Assembly: GCA_030747775.1 (NCBI GenBank)
Contig: JASLKB010000001.1
Coordinates: 1,803-65,802 of the forward strand
Reading direction: 5' to 3'
Source: Acidimicrobiales bacterium
Lineage (GTDB): Bacteria; Actinomycetota; Acidimicrobiia; Acidimicrobiales; MedAcidi-G1
Length of the DNA stretch: 64,000 nucleotides
In this document: positions 1-64,000 of the stretch, in pieces
Layout: each line of letters begins with the position of its first letter
Position numbering within the stretch: the first letter of the stretch is position 1
Translations under genes and position numbers: made by a program
Notes under the pieces: model-generated
Database searches by the model: none
What the model was told of the DNA's origin: nothing
The model's input: the letters and a program-made list of their open reading frames with translations, nothing else

Positions 1-442
1 TAACGAAATCCTCCAGGTCGTCAGTGGCGAACGAGACCTTGCCGCGCACCACGTCGTCGAAGTCCATGGTCGCTCCAGCCGGCATCCGGAACCGGACGGC
101 CAGTCCGTCGACCAGCGCCGAACCGCCGACCTCCCGGTTATCGGCATCGCAGAGGTAGGCGAGGCCTCGCTCCAGGAGGTCCTCGGCCACCTCGCGGTGC
201 CGGTCCCGGCGCTCCGACTGGAAGTAGGGACCCTCGTCCCAGTCGAGACCCAGCCAATCCAGCTCGGCCAGGAGACTGTCGGTCAGGTCGGTCCGATTCC
301 GTTCGGCGTCTGTGTCCTCGATGCGGAGCACGAAAGTGCCGCCGACCGACCGGGCATGCAGCCAGTTGAACAGCGCCGTGCGGGCACTGCCGACGTGCAG
401 ATAGCCGGTGGGCGAGGGGGCGAATCGGACTCGGGACGTCAC
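1..442 (-). CDS. gltX: glutamate--tRNA ligase, 5' part (3' end lies beyond the left window edge)
   Basis: Not in the ORF track. Manual translation from GTG at 442 gives [50 protein letters not shown], the class I synthetase N-terminus typical of GltX. Confidence 0.8.
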
Positions 443-528
443 CCGGAGGAGGCTAGCGGTGGGTCGACCACTGGCTCTGGGCCCGACCTCAATCCGGACT
501 CAGGGGTATCCGGGATCGAAGCCAGGAA

Positions 529-1176
529 TCAGGCCACGCCGAGGATGGTGCGACGGATGATCCCGGCCACCGTCTCGACCAGTAGGTCGTGCGAAACGCC
601 CCACCGTTCCAGGCCGTGCTGATGGTTTGCCACGTGAGCCAGCATCCCGACCACGACACCAGCCGAGGCCCTCGGATCACCGGGGGTATCGCGCCTCGCG
701 GCCAGGCCCATCAGCGCCTCGGTGGCACCGGCCAACAGGTTGGTCCGGATGCCCCTGAAGCGAAGGTCACCCTCCATGGAGGCCATGTCGAGCACCCGGA
801 GCACCGACTTGTGGCGAGTCCAGAACTCGAGCATCCCGTCGGCCACCCGGTGGGCCGAACCGTCCGGATCACCTTCCCAGTCTCTGTTAGTGATCAGCTT
901 CGAGAGGTCATCGTGCCAAGCCTCGCCGAGGTCGGCGGCCATGGCCAGCATTGCCGCTTCGACATCGGGGAAGTACTGGTAGAAGGTCGCCGGTGAGGTC
1001 CCAGCTTCCCGGGCAATGTCGACCACCTTGAGGTCCCGGTACGCCACCGTCTCCAACAGGACGCCGGTGGCATCCATCATCCGCTGTCGAGTCGCCAGTC
1101 CTCGACGCCCGGGGACCCGACCATCGGCGGCCCGGGGATCCCGAGCGTCCGCCACGGTGGTCGTCTGATCGCTCAC
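529..1176 (-). CDS. TetR/AcrR family transcriptional regulator
   Basis: 215-aa ORF with GTG start at 1176. The N-terminal HTH segment YRDLKVVDIAREAGTSPATFYQYFPDVEAA is typical of TetR. Confidence 0.85.
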   Translation of the reverse strand: MSDQTTTVADARDPRAADGRVPGRRGLATRQRMMDATGVLLETVAYRDLKVVDIAREAGTSPATFYQYFPDVEAAMLAMAADLGEAWHDDLSKLITNRDWEGDPDGSAHRVADGMLEFWTRHKSVLRVLDMASMEGDLRFRGIRTNLLAGATEALMGLAARRDTPGDPRASAGVVVGMLAHVANHQHGLERWGVSHDLLVETVAGIIRRTILGVA

Positions 1177-1296
1177 GAGCCTAATGGTAGGCCGGAACGC
1201 GTATCTGATACCCCGTCAGGTACCGGCTGATTTCCGTACCGTTGCGGCTTGGTCCTGGGATGTTCGAGCATGTTTCAGGGTCATCCCAGCCCGTTC

Positions 1297-2541
1297 CTAG
1301 GTCGAACCGGCTAGCCACCTGGCCGTCCCGGCCAACGACAAGTCCAACAGTGCACCCACTCCATCATCCAGTGCCGCCCGGACGGCCACCGCGGCCAACA
1401 TCCCAGTAACCGGGTCAGCCACAGCGTCGGCCACGAAGCCTGGAGGCTCGTCAAATACCAGCCCTCCCGACACAGCAGCGTCATCACCGAAAGCCACCCC
1501 ACCAGACCTCGGTCCGGTTCGGCCATAGCCGGTGATGGAGGCCCACACCACACCGCGTGCTACCTCGGCGTGCGCGTCCAGTCCCCAGTGGGCCAGAGCT
1601 CGGGGTCGACTGGCCTCGAGCACCACGTCGGCCCCGTCAACCAACCTACGGACCTGCTCGCGGCCGGCCTTCGTCGTCGGATCGACAGTCACCTCCTCCT
1701 TGGCAAGGTTCAGTGAAGCGAAGAACGAGGCTGGACCTCTACGCGCCCCGTCGGGACGATGCACGCTCTCCACCTTGACTACCCGGGAGCCAGCTCGGGC
1801 CAACAGACCACCGCAGAGCGGCGCCGCCCACAACGAGCCAAACTCGACCACCACCGGCTGGTGAGGACGTTGTCCCTGTCCGGGTCCGATCAATGCCACC
1901 AATGGCTGCGAGGGTGCTGTCCCCGGTACCCCGAGGGGTAGGCCCAGCAGGTCGGCCGCCTCCACCAACTCGGCACGAGTCCGCCCCGCCAGCGCGCGCC
2001 GGACCGCCGACCAATCCGTGGGGTCCAGTGCCGGTCCGCTGGCCACAGATCCGACCAGAGCAGGTAGGAGGTCAAAGTCCTCGGGACGCGCCAAGTTCAG
2101 ACAGACCATCCCATCGGCTGCATCGAGCAGGTGGGCGTTACCCCCTACCGAGGTTGCTCCCCTACGTCCCAACCCGGCGGCCGCAGCGCGTGCACCAACC
2201 AGCGCTGGGCCATCCACCGGCGGCCCACCGGATGCCACCCAAGCCGAAGCTAGGAAATCGACCCCCTGCACCAACCCGTCGGGCACGGAGCGGCGCGGCC
2301 CGTCGACCGGCCCGCTGAGTTCGGCGGCCGTGGAGCACAGCCACCGTCGGTTCGCCGCCACCGGGTCATCGGCACGGGGTGGTGTACAGGTCCAGCGCTG
2401 TACCTCGTCGAGGCCGGGCGATCCAATTGGTCCTGCCATCGACCCGACGCTAGCCATTCCCGCTCCAACGCCAGTTCGACGCCGAGGTGGCCCGGATAGG
2501 GCATGGTGAGCAATGCTCTGGACCGTTGGCCCGACGATCAC
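1297..2541 (-). CDS. family III CoA-transferase (CaiB/BaiF-like), atypical domain order, start uncertain
   Basis: Signature VVVEFGSLWAAPLCGGLLARAGSRVVKVESVHRPDG lies mid-protein, followed by ITGYGRTGP and ADPVTGMLAA segments. Alternative starts at 2457 or 2439 are possible. Confidence 0.7.
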   Translation of the reverse strand: MIVGPTVQSIAHHALSGPPRRRTGVGAGMASVGSMAGPIGSPGLDEVQRWTCTPPRADDPVAANRRWLCSTAAELSGPVDGPRRSVPDGLVQGVDFLASAWVASGGPPVDGPALVGARAAAAGLGRRGATSVGGNAHLLDAADGMVCLNLARPEDFDLLPALVGSVASGPALDPTDWSAVRRALAGRTRAELVEAADLLGLPLGVPGTAPSQPLVALIGPGQGQRPHQPVVVEFGSLWAAPLCGGLLARAGSRVVKVESVHRPDGARRGPASFFASLNLAKEEVTVDPTTKAGREQVRRLVDGADVVLEASRPRALAHWGLDAHAEVARGVVWASITGYGRTGPRSGGVAFGDDAAVSGGLVFDEPPGFVADAVADPVTGMLAAVAVRAALDDGVGALLDLSLAGTARWLAGST

Positions 2542-2556
2542 ACCCAGGAGTCCCCC

Positions 2557-2862
2557 ATGCCCGACATGAAGCCCGGAAGCCGGTTCACCAGCAACGTCTG
2601 CACCACTGAGGTGATCGTGGTGAGGGGAGCCGGCGAAGCTGACCTCCGCTGCGGCGGTTCCCCCATGCTGTCGGCAGGTTCGGTCCCTGATGGCGGTACC
2701 CCCGATCCCGAAGCCGCCGCTGGCACCCTTATGGGCAAGCGCTACGTGGACGCCGATGACACGCTCGAGGTGCTGTGCACCAAGCCGGGTGACGGCTCGC
2801 TCGGCTTGAGTGAGGTGCTACTGGAACTCAAGGAGGCCAAGCCCCTCCCCGCCTCTGATTGA
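2557..2862 (+). CDS. small conserved hypothetical protein (101 aa)
   Basis: ATG at 2557 is preceded by an AGGAG-like RBS. The ORF-track start at 2503 would nearly abut the divergent gene. No recognisable motif. Confidence 0.5.
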   Translation: MPDMKPGSRFTSNVCTTEVIVVRGAGEADLRCGGSPMLSAGSVPDGGTPDPEAAAGTLMGKRYVDADDTLEVLCTKPGDGSLGLSEVLLELKEAKPLPASD

Positions 2863-2921
2863 TCCGAGCCCACCTCCGACCTCCCCCGAGACCCCCTTTG
2901 TAGAGACGAGCAGGCTGAACC

Positions 2922-4484
2922 TTGAACCTGATGATGCTGCTGGAAATGGCGGCCGGTGGCTTCGGCGACCGGGTGGCCGTCGGTTCCCGTGACGGAGGCT
3001 TGACCTTCCAGCAGCTCTTCGACCGGGCCGGGGCTGCAGCCGACCGCTTCCGGGCTAGCGGAGCAGGGGTGGTGGCGATGGCCGACGTGTCATCGGTGGC
3101 CCTGCCCATCTCGCTGTTTGGAGCGGCCTGGGCCGACCTGCCGTTCGTCCCACTCAACTACCGGCTGACCGACGACGAACTGTCCGCTCTGGCGGCCCGG
3201 ATCGCCCCGGCAATCGTCCTGCTCGATCCTGAGGCCACCGGGCGTCTCGCCGACCTCGGCGACGTGGTCGTCTTGGACCGCCAGGCCCTGCTGGACGAAT
3301 TGGCTGAAGCCCCGGTGCCTGACGGCGGTTGGGATGCCGATTGGGACATGGCTGGCGAGGGAACAGCAATCCTGTTGTTCACCAGTGGAACCACCGGAGA
3401 GCCCAAGGCGGCCATGCTGCGCCACCGACACCTCGTCTCCTACGTCCTGGGGTCGGTCGAGTTCATGGGAGCCGCCGAGGACGAGGCCGCGCTGGTGAGC
3501 GTGCCGCCGTACCACATCGCTGGAATGGCGGCCCTCCTTTCCAACGTCTACGCGGGTCGACGGATCGTGCAGTTGCCCACCTTCGATGCCGGTTCATGGG
3601 TGGACCTCGTGCGGACCGAGGAGGTGACCAGCGCAATGGTGGTCCCCACCATGCTGACGCGGATCGTGGAACACCTGGATGCCGAACTCGCCGACGGGTC
3701 GACCGGCTGTGGAGTCCTACCGACGCTGCGGTCGCTGGCCTACGGCGGCGGGAAGATGCCCCGTCCCACCATCGAGCGGGCCCTCCGGTTGCTACCCGAA
3801 GTGGCGTTTGTCAACGCCTATGGCCTGACCGAAACCAGCTCCACCGTGGCTCTTCTCGGACCTCAGGAGCACCGAGACGCGCTGGCCAGCGAGGACGAGG
3901 CGGTCCGAGCGCGGCTGGGGTCAGCTGGTCGGCCGCTGCCCGCCATCGAGGTCTCGATCCGGGATGAGGATGGCACCGAGGTGCCCTTGGGGCTCCCCGG
4001 TGAGATCTGGGTGCGCGGTGAACAGGTATCCGGCGAGTACCGGGGACAGGCCCCCCGGCTCACCGCCGACGGTTGGTTCCCAACCCACGATGGTGGTCGA
4101 CTAGACGACGACGGCTTTCTCCACGTGACCGGGCGGATCGACGACGTGATTGTCAAAGGCGGCCAGAACGTGTCACCTGGTGAGATCGAGGCCGTGCTCG
4201 TCGAGCATCCGGCTGTGGCCGACGCTGCGGCTATCGGGCTGCCGGACCGGCAGTGGGGCGAACGAATCGTGGCCGCCGTAGTCCTCGCTGAAACGAGTTC
4301 GACATCTGGTGCCTCGGCCACCGCCGAGGAACTCCAGGAACTGGTCCGAAACGAGCTCCGCTCCAACCGAACGCCCGACCATGTGGAGTTCGTGGCCGCT
4401 CTCCCCTACAACGACATGGGGAAGCTGCTACGACGTGTGCTACGCACCGAGTTGGCCCACCTCGGGGACGGCTCGACCACGTGA
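2922..4484 (+). CDS. acyl-CoA synthetase / AMP-dependent ligase (FadD-like)
   Basis: AMP-binding motifs LLFTSGTTGEPKAAML, AYGLTET and GWFPTHDGGRLDDDGFLHVTGRIDDVIVKGGQNVSPGEIE. Start could be TTG 2922 or ATG 2931/2934. Confidence 0.9.
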   Translation: MNLMMLLEMAAGGFGDRVAVGSRDGGLTFQQLFDRAGAAADRFRASGAGVVAMADVSSVALPISLFGAAWADLPFVPLNYRLTDDELSALAARIAPAIVLLDPEATGRLADLGDVVVLDRQALLDELAEAPVPDGGWDADWDMAGEGTAILLFTSGTTGEPKAAMLRHRHLVSYVLGSVEFMGAAEDEAALVSVPPYHIAGMAALLSNVYAGRRIVQLPTFDAGSWVDLVRTEEVTSAMVVPTMLTRIVEHLDAELADGSTGCGVLPTLRSLAYGGGKMPRPTIERALRLLPEVAFVNAYGLTETSSTVALLGPQEHRDALASEDEAVRARLGSAGRPLPAIEVSIRDEDGTEVPLGLPGEIWVRGEQVSGEYRGQAPRLTADGWFPTHDGGRLDDDGFLHVTGRIDDVIVKGGQNVSPGEIEAVLVEHPAVADAAAIGLPDRQWGERIVAAVVLAETSSTSGASATAEELQELVRNELRSNRTPDHVEFVAALPYNDMGKLLRRVLRTELAHLGDGSTT

Positions 4485-5527
4485 TCTCATCGACGCCCGG
4501 GAGTGAACCGGCTGAAATTCTGAGTCCCGCTGTCGCCGGACGACTGCTCACCTCCCCCGCCGCTGACCTCGACCTCGGCGTGCTCCGGGGCGTCCCGATA
4601 CTCGTCATCGGCGACGCCGACCAGCTGGCAAGCGAGGTCGCCGCCACACTGGCCGACCTGCCAATGGTGTCTGTGGGGATCGCCCCGGCGGGTACCGCTC
4701 CCGCCTTCGACGTCCTGGTCGACGACGTGGACGCGGTAACTGCCGTGGTCGATGGCGTGGCGGCCAACCCGATGGCCGCCGTCACCTGCTGTCAGGCCCT
4801 CCGCTCCGGTCCGGCTCCAATGACGCCCGACGGCATCCGGACCGGGCTGCTACTGGAGAGCACCGCCTATGGCACCTTGCAGGCAGGCCCGGAGTTCGCC
4901 CGCTGGTTGGCCGGCCGCGGTCGCCGGGTACGGCCAGAGGAGCCGGAGCCACCGGTCCTCATCGACGCTTCCGGCCGCGAAGTCCATCTGAGCCTGAACC
5001 GGCCCCGGCTGAGAAACGCCTGGTCGGCCGCAATGCGCGATTCGCTGGTGGACGCTCTCCGGGCCCTGGCCGTCCCGGGCGACGACCGACCCATCCACCT
5101 GACTGGGAACGGTCCGGCCTTCTGCTGCGGCGGAGATCCGGCCGAGTTCGGTACCGTCGACGACTCGGCCACCGGCCACCTGGTGCGATCGTCTGCTAAC
5201 GCGGCGCCGTGGCTGGACCGTCTGGCCAACCGACTCACGGTGACCGTCCACGGTCCGGCAGTAGGTGCCGGCGTGGAGTTGGCCGCCTTCGCCGGCCACC
5301 TGCGAGCGACCTCCAGGGCTACCTTTCGGCTCCCCGAGGTCTCGATGGGGCTGCTTCCTGGGGCGGGCGGGACGGTCAGCGTCCCGCGCCAGATCGGCCG
5401 TCAGCGCACAGCGTGGTTGTGCCTGACCGGCGCAACCATCGACGCGACCAGGGCGCTCGACTGGGGGCTCGTCGATGAGATCAGCGACGAGCCCGTCGAC
5501 GCTCCGATCGGAGATCGAACCGACTAG
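4481..5527 (+). CDS. enoyl-CoA hydratase/isomerase (crotonase) family protein with unusual N-terminal region
   Basis: Crotonase core in the C-terminal half (LNRPRLRNAW, GNGPAFCCGGDPAEF, HGPAVGAGVELAAF, LPEVSMGLLPGAGGT). GTG start overlaps the upstream stop (GTGA). Confidence 0.8.
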   Translation: MISSTPGSEPAEILSPAVAGRLLTSPAADLDLGVLRGVPILVIGDADQLASEVAATLADLPMVSVGIAPAGTAPAFDVLVDDVDAVTAVVDGVAANPMAAVTCCQALRSGPAPMTPDGIRTGLLLESTAYGTLQAGPEFARWLAGRGRRVRPEEPEPPVLIDASGREVHLSLNRPRLRNAWSAAMRDSLVDALRALAVPGDDRPIHLTGNGPAFCCGGDPAEFGTVDDSATGHLVRSSANAAPWLDRLANRLTVTVHGPAVGAGVELAAFAGHLRATSRATFRLPEVSMGLLPGAGGTVSVPRQIGRQRTAWLCLTGATIDATRALDWGLVDEISDEPVDAPIGDRTD

Positions 5528-6675
5528 AGCCGTTCGATGATGGTGACGTTGGCCTGACCGCCGCCCTCGCACATCGTCTGGAGGCCGTAGCGGCCGCCGG
5601 TGCGCTCCAGTTCGTTGAGCAGGGTGGTCATGAGCTTGGCACCGGTGCACCCCAGCGGGTGCCCCAGAGCGATGGCCCCACCGTTCACGTTGACCTTCTC
5701 GTGGGGCACCTGGTGTTCACGCATCCACGCCAGGGGTACGGGGGCGAACGCCTCGTTGCACTCGAACAGGTCGAAGTCTTCGATCGACATGCCCGTCCGC
5801 TCCAGCGCATGAGCAGTCGCCGCAATGGGGCCGGTCAGCATGTAGATCGGATCGTCGCCACGCACGCTCATGTGGTGGATGCGAGCCCGAGGGGTAAGGC
5901 CGTGGTCGGCTACTGCCCGCTCTGAGGCGACCAGCACGGCTGCCGCCCCGTCGCTCACCTGGCTAGCCAGGGCAGCGGTGAGCCGCCCGCCCTCGACCAA
6001 GGGCGCCAGCTGGGCCATCTTCTCGAGGCTGCCGCCACGGCGGGGGCCCTCGTCGACCTCGACGCCGGCCAACGGACTGATCTCTGGATCGAACCGACCC
6101 TCGTCGATGGCCCGGATGGCCCGCTCGTGGCTCTCGAAGGCATAGACCTCCATCTCCTCGCGGGAGAGGTTCCACTTCTCGGCGATCATCTCGGCACCCC
6201 GGAACTGGGAGACCTCCTGGGTGCCGTAACGGTCCACCCAACCGGTCGAACCGGTGAAGGGGTCGTCGTGACCGAATGGCTTGGCGGCCTCGAGTGCTAG
6301 GCCAATGGGGATCATGCTCATGTTCTGCATGCCACCGGCCACGACTACGTCCTGGACCCCGGCCATGATGCCCATCGCCGCGAAGCTCACCGCTTGCTGA
6401 CCGGAGCCGCACTGCCGGTCCACGGTGGTGCCGGGCACGGCCTCGGGCAGACCGGCGGCCAACCACGCCGTGCGAGCGATGTCGCCAGCCTGCGGGCCCA
6501 GGTTGTCTAGGCAGCCCATGACCACGTCGTCGACGGCCATCGGATCAACGTCGTTGCGCTCCAGCACCTCGGCGATCACGTGGGCCCCGAGGTCGGCGGG
6601 GTGCACCTGAGACAGTCCACCGCCCTTCTTGCCGGTGGGCGTGCGGATGGCATCGACGATGTAGGCCTCGGACAT
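5524..6675 (-). CDS. acetyl-CoA C-acyltransferase (thiolase)
   Basis: MSEAYIVDAIRTPTGKKGG..., NVNGGAIALGHPLGCTGAKL and CEGGGQANV. ATG 6675 has an AGGAG upstream. The ORF-track extension to 6993 is Arg/Pro-rich and was rejected. Confidence 0.92.
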   Translation of the reverse strand: MSEAYIVDAIRTPTGKKGGGLSQVHPADLGAHVIAEVLERNDVDPMAVDDVVMGCLDNLGPQAGDIARTAWLAAGLPEAVPGTTVDRQCGSGQQAVSFAAMGIMAGVQDVVVAGGMQNMSMIPIGLALEAAKPFGHDDPFTGSTGWVDRYGTQEVSQFRGAEMIAEKWNLSREEMEVYAFESHERAIRAIDEGRFDPEISPLAGVEVDEGPRRGGSLEKMAQLAPLVEGGRLTAALASQVSDGAAAVLVASERAVADHGLTPRARIHHMSVRGDDPIYMLTGPIAATAHALERTGMSIEDFDLFECNEAFAPVPLAWMREHQVPHEKVNVNGGAIALGHPLGCTGAKLMTTLLNELERTGGRYGLQTMCEGGGQANVTIIERL

Positions 6676-6761
6676 GGCGGGTTGCTCCTGGGCTTGCGAA
6701 CCGTTGGAAAGCGAACTCTGGGAAAATCTTACGGGAGTGGAGGGCCGGCGGGCCTGATCGG

Positions 6762-7994
6762 CTAGCGGGGTTCCCGGGGCAGGCCCAGGACTCGTTCGCC
6801 GATCACGTTGCGCTGAACCTGGTTCGACCCGCCGTAGATGGTGTGGGCGCGGCTGTAGAGGAAGGTGCGCTGGAGACGGTCCAACCGGTAGTCCACGCCG
6901 AGGGGATCCTCCAGTGGCGAGGTGGCGTCTACACCGACCATGCCACTGGCCCCGCGGACCCGCATGCCCAGCTCGCCTAATCGGCGATGCCACGATGCCC
7001 AGTAGAGCTTGCCGATCGACATCTCGGGGCCAGGCACCCCGTCGGCCACTAGGGCGCTGAGCATCCGGAGTTGGTTGTACCGGAGGACCTCCAGTTCGCT
7101 CCAGGCACGCATTAGGTCCTGGCGCAGCGGCGGATCGTCGATGCTGCCATTTTCCTGGGCTAGCGCCAGAAGGGCTTCTAGCTCCTGGCGGTAGCCGGTC
7201 TGCTGGCCGAGGGTAGAGGCGCCGCGCTCGAACCCCAGGGTCCCCATGGCGACTGCCCAGCCATTACCGGCGCCGCCGATGACCAGGTCGGCGTCGGTCT
7301 CGGCATCGTCGAAGAACACCTCGTTGAACTCGGTCCCGCCGGTGATCTGCACGATGGGTCGGACCTCGATGCCGGGCTGGTCCATGGGCACCAGCAGGTA
7401 CGAGAGGCCGGCATGACGCTGGGTGTCGGGGTCGGTTCGGCACACCACGAACGCCCACTGGGCGAATTGGGCCAGCGATGTCCAGATCTTCTGACCGGTG
7501 ACCAGCCACCGGTCCTCAACTAGGCGGGCCCGGGTCGAGACGTTGGCCAGGTCGGAGCCGGCATTGGGCTCGGAGTACCCCTGACACCAGTGCTCGGTGC
7601 CCGCCAAGATCGGCGGTACGAAGCGGTCCTGCTGTTCAGCCGATCCGTAGGCCACCAATGTCGGTCCGAGCAGGGTCAGGCCGATGTTCGGGATGCGCCC
7701 TGGGGCCCGGGCCTGCACGTAGGTCTGGTGGAAGATGACCTGTTCGGCAAGCGTGGCGTCACGACCGCCGAGGTGGGTGGGGTAGTCCAAGCCCAACCAC
7801 CCTCCGGTGGCCAGTTCGCGTTCCCAGTCAAGAAGTCGCTCAGGGGCCACGTCCTCTTGGCCGACACCACCATGACCACGCAGGCCTGCGAATTCGCCGA
7901 CGAGGTGGTCCTCGAGCCAAGTCCGTACCTCGTCGGCAAACCCCTCCTCGGCGGTGCTCCGGGTGAAGTCCACGACCTGACCGTAGTCGTCCAC
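6762..7994 (-). CDS. acyl-CoA dehydrogenase
   Basis: 410-aa ORF with CQGYSEPNAGSDLANVSTRA and GQKIWTSLAQFAQWAFVVCRTD, typical of the FadE family. Confidence 0.9.
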   Translation of the reverse strand: MDDYGQVVDFTRSTAEEGFADEVRTWLEDHLVGEFAGLRGHGGVGQEDVAPERLLDWERELATGGWLGLDYPTHLGGRDATLAEQVIFHQTYVQARAPGRIPNIGLTLLGPTLVAYGSAEQQDRFVPPILAGTEHWCQGYSEPNAGSDLANVSTRARLVEDRWLVTGQKIWTSLAQFAQWAFVVCRTDPDTQRHAGLSYLLVPMDQPGIEVRPIVQITGGTEFNEVFFDDAETDADLVIGGAGNGWAVAMGTLGFERGASTLGQQTGYRQELEALLALAQENGSIDDPPLRQDLMRAWSELEVLRYNQLRMLSALVADGVPGPEMSIGKLYWASWHRRLGELGMRVRGASGMVGVDATSPLEDPLGVDYRLDRLQRTFLYSRAHTIYGGSNQVQRNVIGERVLGLPREPR

Positions 7995-8040
7995 CCGGAG
8001 AATCTGACGGTCCGTCAGATAGCCCGGCGAATCGAAGAGG

Positions 8041-8583
8041 TCAGGTCAGGAGGCGCGCCAGTGCAGAGCAGATCCCGTCCAACTGGTCAGCACACCGGCG
8101 GTACGACTCGTCCGGTCCACCCCAGGGATCGGCCACCTCGTCGGCGACCCGGCCAGCGGTGAAGTGTCCACCCCGGGCACCGTCCAGCGCTCGGACCCAA
8201 TCGGTCATCGAGCGGTCACCCCGTGGCCCAACCTGTCCACCGAGCCGGACTACCTCCGCAGCCAGAAAGGTGCGTGAACGAGCCACAGGTTCCAACAGGC
8301 CCACCGCTGATTCGTGTCGACGGGTCATGGCGACCACCAGGTTGGCCCCGGCCACCGCCTCGACCGACAGGGGCGTACTCGTGTGCGATTCGAGGTTGAT
8401 ACCGCGATCGGCGAGCACCTCGACGGCAGCTGGCGTCGCACCCAGGTCCGCTCGGTCGCGGATCTCGGTGCCCGCCGAGGCGACCACCGGAGCGTCCCCG
8501 CCCCGCTCGACCAACCGGGCCCGGAGCAGCCCCTCGGCCATAGCCGAACGGCAGGTGTTGCCGGTGCAGACGAAGAGGATCAC
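8041..8583 (-). CDS. low-molecular-weight protein-tyrosine phosphatase / ArsC-like
   Basis: N-terminal P-loop MILFVCTGNTCRSAMAEG (CX5R). Confidence 0.85.
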   Translation of the reverse strand: MILFVCTGNTCRSAMAEGLLRARLVERGGDAPVVASAGTEIRDRADLGATPAAVEVLADRGINLESHTSTPLSVEAVAGANLVVAMTRRHESAVGLLEPVARSRTFLAAEVVRLGGQVGPRGDRSMTDWVRALDGARGGHFTAGRVADEVADPWGGPDESYRRCADQLDGICSALARLLT

Positions 8584-8714
8584 CCGACCGACGGTAGTGG
8601 CCTATTCCGGAAGGTCAGTACAGGGTCACCCGGCCCCAAATGGGGCCGCTCGGACCGTCCCGCGTAGGTTGCACCCGGACCCGACACCGGGCCACCGACA
8701 ACGGGGCGTCTGAC

Positions 8715-9950
8715 ATGAACGACACCGACACGACCGAGGCGACCGGCCCCATGCGGGGGGTGAAGGTCGTTGAGCTCGGCGTATGGGTCGCTGGACCGGC
8801 GGCCGGTGGGATCTTGGCCGACTGGGGTGCCGACGTGGTCAAGATTGAACCTCCGTCGGGGGACCCGTGCAGGCTCTTCCAGCAGATGCTGGGCGGGGAC
8901 ATGCCCACCAACCCGATCTTTGAGATGGACAACCGCTCCAAGCGGGGTATCGCTGTGGACCTGGGATCCGAGGGGGGCCTGGCCATCGCCATGGATCTGC
9001 TAGCGGACGCCGACGTATTCATCACCAACCTCCGGGTTGGCGCCCTCCAGCGCCTCGGCCTGGATCACCCGTCCATCGCCGAACGATTCCCTCGTCTCGT
9101 CTACTGCCTGATCTCCGGCTACGGCTCCGAGGGTCCTGACGTCGACCGGGCTGCCTACGACATCGCCGCCTTTTGGGCCCGCTCGGGCATCGCCGGCCTG
9201 CTGACCGCCCCGGGAGGAGACCCCCCGTTCCAGAGAGGCGGGATGGGCGACCACTCCACCGGCCTGTCGGCGACCGCCGCGGTGTCAGCCGCCCTCTTCG
9301 ATCGAGAACGAACTGGTCGGGGCCAACTGGTCGAGACCTCGTTGATGAGACAGGGGGCCTACACCATCAGCTTCGACCTGAATCTGCTCCTCATGTGGGG
9401 CGCGACACTGGAGGTCGGCGAGCGAACTTCGATGGGCAACCCGGCCATGAACAACTACACGGCGGGCTGCGGTCGCCGGTTCTGGATTGTCGGCCTGGAG
9501 GGTGAGCGCCACTGGCCACCGCTGGCCCGAGCGGTCGGCCATCCCGAATGGTTGGACGACCAACGGTTCGCCCGGCCCCGAGAGCGAGCCTCCAACGCCT
9601 CGGACCTGATCGGCATGCTGGACGCGATCTTCTCCACCAGGACGTTGGACGAGTGGGCCGAGGTGTTCTCCGAAGAGCCTGACTTCTTCTGGGCCCCAGT
9701 CAACTCTCCCGAAGAGCTGCTTGCCGACCCGGCGTTCCACGGGTCGGGAGCACTTGTGGACGTACCCGACGAGGTGTCATCCACCACCATGGTGGCCAGC
9801 CCGGTCGACTTTCGGGGTACCCCGTGGGCGGCCCGGTCCACCGCTCCGGCCATTGGCCAGCACACCCGTGAAGTGCTCGCCGAACTGGGCCGTTCCGACG
9901 GCGAGATCGACGCCCTGTTGGCGTCCGGGGCGGTCGTCGAGTCGGGCTAG
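8715..9950 (+). CDS. family III CoA-transferase (CaiB/BaiF)
   Basis: Canonical N-terminal RGVKVVELGVWVAGPAAGGILADWGADVVKIEPPSGDPCR. ATG 8715 was chosen over the ORF-track start at 8640. Confidence 0.88.
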   Translation: MNDTDTTEATGPMRGVKVVELGVWVAGPAAGGILADWGADVVKIEPPSGDPCRLFQQMLGGDMPTNPIFEMDNRSKRGIAVDLGSEGGLAIAMDLLADADVFITNLRVGALQRLGLDHPSIAERFPRLVYCLISGYGSEGPDVDRAAYDIAAFWARSGIAGLLTAPGGDPPFQRGGMGDHSTGLSATAAVSAALFDRERTGRGQLVETSLMRQGAYTISFDLNLLLMWGATLEVGERTSMGNPAMNNYTAGCGRRFWIVGLEGERHWPPLARAVGHPEWLDDQRFARPRERASNASDLIGMLDAIFSTRTLDEWAEVFSEEPDFFWAPVNSPEELLADPAFHGSGALVDVPDEVSSTTMVASPVDFRGTPWAARSTAPAIGQHTREVLAELGRSDGEIDALLASGAVVESG

Positions 9951-10900
9951 TCGCTTGACAGTGCGTCGATGGCCGACCGGAGAGCCACCAGGTCGACGTC
10001 TCGGGCTGCAGCGCACGAGGGAACGAGGGGGGCGAAGATCCAGTAGCCGTGGACCTGTTCCTCGTGGTGGATCACCTCGACCGGTACGCCTGCCGCCCGG
10101 AGCACCTCGGCATAGGCCAGACCCTCGTCCCGCAGCGGATCGAAGCCGGCAACCGTGACGGTGGCTGGAGCGACCCCGGAGTGGTCTGCGGCACGGATCG
10201 GTGCCGCCAGCGGTTCGGCAGTCAGGTCCTGATCCCCGGCGAGGTTCTCAGCGAACCACCGCATGGTGGCCAACTCGAGGAAGTTGCCCTCGGCGTTCTC
10301 CTCCCGCGAAGGCCACCGGCCCGAGCCGTAGTCGAAGTCTGTGGCCGGGTAGACCAGGAACTGGTGGGCGATCGTCGGAGCGCCCCGATCACGGGCCATC
10401 AGCGACAGCACCGCACTCAGGTTTCCGCCCGCACTGTCACCGGCCACCACCAGGCGTTCAGGGTCGACTCCGAGATCGGAGGCATGCTCGTGCACCCAGC
10501 ACAGGGCTGACCAGGAGTCCTGCACGGCCGCCGGAAACGGGTGCTCGGGGGCCAGCCGGTACTCGAGGGCCAACACCACCACACCACAACTGGAGGCGAC
10601 AGCTCGGCACTGTTCGTCGTATCCCTCGAGATCACCGATCGTCCACCCGCCTCCGTGCAAATAGAGGATGACGGGGACCCCGTCACCTAGATCCGCGGCC
10701 CGGTAAATGCGAATCGGCAGGTCACCGTCAGGCCCGGGAAGAGTGCTGTCCAAGACCTCGGCCACCTCCGCTGCCAGATGACGCCCAGCCGTGCAGATGG
10801 CTCGATAGGACTCCCTCATCTCATCCGCATTGATGGCTGCGCCGGGCACCCGGTGACCAGCCAACTCGAGTAGGGGCTGCAGGTCTGCAGCGACAGGCAT
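9947..10900 (-). CDS. alpha/beta hydrolase, hormone-sensitive-lipase-type esterase
   Basis: HGGGW oxyanion motif (VILYLHGGGWTIGD) and GDSAGGNL nucleophile elbow. ATG 10900 has a GAGGA RBS. The extension to 11176 was rejected. Confidence 0.88.
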   Translation of the reverse strand: MPVAADLQPLLELAGHRVPGAAINADEMRESYRAICTAGRHLAAEVAEVLDSTLPGPDGDLPIRIYRAADLGDGVPVILYLHGGGWTIGDLEGYDEQCRAVASSCGVVVLALEYRLAPEHPFPAAVQDSWSALCWVHEHASDLGVDPERLVVAGDSAGGNLSAVLSLMARDRGAPTIAHQFLVYPATDFDYGSGRWPSREENAEGNFLELATMRWFAENLAGDQDLTAEPLAAPIRAADHSGVAPATVTVAGFDPLRDEGLAYAEVLRAAGVPVEVIHHEEQVHGYWIFAPLVPSCAAARDVDLVALRSAIDALSSD

Positions 10901-10916
10901 AGTGGTCCTCGGGAGT

Positions 10917-11840
10917 TCAGGCGCCGGACTCGGCGGCCAGCCTGTCGGACTCGTACTGGTATTGGGGGATGTCGACCCTCTCATTGCGGGTGTCGGAGCG
11001 GGCCCCGGATTTGGACTCGGCAGCCTCGGTTTCCACCCCTGTGGGTGTGGCCCGGCGCTTCCAAGAACCGTTGACGTCCCAAGCCACCCCGGTCGGAGCG
11101 ATGGTGCCGGGCTCGTCCATGGCCTCGGCCGCCCGGAAGGCCCGACGCAACAGGTCTCGTTGGAACTCCGGCTCATGGGGCCGACCCACGGTGTGGCCCA
11201 GCGGCAGGTCGGAAAAGGCGGCTCGTGGCGGATTGACCGATGCTGTGATGCTGTAAGCGGACGTGAGGCAGAGCGTCGGCACCCCGGCGGCCTCCAGCGC
11301 CCTCGCTACCAGACCCACGGTCTGGTGGCAGACCGGTCAGACCGGCACCAGCAGGGCTAGGTCGACGTCCATGGCCGTCACCTCGGCGACGATTGCCGGG
11401 GCGAGTTCCTCGGTGGCTCGACGTACCGAGTAGATGCCACCCATGCAGCCCAGCGCCGTTGACGCCAGGCCACCGAGCACACCCTCGTCGACTAGTTCCC
11501 GCAGGCGGTCAACCGGGAAAACGATGTTGGGGTCCTCACGGGCCGGCTCGAGGTCGTAGGCGAAGTGGGTGACCCGGATGTCCGTGGCCGGGTCGGCCGA
11601 TGGAATCCTTCGCACTCCCGTGTCGTCCTTCCAGTGGAAGGCCGTCTGGCCCTCTCGGTAGGCGCCGCCGGAGCCAACCAAGGCGACGGTGGACTCGTTC
11701 AAAGGACGGGACAATGGTGTCCACGGCGGCGGTTCGGGTAGTGCAACCCACTGGTAGGGCGGGTAGCCAAGGGCGTCGTAACGGTCACGGGTCAGGGCGA
11801 TGTAGTCGACCGGTGCGGATCCGTCCAAGGGTGCTCCCAT
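10917..11840 (-). CDS. GrdB/PrdB-family reductase-like protein, probable selenoprotein (in-frame TGA at 11339..11337 read as Sec)
   Basis: ORFs 11337..11840 and 10917..11318 share one frame (522 nt apart). They are separated by one TGA plus 6 sense codons. Read-through gives LLVPV-U-PVCHQTVGLVARALEAAGVPT, matching the U-x-x-C ... E-x-A-G-(I/V)-P arrangement I recall for GrdB. Confidence 0.65.
11309..11336 (-). promoter_or_regulatory. candidate bacterial SECIS element (mutually exclusive hairpins just 3' of the UGA)
   Basis: The mRNA reads UGA-CCGGUCUGCCACCAGACCGUGGGUCUGG. One hairpin is CGGUCUG/CAGACCG (loop CCAC). The alternative is CCAGACC/GGUCUGG (loop GUG, 19-21 nt after the UGA). Confidence 0.45.
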
Positions 11841-11935
11841 GCCTCCATCGTGGCATCCACGGCAGACCGAGTCGGGACCGGGCGGAAAGCCCGCCAGACA
11901 GACGTCGGGTCAGCCCCGACGAACCCACGAAAGTG

Positions 11936-11970
11936 CGAGTATCGACACTGAGAGTAGATACTCGTAGAAT
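11936..11970 (+). promoter_or_regulatory. putative sigma70-type promoter with embedded 8-bp inverted repeat (MerR operator candidate); leaderless transcript
   Basis: TCGACA (11942-11947), 17-nt spacer, TAGAAT (11965-11970), then ATG at 11977, 7 nt later. Inverted repeat CGAGTATC (11936-43) / GATACTCG (11957-64). Confidence 0.45.
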
Positions 11971-11976
11971 CCGGAT

Positions 11977-12762
11977 ATGGCATTCGCTGATCCCCAGACC
12001 GGGAGCGACGACGCCGGGTTGACCGTCGACCAGGTAGCCGCGGCCGCTGGCCTAGGCATCGACACCGTGCGCTACTACCAGCGCCTGGGACTGATCCCGG
12101 CCCCGATCCGGAAGGGTCGTCGAGCCTCCTACCGCGAAGACCACGTGGCACGACTGGCCGAGATCCGTCGGCTCGCCGACGACGGGTTCACTCTGGCCCA
12201 GATTGGAGCCCTCGGTGGCGAACCCGTGGCCACCGATCCCGCCGCTGACCTCCGCCGCCTGGCCGTCGACGCGCTGGACCGCAGTCTGTCTAGAGCTGAG
12301 GTGGCCGACCGGGCCGGCGTCCCCGAGAGCCTGGTTGCCTTGCTCGTCGACAATGGACTACTTGCTCCCCTCTCTGATGGACCGGAACCCCGATTCGACG
12401 ATGGGGCGGTCTCCATGGTCCGCGCGGGCCTGGCCATCAGCGCAGCGGGTGTCCCCCTGGACGAACTGGTCGCTTTGGCCACCGACCATGGCGCCAATGT
12501 GGACGAAGTAGTGGAGCGAGCCATTGACTTGTTCGAGCGTCATGTCCGGACCGGGAATGCTGAACCGTCCCCTCAGGAACTAGTCGAAGTGGTCCACTCG
12601 CTGCTCCCAGCAGTTACCCGGCTAGTGGCCCAGCACTTTCACCGGACTTTGGTAGCCCGAGCCCGCGATCGAACCAGCGCCGACGGGGAGGAAGCCGGCC
12701 TGACCAAGGCCCTCCTGGCTGCCGACGCCGACCGTCTAGAAGTGGACGTCCGGTGGCGCTGA
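11977..12762 (+). CDS. MerR family transcriptional regulator (long C-terminal extension)
   Basis: N-terminal HTH LTVDQVAAAAGLGIDTVRYYQRLGLIP. 261 aa. Confidence 0.85.
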   Translation: MAFADPQTGSDDAGLTVDQVAAAAGLGIDTVRYYQRLGLIPAPIRKGRRASYREDHVARLAEIRRLADDGFTLAQIGALGGEPVATDPAADLRRLAVDALDRSLSRAEVADRAGVPESLVALLVDNGLLAPLSDGPEPRFDDGAVSMVRAGLAISAAGVPLDELVALATDHGANVDEVVERAIDLFERHVRTGNAEPSPQELVEVVHSLLPAVTRLVAQHFHRTLVARARDRTSADGEEAGLTKALLAADADRLEVDVRWR

Positions 12763-14081
12763 CCTCCGACGCCGGCGACCACTCCCTCCGGGCAACGACT
12801 ATCGAGGTCCACACTGGACCGGCCACCGACCCCCTGGCCTGGCTAGCCGTCGCACCGGATGACGACGAGGCCTGGTTCTGGGAGGTCCCCAACGACGACA
12901 CGTCATGGACCGGGCTCGGCTCGGTCGTCGTCGTCGACGTCGAGGGGGCCGACCGCTTCGCTGAAGCCGCCTCCGGAGCCTCTGAACTAGCGGAGTCCAT
13001 GACCCTCATCGCCCCGAATGGGGCTCCTCACCCGAGACTCGCTGCCGGATTCTCCTTCGACGACCATCTACCCGAAACAGCCCACGCCTGGGGTTCCTTC
13101 GGCGCCGGGCGCCTCGTACTACCGGCGGTCCAGGTGCTCCGCCACGCTGGACGGACCTGGGTAACTCGAATCGACGACAGGGACCGACCCACGCCGTTGC
13201 TCGCCCCGCCGACAGGCCCCGTCGATGTGCCACCGAGCGAGCCGGCCGACCATGCCGACCCCGTCGCCCGCCAGCACTACCGGCACCTGGTCCGCCTCGC
13301 TCTGGAAGCCATCGACCGGGGCGATCTGGACAAGGCCGTGCCCTGTCGCTCGCTCCATGTCGACCACCGACCAAACCCGATACCACTTCTAGCCGCCCTC
13401 CGAGCCACCTACCCGGCGTGCGCCACCCTCGCCGTCCGCCCCGCCGGAGGAAACGCCTGCTTCGTGGGAGCCACACCCGAACGCTTGGCTGCCGTGCATG
13501 CCGGCCACCTCCGGACGGCCGCTCTGGCCGGTTCCGCCCCGCGGGACCCCGACCCGGCTATCGACGCAGCCCTCGGACAGGGTCTCCTCACCAGCCCCAA
13601 GGAGCGGGCCGAGCACGCCGTGGTGGTCGACGCCGTGGACCGAGCGCTGGCTGAGCTTGGCGTGGCCGACCGCCACCCCAGCGACCCCGTGCTGCTTCGA
13701 CTCCACGGCATCCAGCACCTTCACACCCCCATCGACGCCGAGTTGCCCGACGGTGTCGGCCTGCTGGACCTCGTCGGCGCTCTCCACCCGACGCCGGCGG
13801 TGGCTGGCCACCCCGGCGGACAGGCCGCCCACCTCCGAGCCGAACACGAGGGCATGCAGCGGGGCTGGTTCGCCAGCCCGGTCGGCTGGATGGACGCCAC
13901 CGGCGACGGGGAGTTCCGAGTCGCCCTCCGGACTGGACTCGTCCACACCGGCGGCACCACGCTGTACGCCGGAGCCGGCGTGGTCGCCGGCTCCGATCCC
14001 GATCGAGAGTTGGCCGAAACCGACGTCAAACTGCGAACCCTTCTCGGCCTGGTCCTGGCCACCAGCGAGGCAAAGCCGTGA
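12753..14081 (+). CDS. menF: isochorismate synthase
   Basis: Chorismate-binding motifs GATPERL, SPKERAEHAVVVD, HPTPAVAG and RGWFASPVGW. Lies directly upstream of menD. GTG start overlaps the MerR stop by 10 nt. Confidence 0.85.
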   Translation: MALTSDAGDHSLRATTIEVHTGPATDPLAWLAVAPDDDEAWFWEVPNDDTSWTGLGSVVVVDVEGADRFAEAASGASELAESMTLIAPNGAPHPRLAAGFSFDDHLPETAHAWGSFGAGRLVLPAVQVLRHAGRTWVTRIDDRDRPTPLLAPPTGPVDVPPSEPADHADPVARQHYRHLVRLALEAIDRGDLDKAVPCRSLHVDHRPNPIPLLAALRATYPACATLAVRPAGGNACFVGATPERLAAVHAGHLRTAALAGSAPRDPDPAIDAALGQGLLTSPKERAEHAVVVDAVDRALAELGVADRHPSDPVLLRLHGIQHLHTPIDAELPDGVGLLDLVGALHPTPAVAGHPGGQAAHLRAEHEGMQRGWFASPVGWMDATGDGEFRVALRTGLVHTGGTTLYAGAGVVAGSDPDRELAETDVKLRTLLGLVLATSEAKP

Positions 14082-15838
14082 ACACCTTCCCGTCGACTGA
14101 TCCGATGGCCACCCAGGCGTGGTGCCGCGCCCTGTTCGCCCAACTTGTGGAGTGCGGGGTGGCCCACGTGGCCGCCTCCCCAGGCTCGCGGTCCACGCCG
14201 ATGACGGTGGCTGCCGACCGCACTCCCGGCCTCGAAGTATCGATGCACCTCGACGAGCGAGCCGGCGGGTTCTTCGCCCTCGGACTGGCCCGCGCTACCG
14301 GCCGGCCGGTAGCCCTGCTATGCACCTCGGGCACAGCCGCCGCCAACTACCTCCCGGCGATGGTCGAGGCCTTCCACTCAGGAGTACCTCTGGTCGCTCT
14401 CACCGCCGACCGGCCACCTGAACTTCAGGGAGTGGGTGCCCCCCAAGCAATTGACCAGGACGGGATCTACGGCAGCCACGTCCGATGGGCCATCACCACC
14501 GCTGTAGCTGGCACCGAGTCTTCCGGCGAGGCCGCATCGGTAGCCCACCAGGCCGTGGTGCGTGCCACCAGACCGTCTCCCGGACCGGTCCACCTCAACG
14601 TGCCGCTACGTGAACCCTTAGAGCCCCCTGCCAATGATCCACCCCCAACCGGACTGCTACCCCTCCCGCCGGACCGGGTACCGATTGAGGCGGGCTGCCT
14701 GAACGAGCTAGTGACAGGCCCCGCCCGGCCCGAGCGGGGCCTGATCGTGGCCGGCCCCATGGACCCCACATCCGCCGGGATCACCGCCCTCGCTGAGCTG
14801 GCCCGCCGGACCGGCTGGCCGATTCTGGCTGACCCGGTCTCCGGTCTTCGTCGCGGACCCCACGTCAGCCATGCCCCTGTGCTGGCTACCGGCGACCACC
14901 TGCTGCGGTCCGAATGGGCTGATGACCTCCGGCCTGATGTTGTCGTACAGCTGGGTGCCATGCCGACTAGCAAGGGCTACCGACTGTGGCTGGACCGGGT
15001 GGGCGTCGGACGTCTCATAGCCGTCGACCACCTCGGACGATTCCCCGACACCGCCCGCCTGGTGACCGACCGGGTAGCCGCCGAGCCAGGGCGAGTCGCC
15101 ACCCACCTCGTTGACCGACTGGCCGACCTGGCAACGGGTGATGACGGTACGAGCGACTGGACCCGGACCTGGATGACCGCTGAGGTGGCCGCCACGAGCG
15201 CGGTTGCCGATTTAGTGGCAGCCGCCCCGTTCGACGAACCGGGTGTGGTGGCCGCGCTGGACGCCGCCCTCCCGGACACAGCAACGCTGGTGGTCGGCAA
15301 CTCCATGCCGCTACGGGACGTGGATGCGTTCCTGCCCGTCGACCACCGGAACTGGTCGGTGCTCGGCAACCGGGGCGCCAACGGTATCGACGGCCAGGTG
15401 TCCACAGCGATCGGCATGGCCGCCGGTTCGGACGCGCCCACCGTGCTGCTAACCGGTGACCTGACCCTGCTACACGACCTCGGCGGCCTCACCGCGGCCC
15501 GCCGACTCGGCGTGGACCTGACGGTGGTGGTGGTCGACAACGACGGCGGTGGCATCTTCTCATTCCTACCTATCTCTGAAGAGAGCCACATCGACCATCA
15601 ACGCTTGTTCCACACACCCCACGGCCTGGACCTGAGCCATGTCGCTGTCTTGGCCGATGCCACCCTCTACAAGCCAACCGACCGTCCCTCACTGGAGGCC
15701 GCTCTAGGGGTCACGGTCAAAACGTCAGGACTGCACCTCATCCATGTACGGACCGACGCCTCCACCAACGTCAGGCTCCACCGCGAGGCGGCACAAGCCG
15801 TCGATCACGCGCTATGTGTAAAGGAAATATGCCAGTGA
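14078..15838 (+). CDS. menD: 2-succinyl-5-enolpyruvyl-6-hydroxy-3-cyclohexene-1-carboxylate (SEPHCHC) synthase
   Basis: ThDP-enzyme motifs TSGTAAANYLPAMVEAFHSGVPLVALTADRPPEL and GDLTLLHDLGG ... VVVDNDGGGIF. 4-nt overlap with menF. Confidence 0.92.
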   Translation: MNTFPSTDPMATQAWCRALFAQLVECGVAHVAASPGSRSTPMTVAADRTPGLEVSMHLDERAGGFFALGLARATGRPVALLCTSGTAAANYLPAMVEAFHSGVPLVALTADRPPELQGVGAPQAIDQDGIYGSHVRWAITTAVAGTESSGEAASVAHQAVVRATRPSPGPVHLNVPLREPLEPPANDPPPTGLLPLPPDRVPIEAGCLNELVTGPARPERGLIVAGPMDPTSAGITALAELARRTGWPILADPVSGLRRGPHVSHAPVLATGDHLLRSEWADDLRPDVVVQLGAMPTSKGYRLWLDRVGVGRLIAVDHLGRFPDTARLVTDRVAAEPGRVATHLVDRLADLATGDDGTSDWTRTWMTAEVAATSAVADLVAAAPFDEPGVVAALDAALPDTATLVVGNSMPLRDVDAFLPVDHRNWSVLGNRGANGIDGQVSTAIGMAAGSDAPTVLLTGDLTLLHDLGGLTAARRLGVDLTVVVVDNDGGGIFSFLPISEESHIDHQRLFHTPHGLDLSHVAVLADATLYKPTDRPSLEAALGVTVKTSGLHLIHVRTDASTNVRLHREAAQAVDHALCVKEICQ

Positions 15839-16665
15839 GCACTGATACCGCCGGACTCCATGTCGAGCTCGACGGTCCAGTTCACGAAGTGGATGCCCGT
15901 CACCCAGTGCTGACGCTCCACGGCTTCACAGGCTCCACGGCCACCATGTGGGCCCTAGTGCGCCCGTTGACCGAGACCCGGCGGGTGGCCGTCGTCGACC
16001 TGCCCGGCCACGGGCTCAGCACCATCACCAACGATGCCCACGCCTTCGGATTCGAACACACGGTCGATGCGGTGGCCGCTGCCATCGACAGCCACAGCCT
16101 TGGACCCGCCCACGTGGTTGGCTACTCGATGGGTGGCCGGGTGGCCCTCGGCTTAGCCGTCCGCCATCCGGGACACGTGGCCTCTCTCTCGTTGATCGGG
16201 GCGTCGCCGGGCCTGTCCGACCCGGTGGAACGGGCGGCCCGCCGACGATCGGACGACGAACTGGCCGACGACCTACTCGAAGACGGCCTGACCGCCTTCG
16301 TGGACCGGTGGATGGCCAGCCCTCTGTTCGCCAGTCAGGTTCGCCTGGGTGCCGACGCCCTGGCCGATGCTCGTACCCAACGCCTAGCCAACGACCCGGA
16401 GGGGCTAGCTGGCAGCCTCCGGGGTGCCGGGACCGGTGCCCAACCGTCGTACTGGCATGACCTGGCCGGAATCGCCGCGCCGGTGCTGCTGGTGGTGGGC
16501 GACGAGGATCCGAAGTTCCGGGCCATCGCCATGCGTATGGCCGCCGGACTGGCCCGGTCGGCCATCGAGGTGGTGCCCGGCGCCGGCCACGCCGCCCATC
16601 TTGAGAATCCCGACTACGTGCGGGCTGCCATCAGCGAACTGGTCGACGAGGTCGACGGCCGATGA
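15829..16665 (+). CDS. menH: SHCHC synthase-type alpha/beta hydrolase
   Basis: LHGFTGS and GYSMGGRVAL nucleophile elbow, positioned between menD and menC. Start is ATG 15829 or GTG 15835; both overlap the menD stop. Confidence 0.78.
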   Translation: MPVSTDTAGLHVELDGPVHEVDARHPVLTLHGFTGSTATMWALVRPLTETRRVAVVDLPGHGLSTITNDAHAFGFEHTVDAVAAAIDSHSLGPAHVVGYSMGGRVALGLAVRHPGHVASLSLIGASPGLSDPVERAARRRSDDELADDLLEDGLTAFVDRWMASPLFASQVRLGADALADARTQRLANDPEGLAGSLRGAGTGAQPSYWHDLAGIAAPVLLVVGDEDPKFRAIAMRMAAGLARSAIEVVPGAGHAAHLENPDYVRAAISELVDEVDGR

Positions 16666-17690
16666 CACGCAGTACCCGTGGCCGAACCGAACTGGGCGAC
16701 GTCGATCTACCGGATGTCCGCGAAATCAAGATCGAACGGACGAAGTTGGCCTATCGGTCACCGATCAGTACTGCGCGCGGGCCAATCGACCGCCGTGAGG
16801 TCGTGGTGCTCACTCTCACTGATGGCAAGGGACGCGTCGGCCTCGGTGAAGCCGCACCGTTGGTCAACTTCACCCCGGAGTCGGTCGACGAGGCCGAACT
16901 CGCCATTCATCGATGGGCCGATGACGGATCAACGCCGGCGGGCTCGCCCACTGCCCGGGCTGCCATCGATGGCGCCCTGGTGGACCTGGCGGCGCGGGCG
17001 GCTAGTCGACCCGTCCACGACCTACTAGCCCCCGGGAGCTCCGGAATCGTGCCCGTCTCGGCCTTAGTTGGCGGCAATACACCCGACGATCTGGCTACCG
17101 CCGCTGCCGAGGCGGTAGCCGGTGGACATCGGACGATCAAGGTGAAGGTGGCTGCCGGTCCGTTCTCTGCCGATTTGGCCCGCCTCACCGCCGTTCGGGA
17201 GGCCATCGGGGATGCACGACTCCGTATCGATGCCAACGGGGGGTGGGTGCCCGATGAGGTATCCGAACATCTGATTCGGCTGGCCGACCTCGACCTCGAA
17301 CTGGTGGAGGAACCGGTGGCCGGGCTCGAAGCCCTTGCTGCAGTCCGGGCAACCTCACCGATCCCGGTTGCCGTCGATGAATCCGCTCGGACCATCGACG
17401 ACGTCCGCCGGGTCATCGCACTGGGTAGCGCCGATCTTGTGGTCCTGAAGCCCTCCGCTCTGGGAGGTCCACTGATGACCGCTGAAGTGGCCCGAGTGGC
17501 CACCGAGGCCGGCCTGGGCCTTGTCGTGACGTCCCTGCTCGACGGCTCCGTTGGCATCCGCGCCGCGGCACACCTGACGGCCGCCCTCGGAGCGTTGGAC
17601 CCGGCTCCCGGCCTGGCCACCGCAGTACTCCTGACCGCAGACAGCGGTCCGTCACTACTTCCGACCGAGGGCGCTCTGGTCCTCGACTGA
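16662..17690 (+). CDS. menC: o-succinylbenzoate synthase (enolase superfamily)
   Basis: Enolase-superfamily segments RIDANGGW and LELVEEP, in men operon context. 4-nt overlap with menH. Confidence 0.85.
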   Translation: MTRSTRGRTELGDVDLPDVREIKIERTKLAYRSPISTARGPIDRREVVVLTLTDGKGRVGLGEAAPLVNFTPESVDEAELAIHRWADDGSTPAGSPTARAAIDGALVDLAARAASRPVHDLLAPGSSGIVPVSALVGGNTPDDLATAAAEAVAGGHRTIKVKVAAGPFSADLARLTAVREAIGDARLRIDANGGWVPDEVSEHLIRLADLDLELVEEPVAGLEALAAVRATSPIPVAVDESARTIDDVRRVIALGSADLVVLKPSALGGPLMTAEVARVATEAGLGLVVTSLLDGSVGIRAAAHLTAALGALDPAPGLATAVLLTADSGPSLLPTEGALVLD

Positions 17691-17694
17691 TTGG

Positions 17695-19053
17695 TCAGCC
17701 CAGGGCACCCCGAACGGCGTCCCGCAGGCCGTCTCCAGCTACCTCCCCACCGAGGGCAGCCTCGGACTCGCGGGCCGCCGCCGCATAAACGCCCTTTGAC
17801 ATCAGGGACCGCTCGGCAGCCCGACGGTGCCAGTAGACGTCGGCCCGGGCCCGCTGGGCCCCCTCGTGGGTCGGCTCAGCGGCCACCGCCATCTCGGCCA
17901 GGTGGCAGGCAAGGCGCAGGTCCCCAGAGTCAACCAGCTCGAGCGCCCGGTCTACTACCGACTCGATCGACCCGGCCAGAGCCACCACCTCGGCGGCCAC
18001 CGCGGCTTCGGGGGCCGGCTTGAGATTGGCTGGATTACCGTCCCACCACCCGCCGAACTGGCGGTACACGTTGCGCACGACGAACTCCGGCTCGTCGTAC
18101 TGCGGAGCCAGCCAAGGCCGGTCGGCCAGGTGTTCAGGCACCCGAACGGCATGGATGATCTCGTCGATGGTGGCCCCCTCGTTCATCAAGTCGAGGGTGC
18201 TTCCCGCCAGGTGTTCAAGAGCCTCGGCGATATCGCCCAACACCGTCTCGACTCGCTGACGCCCCACAATGGGTAGCCCGTGGGCCGGGTACACCCGTTC
18301 CACGCCGATGGCCAGCATGTCACGCATGGCCGCCGCCCACTCAATGGGGTACCGCTGGACCTTCTGGGGGTTCCCGGCGTTCGGGAACACCCACGAGGTG
18401 AAATCGCCGGTGTAGGCCGTCCGGCGCTCAGCATCCCAGCCCCATGCGTGGTCGTCGGTCTCGCCCCGGGCATGCCGTAGCTCAAAGGTCCGGCCACCCA
18501 CCGAGAACGACATCCGGTCCCTAAAGGTCTGGTCAGGTTCAGCCACGTCCTCGACGAGAAAGCGGGGACCGTCGCCTCCGATGCCTAGGTTGGCCCGATT
18601 GCGGATCCCGCCGAACTGGCGACGATTGATGGCAAGGTTCCAACCGTTGGTCGTCCGGTACCGCTCAAAGCGGGCCGGCACGGCCTCGTGGGCCAAGAAG
18701 CGGGGTCGGATGTCCCCCCGAGCCTCGGCGTCGGCCACGAAGGCCCCGCTGCCACCGACGTGGTCGACATGGCCATGGGTGTAGACGAGGCTATGGACCG
18801 GCCGGTCTGTCCAGCCGCGGAGCGCAGCGACCACTACCGGCCCGGACTGAACGCCGCTGGCGTCCCAGCACACCAATCCCTCGTCGGTGTCGACAACCCA
18901 GCAGTGCGAGAACGATTCCACGACCGCTACGTCATCCTCGACGGCCGACAGCTGATGGGTCACCCGGTTGTGGGGTGGCTCGGCTTCACCGGAGTCGATG
19001 ACCCGGTCGGCAACGTCCACTGGATGCATACTCCTGCCATCGGTTCTGCTCAC
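17695..19053 (-). CDS. metallo-beta-lactamase-fold hydrolase, alkyl/aryl-sulfatase-like
   Basis: MBL motif YTHGHVDHVGG plus a long helical C-terminal region resembling the alkyl-sulfatase dimerisation domain. GTGA overlap with the upstream gene. Confidence 0.78.
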   Translation of the reverse strand: MSRTDGRSMHPVDVADRVIDSGEAEPPHNRVTHQLSAVEDDVAVVESFSHCWVVDTDEGLVCWDASGVQSGPVVVAALRGWTDRPVHSLVYTHGHVDHVGGSGAFVADAEARGDIRPRFLAHEAVPARFERYRTTNGWNLAINRRQFGGIRNRANLGIGGDGPRFLVEDVAEPDQTFRDRMSFSVGGRTFELRHARGETDDHAWGWDAERRTAYTGDFTSWVFPNAGNPQKVQRYPIEWAAAMRDMLAIGVERVYPAHGLPIVGRQRVETVLGDIAEALEHLAGSTLDLMNEGATIDEIIHAVRVPEHLADRPWLAPQYDEPEFVVRNVYRQFGGWWDGNPANLKPAPEAAVAAEVVALAGSIESVVDRALELVDSGDLRLACHLAEMAVAAEPTHEGAQRARADVYWHRRAAERSLMSKGVYAAAARESEAALGGEVAGDGLRDAVRGALG

Positions 19054-20012
19054 AGGCCCGTCTCCCCTTCCACCGAGGCATCTGACCCGCCGAGTCCATC
19101 CTTAGGCATGTCCCCCAGGGCCACCAGGTGTTCCTCGATCAGGCGGACACCCCGGTCGACGTCCTCGAACAGGAAGAAATGGCCTCCGTCAACTACCTCG
19201 AGGTCGACACCCAGTACCTCGGCCTGGCCGCGGAACCACTCCCGGTCCAGGTCGGTGGTGGACCCGACCAGCACTGCGGCCGGCACTCGACCGTTGGCCG
19301 CCACCCGACGCAGCGCCTCGAAGGATTCCGCTGGACCGTGCCGTTCGGTCGAACCAAAGATCTGGGCCTCGGTCTCCGGTCGGCACGACAGTTCGATCCG
19401 TCCGTCGGGTCGGTCGCGAAAGCCCCACCGGACGTAGCCAGCTAGGGCCTCGAGATGAAGTTCGTCCAGTGGCGATCTTGACCCGTAGGAGGCCAGTACA
19501 GCGTCACGGTCGTCCCACACGTCCCGCCGACGTCGGGCCCCAACCGCCAAAGGGTGGATCGGCCCGTCCGGACCGTCGACGAAGCCGAAGAGTTGGTCTT
19601 CGCGGACCCTGGCGTCGATGGCTACCGCCTCACAGAGCACCAGCGCCGTGACCCGGTCAGGCGCCACGGCGGCCATCTCGCCACCCACCGCCCCACCGGA
19701 CGACACCCCCACAACCGCGAACCGGTCGATGCCGAGGTGTTCCAGCACTGCTAGCGCGTCCGAGGCCATCATGTCGTTGCCCAACAGCATGGGGTCGACC
19801 ACGTCATCGCTTTCGCCATGGCCGCGGAGGTCAATCCCGACCACCCGGTGTCCGGCGGCCAGCCTCCGAGCCAATGGGTCATAGACCCCGGCGCAGAAGC
19901 CGTTGGGATGCAGTAGCACCAGGGCGTCGCCGGTGCCGCCCCAGTCCAACCATGCCGCTCCGACGCCGTTGGATTCGATCCTGCCAGCCACCGGTTCACC
20001 GGAGCCTCCCAT
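19050..20012 (-). CDS. alpha/beta hydrolase
   Basis: LVLLHPNGF and a GVSSGG nucleophile elbow. 320 aa. Confidence 0.8.
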   Translation of the reverse strand: MGGSGEPVAGRIESNGVGAAWLDWGGTGDALVLLHPNGFCAGVYDPLARRLAAGHRVVGIDLRGHGESDDVVDPMLLGNDMMASDALAVLEHLGIDRFAVVGVSSGGAVGGEMAAVAPDRVTALVLCEAVAIDARVREDQLFGFVDGPDGPIHPLAVGARRRRDVWDDRDAVLASYGSRSPLDELHLEALAGYVRWGFRDRPDGRIELSCRPETEAQIFGSTERHGPAESFEALRRVAANGRVPAAVLVGSTTDLDREWFRGQAEVLGVDLEVVDGGHFFLFEDVDRGVRLIEEHLVALGDMPKDGLGGSDASVEGETGL

Positions 20013-20099
20013 CAGGTCGTCCTACGATCACGCCATCCGGTCACGGGCGGCAGTCTGACCGTCCGGAGACGACCACGACGAGACGAGGAGGCTGGATCC

Positions 20100-20960
20100 G
20101 TGCGACGACGAGCGAACGGCGCTGCCTCCTTTCCACTCGCCGCAGCCATGGTCCTCCTGGCCACGGTGATTGCCTGCGGATCCTCCGACCCCTCCACGGG
20201 CCATGACATCGATCCCTCTTCCGAAGAAACCGCCGGCCCGGCCACCCGGCTCGTCCCGCGAGTCGTTGCTACCAGTCCCCACGACACAGAGGCCTTCACC
20301 CAGGGCCTCGAGTTGGTCGACGGTCGTCTACTGGAGACCACCGGCGGCTACGGGGAGTCCGACATCCGAGAGGTTGACCGTTCCACGGGCCGAGTCCTGC
20401 GATCGACCCCACTGGAGGCCACGTGGTTCGGCGAGGGACTGACGGCCATCGGAGGCGACCGGGCCGTTCAGCTCACCTGGAAGGCGGGGCGTGCCATGGT
20501 GTGGGATCTGGCCACCCTGACCACAGTTGACGTATGGACCTACGGTGGTCAGGGGTGGGGACTGTGCCTGCTGGAGCCTGGCACGTTGGCCATGTCCGAC
20601 GGCTCGTCGTTTCTTACCCTCCGTCGTTCCCAGGACCTGACTCGGATCGGTGAGGTCCAGGTGTTGCTCGACGGGATCCCGGTAGAGCGTCTCAACGAAC
20701 TGGAATGCGTCGACGGCACGGTCTGGGCCAACGTCTGGCTCACTGACACCATCGTGGCCATCGACCCATCGACGGGCCGGGTCGCCTCGGTGGTCGACGC
20801 CTCGGGACTGTTGGCCGACCGGTCCGACTTCGGCGCCGACGACGTCCTTAACGGCATCGCCCATGACCCGGCCAGTGGACACTTCCTCCTGACCGGCAAG
20901 AGGTGGCCGGTCCTGTTCGAGGTGGTCCTCGAATCGGCGTCTGACCAGCCCTCCGACTGA
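20100..20960 (+). CDS. glutaminyl-peptide cyclotransferase (beta-propeller type), lipoprotein
   Basis: SPHDTEAFTQGLELVDGRLLETTGGYGESDIREVD is typical of bacterial/plant glutamine cyclotransferase. Signal peptide with lipobox VIAC. Confidence 0.85.
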   Translation: MRRRANGAASFPLAAAMVLLATVIACGSSDPSTGHDIDPSSEETAGPATRLVPRVVATSPHDTEAFTQGLELVDGRLLETTGGYGESDIREVDRSTGRVLRSTPLEATWFGEGLTAIGGDRAVQLTWKAGRAMVWDLATLTTVDVWTYGGQGWGLCLLEPGTLAMSDGSSFLTLRRSQDLTRIGEVQVLLDGIPVERLNELECVDGTVWANVWLTDTIVAIDPSTGRVASVVDASGLLADRSDFGADDVLNGIAHDPASGHFLLTGKRWPVLFEVVLESASDQPSD

Positions 20961-20971
20961 TCAAGAACTAA

Positions 20972-22537
20972 TCAGGTAAACCGGGCCTCGATCTCTTCGA
21001 CACTCCAGAACCCGGGTAGCGGTCGGTCGGGGGAAGTCGTCGCATAGTGGCCCAGACGCTCGGTGGCCGCCCCGTCGAACAGTTCCAGGACGTCGAACAC
21101 CCCGTGGCCGCCAGCCGCACGCAGGGCCCGGTCACCCTCGGCGCCCGGCCGCGGCAGCCGTGGTGTGAGCACCAGCAGACGCGGTCGCCCATGGGGGCCA
21201 TCGTCGGCATGGCCGTTAGCCAGCACGTGAGCCCTGCCGAGGGTGCGCCACAAAACGTCGGCCCGACGCATCCCCGCCCGGGCATTGGTGAACGCCCCGG
21301 CTACGTCTACGTACCACTGGCGCCCCAGATACGCGTCGGTTACCAGAAACGGGAACTGCAACCCGAGGTCCCGCCGCGCTGCAGGTGCCTTCACCACCTC
21401 GAAACCGGCTTCGACGAGGGCCGCCTCAGCAATGTCGGCCACCTTCTTGCCGGACGCGGTAGCCCGGTCCAATGCCTGGTCGGAACCCAGCGAACCAGCG
21501 ATCCCATCACCGAACAGGCCCTCCTGGGACACGCTGGTGCCGGCAAGATCGCTACGACGCCACGCGGCGCCCGGCTGTTCGTCCAGCCGGCGACGCTCGT
21601 CGGCCAGCCTCTGCTTGGCCAGCGTCACGTACTCAGGATCCAAGTCGAAGCCCACCCCGCGCCGGCCCGCCCGGGCGGCAGCCACCAAGGTGCTACCCGA
21701 ACCCAGGAACGGATCCAAGACCAAGTCGTCGCGGTAGGTATACAAGTCGATGAGTCGGCGGGGCAGCTCCACCGGGAACGGCGCCGGATGCCCGACCCGG
21801 GTGGCCTGCTCCGCGTCAATGCGCCACACGTCGAGAGTGGCCTCCATGAACTCGTCTGTGGTGATCGTGCTCTCCGACGGTAGGCCGTCATGGGTGCGAC
21901 GGGCCACCGGAATGGCGCGGTCGAAGCGTCCCTTGCTGGCGATGACCACCCGTTCTGTCATGTCACGCAACACCGGGTTGGCAGCCCGACGGAAAGAACC
22001 CCAGGCCACCGAGCCGGTCGCCCCCTCGGCTTTCTGCCAAACCACCTCGCCCCGCAGGAGCAAGCCCAGTTCATCCTGAAGGATCCGGATCACATCGGAC
22101 GAAAGGCTCCGGTAAGGCTTACGGCCCAGATTGGCTACGTTGACGGCGATCCGCCCGCCCGGCTCGAGGACCCGCGTGCATTCCGCGAACACGTCGCGCA
22201 GCATCCCCAGGTACTCGAGGTACGAGGTGGGCACGCCATCGCGCTCCATCTCGACCTCGTAGTCCTTGCCCACGAAGTAGGGCGGCGAGGTCACCACGAG
22301 GGCCACCGACGAGTCAGGCAACTGGTGCATGTCTCGAGCGTCGCCGTTCAGGCAACCGTCGCCGAGGTCCGGTGCCCGGACCACCACATCGTCCTCGGAC
22401 AGGGTCGGAGCGGTGAACCGGTCGTAGAACGCCGAGGCATCGTGATTCTCACGGCGTCCTACACCGAAACTGGTCGTCGAGGTACCAAGGTTGGCCGTCG
22501 TACCTGGAGTCGGGGCCGCGCCGCGCCGCTCACTCAT
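20972..22537 (-). CDS. beta-class DNA methyltransferase (N4-cytosine/N6-adenine; SPPY motif) with extra ~175-aa C-terminal domain
   Basis: Motif IV LVVTSPPYF precedes HPAPFPVELPRRLI and motif I VLDPFLGSGSTLVAA, the beta-class order. ATG 22537 has a GGGAGGG RBS. Confidence 0.88.
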   Translation of the reverse strand: MSERRGAAPTPGTTANLGTSTTSFGVGRRENHDASAFYDRFTAPTLSEDDVVVRAPDLGDGCLNGDARDMHQLPDSSVALVVTSPPYFVGKDYEVEMERDGVPTSYLEYLGMLRDVFAECTRVLEPGGRIAVNVANLGRKPYRSLSSDVIRILQDELGLLLRGEVVWQKAEGATGSVAWGSFRRAANPVLRDMTERVVIASKGRFDRAIPVARRTHDGLPSESTITTDEFMEATLDVWRIDAEQATRVGHPAPFPVELPRRLIDLYTYRDDLVLDPFLGSGSTLVAAARAGRRGVGFDLDPEYVTLAKQRLADERRRLDEQPGAAWRRSDLAGTSVSQEGLFGDGIAGSLGSDQALDRATASGKKVADIAEAALVEAGFEVVKAPAARRDLGLQFPFLVTDAYLGRQWYVDVAGAFTNARAGMRRADVLWRTLGRAHVLANGHADDGPHGRPRLLVLTPRLPRPGAEGDRALRAAGGHGVFDVLELFDGAATERLGHYATTSPDRPLPGFWSVEEIEARFT

Positions 22538-22602
22538 CAGGTGTCCCTCCCCGTCTGTCGAACCCGTCACCCGCCGGGTCGATCGGACCACCCATGGTAC
22601 GC

Positions 22603-22620
22603 GGCCCGCGCGCGCGGGCC
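22603..22620. repeat. perfect 18-nt GC palindrome GGCCCGCGCGCGCGGGCC
   Basis: Read directly from the sequence. Lies in the 196-nt gap between the GH-like gene stop and the methyltransferase start. Confidence 0.9.
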
Positions 22621-22733
22621 AACGGGGCTGCCCACTGACCGTGGGTTACGGTCGAACCACCGGACGCCACCCTCCAGGGATACCCACCGCATGTCAAAAG
22701 CTCTGGGCAACCTGTACCGGCGCCTCCGCGGAA

Positions 22734-23795
22734 TCAGTCCACGACCGGAAACGGGCCAGCCATAAGTTCACCGAATCGCCGCCGAGCGTCCACGCCCATG
22801 GTGGCCCAGTCGTAGATCGAACCACCGATCGCCCTCTCAGCGACCAGCGCCCCCACGAACGGAGCTAGGTCATCCACGGAGGCCAGGGGCTCGCCAGGAT
22901 CGACCATCGCGGTGCCGTCGGCAGCACCGACTCCCCCGATGGCGTGGACGAGGGCTGCCGGGTCGGCGAGGTCGGCTCTGAGGCGCCGGACGTTGTCAAC
23001 CGTGTAGAACGCCGGATCGGCGTGCTCGGCTGTACGGAACGACCAGTAGCCCATAGGGAGCCAGACGTCGTACCGGTCGGCAAGTTCAGCCCAAGGGAAC
23101 CCGGGCCAAAACGCCGGGTTGATCTCGTCGGTGATCACAGGTGGCATCACGATCGCCCCCAGCGGATCGTCCCCCACGGTCCGTCGTAACCGGTCCGACA
23201 GGTTGACCAGTCGGTCGGAACGTTCGATCGCACCCAGGTCGTCCCGGTTCCACTCGATGTCTACGGCAAGGCCGGCGAACCGTCGCCCGATGACGGTGAA
23301 CCGGTCAATTGCCAGGAGTCGGTCGAGGTCCTCGTCGTCGGCCGTCCACTTCGGCAGGTACCAGCCCACCAAGTCGACGTCGACAGCGTCGGCGACCAAC
23401 AGGAAGCCAGCCAGGAGCCACGGGTCAGCCACCGGCCCCATGGCCCGCTGATCCGAGCGGGAAGCCTGGATGAAGAGGGTGCGAACACCGGTCTCAGCCA
23501 TTTCAGCCACGTCACCGGGCAGGACGGTCAGTTCGCCCGGCGCATACGCCGGATCGAAGTCGTAGGCGTCGACCCACGTCCCGTTCCCGCGGTACGGGCC
23601 GAGCGACCGTCCGGGAACCGGGTCCACGACCAACCGGGCCTCGACGACGGCCAACGAAGGGCCGGTCACCCATGGCTCAGCCCGACCCCCATCCCGGGAT
23701 GCCACCCAGGAAAGTAGGACCGCCACGGCGAGTAACCCGACCAGCAGGCCGGTTCCACGGGGAAACCCGGCGCGTCGGGGCGTCCCGTCGACCAC
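22734..23795 (-). CDS. membrane-anchored hypothetical protein, possibly glycoside-hydrolase-like TIM barrel
   Basis: N-terminal TM helix GLLVGLLAVAVLLSWVA. GTG 23795 was chosen so the gene does not overlap the divergent gene at 23857. The function call is only a weak resemblance. Confidence 0.5.
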   Translation of the reverse strand: MVDGTPRRAGFPRGTGLLVGLLAVAVLLSWVASRDGGRAEPWVTGPSLAVVEARLVVDPVPGRSLGPYRGNGTWVDAYDFDPAYAPGELTVLPGDVAEMAETGVRTLFIQASRSDQRAMGPVADPWLLAGFLLVADAVDVDLVGWYLPKWTADDEDLDRLLAIDRFTVIGRRFAGLAVDIEWNRDDLGAIERSDRLVNLSDRLRRTVGDDPLGAIVMPPVITDEINPAFWPGFPWAELADRYDVWLPMGYWSFRTAEHADPAFYTVDNVRRLRADLADPAALVHAIGGVGAADGTAMVDPGEPLASVDDLAPFVGALVAERAIGGSIYDWATMGVDARRRFGELMAGPFPVVD

Positions 23796-23856
23796 CCATC
23801 CACGGTAGCCATCGCCCGGCCACGGGAGCGGGCGCCCCACTACTAGCGTCCTCACC

Positions 23857-25545
23857 GTGGAAGAGGCACCGGACGACCCGAAGCCCGAAACTGAGCCAGG
23901 TCCACAGCCAGACACTCCCCACCCGGAAACGGGCACGGGGCCCCATCCGGACAGCGATCTCCGCCCCGACGCGGTGGGTCGACGGCGCATAGTGCTGGGC
24001 ATCGGGTTCGCTGCCGCCCTGGTCGCCCTCGGGCGGCGACTTCCCGGCCGGTCCCTCCCCGCCACCGACCCGTCGGGTCTCCCGCCGACCACCGTGCCGG
24101 CGGTTCCCCGCTCCACCAGTACCCGGCCACCGGAACCCACCGAGGAACCGACCAGCGGGATATCCGAGGAACCGACCACGACCGTGGACGGCCACCACTA
24201 CGACCTCGTGGTGGCCAACGGCCGGGTGATCGACCCCGAGACCGGATTCGACTCTGTGGCCCACGTGGGTATTGACCGGGACACGGTGATCACCGTTTCG
24301 ACCGGTCCGCTGAAGGGGCGGACCGTGCTGAACGCCGCTGGTCTGGTGGTCGCTCCCGGCTTCATCGACATCCTCTCCTACCCGGTCAACGGCTACGGCG
24401 AGTGGAACAAGATTGCCGATGGGGTTACCACCAACCTGTGTATGCACGGCATCGACCACCCGATGGATGAGTTCCTCGAGCGGTCCGCAATGCACCGCCC
24501 ACCGGTCAACTACGGCGGGGCGACTGACCAGTACAGCCACCGGGCCGACATCGGCGTCGGCATCGACTACGCCAGCGACCCCCAGATCGACGAGTTGGTC
24601 CGGCGGGCCGACGCCGACATCCGGGCTGGAGCACTCGGCATCCACGAACAGCCGGAGTACGTTCCCGGCGTCACCCTGGACGAGATGCTCCGCCACGGCG
24701 AGTTGGCTGCCTCCCACGACGTTCCGCTCTGCCTGCACCTTCGGTACTCGGAGAACCTCGAGCCAGGCACCCAGGAGCAGGCCGTCGCCGAGGCGGTGAC
24801 CGTGGCTCGACGAACCGGATGCGCCGTGCACGTCGAGCACCTCAACTCGACCGGTGGCACGGGGAGGATGGCTGAGGCAATCGCCCAGATGGAGGCGGCA
24901 CGGGCAGAGGGACTGGCCCTGACCGCCTGCACCTACCCGTACACCTTCTGGGCCACCTACGCGAAAAGCGCCCGGTTCAAGGACTTCCGGGAGAAGTACG
25001 GCATCACGGTGGCCGACCTCCAGATCGCAGGTACCACCGAACGCCTCGATGAGGCCGGCTGGCAGCGAGCCCGGGACGCCAACGCCCTCACCGCGGCGTT
25101 CGCCATGTCCGATGACGACATTGAACGACCGCTGGCCACCCCGTGGATCATGGTGGGTTCCGATGCCATCCTGGAGCGGCCCCACAACAACCACCCCCGG
25201 GCCTCAGGCTGCTTCAGTCGGGTGTTGGGCCACTACGCACGTGACCGGAACGTTCTTTCGCTTACCGAGGCGCTAGCCAAGATGACCATCCTTCCGGCCC
25301 GCCTTCTGGAGGGACGGAGTCCGGACTTGGCTCGTCGTGGGCGCCTGTCGGCCGGTGCGGTAGCCGACGTGACAGTGTTCGATCCGGTCACCATCGCCGA
25401 CCAGGCCAGCATCGAGAAAACATGGCTGCCTTCGGTCGGTGTGCACCACGTGGTGGTCGGTGGGCAGGTCGTCCGGCGGGAGGGCAGGACGGACCAGTCG
25501 GTGCGCCCAGGCGTTCCCATCCTCAGCCGAGTCGACGCCACGTGA
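23857..25545 (+). CDS. N-acyl-D-amino-acid deacylase (D-aminoacylase) family amidohydrolase, exported, divergent metal motif
   Basis: YDLVVANGRVIDPETG ... VVAPGFID is typical of the family. Twin-Arg-like signal GRRRIVLGIGFAAALVALG. Start uncertain. Confidence 0.82.
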   Translation: MEEAPDDPKPETEPGPQPDTPHPETGTGPHPDSDLRPDAVGRRRIVLGIGFAAALVALGRRLPGRSLPATDPSGLPPTTVPAVPRSTSTRPPEPTEEPTSGISEEPTTTVDGHHYDLVVANGRVIDPETGFDSVAHVGIDRDTVITVSTGPLKGRTVLNAAGLVVAPGFIDILSYPVNGYGEWNKIADGVTTNLCMHGIDHPMDEFLERSAMHRPPVNYGGATDQYSHRADIGVGIDYASDPQIDELVRRADADIRAGALGIHEQPEYVPGVTLDEMLRHGELAASHDVPLCLHLRYSENLEPGTQEQAVAEAVTVARRTGCAVHVEHLNSTGGTGRMAEAIAQMEAARAEGLALTACTYPYTFWATYAKSARFKDFREKYGITVADLQIAGTTERLDEAGWQRARDANALTAAFAMSDDDIERPLATPWIMVGSDAILERPHNNHPRASGCFSRVLGHYARDRNVLSLTEALAKMTILPARLLEGRSPDLARRGRLSAGAVADVTVFDPVTIADQASIEKTWLPSVGVHHVVVGGQVVRREGRTDQSVRPGVPILSRVDAT

Positions 25546-26828
25546 CCGACCCCGTCCATCCCCTGTTTCGATCCGAGCGGCGGTTCGCGTGGGTGCTGCA
25601 GGTGGTCATCGTGGCAGTCATGGTCGGCCTACTGATCGCTGACCTGACCGGCGACGACGAACCTGTGGGCGGACCAGAAACGGCATCCTCAGTCGCCCCG
25701 GCCACCAGTGCACCCGACGTGACGGCTCCCTCGACAGCCGGTTCCTCGGAAAGCGCCTCCACTCCCAGCACCGCCCCGACCACTGCTGGGGGGCCGAGCC
25801 GGACGTTCACGCTGGTGGCCACAGGGGACATCATCAGCCACGGAGCGGTGGCCGAACGAGCAGCTACCTCTGCCCGACAAAACGGTGACGACGGGTGGAA
25901 CTTCACCCCACTGTTTGCCCGAATCCGACCGATCATCGCCGGCGCCGACCTGGCCCTCTGTCACCTCGAGAGCCCACTGTCAATGGATGACGATGATCTG
26001 AGCTTCCGGGGGACCTTCAGAGTCCCGTCCTCACTGGCCGATGCCATCGCCGAGGCCGGCTACGACGGCTGCTCGTTGGCCTCCAACCACGCTCTGGACT
26101 CTGGTCCATCTAGCGTTACAGCCACCCTTCACCACATGCGGCGCGTCGGACTGGCCACGGCAGGAATGGCCGAGACCTCCGAAACCGCCGGACCAGCGTG
26201 GTTCACCCCCGGGGGTATCCGGCTAGCCCATCTCTCGGTTACCGACCTGATCAACGGCCGTGACCTTCCCGTCGACCCACCATGGATGGTCCCCCACCTC
26301 GACGTGGACCGGGTGATCGCAGAAGCCGCGATGGCTCGGTCCGAGGGCGCCAAGTTCGTGGTGGTGAGCGTTCACTGGGGGGAGGAGTACCGGTCCGATC
26401 CCACCGATCGCCAACAGGCGGCAGCCGAGCGCCTGCTGGACTCCCCCGAGGTGGACCTGGTGCTCGGCCACCACGCTCACGTGGTCCAACCCGTGATCCG
26501 CAGTGATGGCGACGCCGTGGTGTACGGACTGGGCAATTTCCTCACCAACCAGCCCGGCGACGAGGCAAATCCGTGTGGCTCATGCCCTCCGGAGACCCAG
26601 GACGGCCTGATCGCCTGGTTCCAGGTCACCGAAACGCACCACGGCGCTCAGATCACCGACGCGGGCTACGTCCCAACCTGGGTCGACCGGACTGCCACCC
26701 ACGAGATCGTGCCCATCGGCATCGACGACCCCGATCTGGTCGACCCTGGTGTGCTGGTCCAATCAGCCACCCGGACCGCGACGAGGGTCGAACCGGTGCT
26801 TCGACGCCTGACGTTCACCGCGGGCTGA
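25542..26828 (+). CDS. CapA family (poly-gamma-glutamate capsule synthesis-like) metallophosphatase, membrane-anchored
   Basis: TLVATGDIISHG, SNHALDSG and VSVHWGEEY ... LVLGHHAHVVQP. GTG 25542 overlaps the upstream stop (GTGA). Confidence 0.8.
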   Translation: MTDPVHPLFRSERRFAWVLQVVIVAVMVGLLIADLTGDDEPVGGPETASSVAPATSAPDVTAPSTAGSSESASTPSTAPTTAGGPSRTFTLVATGDIISHGAVAERAATSARQNGDDGWNFTPLFARIRPIIAGADLALCHLESPLSMDDDDLSFRGTFRVPSSLADAIAEAGYDGCSLASNHALDSGPSSVTATLHHMRRVGLATAGMAETSETAGPAWFTPGGIRLAHLSVTDLINGRDLPVDPPWMVPHLDVDRVIAEAAMARSEGAKFVVVSVHWGEEYRSDPTDRQQAAAERLLDSPEVDLVLGHHAHVVQPVIRSDGDAVVYGLGNFLTNQPGDEANPCGSCPPETQDGLIAWFQVTETHHGAQITDAGYVPTWVDRTATHEIVPIGIDDPDLVDPGVLVQSATRTATRVEPVLRRLTFTAG

Positions 26829-26878
26829 CCACCAGAGTTGAACCCGCCCCCCCGTCGAAAGCGCTCCAGTAGGATTAG

Positions 26879-26897
26879 CGAGTCCGTAAAGGACTCG
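26879..26897 (+). terminator. weak hairpin after the CapA gene
   Basis: CGAGTCC-GTAAA-GGACTCG followed by TTCCCTCC. There is no real T-run. Confidence 0.3.
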
Positions 26898-26971
26898 TTC
26901 CCTCCAAGAACGCCTACCGACGACCCCGTGTCCGCCTCGGCCGGCCCGGGCTCGACCAAGGGAGAACCCCG

Positions 26972-28063
26972 ATGACCACGTCCACCCGTGTCCACAACTT
27001 CTGCGCGGGCCCATGCACCCTTCCCGTGTCGGTCCTCGAAGAGGTCCGAGACGAAATCCTCGACTTCGACGGCACCGGCATGTCGATCATCGAGGCCAGC
27101 CACCGTGCCGAGGCCTACGACGCCGTCCACATGGACGCCTTGGCCGACTTCCGATCGCTGGCTGCTGTGCCCGACGAGTTCGCCATCTTGTTCCTGCAAG
27201 GCGGTGCCTCGCTGCAGTTCGCTCAGGTGCCCATGAACCTGTTGGCCGACGGCGAGACCGCCGGCTACGTCAACACCGGCACCTGGGGCAAGAAGGCCCT
27301 CGGTGATGCCAGAAAGGTTGCCAATGTCTACGAGGCATGGACCGATACGGACGGCGCCTTCGACCGCATGCCGGCAGCCGCCGAGATCGAGGTCCGCGAC
27401 GGTGCCCGCTATGTACACCTGACTAGCAACGAAACCATCGGTGGCATCCGCTTCGCCGAGCTGCCATCCTTCGACGTACCGCTCGTGACCGACATGAGTT
27501 CGGACTTCCTGAGCCGCACTATCGACTGGGAGGCCCACGACCTCGTCTACGGCGGCGCCCAGAAGAACCTGGGCCCGGCCGGCCTCGCCGTGGTGGCAGT
27601 CCGCAGGGACCGTCTGTCAACCCACGGCCGCTCGCTGGCCTCCTACCTCGACTACGCCACCCACGAGTCCAATGACTCGATGGCCAACACACCCCCCATG
27701 TTCGCCATCTACGTGATGGGCAAGGTCCTGCGTTGGATGCAGACCGAGGGTGGGCTGGCCACCTTCGAAACACGGTCCGCCGAACGGGCCTCGATCCTGT
27801 ATGGCGCTATCGACAACAGTAACGGGTGGTACCGCTGCCCGGTGGACGAGGCGAGCCGGTCGCACATGAACATCGTGTTCCGCCTGCCCGATGAGGATCT
27901 CGAGAAGCGCTTCGTGGCCGAGGCCGCCGAGGCCGGGATGGTCAATCTCAAGGGCCACCGGAGCGTGGGCGGTATCCGAGCCAGCGTCTACAACGCCCTT
28001 CCCGTGGACAGCGTCCGGGCGCTCGTCGAGTTCATGGACGGCTTCCGTTCCACCAACGGTTGA
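26972..28063 (+). CDS. serC: phosphoserine aminotransferase
   Basis: 363 aa. NFCAGPCTLP, FLQGGASLQF and GAQKNLGPAGL are typical SerC segments. Confidence 0.93.
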   Translation: MTTSTRVHNFCAGPCTLPVSVLEEVRDEILDFDGTGMSIIEASHRAEAYDAVHMDALADFRSLAAVPDEFAILFLQGGASLQFAQVPMNLLADGETAGYVNTGTWGKKALGDARKVANVYEAWTDTDGAFDRMPAAAEIEVRDGARYVHLTSNETIGGIRFAELPSFDVPLVTDMSSDFLSRTIDWEAHDLVYGGAQKNLGPAGLAVVAVRRDRLSTHGRSLASYLDYATHESNDSMANTPPMFAIYVMGKVLRWMQTEGGLATFETRSAERASILYGAIDNSNGWYRCPVDEASRSHMNIVFRLPDEDLEKRFVAEAAEAGMVNLKGHRSVGGIRASVYNALPVDSVRALVEFMDGFRSTNG

Positions 28064-28114
28064 ACGGGGCGCCCAACAACGCTCGTCTGGAGCGCACCGG
28101 CGGATCGAACGCGA

Positions 28115-29878
28115 TCAGCCCAGGATCCGTACCGTCCCAGCCGCACCGTCAACCTCGATCGGGGTGCCGTCGGCAATCATCGTCGTCGCTCCGGTGACGG
28201 CCACCACGCATGGCAGACCCAGTTCCCGAGACACGATTACCGCGTGGCTCATCTGGCCACCCACATCGACCACCACAGCCTCCACGGGGACGAACAATGG
28301 AGTCCACGATGGGTCGGTGAGGGGGGCCACCAGTACGTCACCCGAACCGAGGTCTCCTGGTTCGGACGGGTCTAGTACCACCCGGGCCCTACCGCGAACT
28401 AGTCCTGGTGACCCCCCGGTGCCGATGAGCACCTGGCCCGCGGTGGCTCTTGCCGACCCACCAAACTCATCTCGAGGAGTGGCACCGTGCCACTGGTCAA
28501 CCGGAGGAAGTTCCCCCTCAAAGCAGAACGGAGGTTCAAGTTCCAGCAGCTCTTCTCTGATAGCCCGCCGCTCGGCCACCGTTACCGCGAAGGCATCAGG
28601 GGCGGACCTATAGGTAGCAAACTCGTCGAGCGTTACATAGAGAAGGTCATCGGGAGCCACACCCGGATGGCGGTCGGCAAGACGCCGACCCAGTTCCCGG
28701 AGGCGGAGGCGGCCTTCGTGGATGGCCTCCACAAGGATCGTCTTGCATCGCTCCCGACCCCGGGTTCGCAACATGGTGCACCGCAACCCCCGGTCGAACA
28801 ACCAACGCTCATGCGGCCGCACACGGCGTCGCGCCACCGCCACCGCCTGTTCCCGGTCGGCGGCCCACCGCGCACCCCGAGTGCCCGGAGCATGGTCGTC
28901 GTCGGCACCACGCATCCGGTCGATGAGAGCGAGCGGTAGGGCCGGATTCGTCCCCCAGACCTCGCATCCCATCTCCCATTCGTTAGGACCCCGGGCTCCG
29001 TAACGATCGAGAAAGTCATCGAACGCCTCCAGAAACGCTGCCGCAGCGGGATCATCGCGGAGGCGTTCTTCGAGACCGGCCAAACCGTTCTCGAAGTGGA
29101 CTGTCAACTCGGAAGATCCTCTGACGAGGCGACCTAGAAGCCAAAGGGCATCGGACGGAGCCGCCGAGTCCACCTCGCCCAGACCGCCCAATAACGCCAT
29201 CAGGTCCTCACCGCGACGACCGGCGGTCCGCCGCAGAGCGTCCAGACCAATCCCAGCACCACCGGTGATGGCTAGGTGCAAGGCGAAAATCCGGCTGACC
29301 ATTGGAAGCATTCCGACCGTGTCCTCGACCAGCTCATCATCGGTAGCTTCGTCAACCGGGGTCAAACCAGCCCGCCACATGTCGATTTCGGCCACCGCGT
29401 CATCCAACGCCGGGAGACCCGTACTTGCAAGCACACGCCATCCGTAACGGAGACCTCGCACGGTAGCCATCAAGTTCCGGTCACGTCGGTCGAGCACATG
29501 ATCCGGAGCCAAGTCCTCGGATCCAAGAAACGGCGCGTCGGCGTCAGTGAGGGACATGCCCGGCGTCCGGACCGCCACCACCCGAGTGACCGACAGGTTC
29601 AAGTACGTGTAGCCACCAAACACCCCCATGAAGATGTCTGCGTCCTCATCGCACTCGGTATCGGTGACCATGCCCGTCGACCGCAAGAAGTCCCTCGCCG
29701 GATCGCCCGCCAGCGCCCGACTCATCGCCGAAGTCAGCGGAAAGACCGGCTGCGGATATACCTCGCCGGCGTTGCCGCGTGTGTAGACCGGGAACCTTCG
29801 ACTGGGTATCCCGTGGACATAGGGCCCCAACCCGAAGTCGACCAGCTGCCCACCGGCAGCAGCGGACGTCTCAGCCAT
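28115..29878 (-). CDS. PEP-utilising enzyme family protein (swivel phosphohistidine domain; no ATP-grasp domain)
   Basis: C-terminal mobile domain GDVLVAPLTDPSWTPLF ... VVVDVGGQMSHAVIVSRELGLPCVV. ATG 29878 overlaps the upstream stop (ATGGCTGA). Confidence 0.8.
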   Translation of the reverse strand: MAETSAAAGGQLVDFGLGPYVHGIPSRRFPVYTRGNAGEVYPQPVFPLTSAMSRALAGDPARDFLRSTGMVTDTECDEDADIFMGVFGGYTYLNLSVTRVVAVRTPGMSLTDADAPFLGSEDLAPDHVLDRRDRNLMATVRGLRYGWRVLASTGLPALDDAVAEIDMWRAGLTPVDEATDDELVEDTVGMLPMVSRIFALHLAITGGAGIGLDALRRTAGRRGEDLMALLGGLGEVDSAAPSDALWLLGRLVRGSSELTVHFENGLAGLEERLRDDPAAAAFLEAFDDFLDRYGARGPNEWEMGCEVWGTNPALPLALIDRMRGADDDHAPGTRGARWAADREQAVAVARRRVRPHERWLFDRGLRCTMLRTRGRERCKTILVEAIHEGRLRLRELGRRLADRHPGVAPDDLLYVTLDEFATYRSAPDAFAVTVAERRAIREELLELEPPFCFEGELPPVDQWHGATPRDEFGGSARATAGQVLIGTGGSPGLVRGRARVVLDPSEPGDLGSGDVLVAPLTDPSWTPLFVPVEAVVVDVGGQMSHAVIVSRELGLPCVVAVTGATTMIADGTPIEVDGAAGTVRILG

Positions 29879-30710
29879 CGAGGAAGCGCACATGCGCATC
29901 CAAGGCGCGCAAGACTTCATCTCGGCCCGCTGAGGGCACCCGTAGAACCGTTTCGGTAACCCCCAATTCCGCGTAGTGAGCCAGCTTCCCGGCCTCGGGC
30001 ACCGACCCGATAGGGATTACCGAGAGGTCAGCCGGATCACGATCCACCTCGTCACATGCCATCCGGAGGGCGTCGAGACCGACCCTCAGGCCAGCCCCCC
30101 CTATGGGTAGCCAGCCGTCGGCCCAAGCGGCCACCTCGGACAGCACCCGGGGACCTCCCCCACCACCGACCAGCACCGGCGGACCAGGGCGTTGCACTGG
30201 TACCGGCCATGACCAGCACGGGTCGAAGTCCACGTACCGGCCATGGAACTCCGCCACGTCGTCGGCCCACAAAGTCCGCATGGCGGCCACGTGCTCGCGG
30301 ACCCGGTCCCGACGGGTGGTGAAGTCGACCCCATGGTCAGCCATCTCCTCTCGATTCCACCCGAAGCCCACGCCGCACACTGTGCGGCCATCGGACAGGG
30401 AGTCCACGCTTGCCACCACCTTGGCCAGGTTGATCGGGTGATGCTGAGCCACGAGGGCTACACCCGAGCCCAGCCGGATCCGATCGGTCACTGAGGCCGC
30501 TGCGGCCAACGACACCCAGGGATCCGGGGAGCGGGCGTAGTCCTCCGGCAATTCGGTCTCTCCGGTTGGTGCCGGCGTGATCCGACTCGTCGGAATGTGG
30601 GTGTGCTCAGGAACCCATAGCGAGGAGAATCCCCGTTCCTCCACGGCGGCCGCCAGTTCAGCAACTCCGATTGACCAGTCGGTCAAGTGGATGGTGATAC
30701 CCAGTTCCAC
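29871..30710 (-). CDS. LLM-class F420-dependent oxidoreductase
   Basis: MELGITIHL ... ERGFSSLWVPEHTHIP is typical of the luciferase-like monooxygenase family. Confidence 0.87.
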   Translation of the reverse strand: MELGITIHLTDWSIGVAELAAAVEERGFSSLWVPEHTHIPTSRITPAPTGETELPEDYARSPDPWVSLAAAASVTDRIRLGSGVALVAQHHPINLAKVVASVDSLSDGRTVCGVGFGWNREEMADHGVDFTTRRDRVREHVAAMRTLWADDVAEFHGRYVDFDPCWSWPVPVQRPGPPVLVGGGGGPRVLSEVAAWADGWLPIGGAGLRVGLDALRMACDEVDRDPADLSVIPIGSVPEAGKLAHYAELGVTETVLRVPSAGRDEVLRALDAHVRFLDG

Positions 30711-30736
30711 GCCGATGTTCCCTGGGACTCTTCGGA

Positions 30737-31423
30737 TCAGTGGCCGAGCCGCTGACCGTCGAACCGATCCACTGTGGTGAAGTCCTCCACCGGACGCCTC
30801 GACAGTTTCGTGAGCTGACGAACCGGCACGCCGAGGGGCAGCATCGCCGCCACGGCATGGGTGTCCGGCAGACCAAGGAGGTTACGGACCTCATCCTCGG
30901 CGGGGACGACCGCCGTGGTGACCACGCCAGCCAGGCCCTCAGTGCGAGCGGCCAGCAGAATATTCCAGACCAGCGGGTACACCGAGGCCCCGGTAACCAG
31001 GCCGACCCGGTCAAGGTCCTTGTCCATAGAAGCCACCACCGACAAGTCCACGCTCACCATCAGCACCACCGGGATATTGCCAAGGTTCTCGAACAAGTCT
31101 GACCGTCCGGCCGCCGTATCCCCGGGGTCCTCGGTAGCCATAACCGCCTCGGCGTCCACCCTCGATTCGACGACCGTGTTGAACGGGTTCTCGCCGGCCG
31201 CCCCTTGGGCGGCATACAAACGCATGGTCGGACCGCAGAGCTCGCCAAGCCGTTGACGTACGTCGCGGTCACGCACTACCACCACGTGGGCGCCCTGTCG
31301 ATTGCCACCTGAGGGAGCGAACCGGGCCGCGTCCAGAATCCGGTGAAGTTGGTCGTCGGTGACCGGTTCGTCGGTGAAATCCCGACAAGAGAAAGTCGTG
31401 CGCATCGCCTCAAGGAGTTCCAT
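30737..31423 (-). CDS. nitroreductase family protein
   Basis: LLEAMRTTFSCRDFTDEPVTDDQLHRILDAARFAPSGGNRQ. Confidence 0.85.
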   Translation of the reverse strand: MELLEAMRTTFSCRDFTDEPVTDDQLHRILDAARFAPSGGNRQGAHVVVVRDRDVRQRLGELCGPTMRLYAAQGAAGENPFNTVVESRVDAEAVMATEDPGDTAAGRSDLFENLGNIPVVLMVSVDLSVVASMDKDLDRVGLVTGASVYPLVWNILLAARTEGLAGVVTTAVVPAEDEVRNLLGLPDTHAVAAMLPLGVPVRQLTKLSRRPVEDFTTVDRFDGQRLGH

Positions 31424-31453
31424 GCAATGAACCTAGGCGCGAGCCGCTTCCAA

Positions 31454-32593
31454 CTATCCGATACGAGAGACCGGGCCACCCGGTGCCCAGAAGCCGTCTA
31501 GGGAACGGTAAGGGATGGTAATGGACACGGTATGACTGCCCTGCCCACCGATGGTGCCCGGGGCGAAAGACAGCACGAGGCCACCGCGTGTGAGATTGAA
31601 GCGCTCGAAGTTGCTGGCCTCGGGCGAGGCTCCGACGACCCGCCTCTCGTCAGTCCACGGCTCCTGGGCCAGTCGACTAATGGCCTCAACCGATACAACA
31701 CTGACCCAGTCAGTCAGCGGATCGAAGAGTTCGGCCACCGTGATTGGCCGGCCGGTTGTCAGGTCGAAGGTCTCAGTCCGAATCTCCTCGTTGACGGCGG
31801 ATGCCCCGGGCATGAGGCGCCGAACTACATCGCGGACACTAAACAAGTCGTCGGTGACCAGCAGGACCTCAGGTCGATGCTGCAGCCAAGCACAGCGGGC
31901 GTGAGAGCCATCCCGACAGGCGAAGCCGAAACGCTCCACCTCGTCGGCCACATCTGCCACGAACGAACCTACTGAGCCCTGAACGAGCCCTCGAAGGCGA
32001 CCGTTGACCCGTGGTGCCTCATCGGGCCCCTCGAGGCGCTTCCAGTCGGCAAATACCTCGATGATGCCAGGGCCACCGATCTGGACGCCGTCAGGCCCGA
32101 ACGCCGGAACCCCGGTGTCCACCTCGCAGTAAACAGGCTCGACAAGCACCGTCGGGCCATCGGACTCGAGCGCGATTTCGGTCCGCTGGGCCGGAATCAC
32201 GAGAACCTGACCAACCTGAAGCCGGTCCGGGTCGGAGATGTCGTTAGCACGCATGAACTGGTCCACGGTCCGGTCGAACCGGGCAGCGATCTTCCCGAGA
32301 CTGTCACCAGATTCGACGACCACCGTTCGGGGGCCTTCGTCATCACCGGCCGTCGTTGACCCAACGTCCACCGATGCAACGCAGGCCTCGAGCGCTGTGC
32401 GCATCTCGGGCAAATCGCGGTATGTCCAGCCGGCCACGGCAGGACCTGCTCCCGTCGTAGTCGCGATAGATCCCTCAAACAGTTCCCCAACCGTGATGGG
32501 CGCCGGCTCGGCCTCCTCGGGTCCCCCGCATCCCACAGCCAGACTCACGAGGCAAACAATCGCCACCACAGGGCCAAACAGCCCATGACTCAT
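31454..32593 (-). CDS. LysM-domain lipoprotein with DUF3298/RsiV-like C-terminal region
   Basis: Signal plus Cys (LVSLAVGCGG). LysM segment VVESGDSLGKIAARFDRTVDQFMRANDISDPDRLQVGQVLVIP. ATG 32593 has a GGTGGAGAG RBS. Confidence 0.8.
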   Translation of the reverse strand: MSHGLFGPVVAIVCLVSLAVGCGGPEEAEPAPITVGELFEGSIATTTGAGPAVAGWTYRDLPEMRTALEACVASVDVGSTTAGDDEGPRTVVVESGDSLGKIAARFDRTVDQFMRANDISDPDRLQVGQVLVIPAQRTEIALESDGPTVLVEPVYCEVDTGVPAFGPDGVQIGGPGIIEVFADWKRLEGPDEAPRVNGRLRGLVQGSVGSFVADVADEVERFGFACRDGSHARCAWLQHRPEVLLVTDDLFSVRDVVRRLMPGASAVNEEIRTETFDLTTGRPITVAELFDPLTDWVSVVSVEAISRLAQEPWTDERRVVGASPEASNFERFNLTRGGLVLSFAPGTIGGQGSHTVSITIPYRSLDGFWAPGGPVSRIG

Positions 32594-32768
32594 CCGACGC
32601 TCTCCACCCTGAAAGGATCGCACGCAACAGGGGGTCGCGCGAGCACAGAAACACTCAAGGACCAACCAACGGGCCCTTGGACTGCCTAACCTGCCTAGTT
32701 GGGTACCTCACCCACCGGGCCACGGACCACCTAGTTCCGGGCCCCAGTCTGAAACGACACCTGGAACA

Positions 32769-34208
32769 GTGGCGAGAAACAAGAACAACTACTTCCAGAT
32801 GAAGATGCGAGAGCATCGGGAAGAGATCGAACGTCTCCAAGCCGAGCTCGAGTCCGCGACTGAAGCTGAACAGCAAGCCACTGAGGCCGCCAAGCAAGAG
32901 GCCGAAACCACCCGTCAGGAACGTGACGCAGTGGAAGCCGCTCGGAAGGCGGCCGAGGAGGAACGGGAACGCCTCGAGTCCCTGCTCGGTGACGAAGAGC
33001 GCGAACGACAGGTCCTCGCCGAAAAACTTGAGGCAACCGAAAAAGCAGCATCAACGCATCAAGTGGCCACCCGACGTCGCTTGGGGGCACTATCGGCGTT
33101 GGTCATCATCGCTGTGGTCATCACCCTGGCCACATCCATCGGCAGCACCGATGTGGTCGTCCAGACCACCACTACGGTGCCGCCCACGACCACGACCAAG
33201 CCGGTACCGACCAGCACCCAGCCGCTCGCAACCACCACCACCACGACAACAACAACCACGACCCTGCCACCTAAGCCGACCCTGCCCGAGCCGGTGACGA
33301 CCATCAACGCGATTGAGGTCCTGACCGACGGATACGAGTGGGGTGAAACGGGTGAAAGGGTCCAGTTATTGCAACAGGTACTAGGTGTGGCGGTGGACGG
33401 CATCTATAGGGGACCCACGAGGTCCATGCACCTGGCCGCCCTCGAGGAACGGGGCCTAGTGGTAGTCGGGGTGCCCGCACCCCCGACCACTACAACCACT
33501 TCGACGACAACAACGACCGAAGCGCCGCGCCTTACCATCGAGACCGGCAAGTCCGTTGAGGCATCCCTCGCCGAAGGAACTAGAGACCAATGGCACTTCG
33601 AGGCGGTCGCCGGAGCCGAAGTGACCGTCCGGATGACCGGCTTCGACACCCACCTCCGGCTCTATGACCCGGACGGGGAACTCGTGGTCGAGAACGACGA
33701 CCACAACGAGCACTTCGAGTCTGCCCTGTGGTTCCGAGTGGTCGAGGCGGGCGAATACCGAATCGACGCCGGCGGCTACGACGACGTTCATCATGGTGCC
33801 TACACGCTCACCTTGGAGGGCGCTGCAGTCAACATCGGCGCCTGCCTGGATATTGCTCTCCCAGAATCAATCAAGCCCTGTTCTATGGGCATTCCGGCAC
33901 ACGCGGAACTCATGGTTGGTGCGAGAGACGCCTGGACGTTCGTTGGTGTCCGCGGAAGCCAGGTCCAGATCGAGATGACCGGCTTCGACACCCACCTCCG
34001 GCTCTTTGACCCGGACGGGGAACTCATGGTCGAGAACGACGACCACAACGAACACTACGAGTCATTTCTGGTGGCCGGCTTATGTTCGACCGGCCGTTAC
34101 ACCATCGAAGCCGGCGGTTACGCCGATGCCCACGGCGGAGAGTACGCCCTGACCTTCCTGGGGGGAGAGACCCCCTTCGAAGCCATCACCCGAAGCTGCA
34201 ACGACTGA
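32769..34208 (+). CDS. membrane-anchored surface protein: coiled coil, TM, Thr-rich linkers, PG-binding domain, two PPC (pre-peptidase C-terminal) domains
   Basis: GERVQLLQQVLGVAVDGIYRGPT (PG_binding_1-like). Two copies of MTGFDTHLRL(Y/F)DPDGEL(V/M)VENDDHNEH. Runs of Thr. No catalytic domain seen. Confidence 0.75.
   Translation: MARNKNNYFQMKMREHREEIERLQAELESATEAEQQATEAAKQEAETTRQERDAVEAARKAAEEERERLESLLGDEERERQVLAEKLEATEKAASTHQVATRRRLGALSALVIIAVVITLATSIGSTDVVVQTTTTVPPTTTTKPVPTSTQPLATTTTTTTTTTTLPPKPTLPEPVTTINAIEVLTDGYEWGETGERVQLLQQVLGVAVDGIYRGPTRSMHLAALEERGLVVVGVPAPPTTTTTSTTTTTEAPRLTIETGKSVEASLAEGTRDQWHFEAVAGAEVTVRMTGFDTHLRLYDPDGELVVENDDHNEHFESALWFRVVEAGEYRIDAGGYDDVHHGAYTLTLEGAAVNIGACLDIALPESIKPCSMGIPAHAELMVGARDAWTFVGVRGSQVQIEMTGFDTHLRLFDPDGELMVENDDHNEHYESFLVAGLCSTGRYTIEAGGYADAHGGEYALTFLGGETPFEAITRSCND
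33633..33720 (+). repeat. copy A of an 88-nt intragenic near-identical repeat
   Basis: 84/88 identical to 33975..34062 by manual alignment. The repeat period is 342 nt. Confidence 0.9.
33975..34062 (+). repeat. copy B of an 88-nt intragenic near-identical repeat
   Basis: 84/88 identical to 33633..33720. Confidence 0.9.
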
Positions 34209-34444
34209 GCCAGCACCGACGGACTGGTCGAGCCGGGGAGAAACGCTGACCCCCGCAAAACAGACCCCTCCTGCCCTCCGAATCGCGTATCTCACACCCA
34301 ACCTTCCACTACCCGTCACAAACGGTGCCGGTTGAAGTCTCCAGACTTGCGTCCAAGGGCGCCGACACCGGCGGGTGGAGAGGGTTACCTCCCACATGAT
34401 TTCAATCGTGAGAAAGTTGAGGATTACGTTGGAGTCATGGTCCA

Positions 34445-35125
34445 GTGCAAAATCAAGAGGAGCACATTCTGACCACGCGGATCGATCACTTCATGTACGC
34501 AGTGGCTTCGCTAGATGAAGGCATGGAATGGGCAGCGGACACGTTCGGGGTGCCAGCCGCTTACGGTGGAGAGCACGTGGGTCTTGGAACACGCAACGCA
34601 CTTCTGTCCCTCGGCTCCGCCTATCTCGAGATCATCGCACCCGACCCGGCACAGCCGCAGGAAGGTAACGCTGGGGCACAGTACGCCACATTGACGAGCG
34701 GCGGAATTGTCACCTGGGTGGCCGAAGGCGATCTCATCACCATTGCCCAGGCACTGGAATCGGCTGGCGTATCAACTCAGGGCCCCAATCAAACCCAACG
34801 GAAGACGGAACTAGGCGACATTCTCGTGTGGGACCTGTTGTTCCCTGTCGGGAGTCCGCACGGTGGGCGCATGCCGTTTTTCATTGATTGGCTCGAGTGC
34901 GCCAATCCAAAAGACACCAATCCCGTTGGGGGTGAGTTCAGGGCGCTGGCCATCACGTCGCCCGCCGCCGATGACCTCGCAGGCGCCCTGCGCTCTATCG
35001 AGCTCGACATCGCGGTGACTACAGGACCACCAGCACTATCCGTCACGATTGACTCGCCTCGAGGCGAAGTGGTGCTCGCGAGCACAAATGAGACCTCAAA
35101 CATGCAGTTCGGTGGCATCCGTTAA
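34445..35125 (+). CDS. VOC (glyoxalase-like) family protein
   Basis: IDHFMYAVASLDEGMEW ... GTRNALLSLGSAYLEIIAPDP. Start uncertain; a stronger RBS, AGAGGAG, lies inside at 34457. Confidence 0.72.
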   Translation: MQNQEEHILTTRIDHFMYAVASLDEGMEWAADTFGVPAAYGGEHVGLGTRNALLSLGSAYLEIIAPDPAQPQEGNAGAQYATLTSGGIVTWVAEGDLITIAQALESAGVSTQGPNQTQRKTELGDILVWDLLFPVGSPHGGRMPFFIDWLECANPKDTNPVGGEFRALAITSPAADDLAGALRSIELDIAVTTGPPALSVTIDSPRGEVVLASTNETSNMQFGGIR

Positions 35126-35221
35126 GTCTCCTGCAGTTGGCCCAAGGAGACCCTGTCTTCCCTCCGTTTCGGGCACACGCGACTGAGACACACCGCCGGG
35201 GCTCTCACTAAGGTCGCGTCC

Positions 35222-36469
35222 GTGGGTACCGCAACCCCAACCACCACGTCGCCTACCTCGCCGGAACCCATCTACAACCCGTACGCCTTCGCGGTCCATG
35301 ACGACCCCTATGTCATCTATACCCGGCTACGCGATGAGGCACCTGCCTACTGGAACCCCGAACTTCGGTTTTGGGCCTTGAGCCGTTTCGACGACGTGCT
35401 CGAGGGGTTCCACGACTTCGAGACCTTCTCCTCAATGGGTGGCGTGGCCCTCGAGAGCCGCCGGAACCGCAGTCACGAGCGGCCGCCCTTCGAGCAGATG
35501 ATCGAGATGGACCCGCCAGACCACACGGTGTTCCGGAAGTTGGTATCTCGGGTGTTCACCGTCCTTCGCATGGCGGAGATGGAAGACGATGTCCGCCGGA
35601 TCGTGGCTGGCTATGTCGATGCGGTCATCGAACGTGGCGAGGCCGACCTGGTCGCCGACATCACTTCACCGTTTCCGATGGATGTCATCTCCGCCGTGTT
35701 AGGGCTCTCCGAAGCCGATCGTCCGTTCCTGCGTGAAGTCTCCGACCAGATTCTTGTCCGTGAGGACGGGTCGATGCAGATCCCCCAGGAAGCGATGGAG
35801 GCGATGTTCGATCTACTCAGCTACTTCCAGGCAGATCTGAGTCGGCGCCGCGCCTCCGGCGGCGCCGGTCTCATATCTGACCTGCTCCTTCTGGAGGTCG
35901 ATGGGCGTGCACTCACCGAGGCCGAACTGCTCGGTTTCTGCGTCCTCCTGGTGATCGCCGGCCACGAGACCACAACCAAGCTGGTGTCCAACGCGATCGA
36001 AATTCTGTCTCGACACCCGAACCAGCGCAACGAACTCGTCGCTGCTCCGAACCTGGCGTCCGGAGCAGTCGAGGAGGTGCTGCGCTTCCACAACTCAACG
36101 CAGTACATGCACCGAACCCTCACCTGTGATCGGGAGATGCACGGCCGACAAATGCATGAGGGCGACTCAGTGCTGCTCCTGATAGGCGCCGCCAACCACG
36201 ACGAACGGGAGTTCGGGCCGACCGCCGAGGAGTTCGACCTGTATCGCCGCCCGGAACGGCACCTGGCGTTCGGCTACGGCGCCCATTTCTGCCTCGGTGC
36301 GGCGCTTGCCCGCCTCGAGGGTCGGGTGGCGCTCGAGGAGATCCACCGGCGTCTCCCCGACTACGAGGTTGACCACGACGCCAAGGTCCGGTTCCACAGT
36401 TCCAACGTGACTGGGTGGTCAAGTTTGCCGATTCGCTTCACCCCGTGCTCCCCGTCGGGCAATAGATGA
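35222..36469 (+). CDS. cytochrome P450
   Basis: Heme-binding loop FGYGAHFCLGAALAR, I-helix AGHETT and the EXXR motif (EEVLR). Confidence 0.92.
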   Translation: MGTATPTTTSPTSPEPIYNPYAFAVHDDPYVIYTRLRDEAPAYWNPELRFWALSRFDDVLEGFHDFETFSSMGGVALESRRNRSHERPPFEQMIEMDPPDHTVFRKLVSRVFTVLRMAEMEDDVRRIVAGYVDAVIERGEADLVADITSPFPMDVISAVLGLSEADRPFLREVSDQILVREDGSMQIPQEAMEAMFDLLSYFQADLSRRRASGGAGLISDLLLLEVDGRALTEAELLGFCVLLVIAGHETTTKLVSNAIEILSRHPNQRNELVAAPNLASGAVEEVLRFHNSTQYMHRTLTCDREMHGRQMHEGDSVLLLIGAANHDEREFGPTAEEFDLYRRPERHLAFGYGAHFCLGAALARLEGRVALEEIHRRLPDYEVDHDAKVRFHSSNVTGWSSLPIRFTPCSPSGNR

Positions 36470-37329
36470 ACGGAGGCGCGCCCAAGGTCGGCTACGTCGG
36501 GCTCGGACAGATGGGCTCGGCCATGGCCGGACGACTCCTTGAAACCGGCGTGGAACTCATCGTGTTCGACCTTGACCCGGAGACCATGGCCGAAGCCGTT
36601 GGACTAGGCGCCGAACCAGCAGGTTCAACCGCCGAGGTGGCGGCCTTCGCTGACGTAGTCAGCATCTGTGTCCCCGATGCCCACCACGTCAGTTCTGTGC
36701 TTGACGGACTCGGCGAGAGTGCCGTGGTCGGTCTGCCGGTGCTCGTCCACTCCACGATTCATCCGGAGGCGATGGCCGCATGCCGCACGCAGGCCGCCAT
36801 CTGGGGTGGCGTCCTGCACGACGTCTGCGTAGCAGGGGGGACCGTTGCGGCCTCGGCCGGTGAACTGGCGCTGTTCGTGGGAGGCCGGGCCGATCTTCCC
36901 CCTGCAGCAGCGGCCCTACTCAGCTACTACGGCAGCCACATCGTTGAAGCAGGCCCGGTGGGTTCGGGCGCCGCCATGAAGTTGGCATTCAACGTCCTGA
37001 CCTATGCCCAGTTCGCGGCAAGTGCTGTTGCCTTCGAGATAGCGGAAGGCGCCGAGGTCGACACCGACGCCCTGGTGGACGCCTGGCGACACGTTGGACA
37101 ACTGGGAAGCCTGACCGAGCAATTCCTGCCAGTTCTGTCGATTCCGGCCGAACACGTGGTCGGTGACTTCCGGGACAGCCTGCGGTCGACGGTTGACATA
37201 GCCCGAAAGGACCTGCGCCTCGCCGCCGACCTGTGTGTCGTAGGGGGCTTAGGGGACATGGTCGAGGCGCTTGAGAAGGCCATACCCGAGGTGTTTGGCG
37301 TGACCGACGAGATACGGGAGGCACCGTGA
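36466..37329 (+). CDS. NAD(P)-dependent oxidoreductase (3-hydroxyisobutyrate / 6-phosphogluconate dehydrogenase-like)
   Basis: Rossmann N-terminus KVGYVGLGQMGSAMAGRLL. 4-nt overlap with the P450 gene. Confidence 0.85.
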   Translation: MNGGAPKVGYVGLGQMGSAMAGRLLETGVELIVFDLDPETMAEAVGLGAEPAGSTAEVAAFADVVSICVPDAHHVSSVLDGLGESAVVGLPVLVHSTIHPEAMAACRTQAAIWGGVLHDVCVAGGTVAASAGELALFVGGRADLPPAAAALLSYYGSHIVEAGPVGSGAAMKLAFNVLTYAQFAASAVAFEIAEGAEVDTDALVDAWRHVGQLGSLTEQFLPVLSIPAEHVVGDFRDSLRSTVDIARKDLRLAADLCVVGGLGDMVEALEKAIPEVFGVTDEIREAP

Positions 37330-37730
37330 ACGAGGCCAACAACCAGCAGCAGAGCGCATATGACCGCGGGGCAGAAAAGCTCCAAGAGGTATATGCGGGG
37401 GCGGTGGAAGCGATCCCCGAGGGCGTCATACCGTTTAACGACGTCATGGTCAGAACGCTGTTCGCCGAGGTCTGGACCCGCGATGTCCTGTCGATGCGCG
37501 ACCGACGCCTGTTGCTCATGGGCGTGATCGCGAGCTATGGCACAGTCGACATCTGGAATCTTCAGGCGAGGGCGGCGCTCCAGAACGGCGAACTCGACCC
37601 GAACGAACTGCGGGAAACGCTCGTACTGCTGGCGTCCTACGCGGGCTACCCGAACGTTGCCGGCCTGGTCGGTGAGACCGAGGGCGTCATCGCCGCCTGG
37701 GAGTCCGAACAGCAAGCAACCAATGACTGA
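37326..37730 (+). CDS. carboxymuconolactone decarboxylase (CMD/AhpD-like) family protein
   Basis: LFAEVWTRDVLSMRDRRLLLMGVIASYG. 4-nt overlap with the upstream gene. Confidence 0.78.
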   Translation: MNEANNQQQSAYDRGAEKLQEVYAGAVEAIPEGVIPFNDVMVRTLFAEVWTRDVLSMRDRRLLLMGVIASYGTVDIWNLQARAALQNGELDPNELRETLVLLASYAGYPNVAGLVGETEGVIAAWESEQQATND

Positions 37731-37742
37731 CGAAAGCGCGGT

Positions 37743-38483
37743 TCAGACGGTGCGGGCGTCAAACTTGATCTCGGATTTGTCGATCTCTGGGTGATCGAGG
37801 GCAACGGCGAACGTCTCGGCGAGTGCTCGTCCTACATCGTCGACGTCCATCATTCCGCCGGGGATGGCCCGCATCTGCCAAGCTTCGAGCGCTTCACCTA
37901 ACCGCTCGGGTCGCATGTGGTCAGCGAATTCGGTTGGAGCGGTGTTGCCCATCACGACGCGGACGAAGCGTCGGTCGGGGTGCTCGTACCGCCAGACCCG
38001 GATGCACTGGTCAAGTGCAGCCTTGGTGGCTGAGTAGGAGGCGAACAGCGGGTTGCCGTCTTCGACGGTACGTGACGACACGAAGGCGGTGATGCCATCC
38101 TGGTCGAGGTGGTCGAGAGCAGCGGCTGCTGCGAGGTTGGCGCCGACCACGTTCACCCGGAAGACGTCGACCCAGGTCTCAGGATCGGTCTCGACCAGGG
38201 GCTGAAGGACTCCGTAGCCGGCAACGTAGAGCATGAGGTCGAGTCCACCCATGGCTTCGGCCGCGGCGGCGGCAACAGTGCGGGCGTCGTCGGGGTTGGT
38301 GGCATCGCCGGGGACGGCGTAGCCAGTACCCATTTCGGCGACAAGTTGCTCAAGTCGGTCGGAGCGTCGGGCGGAAACAGAGACCTGGCCGCCGGCCGCC
38401 GCCACAGCCTTGGCGAACGCGGCGCCGATGCCTGACGAGGCCCCGACGACGAGCACCCGGCGTCCTTCGAGCGTCGTGTCCAT
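37743..38483 (-). CDS. SDR family oxidoreductase
   Basis: RVLVVGASSGIGAAFAK, NVVGAN and YSATKAAL. ATG 38483 has a GGGGGAG RBS. Confidence 0.88.
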   Translation of the reverse strand: MDTTLEGRRVLVVGASSGIGAAFAKAVAAAGGQVSVSARRSDRLEQLVAEMGTGYAVPGDATNPDDARTVAAAAAEAMGGLDLMLYVAGYGVLQPLVETDPETWVDVFRVNVVGANLAAAAALDHLDQDGITAFVSSRTVEDGNPLFASYSATKAALDQCIRVWRYEHPDRRFVRVVMGNTAPTEFADHMRPERLGEALEAWQMRAIPGGMMDVDDVGRALAETFAVALDHPEIDKSEIKFDARTV

Positions 38484-38618
38484 ACAACTCCCCCCGGTTG
38501 GCAGCAAGCTCATGCCTATCAGCGGGTCTGTCCACCCCACCAACCGCGACTACCAGTGGAGATACTGGTATCTAATCCAACGGCAGCGAAATGCCTGTTC
38601 AAACTAGGTATTTGTTTG

Positions 38619-38693
38619 TCGGGCTGGGGAGATTTGAACTCCCGACCTTCGGTCCCCCAGACCGACGCGCTAACCAAGCTGCGCCACAGCCCG
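38619..38693 (-). tRNA. tRNA-Pro (anticodon GGG)
   Basis: Manual cloverleaf: acceptor CGGGCTG/CAGCCCG, D arm GCGC/GCGC, anticodon arm TCGGT-CTGGGGG-ACCGA, T arm GGGAG-TTCAAAT-CTCCC, discriminator A. 75 nt, CCA not encoded. Confidence 0.9.
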
Positions 38694-38749
38694 CGGCCAT
38701 GGGCCACTCTACCGGCGGCACCTCCCCCAGCCGATTCCACCGAAACCAG

Positions 38750-38962
38750 TCAGGTGACTAAGAGCCAGAGACCCTGGACGAGGCGCCAACCGAGGTACAC
38801 CACGGCCGCCCCGGCGAACACCCAGAAATGCCAAGGCACCTTCTGGGAACGAACCGGCGCCCCGCCAGCATCGATCACCCGCTCTCCACACGACGGGCAC
38901 GTGCCGACGACTGACACCGAGTTGGGGCTCAGAAAACGGGCGCACGGCTCACACCACGGCAT
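38750..38962 (-). CDS. small zinc-ribbon membrane protein (70 aa)
   Basis: CEPC ... CPSC pairs followed by a TM helix WHFWVFAGAAVVYLGW. AGGAGG RBS upstream of ATG 38962. Confidence 0.6.
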   Translation of the reverse strand: MPWCEPCARFLSPNSVSVVGTCPSCGERVIDAGGAPVRSQKVPWHFWVFAGAAVVYLGWRLVQGLWLLVT

Positions 38963-38994
38963 ACCCGACCTCCTGACGACCCAAAGCGGCCGAA

Positions 38995-40077
38995 TCAGGC
39001 CTTGCGTACGGCCAGGATGGCCAGATCGTCCTGAACCAAACCAGCGCTGAAGTCGTTGGCGGCGTCCAACAACTGCTTGCACAACACCCCTGGGGCGATC
39101 CCCGGGTTGCGTCGCACCATGTCTCCGATGCGCTCCTCACCGAACAGTTCGTCACCGTTGCGAGCCTCGGCCAACCCATCGGTGTACATCACCGCCATGT
39201 CATCACGGGCCAGCGGGATCTCCCTACTGAAGTACGTCCCATCAGACGTCAACATCAGTAGCGGACCGGTGGACCGCAGCGGCCGGACCTCCCGGTCATG
39301 CCAAAGGAAGGTGGCCGGGTGACCGGCCGAGGCGTACCGCAGCGTCTCAGCCTCAGTGTCGAACACCAGGACCACCAGCGAGATGAACTCCTCAGACCGC
39401 TCCACCGAGGACATCTGTCGGTTGAGCTCCTCTAGTGCCTGGGCCGGATCCCGGAACTGTCGGAGGAACGTCCGCAGCAGGTACTTGGCCTGGAAAGCGG
39501 TGATCGACGCCTCGATGCCGTGACCCGCCACGTCACCCACCACAGCAGCCAGACGGGTGTCCGACGCCTGGAACACGTCAAAGAAGTCACCCGCCATGAG
39601 TCCCGTACCAGCCTGGTACACCCGACCGACCTCGAAGCCGGTGAAATTAGGAAGTTCCTCAGGGGCCAGACGACCGGCCCACGCCTTCGGGGCCAGATCC
39701 TCCTGCTCCAAGGCCTCCTGGGCCCGTCGTTCGATGTCAATACTCTGGCGGGCCATTCGAGCCTCCCGCACAGCATGACGGGCCCACGCGGTGGAAACCA
39801 GAGCCGGGATGGCCACAGTCGAAAACACCACCGCGCCCGCGACACCCTCCACGAAAGCGTTGACCAGCGACGCCAGGGCCAGCAAGCCATACAAAGACGC
39901 TGCGTGGAACTCTTTACGGAACGTCGACCAGGCCAGCGTGTAAGCGTCAGGCGCCACCTCGGGATCGATCCGACCGACCAGACGGTGGCGATGGCGGGCC
40001 GAACGCGCCCACCCGAAGGCCGCGGTCAGGCAGATGATGCCGAGGACGGTGAGGACCGGCGCACGCATGTCGATCAA
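38995..40077 (-). CDS. PP2C/SpoIIE-family protein phosphatase with N-terminal membrane segments
   Basis: MAGDFFDV, VVGDVAGHGIEAS, MYTDGLAEA and DDLAILAV. Confidence 0.85.
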   Translation of the reverse strand: MIDMRAPVLTVLGIICLTAAFGWARSARHRHRLVGRIDPEVAPDAYTLAWSTFRKEFHAASLYGLLALASLVNAFVEGVAGAVVFSTVAIPALVSTAWARHAVREARMARQSIDIERRAQEALEQEDLAPKAWAGRLAPEELPNFTGFEVGRVYQAGTGLMAGDFFDVFQASDTRLAAVVGDVAGHGIEASITAFQAKYLLRTFLRQFRDPAQALEELNRQMSSVERSEEFISLVVLVFDTEAETLRYASAGHPATFLWHDREVRPLRSTGPLLMLTSDGTYFSREIPLARDDMAVMYTDGLAEARNGDELFGEERIGDMVRRNPGIAPGVLCKQLLDAANDFSAGLVQDDLAILAVRKA

Positions 40078-40125
40078 GGGTAGTCGGGAGGCCCCGAAGA
40101 TGGGGTCGGCCCGCGTGGAACGGCC

Positions 40126-41433
40126 TTACTCGGACCGACGGCGCACCCGGAGCTTGATCGGGGTGGAACCGAGGTCAAGGTCCTCGCGGAGCCGCCGCTC
40201 CAGATATCGCAGCCAGGTGCGCGGCAGTTCCCGGTTGGCAAATAGCGTGAAAGTGGGCGGATCGGTGGCCCCCTGGGTGGCGTACAGGACCCGAACGCCG
40301 GCAGGCGCCGGATGGGCGGCCTGGGCGGCCCGGATCACGTCATTGACCCGCCGGGTCGGTATCCGAGTCCGGTAGTCGGAAATCGTGTCCTCGAGGGCCG
40401 GCCAAAGCCGCTGAACGTTCTTGCCCGACAGAGCGCTGATCCGCAGCACGGGCGCCTCACCCACGAAGTGAAGCTTGTCCCCCACCTGGATCATCACGTC
40501 CTCACGCTGCCCTGCATCACACAGGTCCCACTTGTTCAACAGAACCACGATCGGACATCCCGCGGCGTCCACCCGCTCGGCCAGGCGCTGGTCCTGATGG
40601 GTCACCCCGAGGGTCGCGTCGATGACCAGCAGCGCTACGTCCGCAGTGTCGACCGCCTTGAGCGCACGCACCAGTGAGTAGTACTCGGTCTCCTCGTCGA
40701 TCCGGGCCTTACGTCGCATCCCGGCAGTATCAATGAACCGCACCGGACCGGTGTCGGTCTCCACCACGGTGTCAACGGTGTCTCGTGTCGTGCCGGGGAG
40801 ATCGTGTACCACCGCCCGGTCCTCCCCGGTCAAGCGGTTGAACAGCGTCGACTTACCCACGTTGGGACGACCGACAAGGGTCACCCCGACGATCCTCTCG
40901 CCGGATCCATTTTCGTCCTCAATGACCTCCACGGTCGTCTCGTCCGGAAGTTCAGCCACCAAACGATCCAGAAGGTCGCCGGTCCCCCGACCATGAAGGG
41001 CGCTCACCGGCGCCGGCTCACCCAGTCCGAGCGACATGAGTTCCCAAACGGCAGCCTCGTGCACCCGGTCATCGACCTTGTTGGCCACCACCACGACGGG
41101 AGCTGATGCACTCCGTAGCAGACCGGCCACCCGGGCGTCGTCCTCGGTGACCCCCACCGTGGCGTCCACGACGAACAGCACCGCATCGGCGTCCGCAATG
41201 GCCCGCTCACTCTGACGACTGACCTTTTCGTCTAGGGAGTTTCCATCGGCCATCCACCCACCAGTGTCAACCAAGGTGAACTCCCTCCCCTGCCAGGACG
41301 CCTCGACCTCCTTGCGGTCACGAGTCACCCCGGGACGCTCCTCGACGATGGCCTCCCGGCGACCAAGGACGCGATTTAGGAGAGTCGACTTGCCCACATT
41401 GGGGCGCCCCACGATGGCCACCATCGACCTCAT
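40126..41433 (-). CDS. der: ribosome-biogenesis GTPase Der (EngA)
   Basis: Two G domains (GRPNVGKSTL twice, DTGG/DTAG, NKVD/NKWD) plus a KH-like C-terminus. Confidence 0.95.
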   Translation of the reverse strand: MRSMVAIVGRPNVGKSTLLNRVLGRREAIVEERPGVTRDRKEVEASWQGREFTLVDTGGWMADGNSLDEKVSRQSERAIADADAVLFVVDATVGVTEDDARVAGLLRSASAPVVVVANKVDDRVHEAAVWELMSLGLGEPAPVSALHGRGTGDLLDRLVAELPDETTVEVIEDENGSGERIVGVTLVGRPNVGKSTLFNRLTGEDRAVVHDLPGTTRDTVDTVVETDTGPVRFIDTAGMRRKARIDEETEYYSLVRALKAVDTADVALLVIDATLGVTHQDQRLAERVDAAGCPIVVLLNKWDLCDAGQREDVMIQVGDKLHFVGEAPVLRISALSGKNVQRLWPALEDTISDYRTRIPTRRVNDVIRAAQAAHPAPAGVRVLYATQGATDPPTFTLFANRELPRTWLRYLERRLREDLDLGSTPIKLRVRRRSE

Positions 41434-42866
41434 GTTGATTCCTCCAGTGCGGTCCGCAACGACCGTCCGTCGGCCGGCACCACCTCGACCGGACGCGGTA
41501 GGTCCTCAGGCGAGGAACCGTCCAGGAACCGACCCCCGCTGAGGCACACGTCGGGCAGCAGGTACCGGTGACCGGCGGGCTCGTCAGCCAGTACCCGAGC
41601 GATGTCCTCACCGACCATCAGGCCGGTCACCCCAACGTTCCCGCCGAAGAACCGGTTCTCCACCGGCAGCAGCCGGACGTCGTCTCTGCCGATGATCGAA
41701 ACCAGTGGTCCGAGAATCGCTGCGCCCAATGTTCCCGTCAGCACCCCGATCGGGGCGTCTCGGCGCGGCCGCACCAAGGGCACCCTGATAGCCACAGCGT
41801 CTCCATCGACGCCGTCAGTCACATCCGCTCCACACGTCCGGGGTGCCCGGTAGCCCATGGCCGGCGCACCCTCCATCGACCGGAAGAAGCCCGATGACCG
41901 CTCAGTTGATACCCACTCCTCCGACGAGTTACCAGCAGTCCCCTCCTCGGCCGAGTGGAACTCCAACTCGAAGGCCCGTGCCATGCCCACACCGTCCTCG
42001 GTCATCTCAACGTCGTCGTAGGCCTCGACGGGTGGAAATGCTCGGCCCGCCAACAGGTGATACTCGTCGGCCGCATGCACTAGGCGCCGCCCCATCGCAG
42101 CGAGGAAACGTTCCTGCCAGGCCTCCACGATCTCCACCACAGCGATGGCTTCGACCGTGGTGTGGGCCCTCATCCGGGGCTCATCGTTGTGGCGGCTCAC
42201 CCCGAGAGGCACCACGCACAAGCTCGCCAGGTCGCTGAACCGGTCGGCTACACCGGCCAGGGTGTCTTCCAGCCAGGCTCCGTCGTTCAGCCCGGGACAC
42301 ACCACGACCTGACCGTGTACCTCCACGCCGTGGTCCAGCAAGGCCCGCAACCATCGCAGGCTGGTTGCTCCCCGTCGGTTGCGGAGCATCTCGGTTCGCT
42401 TCCCGGGGTCGGTGGCGTGGATGCTCACGTACAACGGCCCGAGGCTCTCGGACACCACCCGTTCAAGGTCGGCCTCTGTGAACCGGGTGAGGGTCGTGAA
42501 GTTCCCGTACAGGAACGACAGGCGATAGTCATCGTCCTTCACGTAGAGGCTCCTGCGAAGCCCGGGAGGCAACTGGTAGATGAAGCAGAACTCACAGTGG
42601 TTGTCGCACGTTCGAACACGGTCGAACAGGGCGCTATCCACCTCCACACCCATCGGAGACCCGTCGGGCTTGTCCACCACCACCTCGCGCTGCAGCCCAC
42701 CGGTATCCAGTGTCAGGGTCACCGAGGGTTCGTCGACGAGCAACTGGTACTCGATTACGTCACGGGGGACGCGGTCGTTGATGGTCAGGAGTCGGTCGCC
42801 GGGTTGGACGCCGGCCCGGTCAGCGGGCGAATCGGCGGTGACGGCGACGACCACGGGGGCCGACAT
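41430..42866 (-). CDS. PDZ-domain radical-SAM-like protein (DUF512 family)
   Basis: PDZ segment SPADRAGVQPGDRLLTIN and the CX3CX2C motif CDNHCEFC. ATGA overlap with der. ATG 42866 chosen. Confidence 0.8.
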   Translation of the reverse strand: MSAPVVVAVTADSPADRAGVQPGDRLLTINDRVPRDVIEYQLLVDEPSVTLTLDTGGLQREVVVDKPDGSPMGVEVDSALFDRVRTCDNHCEFCFIYQLPPGLRRSLYVKDDDYRLSFLYGNFTTLTRFTEADLERVVSESLGPLYVSIHATDPGKRTEMLRNRRGATSLRWLRALLDHGVEVHGQVVVCPGLNDGAWLEDTLAGVADRFSDLASLCVVPLGVSRHNDEPRMRAHTTVEAIAVVEIVEAWQERFLAAMGRRLVHAADEYHLLAGRAFPPVEAYDDVEMTEDGVGMARAFELEFHSAEEGTAGNSSEEWVSTERSSGFFRSMEGAPAMGYRAPRTCGADVTDGVDGDAVAIRVPLVRPRRDAPIGVLTGTLGAAILGPLVSIIGRDDVRLLPVENRFFGGNVGVTGLMVGEDIARVLADEPAGHRYLLPDVCLSGGRFLDGSSPEDLPRPVEVVPADGRSLRTALEEST

Positions 42867-42998
42867 GTCCACAAGGCTACAGACCGTCGGGAGGGCGACC
42901 AGCCGACGAGACCGAGACAGGCGGTCCCAGTCCCCACAACCGATTAACAGCCCGGCAACGGCCAGCAAGAACAGTCACGTCTAGTGCAGTACCAAAAC

Positions 42999-43523
42999 CT
43001 ACGGAGGGCCCGCCCGGTCTCGAGATCGGCGGGAATCGATCACCCCGGTATCGAAGCCTGCAAGGTGCAGTCCACCATGGAAGCGGGCGTGTTCAACCTT
43101 GAGGCAACGGTCCATCACGAGGTCCATCTCGGCATCCAGAACCATCCGGGCCGCCTCGAGGCTCCACAGCCCGAACTGGGTCCAGAACATCCGCGCACCA
43201 ACGGCCACCGCCTCAGCCGCCACGTCCGGCACGTCGTCCAACCGACGGAACACGTCCACGCAGTCAGGCACCACTGGCAGGTCGGCCAGCGTCGGCACGC
43301 AGGGTCGACCCAGAATCTTGTTGGCCATCGGGTTGACGAAGTAGACGTCATAGTCGGTGCCCAGCAGATAGGTGGCCACGAAGTTGCTGGGTCGGGCCGG
43401 GTTGGCCGACACGCCCACCATGGCCACCGACCGGATACCGGCCAGCAGGTTGCGGCGTTCCGTGGCCGACGGCGGGGTCCAACCGTCGATCGGCAACTGG
43501 GTGGCCTGAGACATGTCGCTCAC
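42999..43523 (-). CDS. CoA-binding domain protein (YccU-like)
   Basis: SVAMVGVSANPARPSNFVATYL. 4-nt overlap with metY. Confidence 0.78.
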   Translation of the reverse strand: MSDMSQATQLPIDGWTPPSATERRNLLAGIRSVAMVGVSANPARPSNFVATYLLGTDYDVYFVNPMANKILGRPCVPTLADLPVVPDCVDVFRRLDDVPDVAAEAVAVGARMFWTQFGLWSLEAARMVLDAEMDLVMDRCLKVEHARFHGGLHLAGFDTGVIDSRRSRDRAGPP

Positions 43524-44839
43524 GTTGCTCCCCCTGTCCCAGTGAGAGCCTGATCCAGGTCCCAGAGAACGTCCTCAACATCCTCTAGGCCGATCGACAG
43601 ACGCACCATGTCGGGGCTCACCCCTCCGGCCACCATGGCCTGGTCGGACAACTGCTGGTGGGTGGTGGACGCCGGGTGGATGACCAGCGTTCGGGCGTCA
43701 CCAATATTGGCGAGGTGGCTAACCAACTGCAGCTGTTCGATGAACGCGGCGCCAGCTGCACGGCAGCCCTCACCCCGGTCAGACACTCCGAAGGTGAACA
43801 CTGCGCCAGGACCTTCGGGCAGATAGCGGTCGGCCAGAGTCCGGTACGGGGAATCGGCCAGACCGGCCCACGCCACCCAGGAGACCGCCGGATGCCCATC
43901 CAGGAACTCGGCCACCGTCCGGGCGTTGGCCACGTGCTCAGTCATTCGCTGGGGCAACGTCTCGAGGCCTTGAAGTAGCAGGAAGGCATTGAACGGTGAC
44001 AGCGATGGCCCGACGTCTCTCAGCTGTTCGGCCCGTAGCTTCGTGCAAAAGGCAAACTCCCCGAAATTCTCCCAGAAGCGGATCCCGTTGTAGCCGGCGT
44101 TGGGTTCCGTCATCTGCGGAAAGCGGCCACTCCCCCAGTCGAACCGGCCTGACTCGATGATGACCCCACCCATCGAGGTGCCGTGACCGCCAATGAACTT
44201 GGTGGCCGAGTGCACGACGATGTCGGCGCCGTGCTCCATGGGGCGACATAGCCACGGCGTGGCAAACGTGGAGTCCACGACTAGCGGGAGGCGGTGGGCA
44301 TGGGCCACATCGGCCAACGCCGCTAGGTCGGCCACGGCCCCCGACGGGTTACCGATGACCTCCGTGTAGAGAAACCGGGTTTCGTCATCAATCTGGGCGG
44401 CGAAGGCGTCAGGATCGTCGCCGTCCACGAACCGAGCATCAATACCAAAGCGACCGAGCGTGGTATCGAACATGGTGTGGGTGCCGCCGTACAGGGCCGA
44501 GGAGGACACGAAGTTGGTACCCGCGTCAGCCAATGCCGCGGCGGTCAAAAACTCGGCCGCCTGACCAGACGCTGTAGCGACGGCACCGACGCCCCCCTCC
44601 AGACTGGCCATCCGCTCCTCAAAGGCCGCGATGGTCGGGTTGGAGATCCGGGAATAGATCGTCCCGTACTTCTGGAGCGCGAATAGGTCCGCCGCGTCGG
44701 CCACGTCGTCGAATACGAAGCTCGTGGACTGGTAGATCGGGACAGCCCGTGCCCCAGTGGTCGGATCAGGCTGTCCTCCGGCGTGCAGGGCCCGGGTTCG
44801 GAAGCCCCAGGCCCGTTCAGAGGTGGGTCTGTCGGTCAT
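43520..44839 (-). CDS. metY: O-acetylhomoserine sulfhydrylase (aminocarboxypropyltransferase)
   Basis: FRTRALHAGG, PIYQSTSFVF and HSATKFIGGHG (PLP lysine). Confidence 0.92.
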   Translation of the reverse strand: MTDRPTSERAWGFRTRALHAGGQPDPTTGARAVPIYQSTSFVFDDVADAADLFALQKYGTIYSRISNPTIAAFEERMASLEGGVGAVATASGQAAEFLTAAALADAGTNFVSSSALYGGTHTMFDTTLGRFGIDARFVDGDDPDAFAAQIDDETRFLYTEVIGNPSGAVADLAALADVAHAHRLPLVVDSTFATPWLCRPMEHGADIVVHSATKFIGGHGTSMGGVIIESGRFDWGSGRFPQMTEPNAGYNGIRFWENFGEFAFCTKLRAEQLRDVGPSLSPFNAFLLLQGLETLPQRMTEHVANARTVAEFLDGHPAVSWVAWAGLADSPYRTLADRYLPEGPGAVFTFGVSDRGEGCRAAGAAFIEQLQLVSHLANIGDARTLVIHPASTTHQQLSDQAMVAGGVSPDMVRLSIGLEDVEDVLWDLDQALTGTGGAT

Positions 44840-45738
44840 CAGGGCCGATTGTAGGAGTCGGGCACTCCACCGGGTTCAGAACCCACGGCCGCCGGTCGGT
44901 CAGTGTGGCTCCACTGTGACCACGACCCTACGAAGAGGCGCCCACGGCCGAGTCCCGCATGCTCCATGGCCAGGAGGTCATGGCAGGCGCTGACCCCCGA
45001 TCCGCAGTAGGCGACCACCTCAGCGGCATCGCCCACCCCGAGGACCGCGTACCTTTCCGCCAATTCGACAGAGGACCGGAACATTCCCCTTCGAGCCCCT
45101 TCGGACTCCAAGTTGTGGACGAACGGGGCGCTCACCGCGCCAGGCAGATGACCGGCCCGGGGGTCTACTGGCTCCACCTCGCCGCGGTACCGGTCGCCTC
45201 CCCGGGCGTCCAGGACGACTCCGGACGCTCCACCGGTCGCCACGGTGGCCACTTCGTCGATGGTGGCTAGCGCCCCGTTCGGCCACGACACGATCGGCAC
45301 CTTGACCGGCGGGCGAAGCATGCCTGTGATCTCCAATGGTTCGCCCCAGGCGCCGATTCCACCGTCGAGGAGCGCTGCGGGACGATCCAAGATCCGCAGC
45401 ATCCACACGAGGCGACCGGCGGCCATTCCCCCGGCATCGTCGTAGGCCACTACCGGATCATTGGGGCCGATCCCGAGCGCACCCATCGACCGGGCAAATG
45501 CCTCCGGTGTCGGTAACGGGTGCCGTCCCACATTGGGTCCCGGGTCGGAGGTCAGGTGCTCGTCCAGGTCGACGAACACTGCCCCGGGGAGATGCCCCGA
45601 GTCATAGGCGTCCTGTCCTGACCGACCATCCAAGTACCAACGCACGTCGCAGAACACGGCCCCTGACAGCGAAGTCGCCTCCGCTGTATCCAGAACGGGA
45701 GGAAGTATGGCGACACCGGAAGAACCAGATGACATCAC
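44839..45738 (-). CDS. thiosulfate/3-mercaptopyruvate sulfurtransferase (tandem rhodanese)
   Basis: Two rhodanese halves (GHLPGAVF, GHLPGAV) and the active-site loop YCGSGVSACH. Its stop overlaps the metY ATG (TGATG). Confidence 0.85.
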   Translation of the reverse strand: MMSSGSSGVAILPPVLDTAEATSLSGAVFCDVRWYLDGRSGQDAYDSGHLPGAVFVDLDEHLTSDPGPNVGRHPLPTPEAFARSMGALGIGPNDPVVAYDDAGGMAAGRLVWMLRILDRPAALLDGGIGAWGEPLEITGMLRPPVKVPIVSWPNGALATIDEVATVATGGASGVVLDARGGDRYRGEVEPVDPRAGHLPGAVSAPFVHNLESEGARRGMFRSSVELAERYAVLGVGDAAEVVAYCGSGVSACHDLLAMEHAGLGRGRLFVGSWSQWSHTDRPAAVGSEPGGVPDSYNRP

Positions 45739-45768
45739 GGGAGCCTCCCACCCCGACTACCGCAGGTA

Positions 45769-45817
45769 GGGTAATTGATTCGGTAATATTGCATATCCTT
45801 TATTACCCATCTATGGT
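45769..45817. promoter_or_regulatory. AT-rich divergent promoter/operator region; candidate leaderless promoter for the carboxylase operon
   Basis: GGGTAAT (45769-75), GGTAAT (45782-87) and the inverted ATTACCC (45802-08). TTGCAT (45789-94), 17-nt spacer, TATGGT (45812-17), ATG at 45824. Confidence 0.45.
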
Positions 45818-45823
45818 CGTCGC

Positions 45824-47473
45824 ATGCTTCGTTCGCTCCTGGCCCCTCCCCTCACGTCATCGCTGGATACCGGTACCGCCGCCTTCGCCCAGAACCGGGC
45901 CGACATGGAGGAGCATCTGGCTGTAATAGAGAGGCTTCTCGACGAGGCCGACGCCGGTGGTGGCCCGGAGTCGACGGCCCGACTCCGCTCTCGGGACAAG
46001 ATGCCCATCCGGGAGCGCATCGCCTATGTGATCGATCCCGACAGCCCGTTCCTCGAGATCAGCCCGTTGGCCGGCTACGACTCCTCGTACGCCGTCGGAG
46101 GTGGCTTCGTTGTCGGTATCGGGGTGATCGCCGGCGTGGAGTGTGTGATCTGCGGCAACGACCCCACGGTGCTGGGCGGCGCCATGACGCCCTATATGGC
46201 CAAGAAGTGGATGCGGGCCATCGAGATCGCCCGCCATAACCGCATGCCGTACGTCAGTTTCGTGGAGTCGGCCGGCGCCGACCTCCGGGTACAGACCGAT
46301 GGCAGTGGCTCAAAGCGGCGACGGGCCCGCACCGACCACTTCGCGGAGACCGGGCGGTTCTTCTACGAGATGATCGAGCTGTCCAAGTTGGCTATTCCCA
46401 CGGTGTGCGTGGTGTTCGGCTCTTCTACTGCCGGTGGCGCTTACCAACCAGGCATGTCGGACTACACCATCTTCATCAAGAAGCAGTCCAAGGTCTTCCT
46501 GGCCGGCCCACCACTGGTGAAGATGGCCACCGGCGAGGACGCAGACGACGAAACACTCGGCGGCGGACAGTTGCACGCCGAACGGTCCGGCCTAGCCGAC
46601 TATCTGGCCGAGGACGAGATGGACGCCCTCCGTATGTGTCGGGAGGTCGTGTCTCACCTCGACTGGCGAAAGGCGGGTCCCGAAGCCTCCTACGAGGCCA
46701 CCGAGCCGGTTCACGACGTGGAGGGTCTCATGGGCATGGTGTCCATGGACCTTAAGCAGCCCGTGGATGTCAAGGAGGTCATCGGCCGGGTCGTCGACGC
46801 CTCCCGGTTCGAGGAGTTCAAGCCCCGCTACGGGCCGACCATGGTCTGTGGGTTCGCCACCATCCACGGCTATCCGGTGGGGATCCTCGGCAACAACGGG
46901 GTCATCTATCCGGAGGCCGCCGAGAAGGCCGCCCATTTCATCCAGCTCTGCAACCGGCAGGACACCCCGCTGGTGTTTCTCCAGAACATCACCGGCTTCA
47001 TGGTGGGCTCGGACTTCGAGGAAGCCGGGATCATCAAGAAGGGCTCCCAAATGATCAACGCGGTAACTAACTCCACGGTCCCCCACCTGACGGTCATCAT
47101 CGGTGCCTCCTACGGCGCCGGCACCTACGGGATGTCCGGACGGGCCTACGAGAACCGCTTCACCTTCCTGTGGCCGATGGCCAAGATCGCCGTTATGGGT
47201 CCCAAGCAGATCGCTGGCGTCATGTCCCTGGTCCGACGAGGTCAGGCCGCCCGCAAGGGACTGGAGTTCGACGAGGAGGCCGACGCCGAGATCGTCCGCC
47301 AGGTCGAGGCCGCTCAGGAGAAGGGGTCGTTGGCCCTGGAGGCCACGGGCGCTGTCAGCGACGACGGGATCATCGACCCCCGGGATACCCGAACGGTTCT
47401 CGGCCTGTGCTTGTCGGTGGTCAGGACGGCACCCATCGAGGGCGCAGACAACTACGGGGTGTTCCGGCTGTGA
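45824..47473 (+). CDS. acyl-CoA carboxylase carboxyltransferase (beta) subunit, methylcrotonyl/geranyl-CoA carboxylase-like
   Basis: 549 aa. Carboxyl_trans segments RERIAYVIDPDSPFLE, VICGNDPTVLGGAM and GASYGAGTYGM. Confidence 0.92.
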   Translation: MLRSLLAPPLTSSLDTGTAAFAQNRADMEEHLAVIERLLDEADAGGGPESTARLRSRDKMPIRERIAYVIDPDSPFLEISPLAGYDSSYAVGGGFVVGIGVIAGVECVICGNDPTVLGGAMTPYMAKKWMRAIEIARHNRMPYVSFVESAGADLRVQTDGSGSKRRRARTDHFAETGRFFYEMIELSKLAIPTVCVVFGSSTAGGAYQPGMSDYTIFIKKQSKVFLAGPPLVKMATGEDADDETLGGGQLHAERSGLADYLAEDEMDALRMCREVVSHLDWRKAGPEASYEATEPVHDVEGLMGMVSMDLKQPVDVKEVIGRVVDASRFEEFKPRYGPTMVCGFATIHGYPVGILGNNGVIYPEAAEKAAHFIQLCNRQDTPLVFLQNITGFMVGSDFEEAGIIKKGSQMINAVTNSTVPHLTVIIGASYGAGTYGMSGRAYENRFTFLWPMAKIAVMGPKQIAGVMSLVRRGQAARKGLEFDEEADAEIVRQVEAAQEKGSLALEATGAVSDDGIIDPRDTRTVLGLCLSVVRTAPIEGADNYGVFRL

Positions 47474-49515
47474 GCGCCACACCCCCGACCATCACCGGCG
47501 TACTCGTCGCCAATCGTGGCGAGATCGCCCGCCGGGTATTTCGCACCGCCCGGAACATGGGTCTGCAATGCGTCGCCGTGTACGTGGACGCCGATGCCGA
47601 CGCCCCCCACGTAGCCGAGGCCGACGTGGCCGTCCGACTAACCGACAACGGATACCTGGACGGTCACGCCATCGTGGCCGCGGCACTGGCCTCAGGCGCC
47701 GACGCTGTACACCCCGGCTACGGCTTCTTGGCCGAGAACGCCGCCTTCGCCACCGCGGTGACCGACGCCGGCCTCACTTGGATCGGTCCGACAGCCGAGG
47801 TCATCGCTTCCATGGGCGACAAGACCGCGGCCTTACGGGTCGCTGAGGCCGCCGGCGTTCCCACGTTGCCCTCATCAGAGGACCTGACTGACGGTGATGC
47901 CGTGGGATACCCGCTCCTCGTGAAGGCCGCGGCGGGTGGCGGCGGTAAGGGAATGCACGTCGTGGAACACCCCGAGGATCTCGCCGGGGCGGTGGCCACC
48001 GCCCAACGGGAGGCTGCGACCGCGTTCGGCGACGACCGTGTGTTCCTGGAGCGGTATGTGCCCCGGTCCCGACATGTGGAGATCCAAATCCTGGGCGACA
48101 GCCACGGGGGCTTGGTCCACCTGGGCGAGCGGGAGTGCTCCATCCAGCGCCGCCACCAGAAAGTGGTCGAGGAGTCCCCCGCCACCACCTTGGGTACCGA
48201 CCTGCGGAACTCTATGGGCGCCGCGGCGCTCCGACTGGCCGATGACATCGGCTATCAGTCGGCCGGCACAGTCGAGTTCCTCGTCGACGACGCCGGAGAG
48301 TTCTTCTTTCTGGAGGTCAACACCCGACTACAGGTTGAACACCCGGTCACCGAGGAGGTCACCGGCATCGACCTGGTCCGGGAGCAGTTGCGAATCGCCG
48401 CCGGGGAACCGCTGGGCTACGACCAGAGCGAAGTCTCGTTCGACGGCCACGCCATCGAAGTGCGCCTGTATGCCGAGGACCCGGCGGCCGGATACCTGCC
48501 GGCCATCGGGACCATCGAGGCCTGGGAACCAGCTGCCGAGCCCAAGGTTCGTTGGGACTCCGGCGTCGGGGTGGGAAGCGTGGTCGGCATTGACTTCGAC
48601 CCGATGCTGGCCAAGGTGGTGGCCCACGGTCCGACCCGGCGGGAGGCCGCCGGACGCCTCGCCCTGGCTCTCGAACACCTCCATCTTGGGGGGGTGACTA
48701 CCAACCGGGACCTGCTGGTTGCCACCCTCCGCCACGAGGCCTTCCTGGCTGGCGACACCACCACGGATTTCCTGGAGCGCCATGCCCCCGCCACGACCAA
48801 GACCCACGATGCTCCGACGATCAACAGGGTGGCCACGGCGGTCACCCTCTGGCTGCGAGGCCGCAACCGTGCGGATGCCCTCGTCCTGGGCGCGATTCCC
48901 GGCGGGTGGCGCAACGCTCGCCTCCCCGACCCCGAGATCACCCTCTCCCCGGTGGGATGCGACGAGCCTGCTGCGACGGTCCGGTACCGCTGCGACAGGG
49001 ACGGCACTTTCCAGGTCAACGTCTTCCATCCCGAAGACAGTGGGACCGCAAACGGAAAACATCACGCGACGATCTACGGCTGGACCAGAACTGGGATCGA
49101 TCTGGCGGTCGACGGCTTACGCGGACAGGCACGGATCACCACCGTGTCGGCCGACGAACTGGCTGGCCGCGGAGAGGTCGTCTACATCACAATGGCCGGC
49201 ACCACCACGACGCTGGAAGTGGTCCCCCGCTTCACGGTGTCTGGCACTGAAGGTTCAACCGGCGGCCTCACCGCGCCGATGCCTGGCCGAGTCCTCGACA
49301 TCGGCGGAGGGGTCGGCGACCGGGTGAAGGCAGGACAGTCCATGCTCGTACTGGAGGCCATGAAGATGGAACACCACCTGGCCGCCCCCTTCGACGGAAC
49401 CGTGACCGAGATACGGGTAGCGGTCGACGACCAGGTCGACAACGGCGCCGTCTTGTTGATCATCGAACCCGACGACGTAGAGGCCCCGACCGGACAAGAT
49501 GGTGCCGATGACTGA
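47470..49515 (+). CDS. acyl-CoA carboxylase biotin carboxylase/BCCP (alpha) subunit
   Basis: VLVANRGEIARRVFRTA, KAAAGGGGKGM, EVNTRLQVEHPVTE and C-terminal biotinylation EAMKME. GTG 47470 overlaps the upstream stop (GTGA). The ORF-track extension from 47170 was rejected. Confidence 0.92.
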   Translation: MSATPPTITGVLVANRGEIARRVFRTARNMGLQCVAVYVDADADAPHVAEADVAVRLTDNGYLDGHAIVAAALASGADAVHPGYGFLAENAAFATAVTDAGLTWIGPTAEVIASMGDKTAALRVAEAAGVPTLPSSEDLTDGDAVGYPLLVKAAAGGGGKGMHVVEHPEDLAGAVATAQREAATAFGDDRVFLERYVPRSRHVEIQILGDSHGGLVHLGERECSIQRRHQKVVEESPATTLGTDLRNSMGAAALRLADDIGYQSAGTVEFLVDDAGEFFFLEVNTRLQVEHPVTEEVTGIDLVREQLRIAAGEPLGYDQSEVSFDGHAIEVRLYAEDPAAGYLPAIGTIEAWEPAAEPKVRWDSGVGVGSVVGIDFDPMLAKVVAHGPTRREAAGRLALALEHLHLGGVTTNRDLLVATLRHEAFLAGDTTTDFLERHAPATTKTHDAPTINRVATAVTLWLRGRNRADALVLGAIPGGWRNARLPDPEITLSPVGCDEPAATVRYRCDRDGTFQVNVFHPEDSGTANGKHHATIYGWTRTGIDLAVDGLRGQARITTVSADELAGRGEVVYITMAGTTTTLEVVPRFTVSGTEGSTGGLTAPMPGRVLDIGGGVGDRVKAGQSMLVLEAMKMEHHLAAPFDGTVTEIRVAVDDQVDNGAVLLIIEPDDVEAPTGQDGADD

Positions 49516-51304
49516 CCCGATTCGCATCGCCAACTGTTCCGGCTTTTACGGCGACCGCCTGTCGGCGGCCGCCGAAATGGTCGAAGGCGGCCACATCGAC
49601 GTTTTGACCGGCGACTGGCTGGCTGAGCTGACGATGCTGATTCTGGCCCGATCTAGGGCCAAGCGACCGGGCGGGGGCTACGCCTCCACCTTCGTCAAAC
49701 AGATGGAAGAGGTCATGGGAACCTGCCTGGACCGGGGCATCAAGGTGGTCTCTAACGCCGGCGGCCTGGATCCCGGAGGATGCGCCGAGGCTCTCTCCGA
49801 GGTAGCGGACCGGCTAGGGCTGTCGCCCACCATCGCCTACGTAGCCGGTGATGACCTGCTCGGTCGCCTCGACGACCTGCTGGAGGCGGGTGTGGACCTT
49901 CCGGATCTGACGACCGGCGAACCACTGACGGACCCCGGACGATTCGTGAGCGCCAACGCCTACCTTGGCTGCTGGGGCATCGTCGAAGCTCTAGACCGGT
50001 CCGCCGACATCGTGGTGACCGGTCGGGCCACAGACGCGGCCATCGTGTGCGGCCCCGCGGCGTGGCACCACCGGTGGGCCCGAGACGACTGGGACGCCCT
50101 GGCTGGCGCCGTGGTCGCGGGACATGTCATCGAGTGCGGTACGCAGGCCACAGGTGGCAACTACTCGTTCTTCACCGAAGTTCCCGGCATGGCGCGGGTG
50201 GGTTTCCCGTGGGCCGAGGTGGCCGCCGACGGCTCGTCGACCATCGGCAAGCACGAGGGGGTCGGCGGTCAGGTTTCGATCGGAACGGTGACATCACAAC
50301 TGCTCTACGAGATCAGCTCACCGGCCTACCTAGGGCCCGATGTGACGGCCCGGTTCGACACCATCGAACTCGACGAGACGGGATCGGACCGGGTGCGAAT
50401 CCACGGTGTGCGGGGAGAACCACCACCGCCCACCCTGAAGGTCTCCATGAACGCCATGGGTGGCCACCGTGCCGATCTGGCCCTCGCCCTCACCGGTCTG
50501 GACGTCGAGGCCAAGGCCGCCCTGGCCGAGAAGGCGTTCTGGCTGGCCATGCCGCACGACCCCGGGGACTTCGAGTCGGTCGAGTCACGGGTGGTCCGCA
50601 CCGACAAGGTCGACCCGGCCTCAAACGAAGAGGCGGTCGCCCAGTGGTGCCTGACCCTCAAGGATCCTGACGAGCGCAAGGTTGGGCGAGGCGTGTTCAA
50701 CGCCATGACCGAAATGGCGCTGGCCACCATCCCCGGGTTCTTCTCGGTCCGGAGTAGCTCGTCCAAGCCGTTCGGCGTCCACCGGGCGGGCCTCATACCA
50801 GCCGATCTGGTCCCCCAGGACGTGGTGGTGCTCGAGGCAGGAACAGTCACCTCCCGCACCGTCGTCGACTCGGTGGCCCCTGCCGGGTCCGTATCGATCG
50901 AACCCCGACCGGGTCCCGACACTGCCGCCCCAGAGGGGCCAACCGTGGCCGTACCTCTGGGCCGGATCGCCGGTGCCCGGTCGGGCGACAAGGGAGGTGA
51001 CGCCAACCTCGGACTGTTCGTCCGCGACGACGCCGCATGGGCCTGGATGGACCGACACATCACGGTAGATCTGCTTCGGCTACTACTCCCCGAAGCAGCC
51101 GACCTACCCATCGAACGTCACCGGCTACCAGCTATTCGGTCGCTCAACTTCGTGATCCGGGGCCTGCTTGGCGAGGGAGTCGCGGCGTCGTCCAGGCAGG
51201 ACGGCCAGGCCAAGAGCCTCGGCGAATGGGTCCGGGCCCGAATCGTGGACCTCCCGGTGGCTCTGGTCCCCGACGGCTCGATCGAAACCGACGCCGACCA
51301 ATGA
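49508..51304 (+). CDS. AtuA-like (DUF1446) acyclic terpene utilisation family protein
   Basis: IRIANCSGFYGDRLSAAAEMVEGGHIDVLTGDWLAELTM. 8-nt overlap with the alpha subunit gene. Confidence 0.85.
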   Translation: MTDPIRIANCSGFYGDRLSAAAEMVEGGHIDVLTGDWLAELTMLILARSRAKRPGGGYASTFVKQMEEVMGTCLDRGIKVVSNAGGLDPGGCAEALSEVADRLGLSPTIAYVAGDDLLGRLDDLLEAGVDLPDLTTGEPLTDPGRFVSANAYLGCWGIVEALDRSADIVVTGRATDAAIVCGPAAWHHRWARDDWDALAGAVVAGHVIECGTQATGGNYSFFTEVPGMARVGFPWAEVAADGSSTIGKHEGVGGQVSIGTVTSQLLYEISSPAYLGPDVTARFDTIELDETGSDRVRIHGVRGEPPPPTLKVSMNAMGGHRADLALALTGLDVEAKAALAEKAFWLAMPHDPGDFESVESRVVRTDKVDPASNEEAVAQWCLTLKDPDERKVGRGVFNAMTEMALATIPGFFSVRSSSSKPFGVHRAGLIPADLVPQDVVVLEAGTVTSRTVVDSVAPAGSVSIEPRPGPDTAAPEGPTVAVPLGRIAGARSGDKGGDANLGLFVRDDAAWAWMDRHITVDLLRLLLPEAADLPIERHRLPAIRSLNFVIRGLLGEGVAASSRQDGQAKSLGEWVRARIVDLPVALVPDGSIETDADQ

Positions 51305-51975
51305 CTCCAGGAACGACACTCCACGCCACCGAGTTGACCCGCCGGCTCCGGACAGTGCCGGCTCCCCGTCCCGTGCTTGACCGGGAGCGGGAGACCCAGC
51401 TCACCGACCGCCAACGCGAGGTGCTCGACCTGCTCGGAACCGTGTTCGACGATGGCTTCATCGAGCACACGATGGCCGACCTCGCCGCCCGGGTGGGCTG
51501 CTCGCTACGGACGCTCTACGACCTCGCCCCCAGCCGGGACGAACTGGTCCTCACGGTCATCGACCGGAACCTGCGCCGTATCGGTCGGACCGCCGTAGAG
51601 GCGCTGGACCCTGACATGCCACCCTTGGAGGCCATCCGGTCCTACCTCCGAGCCGCCAACCAGGCCGTGGCGTCTACCACCCCGACCTTCGCCCGCGACC
51701 AAGCCGCCACGCCGGCCACCCACCGGTTGGCCACCGCCCACTCCGACTACCTGGTAGCCGTCACCCGAACTCTGCTGGACCTTGCCGTGGAACGTGGGGA
51801 ACTCGGTGATCAGGACAGCCCACCGATCGACACCGCGGCGGTGGCTCACGTGGTAGCCGGGCTGGGTGCCATGTTCGCCTTGCCCGAACACATAGAGGCC
51901 ATCGACTCGACCCCCCGGGAGGCGGCCAACGCCATGGTCGACGTGATCCTCCGGGGACTGGAGACCAGCCCATGA
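51301..51975 (+). CDS. TetR family transcriptional regulator
   Basis: ATGA overlap with the AtuA-like gene. HTH-like segment TMADLAARVGCSLRTLYDLAPSRDEL. Confidence 0.78.
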   Translation: MTPGTTLHATELTRRLRTVPAPRPVLDRERETQLTDRQREVLDLLGTVFDDGFIEHTMADLAARVGCSLRTLYDLAPSRDELVLTVIDRNLRRIGRTAVEALDPDMPPLEAIRSYLRAANQAVASTTPTFARDQAATPATHRLATAHSDYLVAVTRTLLDLAVERGELGDQDSPPIDTAAVAHVVAGLGAMFALPEHIEAIDSTPREAANAMVDVILRGLETSP

Positions 51976-52793
51976 CCGACAGGTCCGCCACTCCCCTGCC
52001 ACTGTCAGACCTGATCGCCGACCTGGTGGCCGAACAACAGGCGCTGGACGACGTGATGGCTTCACTAGGCGACGACGACTGGGCGACGGCTACCCCGAGT
52101 CCTGGCTGGACCGTGGGCGACCAGATCGGGCACCTCACCTACTTCGACGGCACCGCCGCCCAGGCCATCACCGATCCCGATGGCTTCCAAATGAGCGCCC
52201 GGTCGCTCCTGACCATGGTCGGTACCGGCGGGGACACGCTCGACGACTTGACCCTCGGCCGGTTACGTGTCCTGTCGACCACCGAACGACTCGAGGCGTG
52301 GCGTTCCGGCCGGAACCAACTGGCCGAGGCCGCCGTCGGTCTGGCCAACGACGCCCGCGTCCCCTGGTACGGACCGTCCATGGGGGCCCGGTCGTTTCTG
52401 ACCGCTCGCCTCATGGAGGTATGGGCCCACGGACAGGACATCGTCGACGCCACCGATGGTTACCGGCCGGCCAGTGACCGCCTTCGGCACATCGCCCAAC
52501 TAGGGGTCATCACCCGAGGGTGGTCGTACGCGAACCGTCGGATGGAGGCTCCGGAGGTGCCGATCGACGTAGTGCTGGATGCCGCATCGGGTGCTGTGTG
52601 GACATGGGGTCCCGGCGACGCTACGGAGGTGGTGCGCGGCACGGCCGAGGACTTCTGCCTGGTCGTCACCCAGCGTCGTCACATCGACGACACGTCCCTG
52701 GCAACCTCTGGAGAGGCCGCACGGGACTGGATGGTAAGGGCCCAGGCATTCGCCGGCCCGCCTACTGTCGGGCCCAACGCTGGGAGGTTCTGA
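51972..52793 (+). CDS. DinB/mycothiol-dependent maleylpyruvate-isomerase-like protein (TIGR03084-like)
   Basis: ALDDVMASLGDDDWATATPSPGWTVGDQIGHLTYFD. This family is recalled to be linked to actinobacterial acyl-CoA carboxylase clusters. Confidence 0.72.
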   Translation: MTDRSATPLPLSDLIADLVAEQQALDDVMASLGDDDWATATPSPGWTVGDQIGHLTYFDGTAAQAITDPDGFQMSARSLLTMVGTGGDTLDDLTLGRLRVLSTTERLEAWRSGRNQLAEAAVGLANDARVPWYGPSMGARSFLTARLMEVWAHGQDIVDATDGYRPASDRLRHIAQLGVITRGWSYANRRMEAPEVPIDVVLDAASGAVWTWGPGDATEVVRGTAEDFCLVVTQRRHIDDTSLATSGEAARDWMVRAQAFAGPPTVGPNAGRF

Positions 52794-53578
52794 TGGGACT
52801 CGTGGAGACGACACATGGCGACGGGGACCGTGTCGGCGTGGTTACGGTGACCTTGGCCGATCAGGAGAACCGCAACGCTCTGAGCGCTGCGCTGGTGGCC
52901 GAACTGGTCGAGGCCTTGGACGCCGCCGATGCCGACCCGGCCGTCCGGGTCGTAGTGCTGACAAATCGGGGGCGGGTGTTTTGCGCGGGCGCCGACCTAT
53001 CGGAACGCTCGGGTGGTGGTGACCTAGGCAAAGGTCCTTCTCCAAAGCCCGTCGACCCGGCGGCACTGTTCTCCAGGTTCCGGCTGTCGCCGAAGGTGTA
53101 CGTGGGGCGCATCGCCGGACATTGCGTGGCTGGGGGCATGGGCTTAGCTGCCGCGATGGACCTGACCGTTGCCGACGAGAGCGCGAAGTTCGGATTTACC
53201 GAGGTCCGACGGGGCGTGGCCCCCGCGATGATCTCGGTGCTCTGCCTCCCGAAGATGCGCCCCGCTGAAGCAGCCGAGGCCATGCTGCTCGGCAACCGGA
53301 TGACCGGTGCCGACGCGGCACGGCTCGGTCTCGTAAACCGTGCCGTACCCGCCGATCAGGTGGACGCCGTGGTCGATTCGTTCGTGACCGACCTCCTGGC
53401 CGGCGGGCCGGGGGCGCTGGCGGCCACCAAGGAACTTCTGACCCGGGTACCGACCATGTCCGTCGACGAGGCGTTCGTCTGGACAGCTGGGATGTCAAGC
53501 GACCTGTTCCGGACTGACGAGGCCAGGGAGGGCATGCAGGCCTTCCTCGAGAAGCGCCCCCCGAACTGGGCTTCCTAA
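52793..53578 (+). CDS. enoyl-CoA hydratase (methylglutaconyl-CoA hydratase-like)
   Basis: NRNALS, VFCAGADL, GHCVAGGMGLAAAMD and EGMQAFLEKRPPNW. TGATG overlap with the upstream gene, GGGAGG RBS. Confidence 0.88.
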   Translation: MGLVETTHGDGDRVGVVTVTLADQENRNALSAALVAELVEALDAADADPAVRVVVLTNRGRVFCAGADLSERSGGGDLGKGPSPKPVDPAALFSRFRLSPKVYVGRIAGHCVAGGMGLAAAMDLTVADESAKFGFTEVRRGVAPAMISVLCLPKMRPAEAAEAMLLGNRMTGADAARLGLVNRAVPADQVDAVVDSFVTDLLAGGPGALAATKELLTRVPTMSVDEAFVWTAGMSSDLFRTDEAREGMQAFLEKRPPNWAS

Positions 53579-53609
53579 GGAAGACCGAACCGCTCTCTGG
53601 TCGAAGCCA

Positions 53610-54989
53610 TCAACCAGCGAGGAGCGCTGCCACGATGTCCAGCACGGCGTCCTTCCCGTCGCCAAACAGCAGCAGGGTGCCGTCGTTGGCGAACAGCGGA
53701 TTGGGGATGCCAGCGAAACCTGGGCTGAGCGACCGCTTGATTACGACCACGGTCCGCGAACCATCAACATCGAGGATCGGCATGCCGGCAATCGGCGAGT
53801 CTGGGTCGGTACGCGCCGACGGGTTCACCACGTCATTGGCGCCGATCACGATTGTCACGTCAGTCTGCGGGAAGGTCGGGTTGACCTGGTCCATGTCGAG
53901 CAGGAACTCGTAGTCGATCTCGGCTTCGGCCAGGAGCACGTTCATGTGTCCGGGCATCCGTCCAGCGACCGGGTGGATCCCGAAAGTTACCTCTGTTCCT
54001 TGGTTGCCCAGCGTCCGCATCAGGTCCCGGACGGCATGCTGGGCCTGGGCGACGGCAAGCCCATAGCCCGGGACGATGACCACTCGTTCGGCCACTTCGA
54101 GGAGCATGGCCACCTCCTCGGCCGACGTTGCCGTTACCCGGTCACCGTAGACATCGTCGGCGTCGGGTGCCCCGCCGGCGGACAGGGAGCCGAAGACGAC
54201 GTTGACCAGTGATCGATTCATTGACCGGCACATGATCTGGGTGAGGATCAGGCCACTGGCTCCGACCAGCGAACCGGCGATGATAAGCAACGGATTGTCG
54301 AGCACGAAGCCCGCCGTCGACGCAGCCACGCCTGAACAGGAGTTGAGCAAGGCGATCACTACGGGCATGTCGGCCCCACCGATGGCCAACGTCCCAAGCA
54401 CGCCAAGCACCGCCCCTGCGGCCACCAACGCCCAAAGCCAGCCCACGTCCTCGGGGCGGGCAACCACCATCACCGCGGCTACGACGGCCACGATCGCCGC
54501 CATGGCACGGACGGTGGCGAGGCCGGGAAAGCCCCGTAGGCCGCCGACCTCCTGCAACTTGGCGAAGGCCACCACCGAGCCGGTCAGGGTGACGGCTCCG
54601 ATGAGGGCGGTGAGAACGGCCGACACCGACGACCGGCTGTCCACCTGTCCAAGGTCCACCAACTCGACGAAAGACGCCAGAGCCACGAGGACCGATGCCC
54701 CACCGCCGAAACCGTTGAAGAGGGCGACCAGTTGCGGCATGGCCGTCATCCGGACCCGGAGGGCCAAAGCGACACCGATGGCCGCTCCGACGACCAGACC
54801 GAACAACAGCACCCGGAAATCCACGATGGCCCGGTCCAAGAGGGTGGCCATTACCGCGACGAACATCGCGGAGGCGCCCAACAAGTTGCCCCGTGAAGCG
54901 GTGCGCGGCCGAGCCAGGGACTTGAGGCCCAGCACGAACAGCACAGCGGCGACCAGGTAGGCAGCGTCGACCACGTCCAGCCGGCTCAC
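53610..54989 (-). CDS. pntB: NAD(P) transhydrogenase subunit beta
   Basis: Multi-TM N-terminus and C-terminal dIII domain VIVPGYGLAVAQAQH ... GIHPVAGRMPGHMNVLLAEA ... GANDVVNP. Confidence 0.93.
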   Translation of the reverse strand: MSRLDVVDAAYLVAAVLFVLGLKSLARPRTASRGNLLGASAMFVAVMATLLDRAIVDFRVLLFGLVVGAAIGVALALRVRMTAMPQLVALFNGFGGGASVLVALASFVELVDLGQVDSRSSVSAVLTALIGAVTLTGSVVAFAKLQEVGGLRGFPGLATVRAMAAIVAVVAAVMVVARPEDVGWLWALVAAGAVLGVLGTLAIGGADMPVVIALLNSCSGVAASTAGFVLDNPLLIIAGSLVGASGLILTQIMCRSMNRSLVNVVFGSLSAGGAPDADDVYGDRVTATSAEEVAMLLEVAERVVIVPGYGLAVAQAQHAVRDLMRTLGNQGTEVTFGIHPVAGRMPGHMNVLLAEAEIDYEFLLDMDQVNPTFPQTDVTIVIGANDVVNPSARTDPDSPIAGMPILDVDGSRTVVVIKRSLSPGFAGIPNPLFANDGTLLLFGDGKDAVLDIVAALLAG

Positions 54990-55300
54990 GATCTGGCCTC
55001 CGAGTCCGGCGGACCACGATGCGACTTCCTGCTGGTGAACATGGCCAGCATCCGGCCGGTGACCAGGAAGCCTCCAACCACGTTGATCGTCGCCAGCACC
55101 ACGGCGACGAACCCCAACCAGGTGGCCAGCATCGAATGGTCGGCGCCCGCTGAAACCATGGCCCCGATCAGGGTGATGCCCGATACCGCGTTGGAGCCCG
55201 ACATCAGCGGCGTGTGCAGGGTGGCCGGCACCTTGGTGATGAGCTCGAGGCCGAGGAACACGGCCAGGACGAAGAGGGTCAGGGCGATCAGCAGGCTCAC
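54986..55300 (-). CDS. pntA: NAD(P) transhydrogenase subunit alpha part 2
   Basis: 104-aa membrane protein LHTPLMSGSNAVSGITLIGA. 4-nt overlaps on both sides. Confidence 0.88.
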   Translation of the reverse strand: MSLLIALTLFVLAVFLGLELITKVPATLHTPLMSGSNAVSGITLIGAMVSAGADHSMLATWLGFVAVVLATINVVGGFLVTGRMLAMFTSRKSHRGPPDSEARS

Positions 55301-56424
55301 GGAGTCCTCGTTTCAGAAGGCGGAGACTGCTGTGCCTGGGCCTCGCGAACCACTGGGTGGACGACGTTGCCTCCGGCCACCACCAGCATTCCCGCCAGCA
55401 CTTCGTCGTCCGGGTCGACGAAAGCTTCGCCGTCTCGGTCCAGCATCCGCACGAGGTTCAAGAGGTTGGTGGCGAACATCCGCGACGCCGTGAGAGCCGA
55501 CCCTGACGCCAGGTTGGTCGGTGCGAGGACTGTTGCCCCGTGGTGATCGACGTCGACGTCAGCCCTAGACACTTCACAGTTTCCGCCACGCTCGACAGCC
55601 AGGTCGATGACCAGGGAGCCGGGTCGCATCGCCGACACCATGTCAGCGGTCACCAACAGTGGGCTCCGCCGACCCGGGATCTGGGCGGTAGCCACCACCA
55701 CGTCCGAATCGGCGACGTGGGGGGCCAGCACCTCATGGATCCGGACTGCGTCCGGCGCCCCGCCGTCGGCTCCTAGTGGCGGTTCGATGGACCGTCCACC
55801 TAAAGATCGGATCTGTTCGAGGGCCTCCGAACGAATGTCGAAGCCCTCTACTACTGCGCCGAGTCGACGGGCGGTGGCCACGGCCTGCAGACCCGCCACG
55901 CCGGCACCGAGGACGAGCACTCTGGCGGGGGGAACCGTCCCGGCGGCGGTGATGAGAAGCGGGAACATCTTCGGCAGCCGCTCAGCTGCCACCAGGACCG
56001 CTTGAAAGCCAGCGACTGTCGCCATCGACGACAACACGTCCACGGCCTGAGCCCGGGTAGTCCGGGGGACGAGGTCCAGAGACAAACCGGTCGCGCCCGT
56101 TGCCGCAAGCGCCACGGCACGGTCCGGCCGCCAGACCGGGTCGAGGAGGCCGACCACCACGTGGTCGGAGCTGAACCCGTGATCACCAACGGATGCCAAC
56201 GGGTCGATACCAACGACCAGTCCGCCTCCGCCGAGGAGGCTGGGTCCTGAGGCCGTCTCGGCTCCGGCGGACCGGTAACTCCCGTCGGCTGCCCCGATGC
56301 CGTCGCCAGCACCAGACTCGACGATCACCCTGTGCCCCTCCGCGACCAAGGTCTCAACGGCCTCTGGGGTGATGGCCACCCGGCGATCGCCGGACACCCG
56401 CTCGCCCAGCACTGTGATGCGCAT
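55297..56424 (-). CDS. pntA: NAD(P) transhydrogenase subunit alpha part 1 (dI, alanine-dehydrogenase-like)
   Basis: VLVLGAGVAGLQAVATARRLGA Rossmann motif. ATG 56424 has a GGAGGAG RBS. Confidence 0.9.
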   Translation of the reverse strand: MRITVLGERVSGDRRVAITPEAVETLVAEGHRVIVESGAGDGIGAADGSYRSAGAETASGPSLLGGGGLVVGIDPLASVGDHGFSSDHVVVGLLDPVWRPDRAVALAATGATGLSLDLVPRTTRAQAVDVLSSMATVAGFQAVLVAAERLPKMFPLLITAAGTVPPARVLVLGAGVAGLQAVATARRLGAVVEGFDIRSEALEQIRSLGGRSIEPPLGADGGAPDAVRIHEVLAPHVADSDVVVATAQIPGRRSPLLVTADMVSAMRPGSLVIDLAVERGGNCEVSRADVDVDHHGATVLAPTNLASGSALTASRMFATNLLNLVRMLDRDGEAFVDPDDEVLAGMLVVAGGNVVHPVVREAQAQQSPPSETRTP

Positions 56425-56653
56425 GTCTCCTCCGGGGTCGGACAATTCCTTGACCAACGGCCGACGATGGTACTTCGTCGAGAGTTCGACTGGTCTCGGC
56501 TCAGTTCATGTCGCGGCTATCAGGTCAGAGAGTCGTAAGCGATGGCCTGGAACACGCTGCCAACTAGGGGTGCCTCAAATCCCAAAGGACTCAGGGCCGC
56601 TATGCGGCCTAAGGGCGAAAATGTCGCCCAGTCATGTCAAGAAAACCAGACGG

Positions 56654-56672
56654 CCCCCTGCTGGGCAGGGGG
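56654..56672 (-). terminator. hairpin immediately 3' of tRNA-Gly (bidirectional in form)
   Basis: CCCCCTGC-TGG-GCAGGGGG. A T-run lies on the plus-strand side (TTCTTTT) and GGTTTTCTT follows 8 nt downstream on the minus strand. Confidence 0.45.
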
Positions 56673-56678
56673 TTCTTT

Positions 56679-56754
56679 TGGAGCGGACGACGAGATTCGA
56701 ACCCGCGACCCTCACCTTGGCAAGGTGATGCTCTACCAGCTGAGCTACGTCCGC
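56679..56754 (-). tRNA. tRNA-Gly (anticodon GCC), CCA encoded
   Basis: Manual fold: GCGGACG acceptor, GCTC/GAGC D arm, TCACC-TTGCCAA-GGTGA anticodon arm, GCGGG-TTCGAAT-CTCGT T arm, then CGTCCGC-T-CCA. Confidence 0.9.
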
Positions 56755-56802
56755 GTCAGAACGGAACGATAGCGGTCATGGGTCAGTTTAACGCCTCCTG
56801 GG

Positions 56803-57033
56803 TCACCCCTCGGTCGCCGGTCGCAGGTCGATCCGCAGCGTCAGAACACCGTCGTCGAGGGTGGCCTCGGCGTCACCCACGATGCCGAAGTCCATTAGGT
56901 CGTCCTGGGCCTGGTCGATGAACCGCTGCCGCTCCTCGCCACCCACCGGTGGCAGCGTCCGGGTCCGCACGGCGGCCGCCCGTTCCCGGAATCGCTGCAG
57001 CATCGCCTCGACGTCCAACACGGGTTCACTCAT
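56803..57033 (-). CDS. small acidic hypothetical protein (76 aa)
   Basis: Intact ORF with a 4-nt overlap with the upstream gene. No motif recognised. Confidence 0.5.
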   Translation of the reverse strand: MSEPVLDVEAMLQRFRERAAAVRTRTLPPVGGEERQRFIDQAQDDLMDFGIVGDAEATLDDGVLTLRIDLRPATEG

Positions 57034-57335
57034 CGGGCCACCTCCGCTAGCTCATCCTCGAGTTCCTTCCCGGTGGTCGGCGGGCGGGTACGCCACCAGA
57101 AGGCGGCGGTGCTCACAACGACGACGACACCAAGGATCCGCAGCATGACGACCACCCCGTCGACGCGTTCGCTGGCCGTCCTCCCTTCGTCGTCGACCTC
57201 CGGCGGCACCGTTTCGATCGTCGTGACCTGGGCATCCACCGGTGACACCAATGCCCCAAGCCACAGGCTGGCCAGGAACAACAGTGAAATGAGGCGACCG
57301 CGTCGGCGCGTCACAACCAGGCCTCTTCTCCGCAT
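57030..57335 (-). CDS. hypothetical exported/membrane protein (101 aa)
   Basis: N-terminal signal-like LISLLFLASLWLGALVSPVDA and a C-terminal TM helix ILGVVVVVSTAAFWW. Confidence 0.5.
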   Translation of the reverse strand: MRRRGLVVTRRRGRLISLLFLASLWLGALVSPVDAQVTTIETVPPEVDDEGRTASERVDGVVVMLRILGVVVVVSTAAFWWRTRPPTTGKELEDELAEVAR

Positions 57336-57385
57336 GCCCGAATCGTACTTCCAGCACCCCGTATCAATGGCTCACGGTCGGCGGC

Positions 57386-58165
57386 TCAGGCCTGGTGGTC
57401 TGGGCACCACCAACTGGTCCGACCACCGACCGTGTCCCGACGAAGCGGCCCGCCGTCTCGCGGACAAACTCCACCGGGTCGACGGTGTTCGAACAGGTCG
57501 CCGGTGTGGCTCCCACCACGACGGTCCATCTGGTCGAGTGTGCGGAGGACAACCCGGTGCAGACGGCGAACCTCGACTGCTTCCAGCCCGCCTGCGGCGC
57601 GTAGTGGCGAGAACCCGGCCCGCCACAAGACCTCGTCGACCAGCAGGTTCCCCAGGCCGGCCAACCTCCCCTGATCCAACAACCGCGCCTTGAGTGGCTG
57701 CCTCCCCTCGGCCAGGGCACTACGCAGCCCGATTAGGTCGAGGGTCCAGACGTCGGGGCCGAGCACCGACAGGTCGGGCTCCAGCTCTGCGCCACCCAAC
57801 CGTCGAGGATCATCGATCCAGAGGCGGCCGCCACCACGGAACTGCAGGCCGAACCGTTCCCATACGGGATCGGACCGTCGCCCGCCCCATTCCAGACGTT
57901 CGATCGCCGCCTCGCCATCCACCAGCAACCGTCCGGTCATCCCGAACCGCAGTCCGAGGGTCGGACCGCCCGAATGCAACAGGAGTACCTTTCCGTGTCG
58001 GACCGTTCCAGTGATCCGACGGCCGGTCAGTGCATCGGCCACGCCCCGTGGCGTGACGCCCCCCTTGAGGAACCAGGCGTCCGGCGCCTCGACCATGGTG
58101 ATGGTCCGCCCCACTACCCGCTCGGCGAGCCGGCGGTAGGCCTCGACCTCGAGGATCTCCGGCAC
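57386..58165 (-). CDS. nei: Fpg/Nei family DNA glycosylase (endonuclease VIII-like)
   Basis: N-terminal MPEILEVEAYRR (catalytic Pro2), H2TH segment GLGNLLVDEVLWRAG and a C-terminal zinc finger CPRDGGPL ... WWCPDHQ. Confidence 0.88.
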   Translation of the reverse strand: MPEILEVEAYRRLAERVVGRTITMVEAPDAWFLKGGVTPRGVADALTGRRITGTVRHGKVLLLHSGGPTLGLRFGMTGRLLVDGEAAIERLEWGGRRSDPVWERFGLQFRGGGRLWIDDPRRLGGAELEPDLSVLGPDVWTLDLIGLRSALAEGRQPLKARLLDQGRLAGLGNLLVDEVLWRAGFSPLRAAGGLEAVEVRRLHRVVLRTLDQMDRRGGSHTGDLFEHRRPGGVCPRDGGPLRRDTVGGRTSWWCPDHQA

Positions 58166-58183
58166 GCTGGCGTCGGTGTGCGC

Positions 58184-59371
58184 TCAGTTGCCCGCTGCGT
58201 CTAACCCGCGGGCAAAATCGGCCATCAAGTCATCCACGTGTTCCAGACCGCATGACACCCGAACGGTCCCTTCCCCGATGCCCGACGCTTCGAGTTCCTC
58301 GGGGGTGAGCTTTACGTGCGTGGTGGTTGCTGAATGGCACACCAGGGTCTCCGGACCGCCCAACGAGGTGGCTTGGCGGGCAATGGAGGTGGCCTCCACG
58401 AACCGACGACCAGCGTCAACCCCCCCGGCGAGGTCAAAAGTGAGCTGGCTACCCATCGACCGCATCTGGCGCACGGCCAGGTCATGCTGGGGGTGGGACG
58501 CCAGTCCCGGGTGACGCACACCGAGCACCTTGCTGTGCCCCTCTAGGAAATCAGCGAGGACCAGTGACGTCTCGGACTGTTGACGGAGCCGGGCTCCGAG
58601 GGTCCGAACCCCTCGATGAGCGTTGTACGCGTCGTATGGCGAGGCGTTCGCTCCCTGGAGGACGGCGAACCCCCACAGCCACGAGATGAGGTCATCGGAC
58701 CCGGCGACAACCCCGAGGGTGGCGTCGTTGCTCCCGGCGATGCCCTTGGTGGCCGAATGAAGTACCAGATCAACGCCGTGGTCCAACGGGCGTTGGCCCA
58801 GCGGCGTGGCGAACGTGGAATCCACCACGGTCAGGGCGTTGGCGATCGCCCCCAGGTCGTCGAGGTCGACGAGATCCAAACGGGGATTGGCCGGCGTCTC
58901 GGCAAAAACCAGCTTCGTTCTGCCGGGCACCACGGCCTCGGCGAACGCCCCGGGCATCGTCCCGTCCACGAACGTCACGTCGATCCCCATACGGGGACAG
59001 ACGGTCTGCAGGAAGATTTGGGTACCGGCGTACCTCTGACGCTGGGCCACCACGTGGTCCCCTGATGAACAGACGCCCAGAACGACTGTGCTGAACGCCC
59101 CCATGCCCGAGGCAAAGGCCCGGGCGGACTCGGCGCCCTCCAACTCGGCGATCGTTGCCTCGAAGGCGTTGATGGTGGGGTTTCCGAATCGACTGTAGAA
59201 ACGCTCGGGGGCGATAGCGGTCGCCAGGCGACGACCCTCGTCCACGGTGTAGAACTCGAAGGTTGACGTCGGGTACAGCACTGGCGCCAGCGACGCCTCG
59301 CCGTCGGCCCGCCCACCCAGCACAGCGGCCGTCTCGGGGTGCAGGGGTTCGCGGCTTCGACTTTCGGTCAT
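58184..59371 (-). CDS. Cys/Met-metabolism PLP-dependent enzyme (cystathionine gamma-synthase/lyase family)
   Basis: YSRFGNPT and HSATKGIAGSND (PLP lysine). ATGA overlap with metX. Confidence 0.85.
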   Translation of the reverse strand: MTESRSREPLHPETAAVLGGRADGEASLAPVLYPTSTFEFYTVDEGRRLATAIAPERFYSRFGNPTINAFEATIAELEGAESARAFASGMGAFSTVVLGVCSSGDHVVAQRQRYAGTQIFLQTVCPRMGIDVTFVDGTMPGAFAEAVVPGRTKLVFAETPANPRLDLVDLDDLGAIANALTVVDSTFATPLGQRPLDHGVDLVLHSATKGIAGSNDATLGVVAGSDDLISWLWGFAVLQGANASPYDAYNAHRGVRTLGARLRQQSETSLVLADFLEGHSKVLGVRHPGLASHPQHDLAVRQMRSMGSQLTFDLAGGVDAGRRFVEATSIARQATSLGGPETLVCHSATTTHVKLTPEELEASGIGEGTVRVSCGLEHVDDLMADFARGLDAAGN

Positions 59372-60633
59372 GTGGACTCCACCTCCCTGAGGAAGACGTC
59401 GAGGTGGGAGCCGACCTCCCGCGTGGCCAGCAGGAACCCGTCGTGGCCGTCGGGACTCTGAATCACATGATGGTCGCAGCGCCCTCCGGCCCGACGGATG
59501 GCGTCACGGAGAACCGTCTGCTGGCTGGTCGGATACAGGGTGTCGGAACTGATGCTTAGGGTGAGCGCCGGCAGGTGGACGAGGCGGCCCACGGCGAGGT
59601 CCATGCCGCCACGATCACGGGCCAGGTCATGGAGGTCCATGACCCGGTTCAAGACGAGGTAACTGTTGGCATCGAAGCGCCGGACCAGCTTCTCGCCGTG
59701 GTAGTCAAGGTACGACTCGACCTGAAACCGATCCCACGGACCAAACAGTGCACGCGGGTCGACGAGATCCCGGGCAAACCGGTTGTCGAATACCTCATTG
59801 CTTCGATAGGTGATCTGGGCTACGGACCGGGCGATGGCCAGACCAGCGAACGGTCCGTCTCCAGGCTCGGCGTCGTAGTAGTCGCCGCCACGGAAACGGG
59901 GGTCGAGGGCCAGCACGGTACGACCTACTGCACTCCACGCCACCTGCTGAGCGCCGGCGGCCAGCGCCGTGGTGATCGGCGCAATGGACCGCACCCGGTG
60001 CGGATACATGACGCCCCACTCGAGGACCTGCATGCCACCCATCGAACCGCCCACCACCGCCAGCCACTGGTCGATGCCCAGGTGGTCCGCCACCGCGGCC
60101 TGACAGCGCACGATGTCGCGGGTGGTGACCGTGGGAAACGATGAGCCGTAGGGGCGACCGGTCGACGGATCTATCGAAGCCGGGCCGGTCGAACCCTGAC
60201 AACCACCGAGAGAGTTCACGCACACCACGAAATGACGGTCGGTGTCGATCCCCCGACCCGGCCCAATCACGCCGTTCCACCAGCCCTCGGTGATGTGACC
60301 GTCACCCGACGCGCCATAGGCATGGCTATCGCCGGTCAGGGCATGGCAGATGAGGATGGCGTTGTCAGCCTCGGGCGACAGCTCTCCCCAGGTCTCGTAG
60401 GCCATCTCGATGTCGACCAGCGCCTCGCCGCTCTCTAGCGCCAGCGGACGCCCGCCACCCACCGAGGTGAACTGTCGTCCGCCCACCGCGTCACCTGGGC
60501 GCCACGCCCCGGTAACCGGAAGGTCGGCCGCATAGGACCGCGGATGGACGGGACCAATCGGGAGCTGGCCGACAGGCGCGTCGACCGACGCGCCAACGGC
60601 GGTTCCGTCGTTGCTCGTCAGTTCGTCCGTCAT
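59368..60633 (-). CDS. metX: homoserine O-acetyltransferase
   Basis: AILICHALTGDSH, GGSMGGMQVLEW and SISSDTLYP. ATG 60633 (GGAGA RBS) was preferred because the ORF-track GTG at 60729 lies inside the riboswitch. Confidence 0.9.
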   Translation of the reverse strand: MTDELTSNDGTAVGASVDAPVGQLPIGPVHPRSYAADLPVTGAWRPGDAVGGRQFTSVGGGRPLALESGEALVDIEMAYETWGELSPEADNAILICHALTGDSHAYGASGDGHITEGWWNGVIGPGRGIDTDRHFVVCVNSLGGCQGSTGPASIDPSTGRPYGSSFPTVTTRDIVRCQAAVADHLGIDQWLAVVGGSMGGMQVLEWGVMYPHRVRSIAPITTALAAGAQQVAWSAVGRTVLALDPRFRGGDYYDAEPGDGPFAGLAIARSVAQITYRSNEVFDNRFARDLVDPRALFGPWDRFQVESYLDYHGEKLVRRFDANSYLVLNRVMDLHDLARDRGGMDLAVGRLVHLPALTLSISSDTLYPTSQQTVLRDAIRRAGGRCDHHVIQSPDGHDGFLLATREVGSHLDVFLREVEST

Positions 60634-60727
60634 GCCGTCTGTCTCCATCGGGACATCCAACGCGCTCGGCGCCGACAGCGTGACCAGAGGGCCAGCCGGC
60701 GGACACTTCGTTGCCCCTTTCGAAGCC

Positions 60728-60811
60728 ACATCCCCACCGTCCCCGGTGGGCGAGCACCTTGGGTGTCCGTCCCAGGTTGCCGGACCCGGTGAACCGGGCC
60801 TCTCGTGATGT
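60728..60811 (-). promoter_or_regulatory. SAM riboswitch aptamer, SAM-I clan (SAM-I / SAM-IV / SAM-I-IV type)
   Basis: The RNA is ACAUCACGAGAGGCCCGGUUCACCGGGUCCGGCAACCUGGGACGGACACCCAAGGUGCUCGCCCACCGGGGACGGUGGGGAUGU. Stems are P1 ACAUC/GAUGU, P2 GGCCCGG/CCGGGUC, P3 UGGG/CCCA and P4 CCCACCG/CGGUGGG. Conserved GAGAGG, GGCAACC and GGUGC are present, and it lies upstream of metX. Confidence 0.65.
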
Positions 60812-60888
60812 CGTTTCCCCAGTGTAGGGGGGCCGACGCGTGGGGACGCCCCTCTGTACCCCTTTGTCCTCCGGCGTCCAGAGAACGC

Positions 60889-62538
60889 TCAGAGGCGTGC
60901 CGGGTGACGAGACCACCACCAATCGACGAGAGCGTCCACCTCGTCACCGGCCACCACCCCATAGGCCTCTGCCATGATTCGACCGAAGGTCCGCCAGGCA
61001 CCGGCGTCAGTCGACAAATCGGACGAGGTGTGCAAGTCGTATGCCAGCGCCGCCCCCTGAGTCCAGGTCGCTGTATCCAAGGGCAGCGGCAGGTCTGCCA
61101 CTTGACTGGCCGAAAGCCGGAGCCGAGCCGACGACCGGGCCGCCCCTAGGGATCGCCGCATCGCCAAAGCGGTGATCGGCGGCGCGGACAGTGCGGCGGC
61201 CAGCCTCCACAAGGTCTCTAGGTCGGCAGGGTCGTTCGGTTCCACGACCACCAGCGGAGTGACGGGTACAAGACTCCCCACTGGATCAGCCACCACCTCG
61301 ACCACCGAAGTCTGGGAGGCCACCAGAAGCTTGGGTCGCTGCCGGTCGGCAAACCACTGCCCCACCTCGGGCTGGACGGTTGCAACCGCGGCGAGGTCGA
61401 CCACCGGGGCCCGCCAGCGTCGGCCATCAAAGCGGCAGGGCTGCTGGGCCCAACGGAGGCACAGCGGATCCACTAATGCCGTGGTGACCATCGGTGGGCG
61501 GGAGTCATCGGGACCAGTCCGTTCGGCCACCCCTGCGACCAGCCCGTAGAAGTGCTGGCGGAACCCGGCGGTTACACCGGCCAGATCACCTACACGACCG
61601 GATGCTGGGCCGTGGTCCGATGTCAGGATCTGGGGGATTCCCAGCACCTCGGCCACCACCGTGCCCCATGTCTCCCCGACCTCGGGGGGAAGGGCCGTCC
61701 CGCTTCGGACCACCTCCCGATCCACTAGGACCTGTACTGCACCGCGCCGACCACTAGGCGTTCGCCGGACCACCGGGGCGCAGACCTCGACGTGGCCGGC
61801 AAACACCCCGGACTGGTCCCACCACAGGCCGATCAAGCTGGCCTCGGTCACCAGCAGGTCCCGGATTGGACCGGCATCTCGGGCTGCAAGCACCGACTGG
61901 GGTTGGACGAGCACCATCCGGCCATCGTCGGCCAACAGGTCGAGCCCGGCGGCCAGGAACAGCCACGCCATGTCGGTGTATGCAGCGACTAAGCCCGGGT
62001 ACCTCGACCGGAGGGCTTCCCTATCGGCGGCCGATGCCGTCGTCGCCGCTCGGAGTTGTCCGAGGAACGGCGGGTTCCCGACCACAGCTTCGAACCCCGC
62101 AGCCGGCCCATCTGGCCAGATGGCAATCCCGGCACGGAGTGGATCACCGACCACCACACCGGCCACCTCGGACGGCTCTATGCCGGCCCACGAGGCCAGG
62201 AGCTGTCGGCAGGCCTCCACCGACGCCGGGTCGATGTCGGCCCCGAATAGGTGTCGGCGGGCCACGGTCGCTGGATCAGCGACTCCCCAGTCCACCATGC
62301 AGCGACCGGCGGCCAGTAGGAAAGCCCCGGCTCCGCAAGCCGGGTCAACCACCGTGGTGGCCGTGCCGTGGTCCGTGGACTCGACGGCCAGCGCTGTCAG
62401 GCGCGCCGCAACGTCGGGTGGCGTGAAAAAGACCCCGCGTGCCCGACGGTCGTCGACCCGCTGCAGGTCGGCCGCCAGGGTGGCGGCCAGGTCGTCGACC
62501 TCCAGCGAGGTCAGGCAGCCTCGGCGGCCGGGTCCCAC
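60889..62538 (-). CDS. gamma-class N6-adenine DNA methyltransferase (Eco57I/TaqI-like), no cognate nuclease seen
   Basis: GVFFTPPDVA, motif I VVDPACGAGAFLLAA, motif IV VVGNPPFLG and a long C-terminal target-recognition-like region. Start uncertain; 28-nt overlap with the helicase gene. Confidence 0.85.
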   Translation of the reverse strand: MGPGRRGCLTSLEVDDLAATLAADLQRVDDRRARGVFFTPPDVAARLTALAVESTDHGTATTVVDPACGAGAFLLAAGRCMVDWGVADPATVARRHLFGADIDPASVEACRQLLASWAGIEPSEVAGVVVGDPLRAGIAIWPDGPAAGFEAVVGNPPFLGQLRAATTASAADREALRSRYPGLVAAYTDMAWLFLAAGLDLLADDGRMVLVQPQSVLAARDAGPIRDLLVTEASLIGLWWDQSGVFAGHVEVCAPVVRRTPSGRRGAVQVLVDREVVRSGTALPPEVGETWGTVVAEVLGIPQILTSDHGPASGRVGDLAGVTAGFRQHFYGLVAGVAERTGPDDSRPPMVTTALVDPLCLRWAQQPCRFDGRRWRAPVVDLAAVATVQPEVGQWFADRQRPKLLVASQTSVVEVVADPVGSLVPVTPLVVVEPNDPADLETLWRLAAALSAPPITALAMRRSLGAARSSARLRLSASQVADLPLPLDTATWTQGAALAYDLHTSSDLSTDAGAWRTFGRIMAEAYGVVAGDEVDALVDWWWSRHPARL

Positions 62539-63680
62539 GCCATCAGGTCATCGAGCCGGGCGTCGTTGGAGTACACCTCGACGATGGGTTGCTTCAATCC
62601 GAGGCGACGGAGCAACTTGCGCACTTCGAGTTCCTCGTTCCAGAGCACCATGCTGACCACTACGCCGGACTCACCGGCCCGAGCCGTCCGACCCGATCGG
62701 TGGACGTAGGTCTTGGCATCCGATGGTGGGTCGTAGTGGATCACCACGTCGACGTCGTCCACGTGAATGCCGCGGGCGGCCACGTCGGTGGCCACGAGGC
62801 ACCTGATCTTCCCGGCGGTGAAGTCGGCCAGCGCTTTCTCTCGCTGGGCCTGGCGCAGGTCGCCATGGATGGCGGCCGCCTTGACGCCCTCGTCGACCAG
62901 CTTCCCGGCCAACTTGTCGGCTCCCCACTTAGTGCGGGAGAACACGATGGTCCTGTTGGAGGAGTCGATGATCCGCGCCGCAACCCGGACTCGGTCCATC
63001 TCGTGGACGGCCAGGAAGCGATGCTCCATCTCGGCCACCGTGATCTCACGGGATTCCACTTCGTGGGTTACCGGATCGCTCTGGTACCGGCTGATCAGGG
63101 CCCCGACCATCCCATCCAAAGTGGCCGAGAACAGCAGGGTCTGGTGTTCCTTTTCGGTCCTACGCAGGATCCACTCGACCTGGGGCATGAAGCCCATGTC
63201 TGCCATACGGTCGGCTTCGTCAATGACCACTCCGACCAGGTCGGCTACCGAGAGTTCCTCCTGCTGGATGAGGTCAATCATGCGTCCCGGGGTAGCGACC
63301 ACGAAGTCGACCCCCTTGCCGAGCGCGGCGATCTGCTTCTCGATCGGGGTGCCGCCGTAGATGGCCTCGATCCGCAATCCACGGACCTCGGCCAGCGGTT
63401 CAAGCTCGCGACAGACCTGTACTGCCAACTCTCGGGTGGGCACGAGGGCTAGGGCAGTAGGCCTCTTCGGAATCCCCCGAGACAGTCGCTGGATCAGCGG
63501 AATGCCAAAGGCCAGTGTCTTACCCGAACCGGTCTTTGCCTTGCCACACACGTCGCGGCCGGCCAAGCCGTCAGGGATGGTGAGCGCCTGGATGTCGAAC
63601 GGGGTCGTGATGCCCCGCTCGGAGAGGGCATCGACCAGATCCTGGTCGATGCCCAGATCGGCGAACTGGGTCGTCGTCAT
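62511..63680 (-). CDS. DEAD-box ATP-dependent RNA helicase (RhlE-like)
   Basis: Q motif TPFDIQ, AKTGSGKT, PTRELA, DEAD (VIDEADRM), SAT and HRSGRTARAG. Confidence 0.93.
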   Translation of the reverse strand: MTTTQFADLGIDQDLVDALSERGITTPFDIQALTIPDGLAGRDVCGKAKTGSGKTLAFGIPLIQRLSRGIPKRPTALALVPTRELAVQVCRELEPLAEVRGLRIEAIYGGTPIEKQIAALGKGVDFVVATPGRMIDLIQQEELSVADLVGVVIDEADRMADMGFMPQVEWILRRTEKEHQTLLFSATLDGMVGALISRYQSDPVTHEVESREITVAEMEHRFLAVHEMDRVRVAARIIDSSNRTIVFSRTKWGADKLAGKLVDEGVKAAAIHGDLRQAQREKALADFTAGKIRCLVATDVAARGIHVDDVDVVIHYDPPSDAKTYVHRSGRTARAGESGVVVSMVLWNEELEVRKLLRRLGLKQPIVEVYSNDARLDDLMAWDPAAEAA

Positions 63681-63848
63681 TTATTCCTGTGCTTCCCGGC
63701 AACCATGCTGCCGTGTCGTCACCCGCGCCTCAGCGGGTCCGCCACCGCTCTTCCCGGGTGACGAGGCCGTCGAGGGTCGGCGTACAAGCGGCCGACGAAC
63801 CCGAACGGGTACGGCCATCCTACCTGTGCGGACGCTCGACGCCGGGGG

Positions 63849-64000
63849 TTAGACAGGGCGTACCCGACCGTCTCGGACGTCCACGCCCTCGGCGGCCAGC
63901 AAGCGGGCCTGAGCCGCCTCGTTGCCGGGAACCAGCCGGCCGGTCGAGGTGACAACACGCCACCAATGGTGGCCACCGTGGTGACGGAGGAACCGACCAA
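63849..64000 (-). CDS. MGMT-family / alkyltransferase-like (ATL) protein, 3' part only (5' part beyond the right window edge)
   Basis: Not in the ORF track. Manual translation gives ...GRFLRHHGGHHWWRVVTSTGRLVPGNEAAQARLLAAEGVDVRDGRVRPV*. The usual PCHRV site reads HWWRV (Trp in place of the acceptor Cys), as in ATL proteins. Confidence 0.55.
   Translation of the reverse strand, partial: GRFLRHHGGHHWWRVVTSTGRLVPGNEAAQARLLAAEGVDVRDGRVRPV

Follow-up and report, generated by a model that had tools for sequence, protein, structure and literature searches.

A TGA-interrupted PrdB-like gene of an Acidimicrobiales bacterium as a probable stand-alone selenoprotein gene

Does a TGA codon lying between two neighbouring open reading frames (ORFs) of an Acidimicrobiales bacterium terminate a protein, or is it read as selenocysteine (Sec) in the middle of a longer one? 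The question is posed by a locus in a 64-kb stretch of DNA, the whole of which is called here the window. On its minus strand, an ORF with an ATG start (11337..11840, 167 aa) is followed in the same frame by an ORF with a GTG start (10917..11318, 133 aa). The two are separated only by the TGA (11339..11337) and six sense codons (CCG GTC TGC CAC CAG ACC). This layout, namely the shared frame, the single TGA and the six codons, was the starting point of an original prediction, made from the letters of the DNA, that the locus encodes a Sec-containing reductase of the GrdB type, and all the coordinates given there proved to be exact. Read-through of both ORFs yields 307 codons plus a stop, with the junction ...DLALLVPV-*-PVCHQTVGLVARALEAAGVPTLCLTS..., or ...DLALLVPV-U-PVCHQTVGLVAR when Sec (U) is placed at the interruption. 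In the shared frame, the G + C content at third codon positions is high both before and after the TGA (0.78 and 0.81). The features of the locus are collected in Table 1.

Table 1. Features of the locus, with positions counted within the window
Feature	Position	Strand	Basis or detail
Complete gene of a probable selenoprotein, PrdB-like, PF07355 superfamily	10917..11840	-	307 codons; TGA stop 10919..10917; translation
In-frame TGA, very probably read as selenocysteine, residue 168	11337..11339	-	Stop at the equal codon in 80/80 loci
TGC codon of the partner Cys, residue 171, in the U-P-V-C motif	11328..11330	-	PVCHQ kept in 80/80 loci
bSECIS-like hairpin	11304..11330	-	8-bp core stem 11326..11319 / 11315..11308, loop GUG 11318..11316, 3-bp outer stem; predicted fold
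Family-IV (HSL-type) esterase	9947..10900	-	PF07859 Abhydrolase_3, E = 1.5e-72; downstream, co-directional
Conserved intergenic element	11936..11970	.	Predicted merR promoter TCGACA-N17-TAGAAT; dyad GAGTA/TACTC in the spacer
MerR-family regulator, divergent	11977..12762	+	PF13411, E = 2.7e-17; end overlaps the menF start

One gene across a conserved in-frame stop

A scan of a genome collection detected 388 loci encoding relatives of the protein, and the best 80 of these were compared. They come from Acidimicrobiia, Gamma- and Alphaproteobacteria, Myxococcota, Chloroflexi, Gemmatimonadota, Spirochaetaceae, Binataceae, and Entotheonellaceae, and many of the relatives derive from Tara Oceans and other marine MAGs. 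In these best 80 of 388 loci, the position aligned with the TGA is without exception a stop codon (79 TGA and one TAG), and the same in-frame motif, PVCHQ[TS]VGL[VI]AR, follows it directly in all of them. Whether the homologues end at the TGA, a doubt that had accompanied the original prediction, is answered by the loci with a complete downstream region. In each of these 77 loci the frame and the protein sequence continue beyond the stop, the downstream frame being open for 127-159 codons and 43-100% identical to that of the window. Such a pattern goes well beyond what chance would produce.

Homologues that carry a sense codon at this point are equally informative. Among 14 full-length homologues, the residue at the stop position is Cys in seven, Thr in three, Gly in two, and Ser or Arg in the rest, and the homologues of ~300 aa align end to end with the 307-codon product. 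The five closest full-length homologues (P0004-P0008; ~300 aa, 47-50% identity) have Cys (two) or Thr (three) at this place. When 1.84 billion cluster representatives were searched with a profile, 4,953 family members (clusters at 50% identity) were retrieved, and Cys is the aligned residue in 103 of the best-scoring 150 of them. The proposal that Cys homologues would have their Cys opposite the TGA was borne out in this way in both sets. In the Cys homologues the two parts of the window gene form one polypeptide, and in one locus (L081) the codon of the Cys homologue at the Sec position is TGC.

Public databases keep the gene in two pieces. The N-terminal fragments (~170 aa) are named PrdB and the C-terminal ones (126-133 aa) 'hypothetical protein', and all the truncated entries end exactly at ...LLVPV. 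The C-terminal piece is present with 100% identity as the entry P0071; an exact-sequence look-up of the N-terminal ORF gave no record. Two crude codon-composition scans of the window for split ORFs returned only antisense frames or adjacent genes, and the true gene escaped both of them. Databases systematically mis-annotate the gene as two fragments, and the probable selenoprotein is therefore missing from the routine annotation of marine Acidimicrobiia and of many other MAGs.

Family membership and genomic setting

For the assignment to a family, the protein was scored against profiles with Cys put at the stop. The Pfam model PF07355 (GRDB) is matched by residues 46-164 with 34.6 bits, above its gathering cut-off of 22. 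Among the NCBIfam models, the one for D-proline reductase PrdB (TIGR04483) is matched best, with E = 6.5e-42 and 143.6 bits. It is covered from position 13 to 227 of 238, and its cut-off of 300 is not reached; the genuine PrdB equivalogs P0057 and P0213 score 397 and 453 bits on this model. The models TIGR01917 (E = 7e-11; 41.7 bits vs a cut-off of 602.2) and TIGR01918 (40.4 bits vs 65.45) are not reached either, and the B-component models for glycine, sarcosine, and betaine reductase give 38-44 bits vs cut-offs of 65-800. According to these scores, the gene is therefore PrdB-like and not GrdB-like, and an equivalog of neither. The GrdB-like reductase of the original prediction stands as far as a Sec-containing member of the GRDB superfamily is concerned, and is to be corrected in that the nearest characterised relative is PrdB and not GrdB. 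The predicted Sec aligns with the motif C-G-T-C of P0213, which is one of the Cys-bearing representatives, and with R-G-T-C of P0057, i.e., with the homologous active-site position. Following the Cys of the motif, the spacing that had been noticed in the window (E at +12, A at +14, G at +15, V at +16, and P at +17) is exact in the translation, and the E-x-A-G-I-P spacing that had been cited for clostridial GrdB was found in P0057.

In the surroundings of the gene, Pfam was applied to the major ORFs of two regions (0.5-14.1 kb and 17.7-21 kb), and the ORFs between these regions were assigned by eye. Pfam identified a TetR regulator, two family-III CoA-transferases, an AMP-binding enzyme, an enoyl-CoA hydratase, a thiolase, an acyl-CoA dehydrogenase, and a low-molecular-weight phosphatase, together with the esterase, the MerR regulator, a chorismate-binding enzyme (MenF, PF00425), a sulfatase-like protein of the metallo-beta-lactamase fold, a hydrolase, and a glutaminyl cyclase. 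Inspection of the region at 14.1-17.7 kb assigned its ORFs to menD, menH, and menC, which together with the preceding menF are co-directional after the divergent MerR gene. No gene for PrdA/GrdE, GrdA, GrdC/GrdD or thioredoxin was found in the surveyed ORFs (0.5-21 kb), in agreement with the earlier remark that no grd, prd or thioredoxin genes are nearby.

The gap of 16 nt that precedes the esterase gene holds a GAGGA five nt ahead of the ATG, and the esterase is probably in one operon with the PrdB-like gene. It occupies the equal position in 29 Acidimicrobiia loci. The HSL-type esterase that had been named as operon partner is supported in this manner by its PF07859 domain and the short gap, with a conservation that is confined to the Acidimicrobiia. 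On the other side, the MerR gene is conserved at the equal position in 33 loci. The predicted promoter ahead of it agrees with the promoter consensus at 10 of 12 positions (0.2 such matches expected), and the motif recurs in ~25 Acidimicrobiia loci.

The arrangement of menD-menF-merR facing the gene, the esterase and, in some cases, a CoA-transferase is kept only within the Acidimicrobiia, and no neighbour is conserved across phyla among the best 80 of 388 loci. For instance, the gene is accompanied by GST, TauE, and MAPEG genes in Myxococcota; by rpsB-tsf-pyrH-frr-uppS-cdsA on one side and islands of restriction-modification and Fic genes on the other in Pseudomonadales; and by ferritin, aldolase, and sulfatase genes in the locus L085. 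Since the neighbours differ outside the Acidimicrobiia, the gene behaves as a stand-alone unit. Genes for enoyl-CoA hydratase or acyl-CoA dehydrogenase are found near ~10 non-actinobacterial loci. In L081, the gene of the Cys homologue is overlapped by one for a CoA-transferase, and a nitroreductase gene follows; patatin and acetyl-CoA-synthetase-like genes lie upstream of a Thr homologue in L082. Two fusions to an AMP-binding domain were also found, which are rare in the sister subfamily described below with its at least 7,944 clusters. These observations point weakly to carboxylate or acyl-CoA chemistry.

Might the gene nevertheless be a true PrdB, that is, the subunit of a D-proline reductase whose pyruvoyl partner PrdA is encoded elsewhere in the genome? 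TIGR04483 is the best family match and is covered nearly completely, the Sec position coincides with that of the active site in PrdB equivalogs, and PrdB is also the label used by selenoproteome surveys and by the JGI annotation of such genes. This identity is very unlikely all the same in view of the gap between the score obtained and both the cut-off and the scores of real equivalogs, the length of 307 residues vs ~240 with a conserved C-terminal extension, the lack of prdA-like or other prd genes within ~10 kb, and the lack of any neighbour kept across phyla among the 80 loci. In addition, the hosts are marine MAG lineages, which we take to be largely aerobic, and not Stickland fermenters. 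To call the protein of these organisms a 'proline reductase' is probably wrong, and 'D-proline reductase' would wrongly imply a Stickland-type metabolism in marine lineages that we regard as aerobic.

The hairpin and the reading of the UGA

A bacterial Sec insertion element (bSECIS), in the form sought by bSECISearch, is a stem-loop that follows the UGA directly on its 3' side and whose apical loop contains a G. The mRNA of the PrdB-like gene is predicted to form such a structure, UGC-C-ACCAGACC-GUG-GGUCUGGU-A-GCG, starting 10 nt past the UGA and with the loop G 19 nt past it; both the location and the apical G of a bSECIS are present. Across the best 80 of 388 loci, 95.8% of the cells at paired positions are indeed paired, vs 25-38% in controls with shifted 3' partners. 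Three of the pairs have changed in a compensatory manner in these 80 loci (CG<->UA in 27 sequences, GC<->AU in five, and AU<->UA in 30), and the observed covariation score was reached by none of 500 shuffles. Some of this covariation consists of silent Gly wobble changes (GGU/GGA) that pair with the first base of Thr or Ser codons, and other covarying changes are coupled to a Val/Ile replacement. The covariation is not purely silent, because part of it is coupled to amino-acid changes (Thr/Ser, Val/Ile). The apical loop begins with G across the loci (GUG, GUC or GUU). No Rfam family matches the hairpin, Rfam lacks a model for this bSECIS, and a search at a permissive threshold gave chance-level matches only. 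As for homologues without Sec, 6 and 9 of the 11 hairpin pairs are still formed in the two loci compared.

The loop also bears on the downstream ORF. The triplet GTG of the apical loop (11318..11316) is the codon taken by gene callers as the start of this ORF and is its sole start codon, and, as originally noted, there is no ribosome-binding site ahead of it. That the TGA simply ends a 167-residue protein, leaving a 133-codon GTG ORF that is independent or dead, is precisely what public gene callers annotate, but a stop at one fixed codon with frame and sequence preserved beyond it in 77/77 complete loci across phyla is incompatible with decay, and the single polypeptide of the Cys homologues, the Pfam/TIGR domain spanning the junction, and the position of the GTG within the hairpin loop make two separate genes or a pseudogene extremely improbable.

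The single TAG among the best 80 of 388 loci belongs to Blastococcus tunisiensis DSM 46838. For the Geodermatophilaceae, the family to which Blastococcus belongs, a tRNA-Sec with a CUA anticodon and selenoprotein genes whose Sec site is TAG have been reported (PMC5330540). The stop codon therefore follows the Sec anticodon of the lineage, which is hard to explain unless the position is Sec. The Blastococcus variant is in this sense a neat natural confirmation of Sec, and this gene appears to extend by one the few Sec-UAG genes reported for the family. Regarding the Sec machinery, ARAGORN and Rfam revealed no tRNA-Sec in the 64-kb window, where no selA, selB or selD was seen either, and ARAGORN found no tRNA-Sec in the 80 loci (~20 kb per genome). 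Indirect support is given by a preprint according to which selA, selB, selC, and selD are present in 84 of 84 complete genomes of Actinomarina examined; the same preprint places this genus in the order Actinomarinales, the sister of Acidimicrobiales.

Translation might in principle insert one of the standard amino acids (Trp, Cys or Gly) at the codon, either by code reassignment or by near-cognate suppression. A W stands at the Sec position in four database representatives, and no Sec machinery was seen in the window or, for tRNA-Sec, in the 80 loci. The W entries can most simply be attributed to gene calling under translation table 4, and reading the codon as a standard amino acid is barely credible against the other evidence: TGA is the ordinary stop of 12 of the 18 neighbouring genes, including the gene at 10917..11840 itself, the hosts span many phyla that presumably use the standard genetic code, a dedicated covarying hairpin follows the codon, and the switch to TAG occurs exactly in the family whose tRNA-Sec reads UAG.

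Taken together, the conserved TGA, the Cys homologues, the covarying SECIS-like hairpin, and the TAG of Blastococcus support the Sec reading of the original prediction. The ordinary use of TGA as a stop in the neighbouring genes and the marine selenoproteins discussed below bring the independent lines of evidence to six. With high confidence, the two ORFs are one gene whose UGA is decoded as Sec by means of the hairpin, and the product is a stand-alone PrdB-like protein that is neither a PrdB of the clostridial type nor a glycine reductase.

Proposed mechanism and comparison with known systems

By sequence, no relative of the protein was found in the PDB. The AlphaFold model of the Cys homologue P0006 (49% identical) has an alpha/beta fold (pLDDT 91.2, pTM 0.91), and a Foldseek search with it against the PDB gave no significant match (best E = 0.02, TM 0.16), so that no hint of the function came from the fold. 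In this model, Cys168, the equivalent of the Sec, follows the strand 161-165 just ahead of the helix 169-184, and Cys171 is placed in the first turn of that helix. As modelled, this is the classical geometry of a redox pair made of a nucleophile and a resolving Cys.

The analysis shows one gene with a conserved recoded stop, a Cys/Sec pair, a covarying hairpin, and a place in the family; how Sec is inserted, how the redox reaction proceeds, and which donor supplies the electrons we infer as follows. During translation, the UGA at 11339..11337 would be decoded as Sec by Sec-tRNA(Sec) and SelB, both of which would be recruited by the mRNA hairpin that begins 10 nt downstream (stem CACCAGACC/GGUCUGGU, loop GUG). 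The product belongs, as a stand-alone protein, to a very large family of ~300-residue PrdB-like proteins, whose active site (U/C)-P-x-C-H-Q is predicted to follow a beta-strand, at the N-terminal end of a helix. Judging from PrdB, the selenolate would be the catalytic nucleophile that attacks the substrate, Cys171 (Cys+3) would resolve the adduct to a selenenylsulfide, and a thiol donor such as thioredoxin would re-reduce the latter.

A wider reading, which is possible and held here with considerable doubt, is that the (U/C)-P-x-C-H-Q proteins are PrdA-independent, stand-alone selenol/thiol reductases that have a substrate of their own and are tied to ester or acyl metabolism. In marine Acidimicrobiia, the gene and that of the family-IV esterase transcribed with it, perhaps joined by the CoA-transferase and acyl-CoA genes nearby, may then serve to convert a compound derived from an ester or acyl group. 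If such a PrdA-independent class were real, its members would rank among the uncharacterised selenoenzymes of highest abundance in the surface ocean. That such a gene exists will not surprise the specialist. The family is large (4,953 clusters at 50% identity) and ocean-abundant.

Among the characterised systems, selenoprotein B of the glycine reductase type (GrdB, GrdF, and GrdH; TIGR01917, TIGR01918) shares with the window protein the Pfam superfamily PF07355 and the Sec site. The match is limited to the C-terminal half of the 430-residue GrdB, and no grdA, grdC, grdD or grdE gene is near the window gene. The motif of GrdB has been described as UxxCxxC (PMC13188914), whereas that of the window protein, U-P-V-C-H-Q-T, lacks the third Cys. 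The statement that the gene does not encode a glycine reductase, already part of the original prediction, agrees with this motif, with the scores below the TIGR01917 and TIGR01918 cut-offs, and with the gene neighbourhood.

PrdB, the 26-kDa selenoprotein subunit of the D-proline reductase of Clostridium sticklandii and C. difficile, is homologous to the window protein over nearly its whole length, and in both proteins the Sec is at the homologous UxxC position and is followed by an E-A-A-G-[IV]-P helix. The differences are the size (307 residues vs ~240), with a conserved C-terminal extension of ~60 residues containing a PQYQ motif, the active-site motif U-P-V-C-H-Q vs (U/C)-G-T-C-H-R, and the stand-alone character of the window gene in marine lineages, with neither PrdA nor any other prd gene nearby.

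There are also stand-alone homologues of ~300 aa, equally uncharacterised, which have Cys (or Thr, Ser, Gly) in place of the Sec; those of the Cys type (e.g., P0006, with CPVCHQ) have the same length and architecture as the window protein. A sister 'NCPVCHQ' subfamily, with 33-36% identity, comprises at least 7,944 clusters, nearly all of ~300 residues, and is annotated as 'glycine reductase' in Pseudoruegeria, Rubrivivax, and Burkholderiaceae.

A precedent comes from the ocean itself, and the gene is less new than it had seemed, since marine 'PrdB' selenoproteins with UxxC and pfam07355 were already present in the Sargasso Sea and GOS surveys. In the Sargasso Sea, 'Proline reductase PrdB' (pfam07355, UxxC) was the third most abundant selenoprotein family, with 42 genes (Zhang et al., 2005; PMC1088965), and in the GOS data the PrdB family had 235 Sec and 110 Cys members (Zhang and Gladyshev, 2008; PMC2398784). 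Both papers treat the genes as proline reductase, and the missing PrdA and the function are not addressed there. Reviews up to 2026 list only 'D-proline reductase, TIGR04483, UxxC', and PrdA-less forms are not set apart in them. The marine family coincides with the window gene in pfam07355, UxxC, abundance in the surface ocean, and the existence of Cys homologues, a correspondence drawn from these descriptors and not from sequences, and on this basis the gene counts as a new member of a family of selenoproteins that marine metagenomes had already brought to light.

Gene calls and residues at the selenocysteine position

The gene of the PrdB-like selenoprotein is systematically split in public gene calls (database protein entries P0002-P0054 and P0071-P0184). 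The N-terminal pieces, approximately 170 aa long, carry the name 'D-proline reductase (dithiol) PrdB', and the C-terminal pieces, 126-133 aa long, that of 'hypothetical protein'. Other residues are found at the Sec position in some homologues. Three close full-length homologues (P0004, P0005 and P0007) have Thr, which is encoded by ACT in locus L082. Four cluster representatives (P0237, P0250, P0292 and one more) have Trp, in VWPVCHQS and similar motifs; this Trp is probably a TGA that the gene caller translated with genetic code 4.

Promoter candidates and the menaquinone genes

The promoter predicted for the divergent MerR-family regulator gene merR ends 6 nt before the ATG, which suggests, at the sequence level, a leaderless merR transcript. 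Its spacer holds the dyad GAGTA/TACTC as well as an 8-bp inverted repeat (CGAGTATC...GATACTCG), and the motif of this segment is shared by about 25 Acidimicrobiia loci. Read on the opposite strand, the same segment is TTCTAC-N20-GATACT, a candidate MerR-type long-spacer promoter directed toward the selenoprotein gene. Exactly 6 nt 5' of the selenoprotein start codon lies the hexamer (C/G)A(C/G)GAT, also present at -6 nt in many high-GC relatives (loci L002, L003, L012, L023, L027, L028 and L036), which could be the -10 box of a leaderless selenoprotein mRNA. In the low-GC relatives (L034-L042), an AGGAG Shine-Dalgarno sequence is found in its place.

The merR stop (12762) overlaps the menF start (12753), and merR, menF, menD, menH and menC are co-directional with overlapping ends, the identities of menD, menH and menC being assigned by eye. 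Therefore, an early menaquinone operon appears to be headed by the MerR-family regulator in the lineage of the window. Elsewhere in the window, a SAM-I/IV riboswitch is located upstream of the minus-strand ORF 59368..60729.

Coordinates of features in the window and at loci of homologues
Feature	Location	Strand or orientation	Remark
Predicted merR promoter TCGACA-N17-TAGAAT	within window 11936..11970	+	strong match in promoter scan
Hexamer (C/G)A(C/G)GAT	window 11841..11852		
merR, menF, menD, menH, menC	window 11977..17690		
SAM-I/IV riboswitch RF01725	window 60697..60816	-	47.8 bits vs gathering cut-off 41.1
Small ORF + GMC-family oxidoreductase	L086:6888-8728 and L087:7856-9912	convergent to PrdB-like gene	Pseudoruegeria and a metagenomic contig
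CoA-transferase, P0006 gene, nitroreductase	L081:4859-7689	all same strand	
Sec codon TAG, Blastococcus tunisiensis	L079:10478-10480		NZ_FOND01000003.1

Fusions and neighbours of the Cys-type homologues

Fusions of the Cys-type PrdB-like domain are rare (P0192, 805 aa; P0189, 514 aa; P0235, 480 aa; P0209, 495 aa). The partner is either an AMP-binding (adenylate-forming) enzyme or a domain of the protein kinase or HTH_3 type, and these fusions may be real or gene-call artefacts. The gene of P0006, the closest Cys homologue, is flanked by a family-III CoA-transferase, with which it shares a stop/start overlap, and a nitroreductase. In the sister Cys-type subfamily, two loci (L086 and L087) have a 140-153-aa ORF followed by a GMC-family oxidoreductase.

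The Sec codon in Blastococcus

In the orthologue of Blastococcus tunisiensis DSM 46838, the Sec codon is TAG, not TGA, and both the bSECIS-like hairpin and the frame 3' of this TAG are intact. The use of Sec-TAG, together with a tRNA-Sec(CUA), has been reported for Geodermatophilaceae (PMC5330540). Since the Sec-TAG genes on record for this family are those of FDH, the UGSC-motif protein and AhpC (PMC5330540), the Blastococcus PrdB-like gene looks, from its sequence, like an additional Sec-UAG gene.
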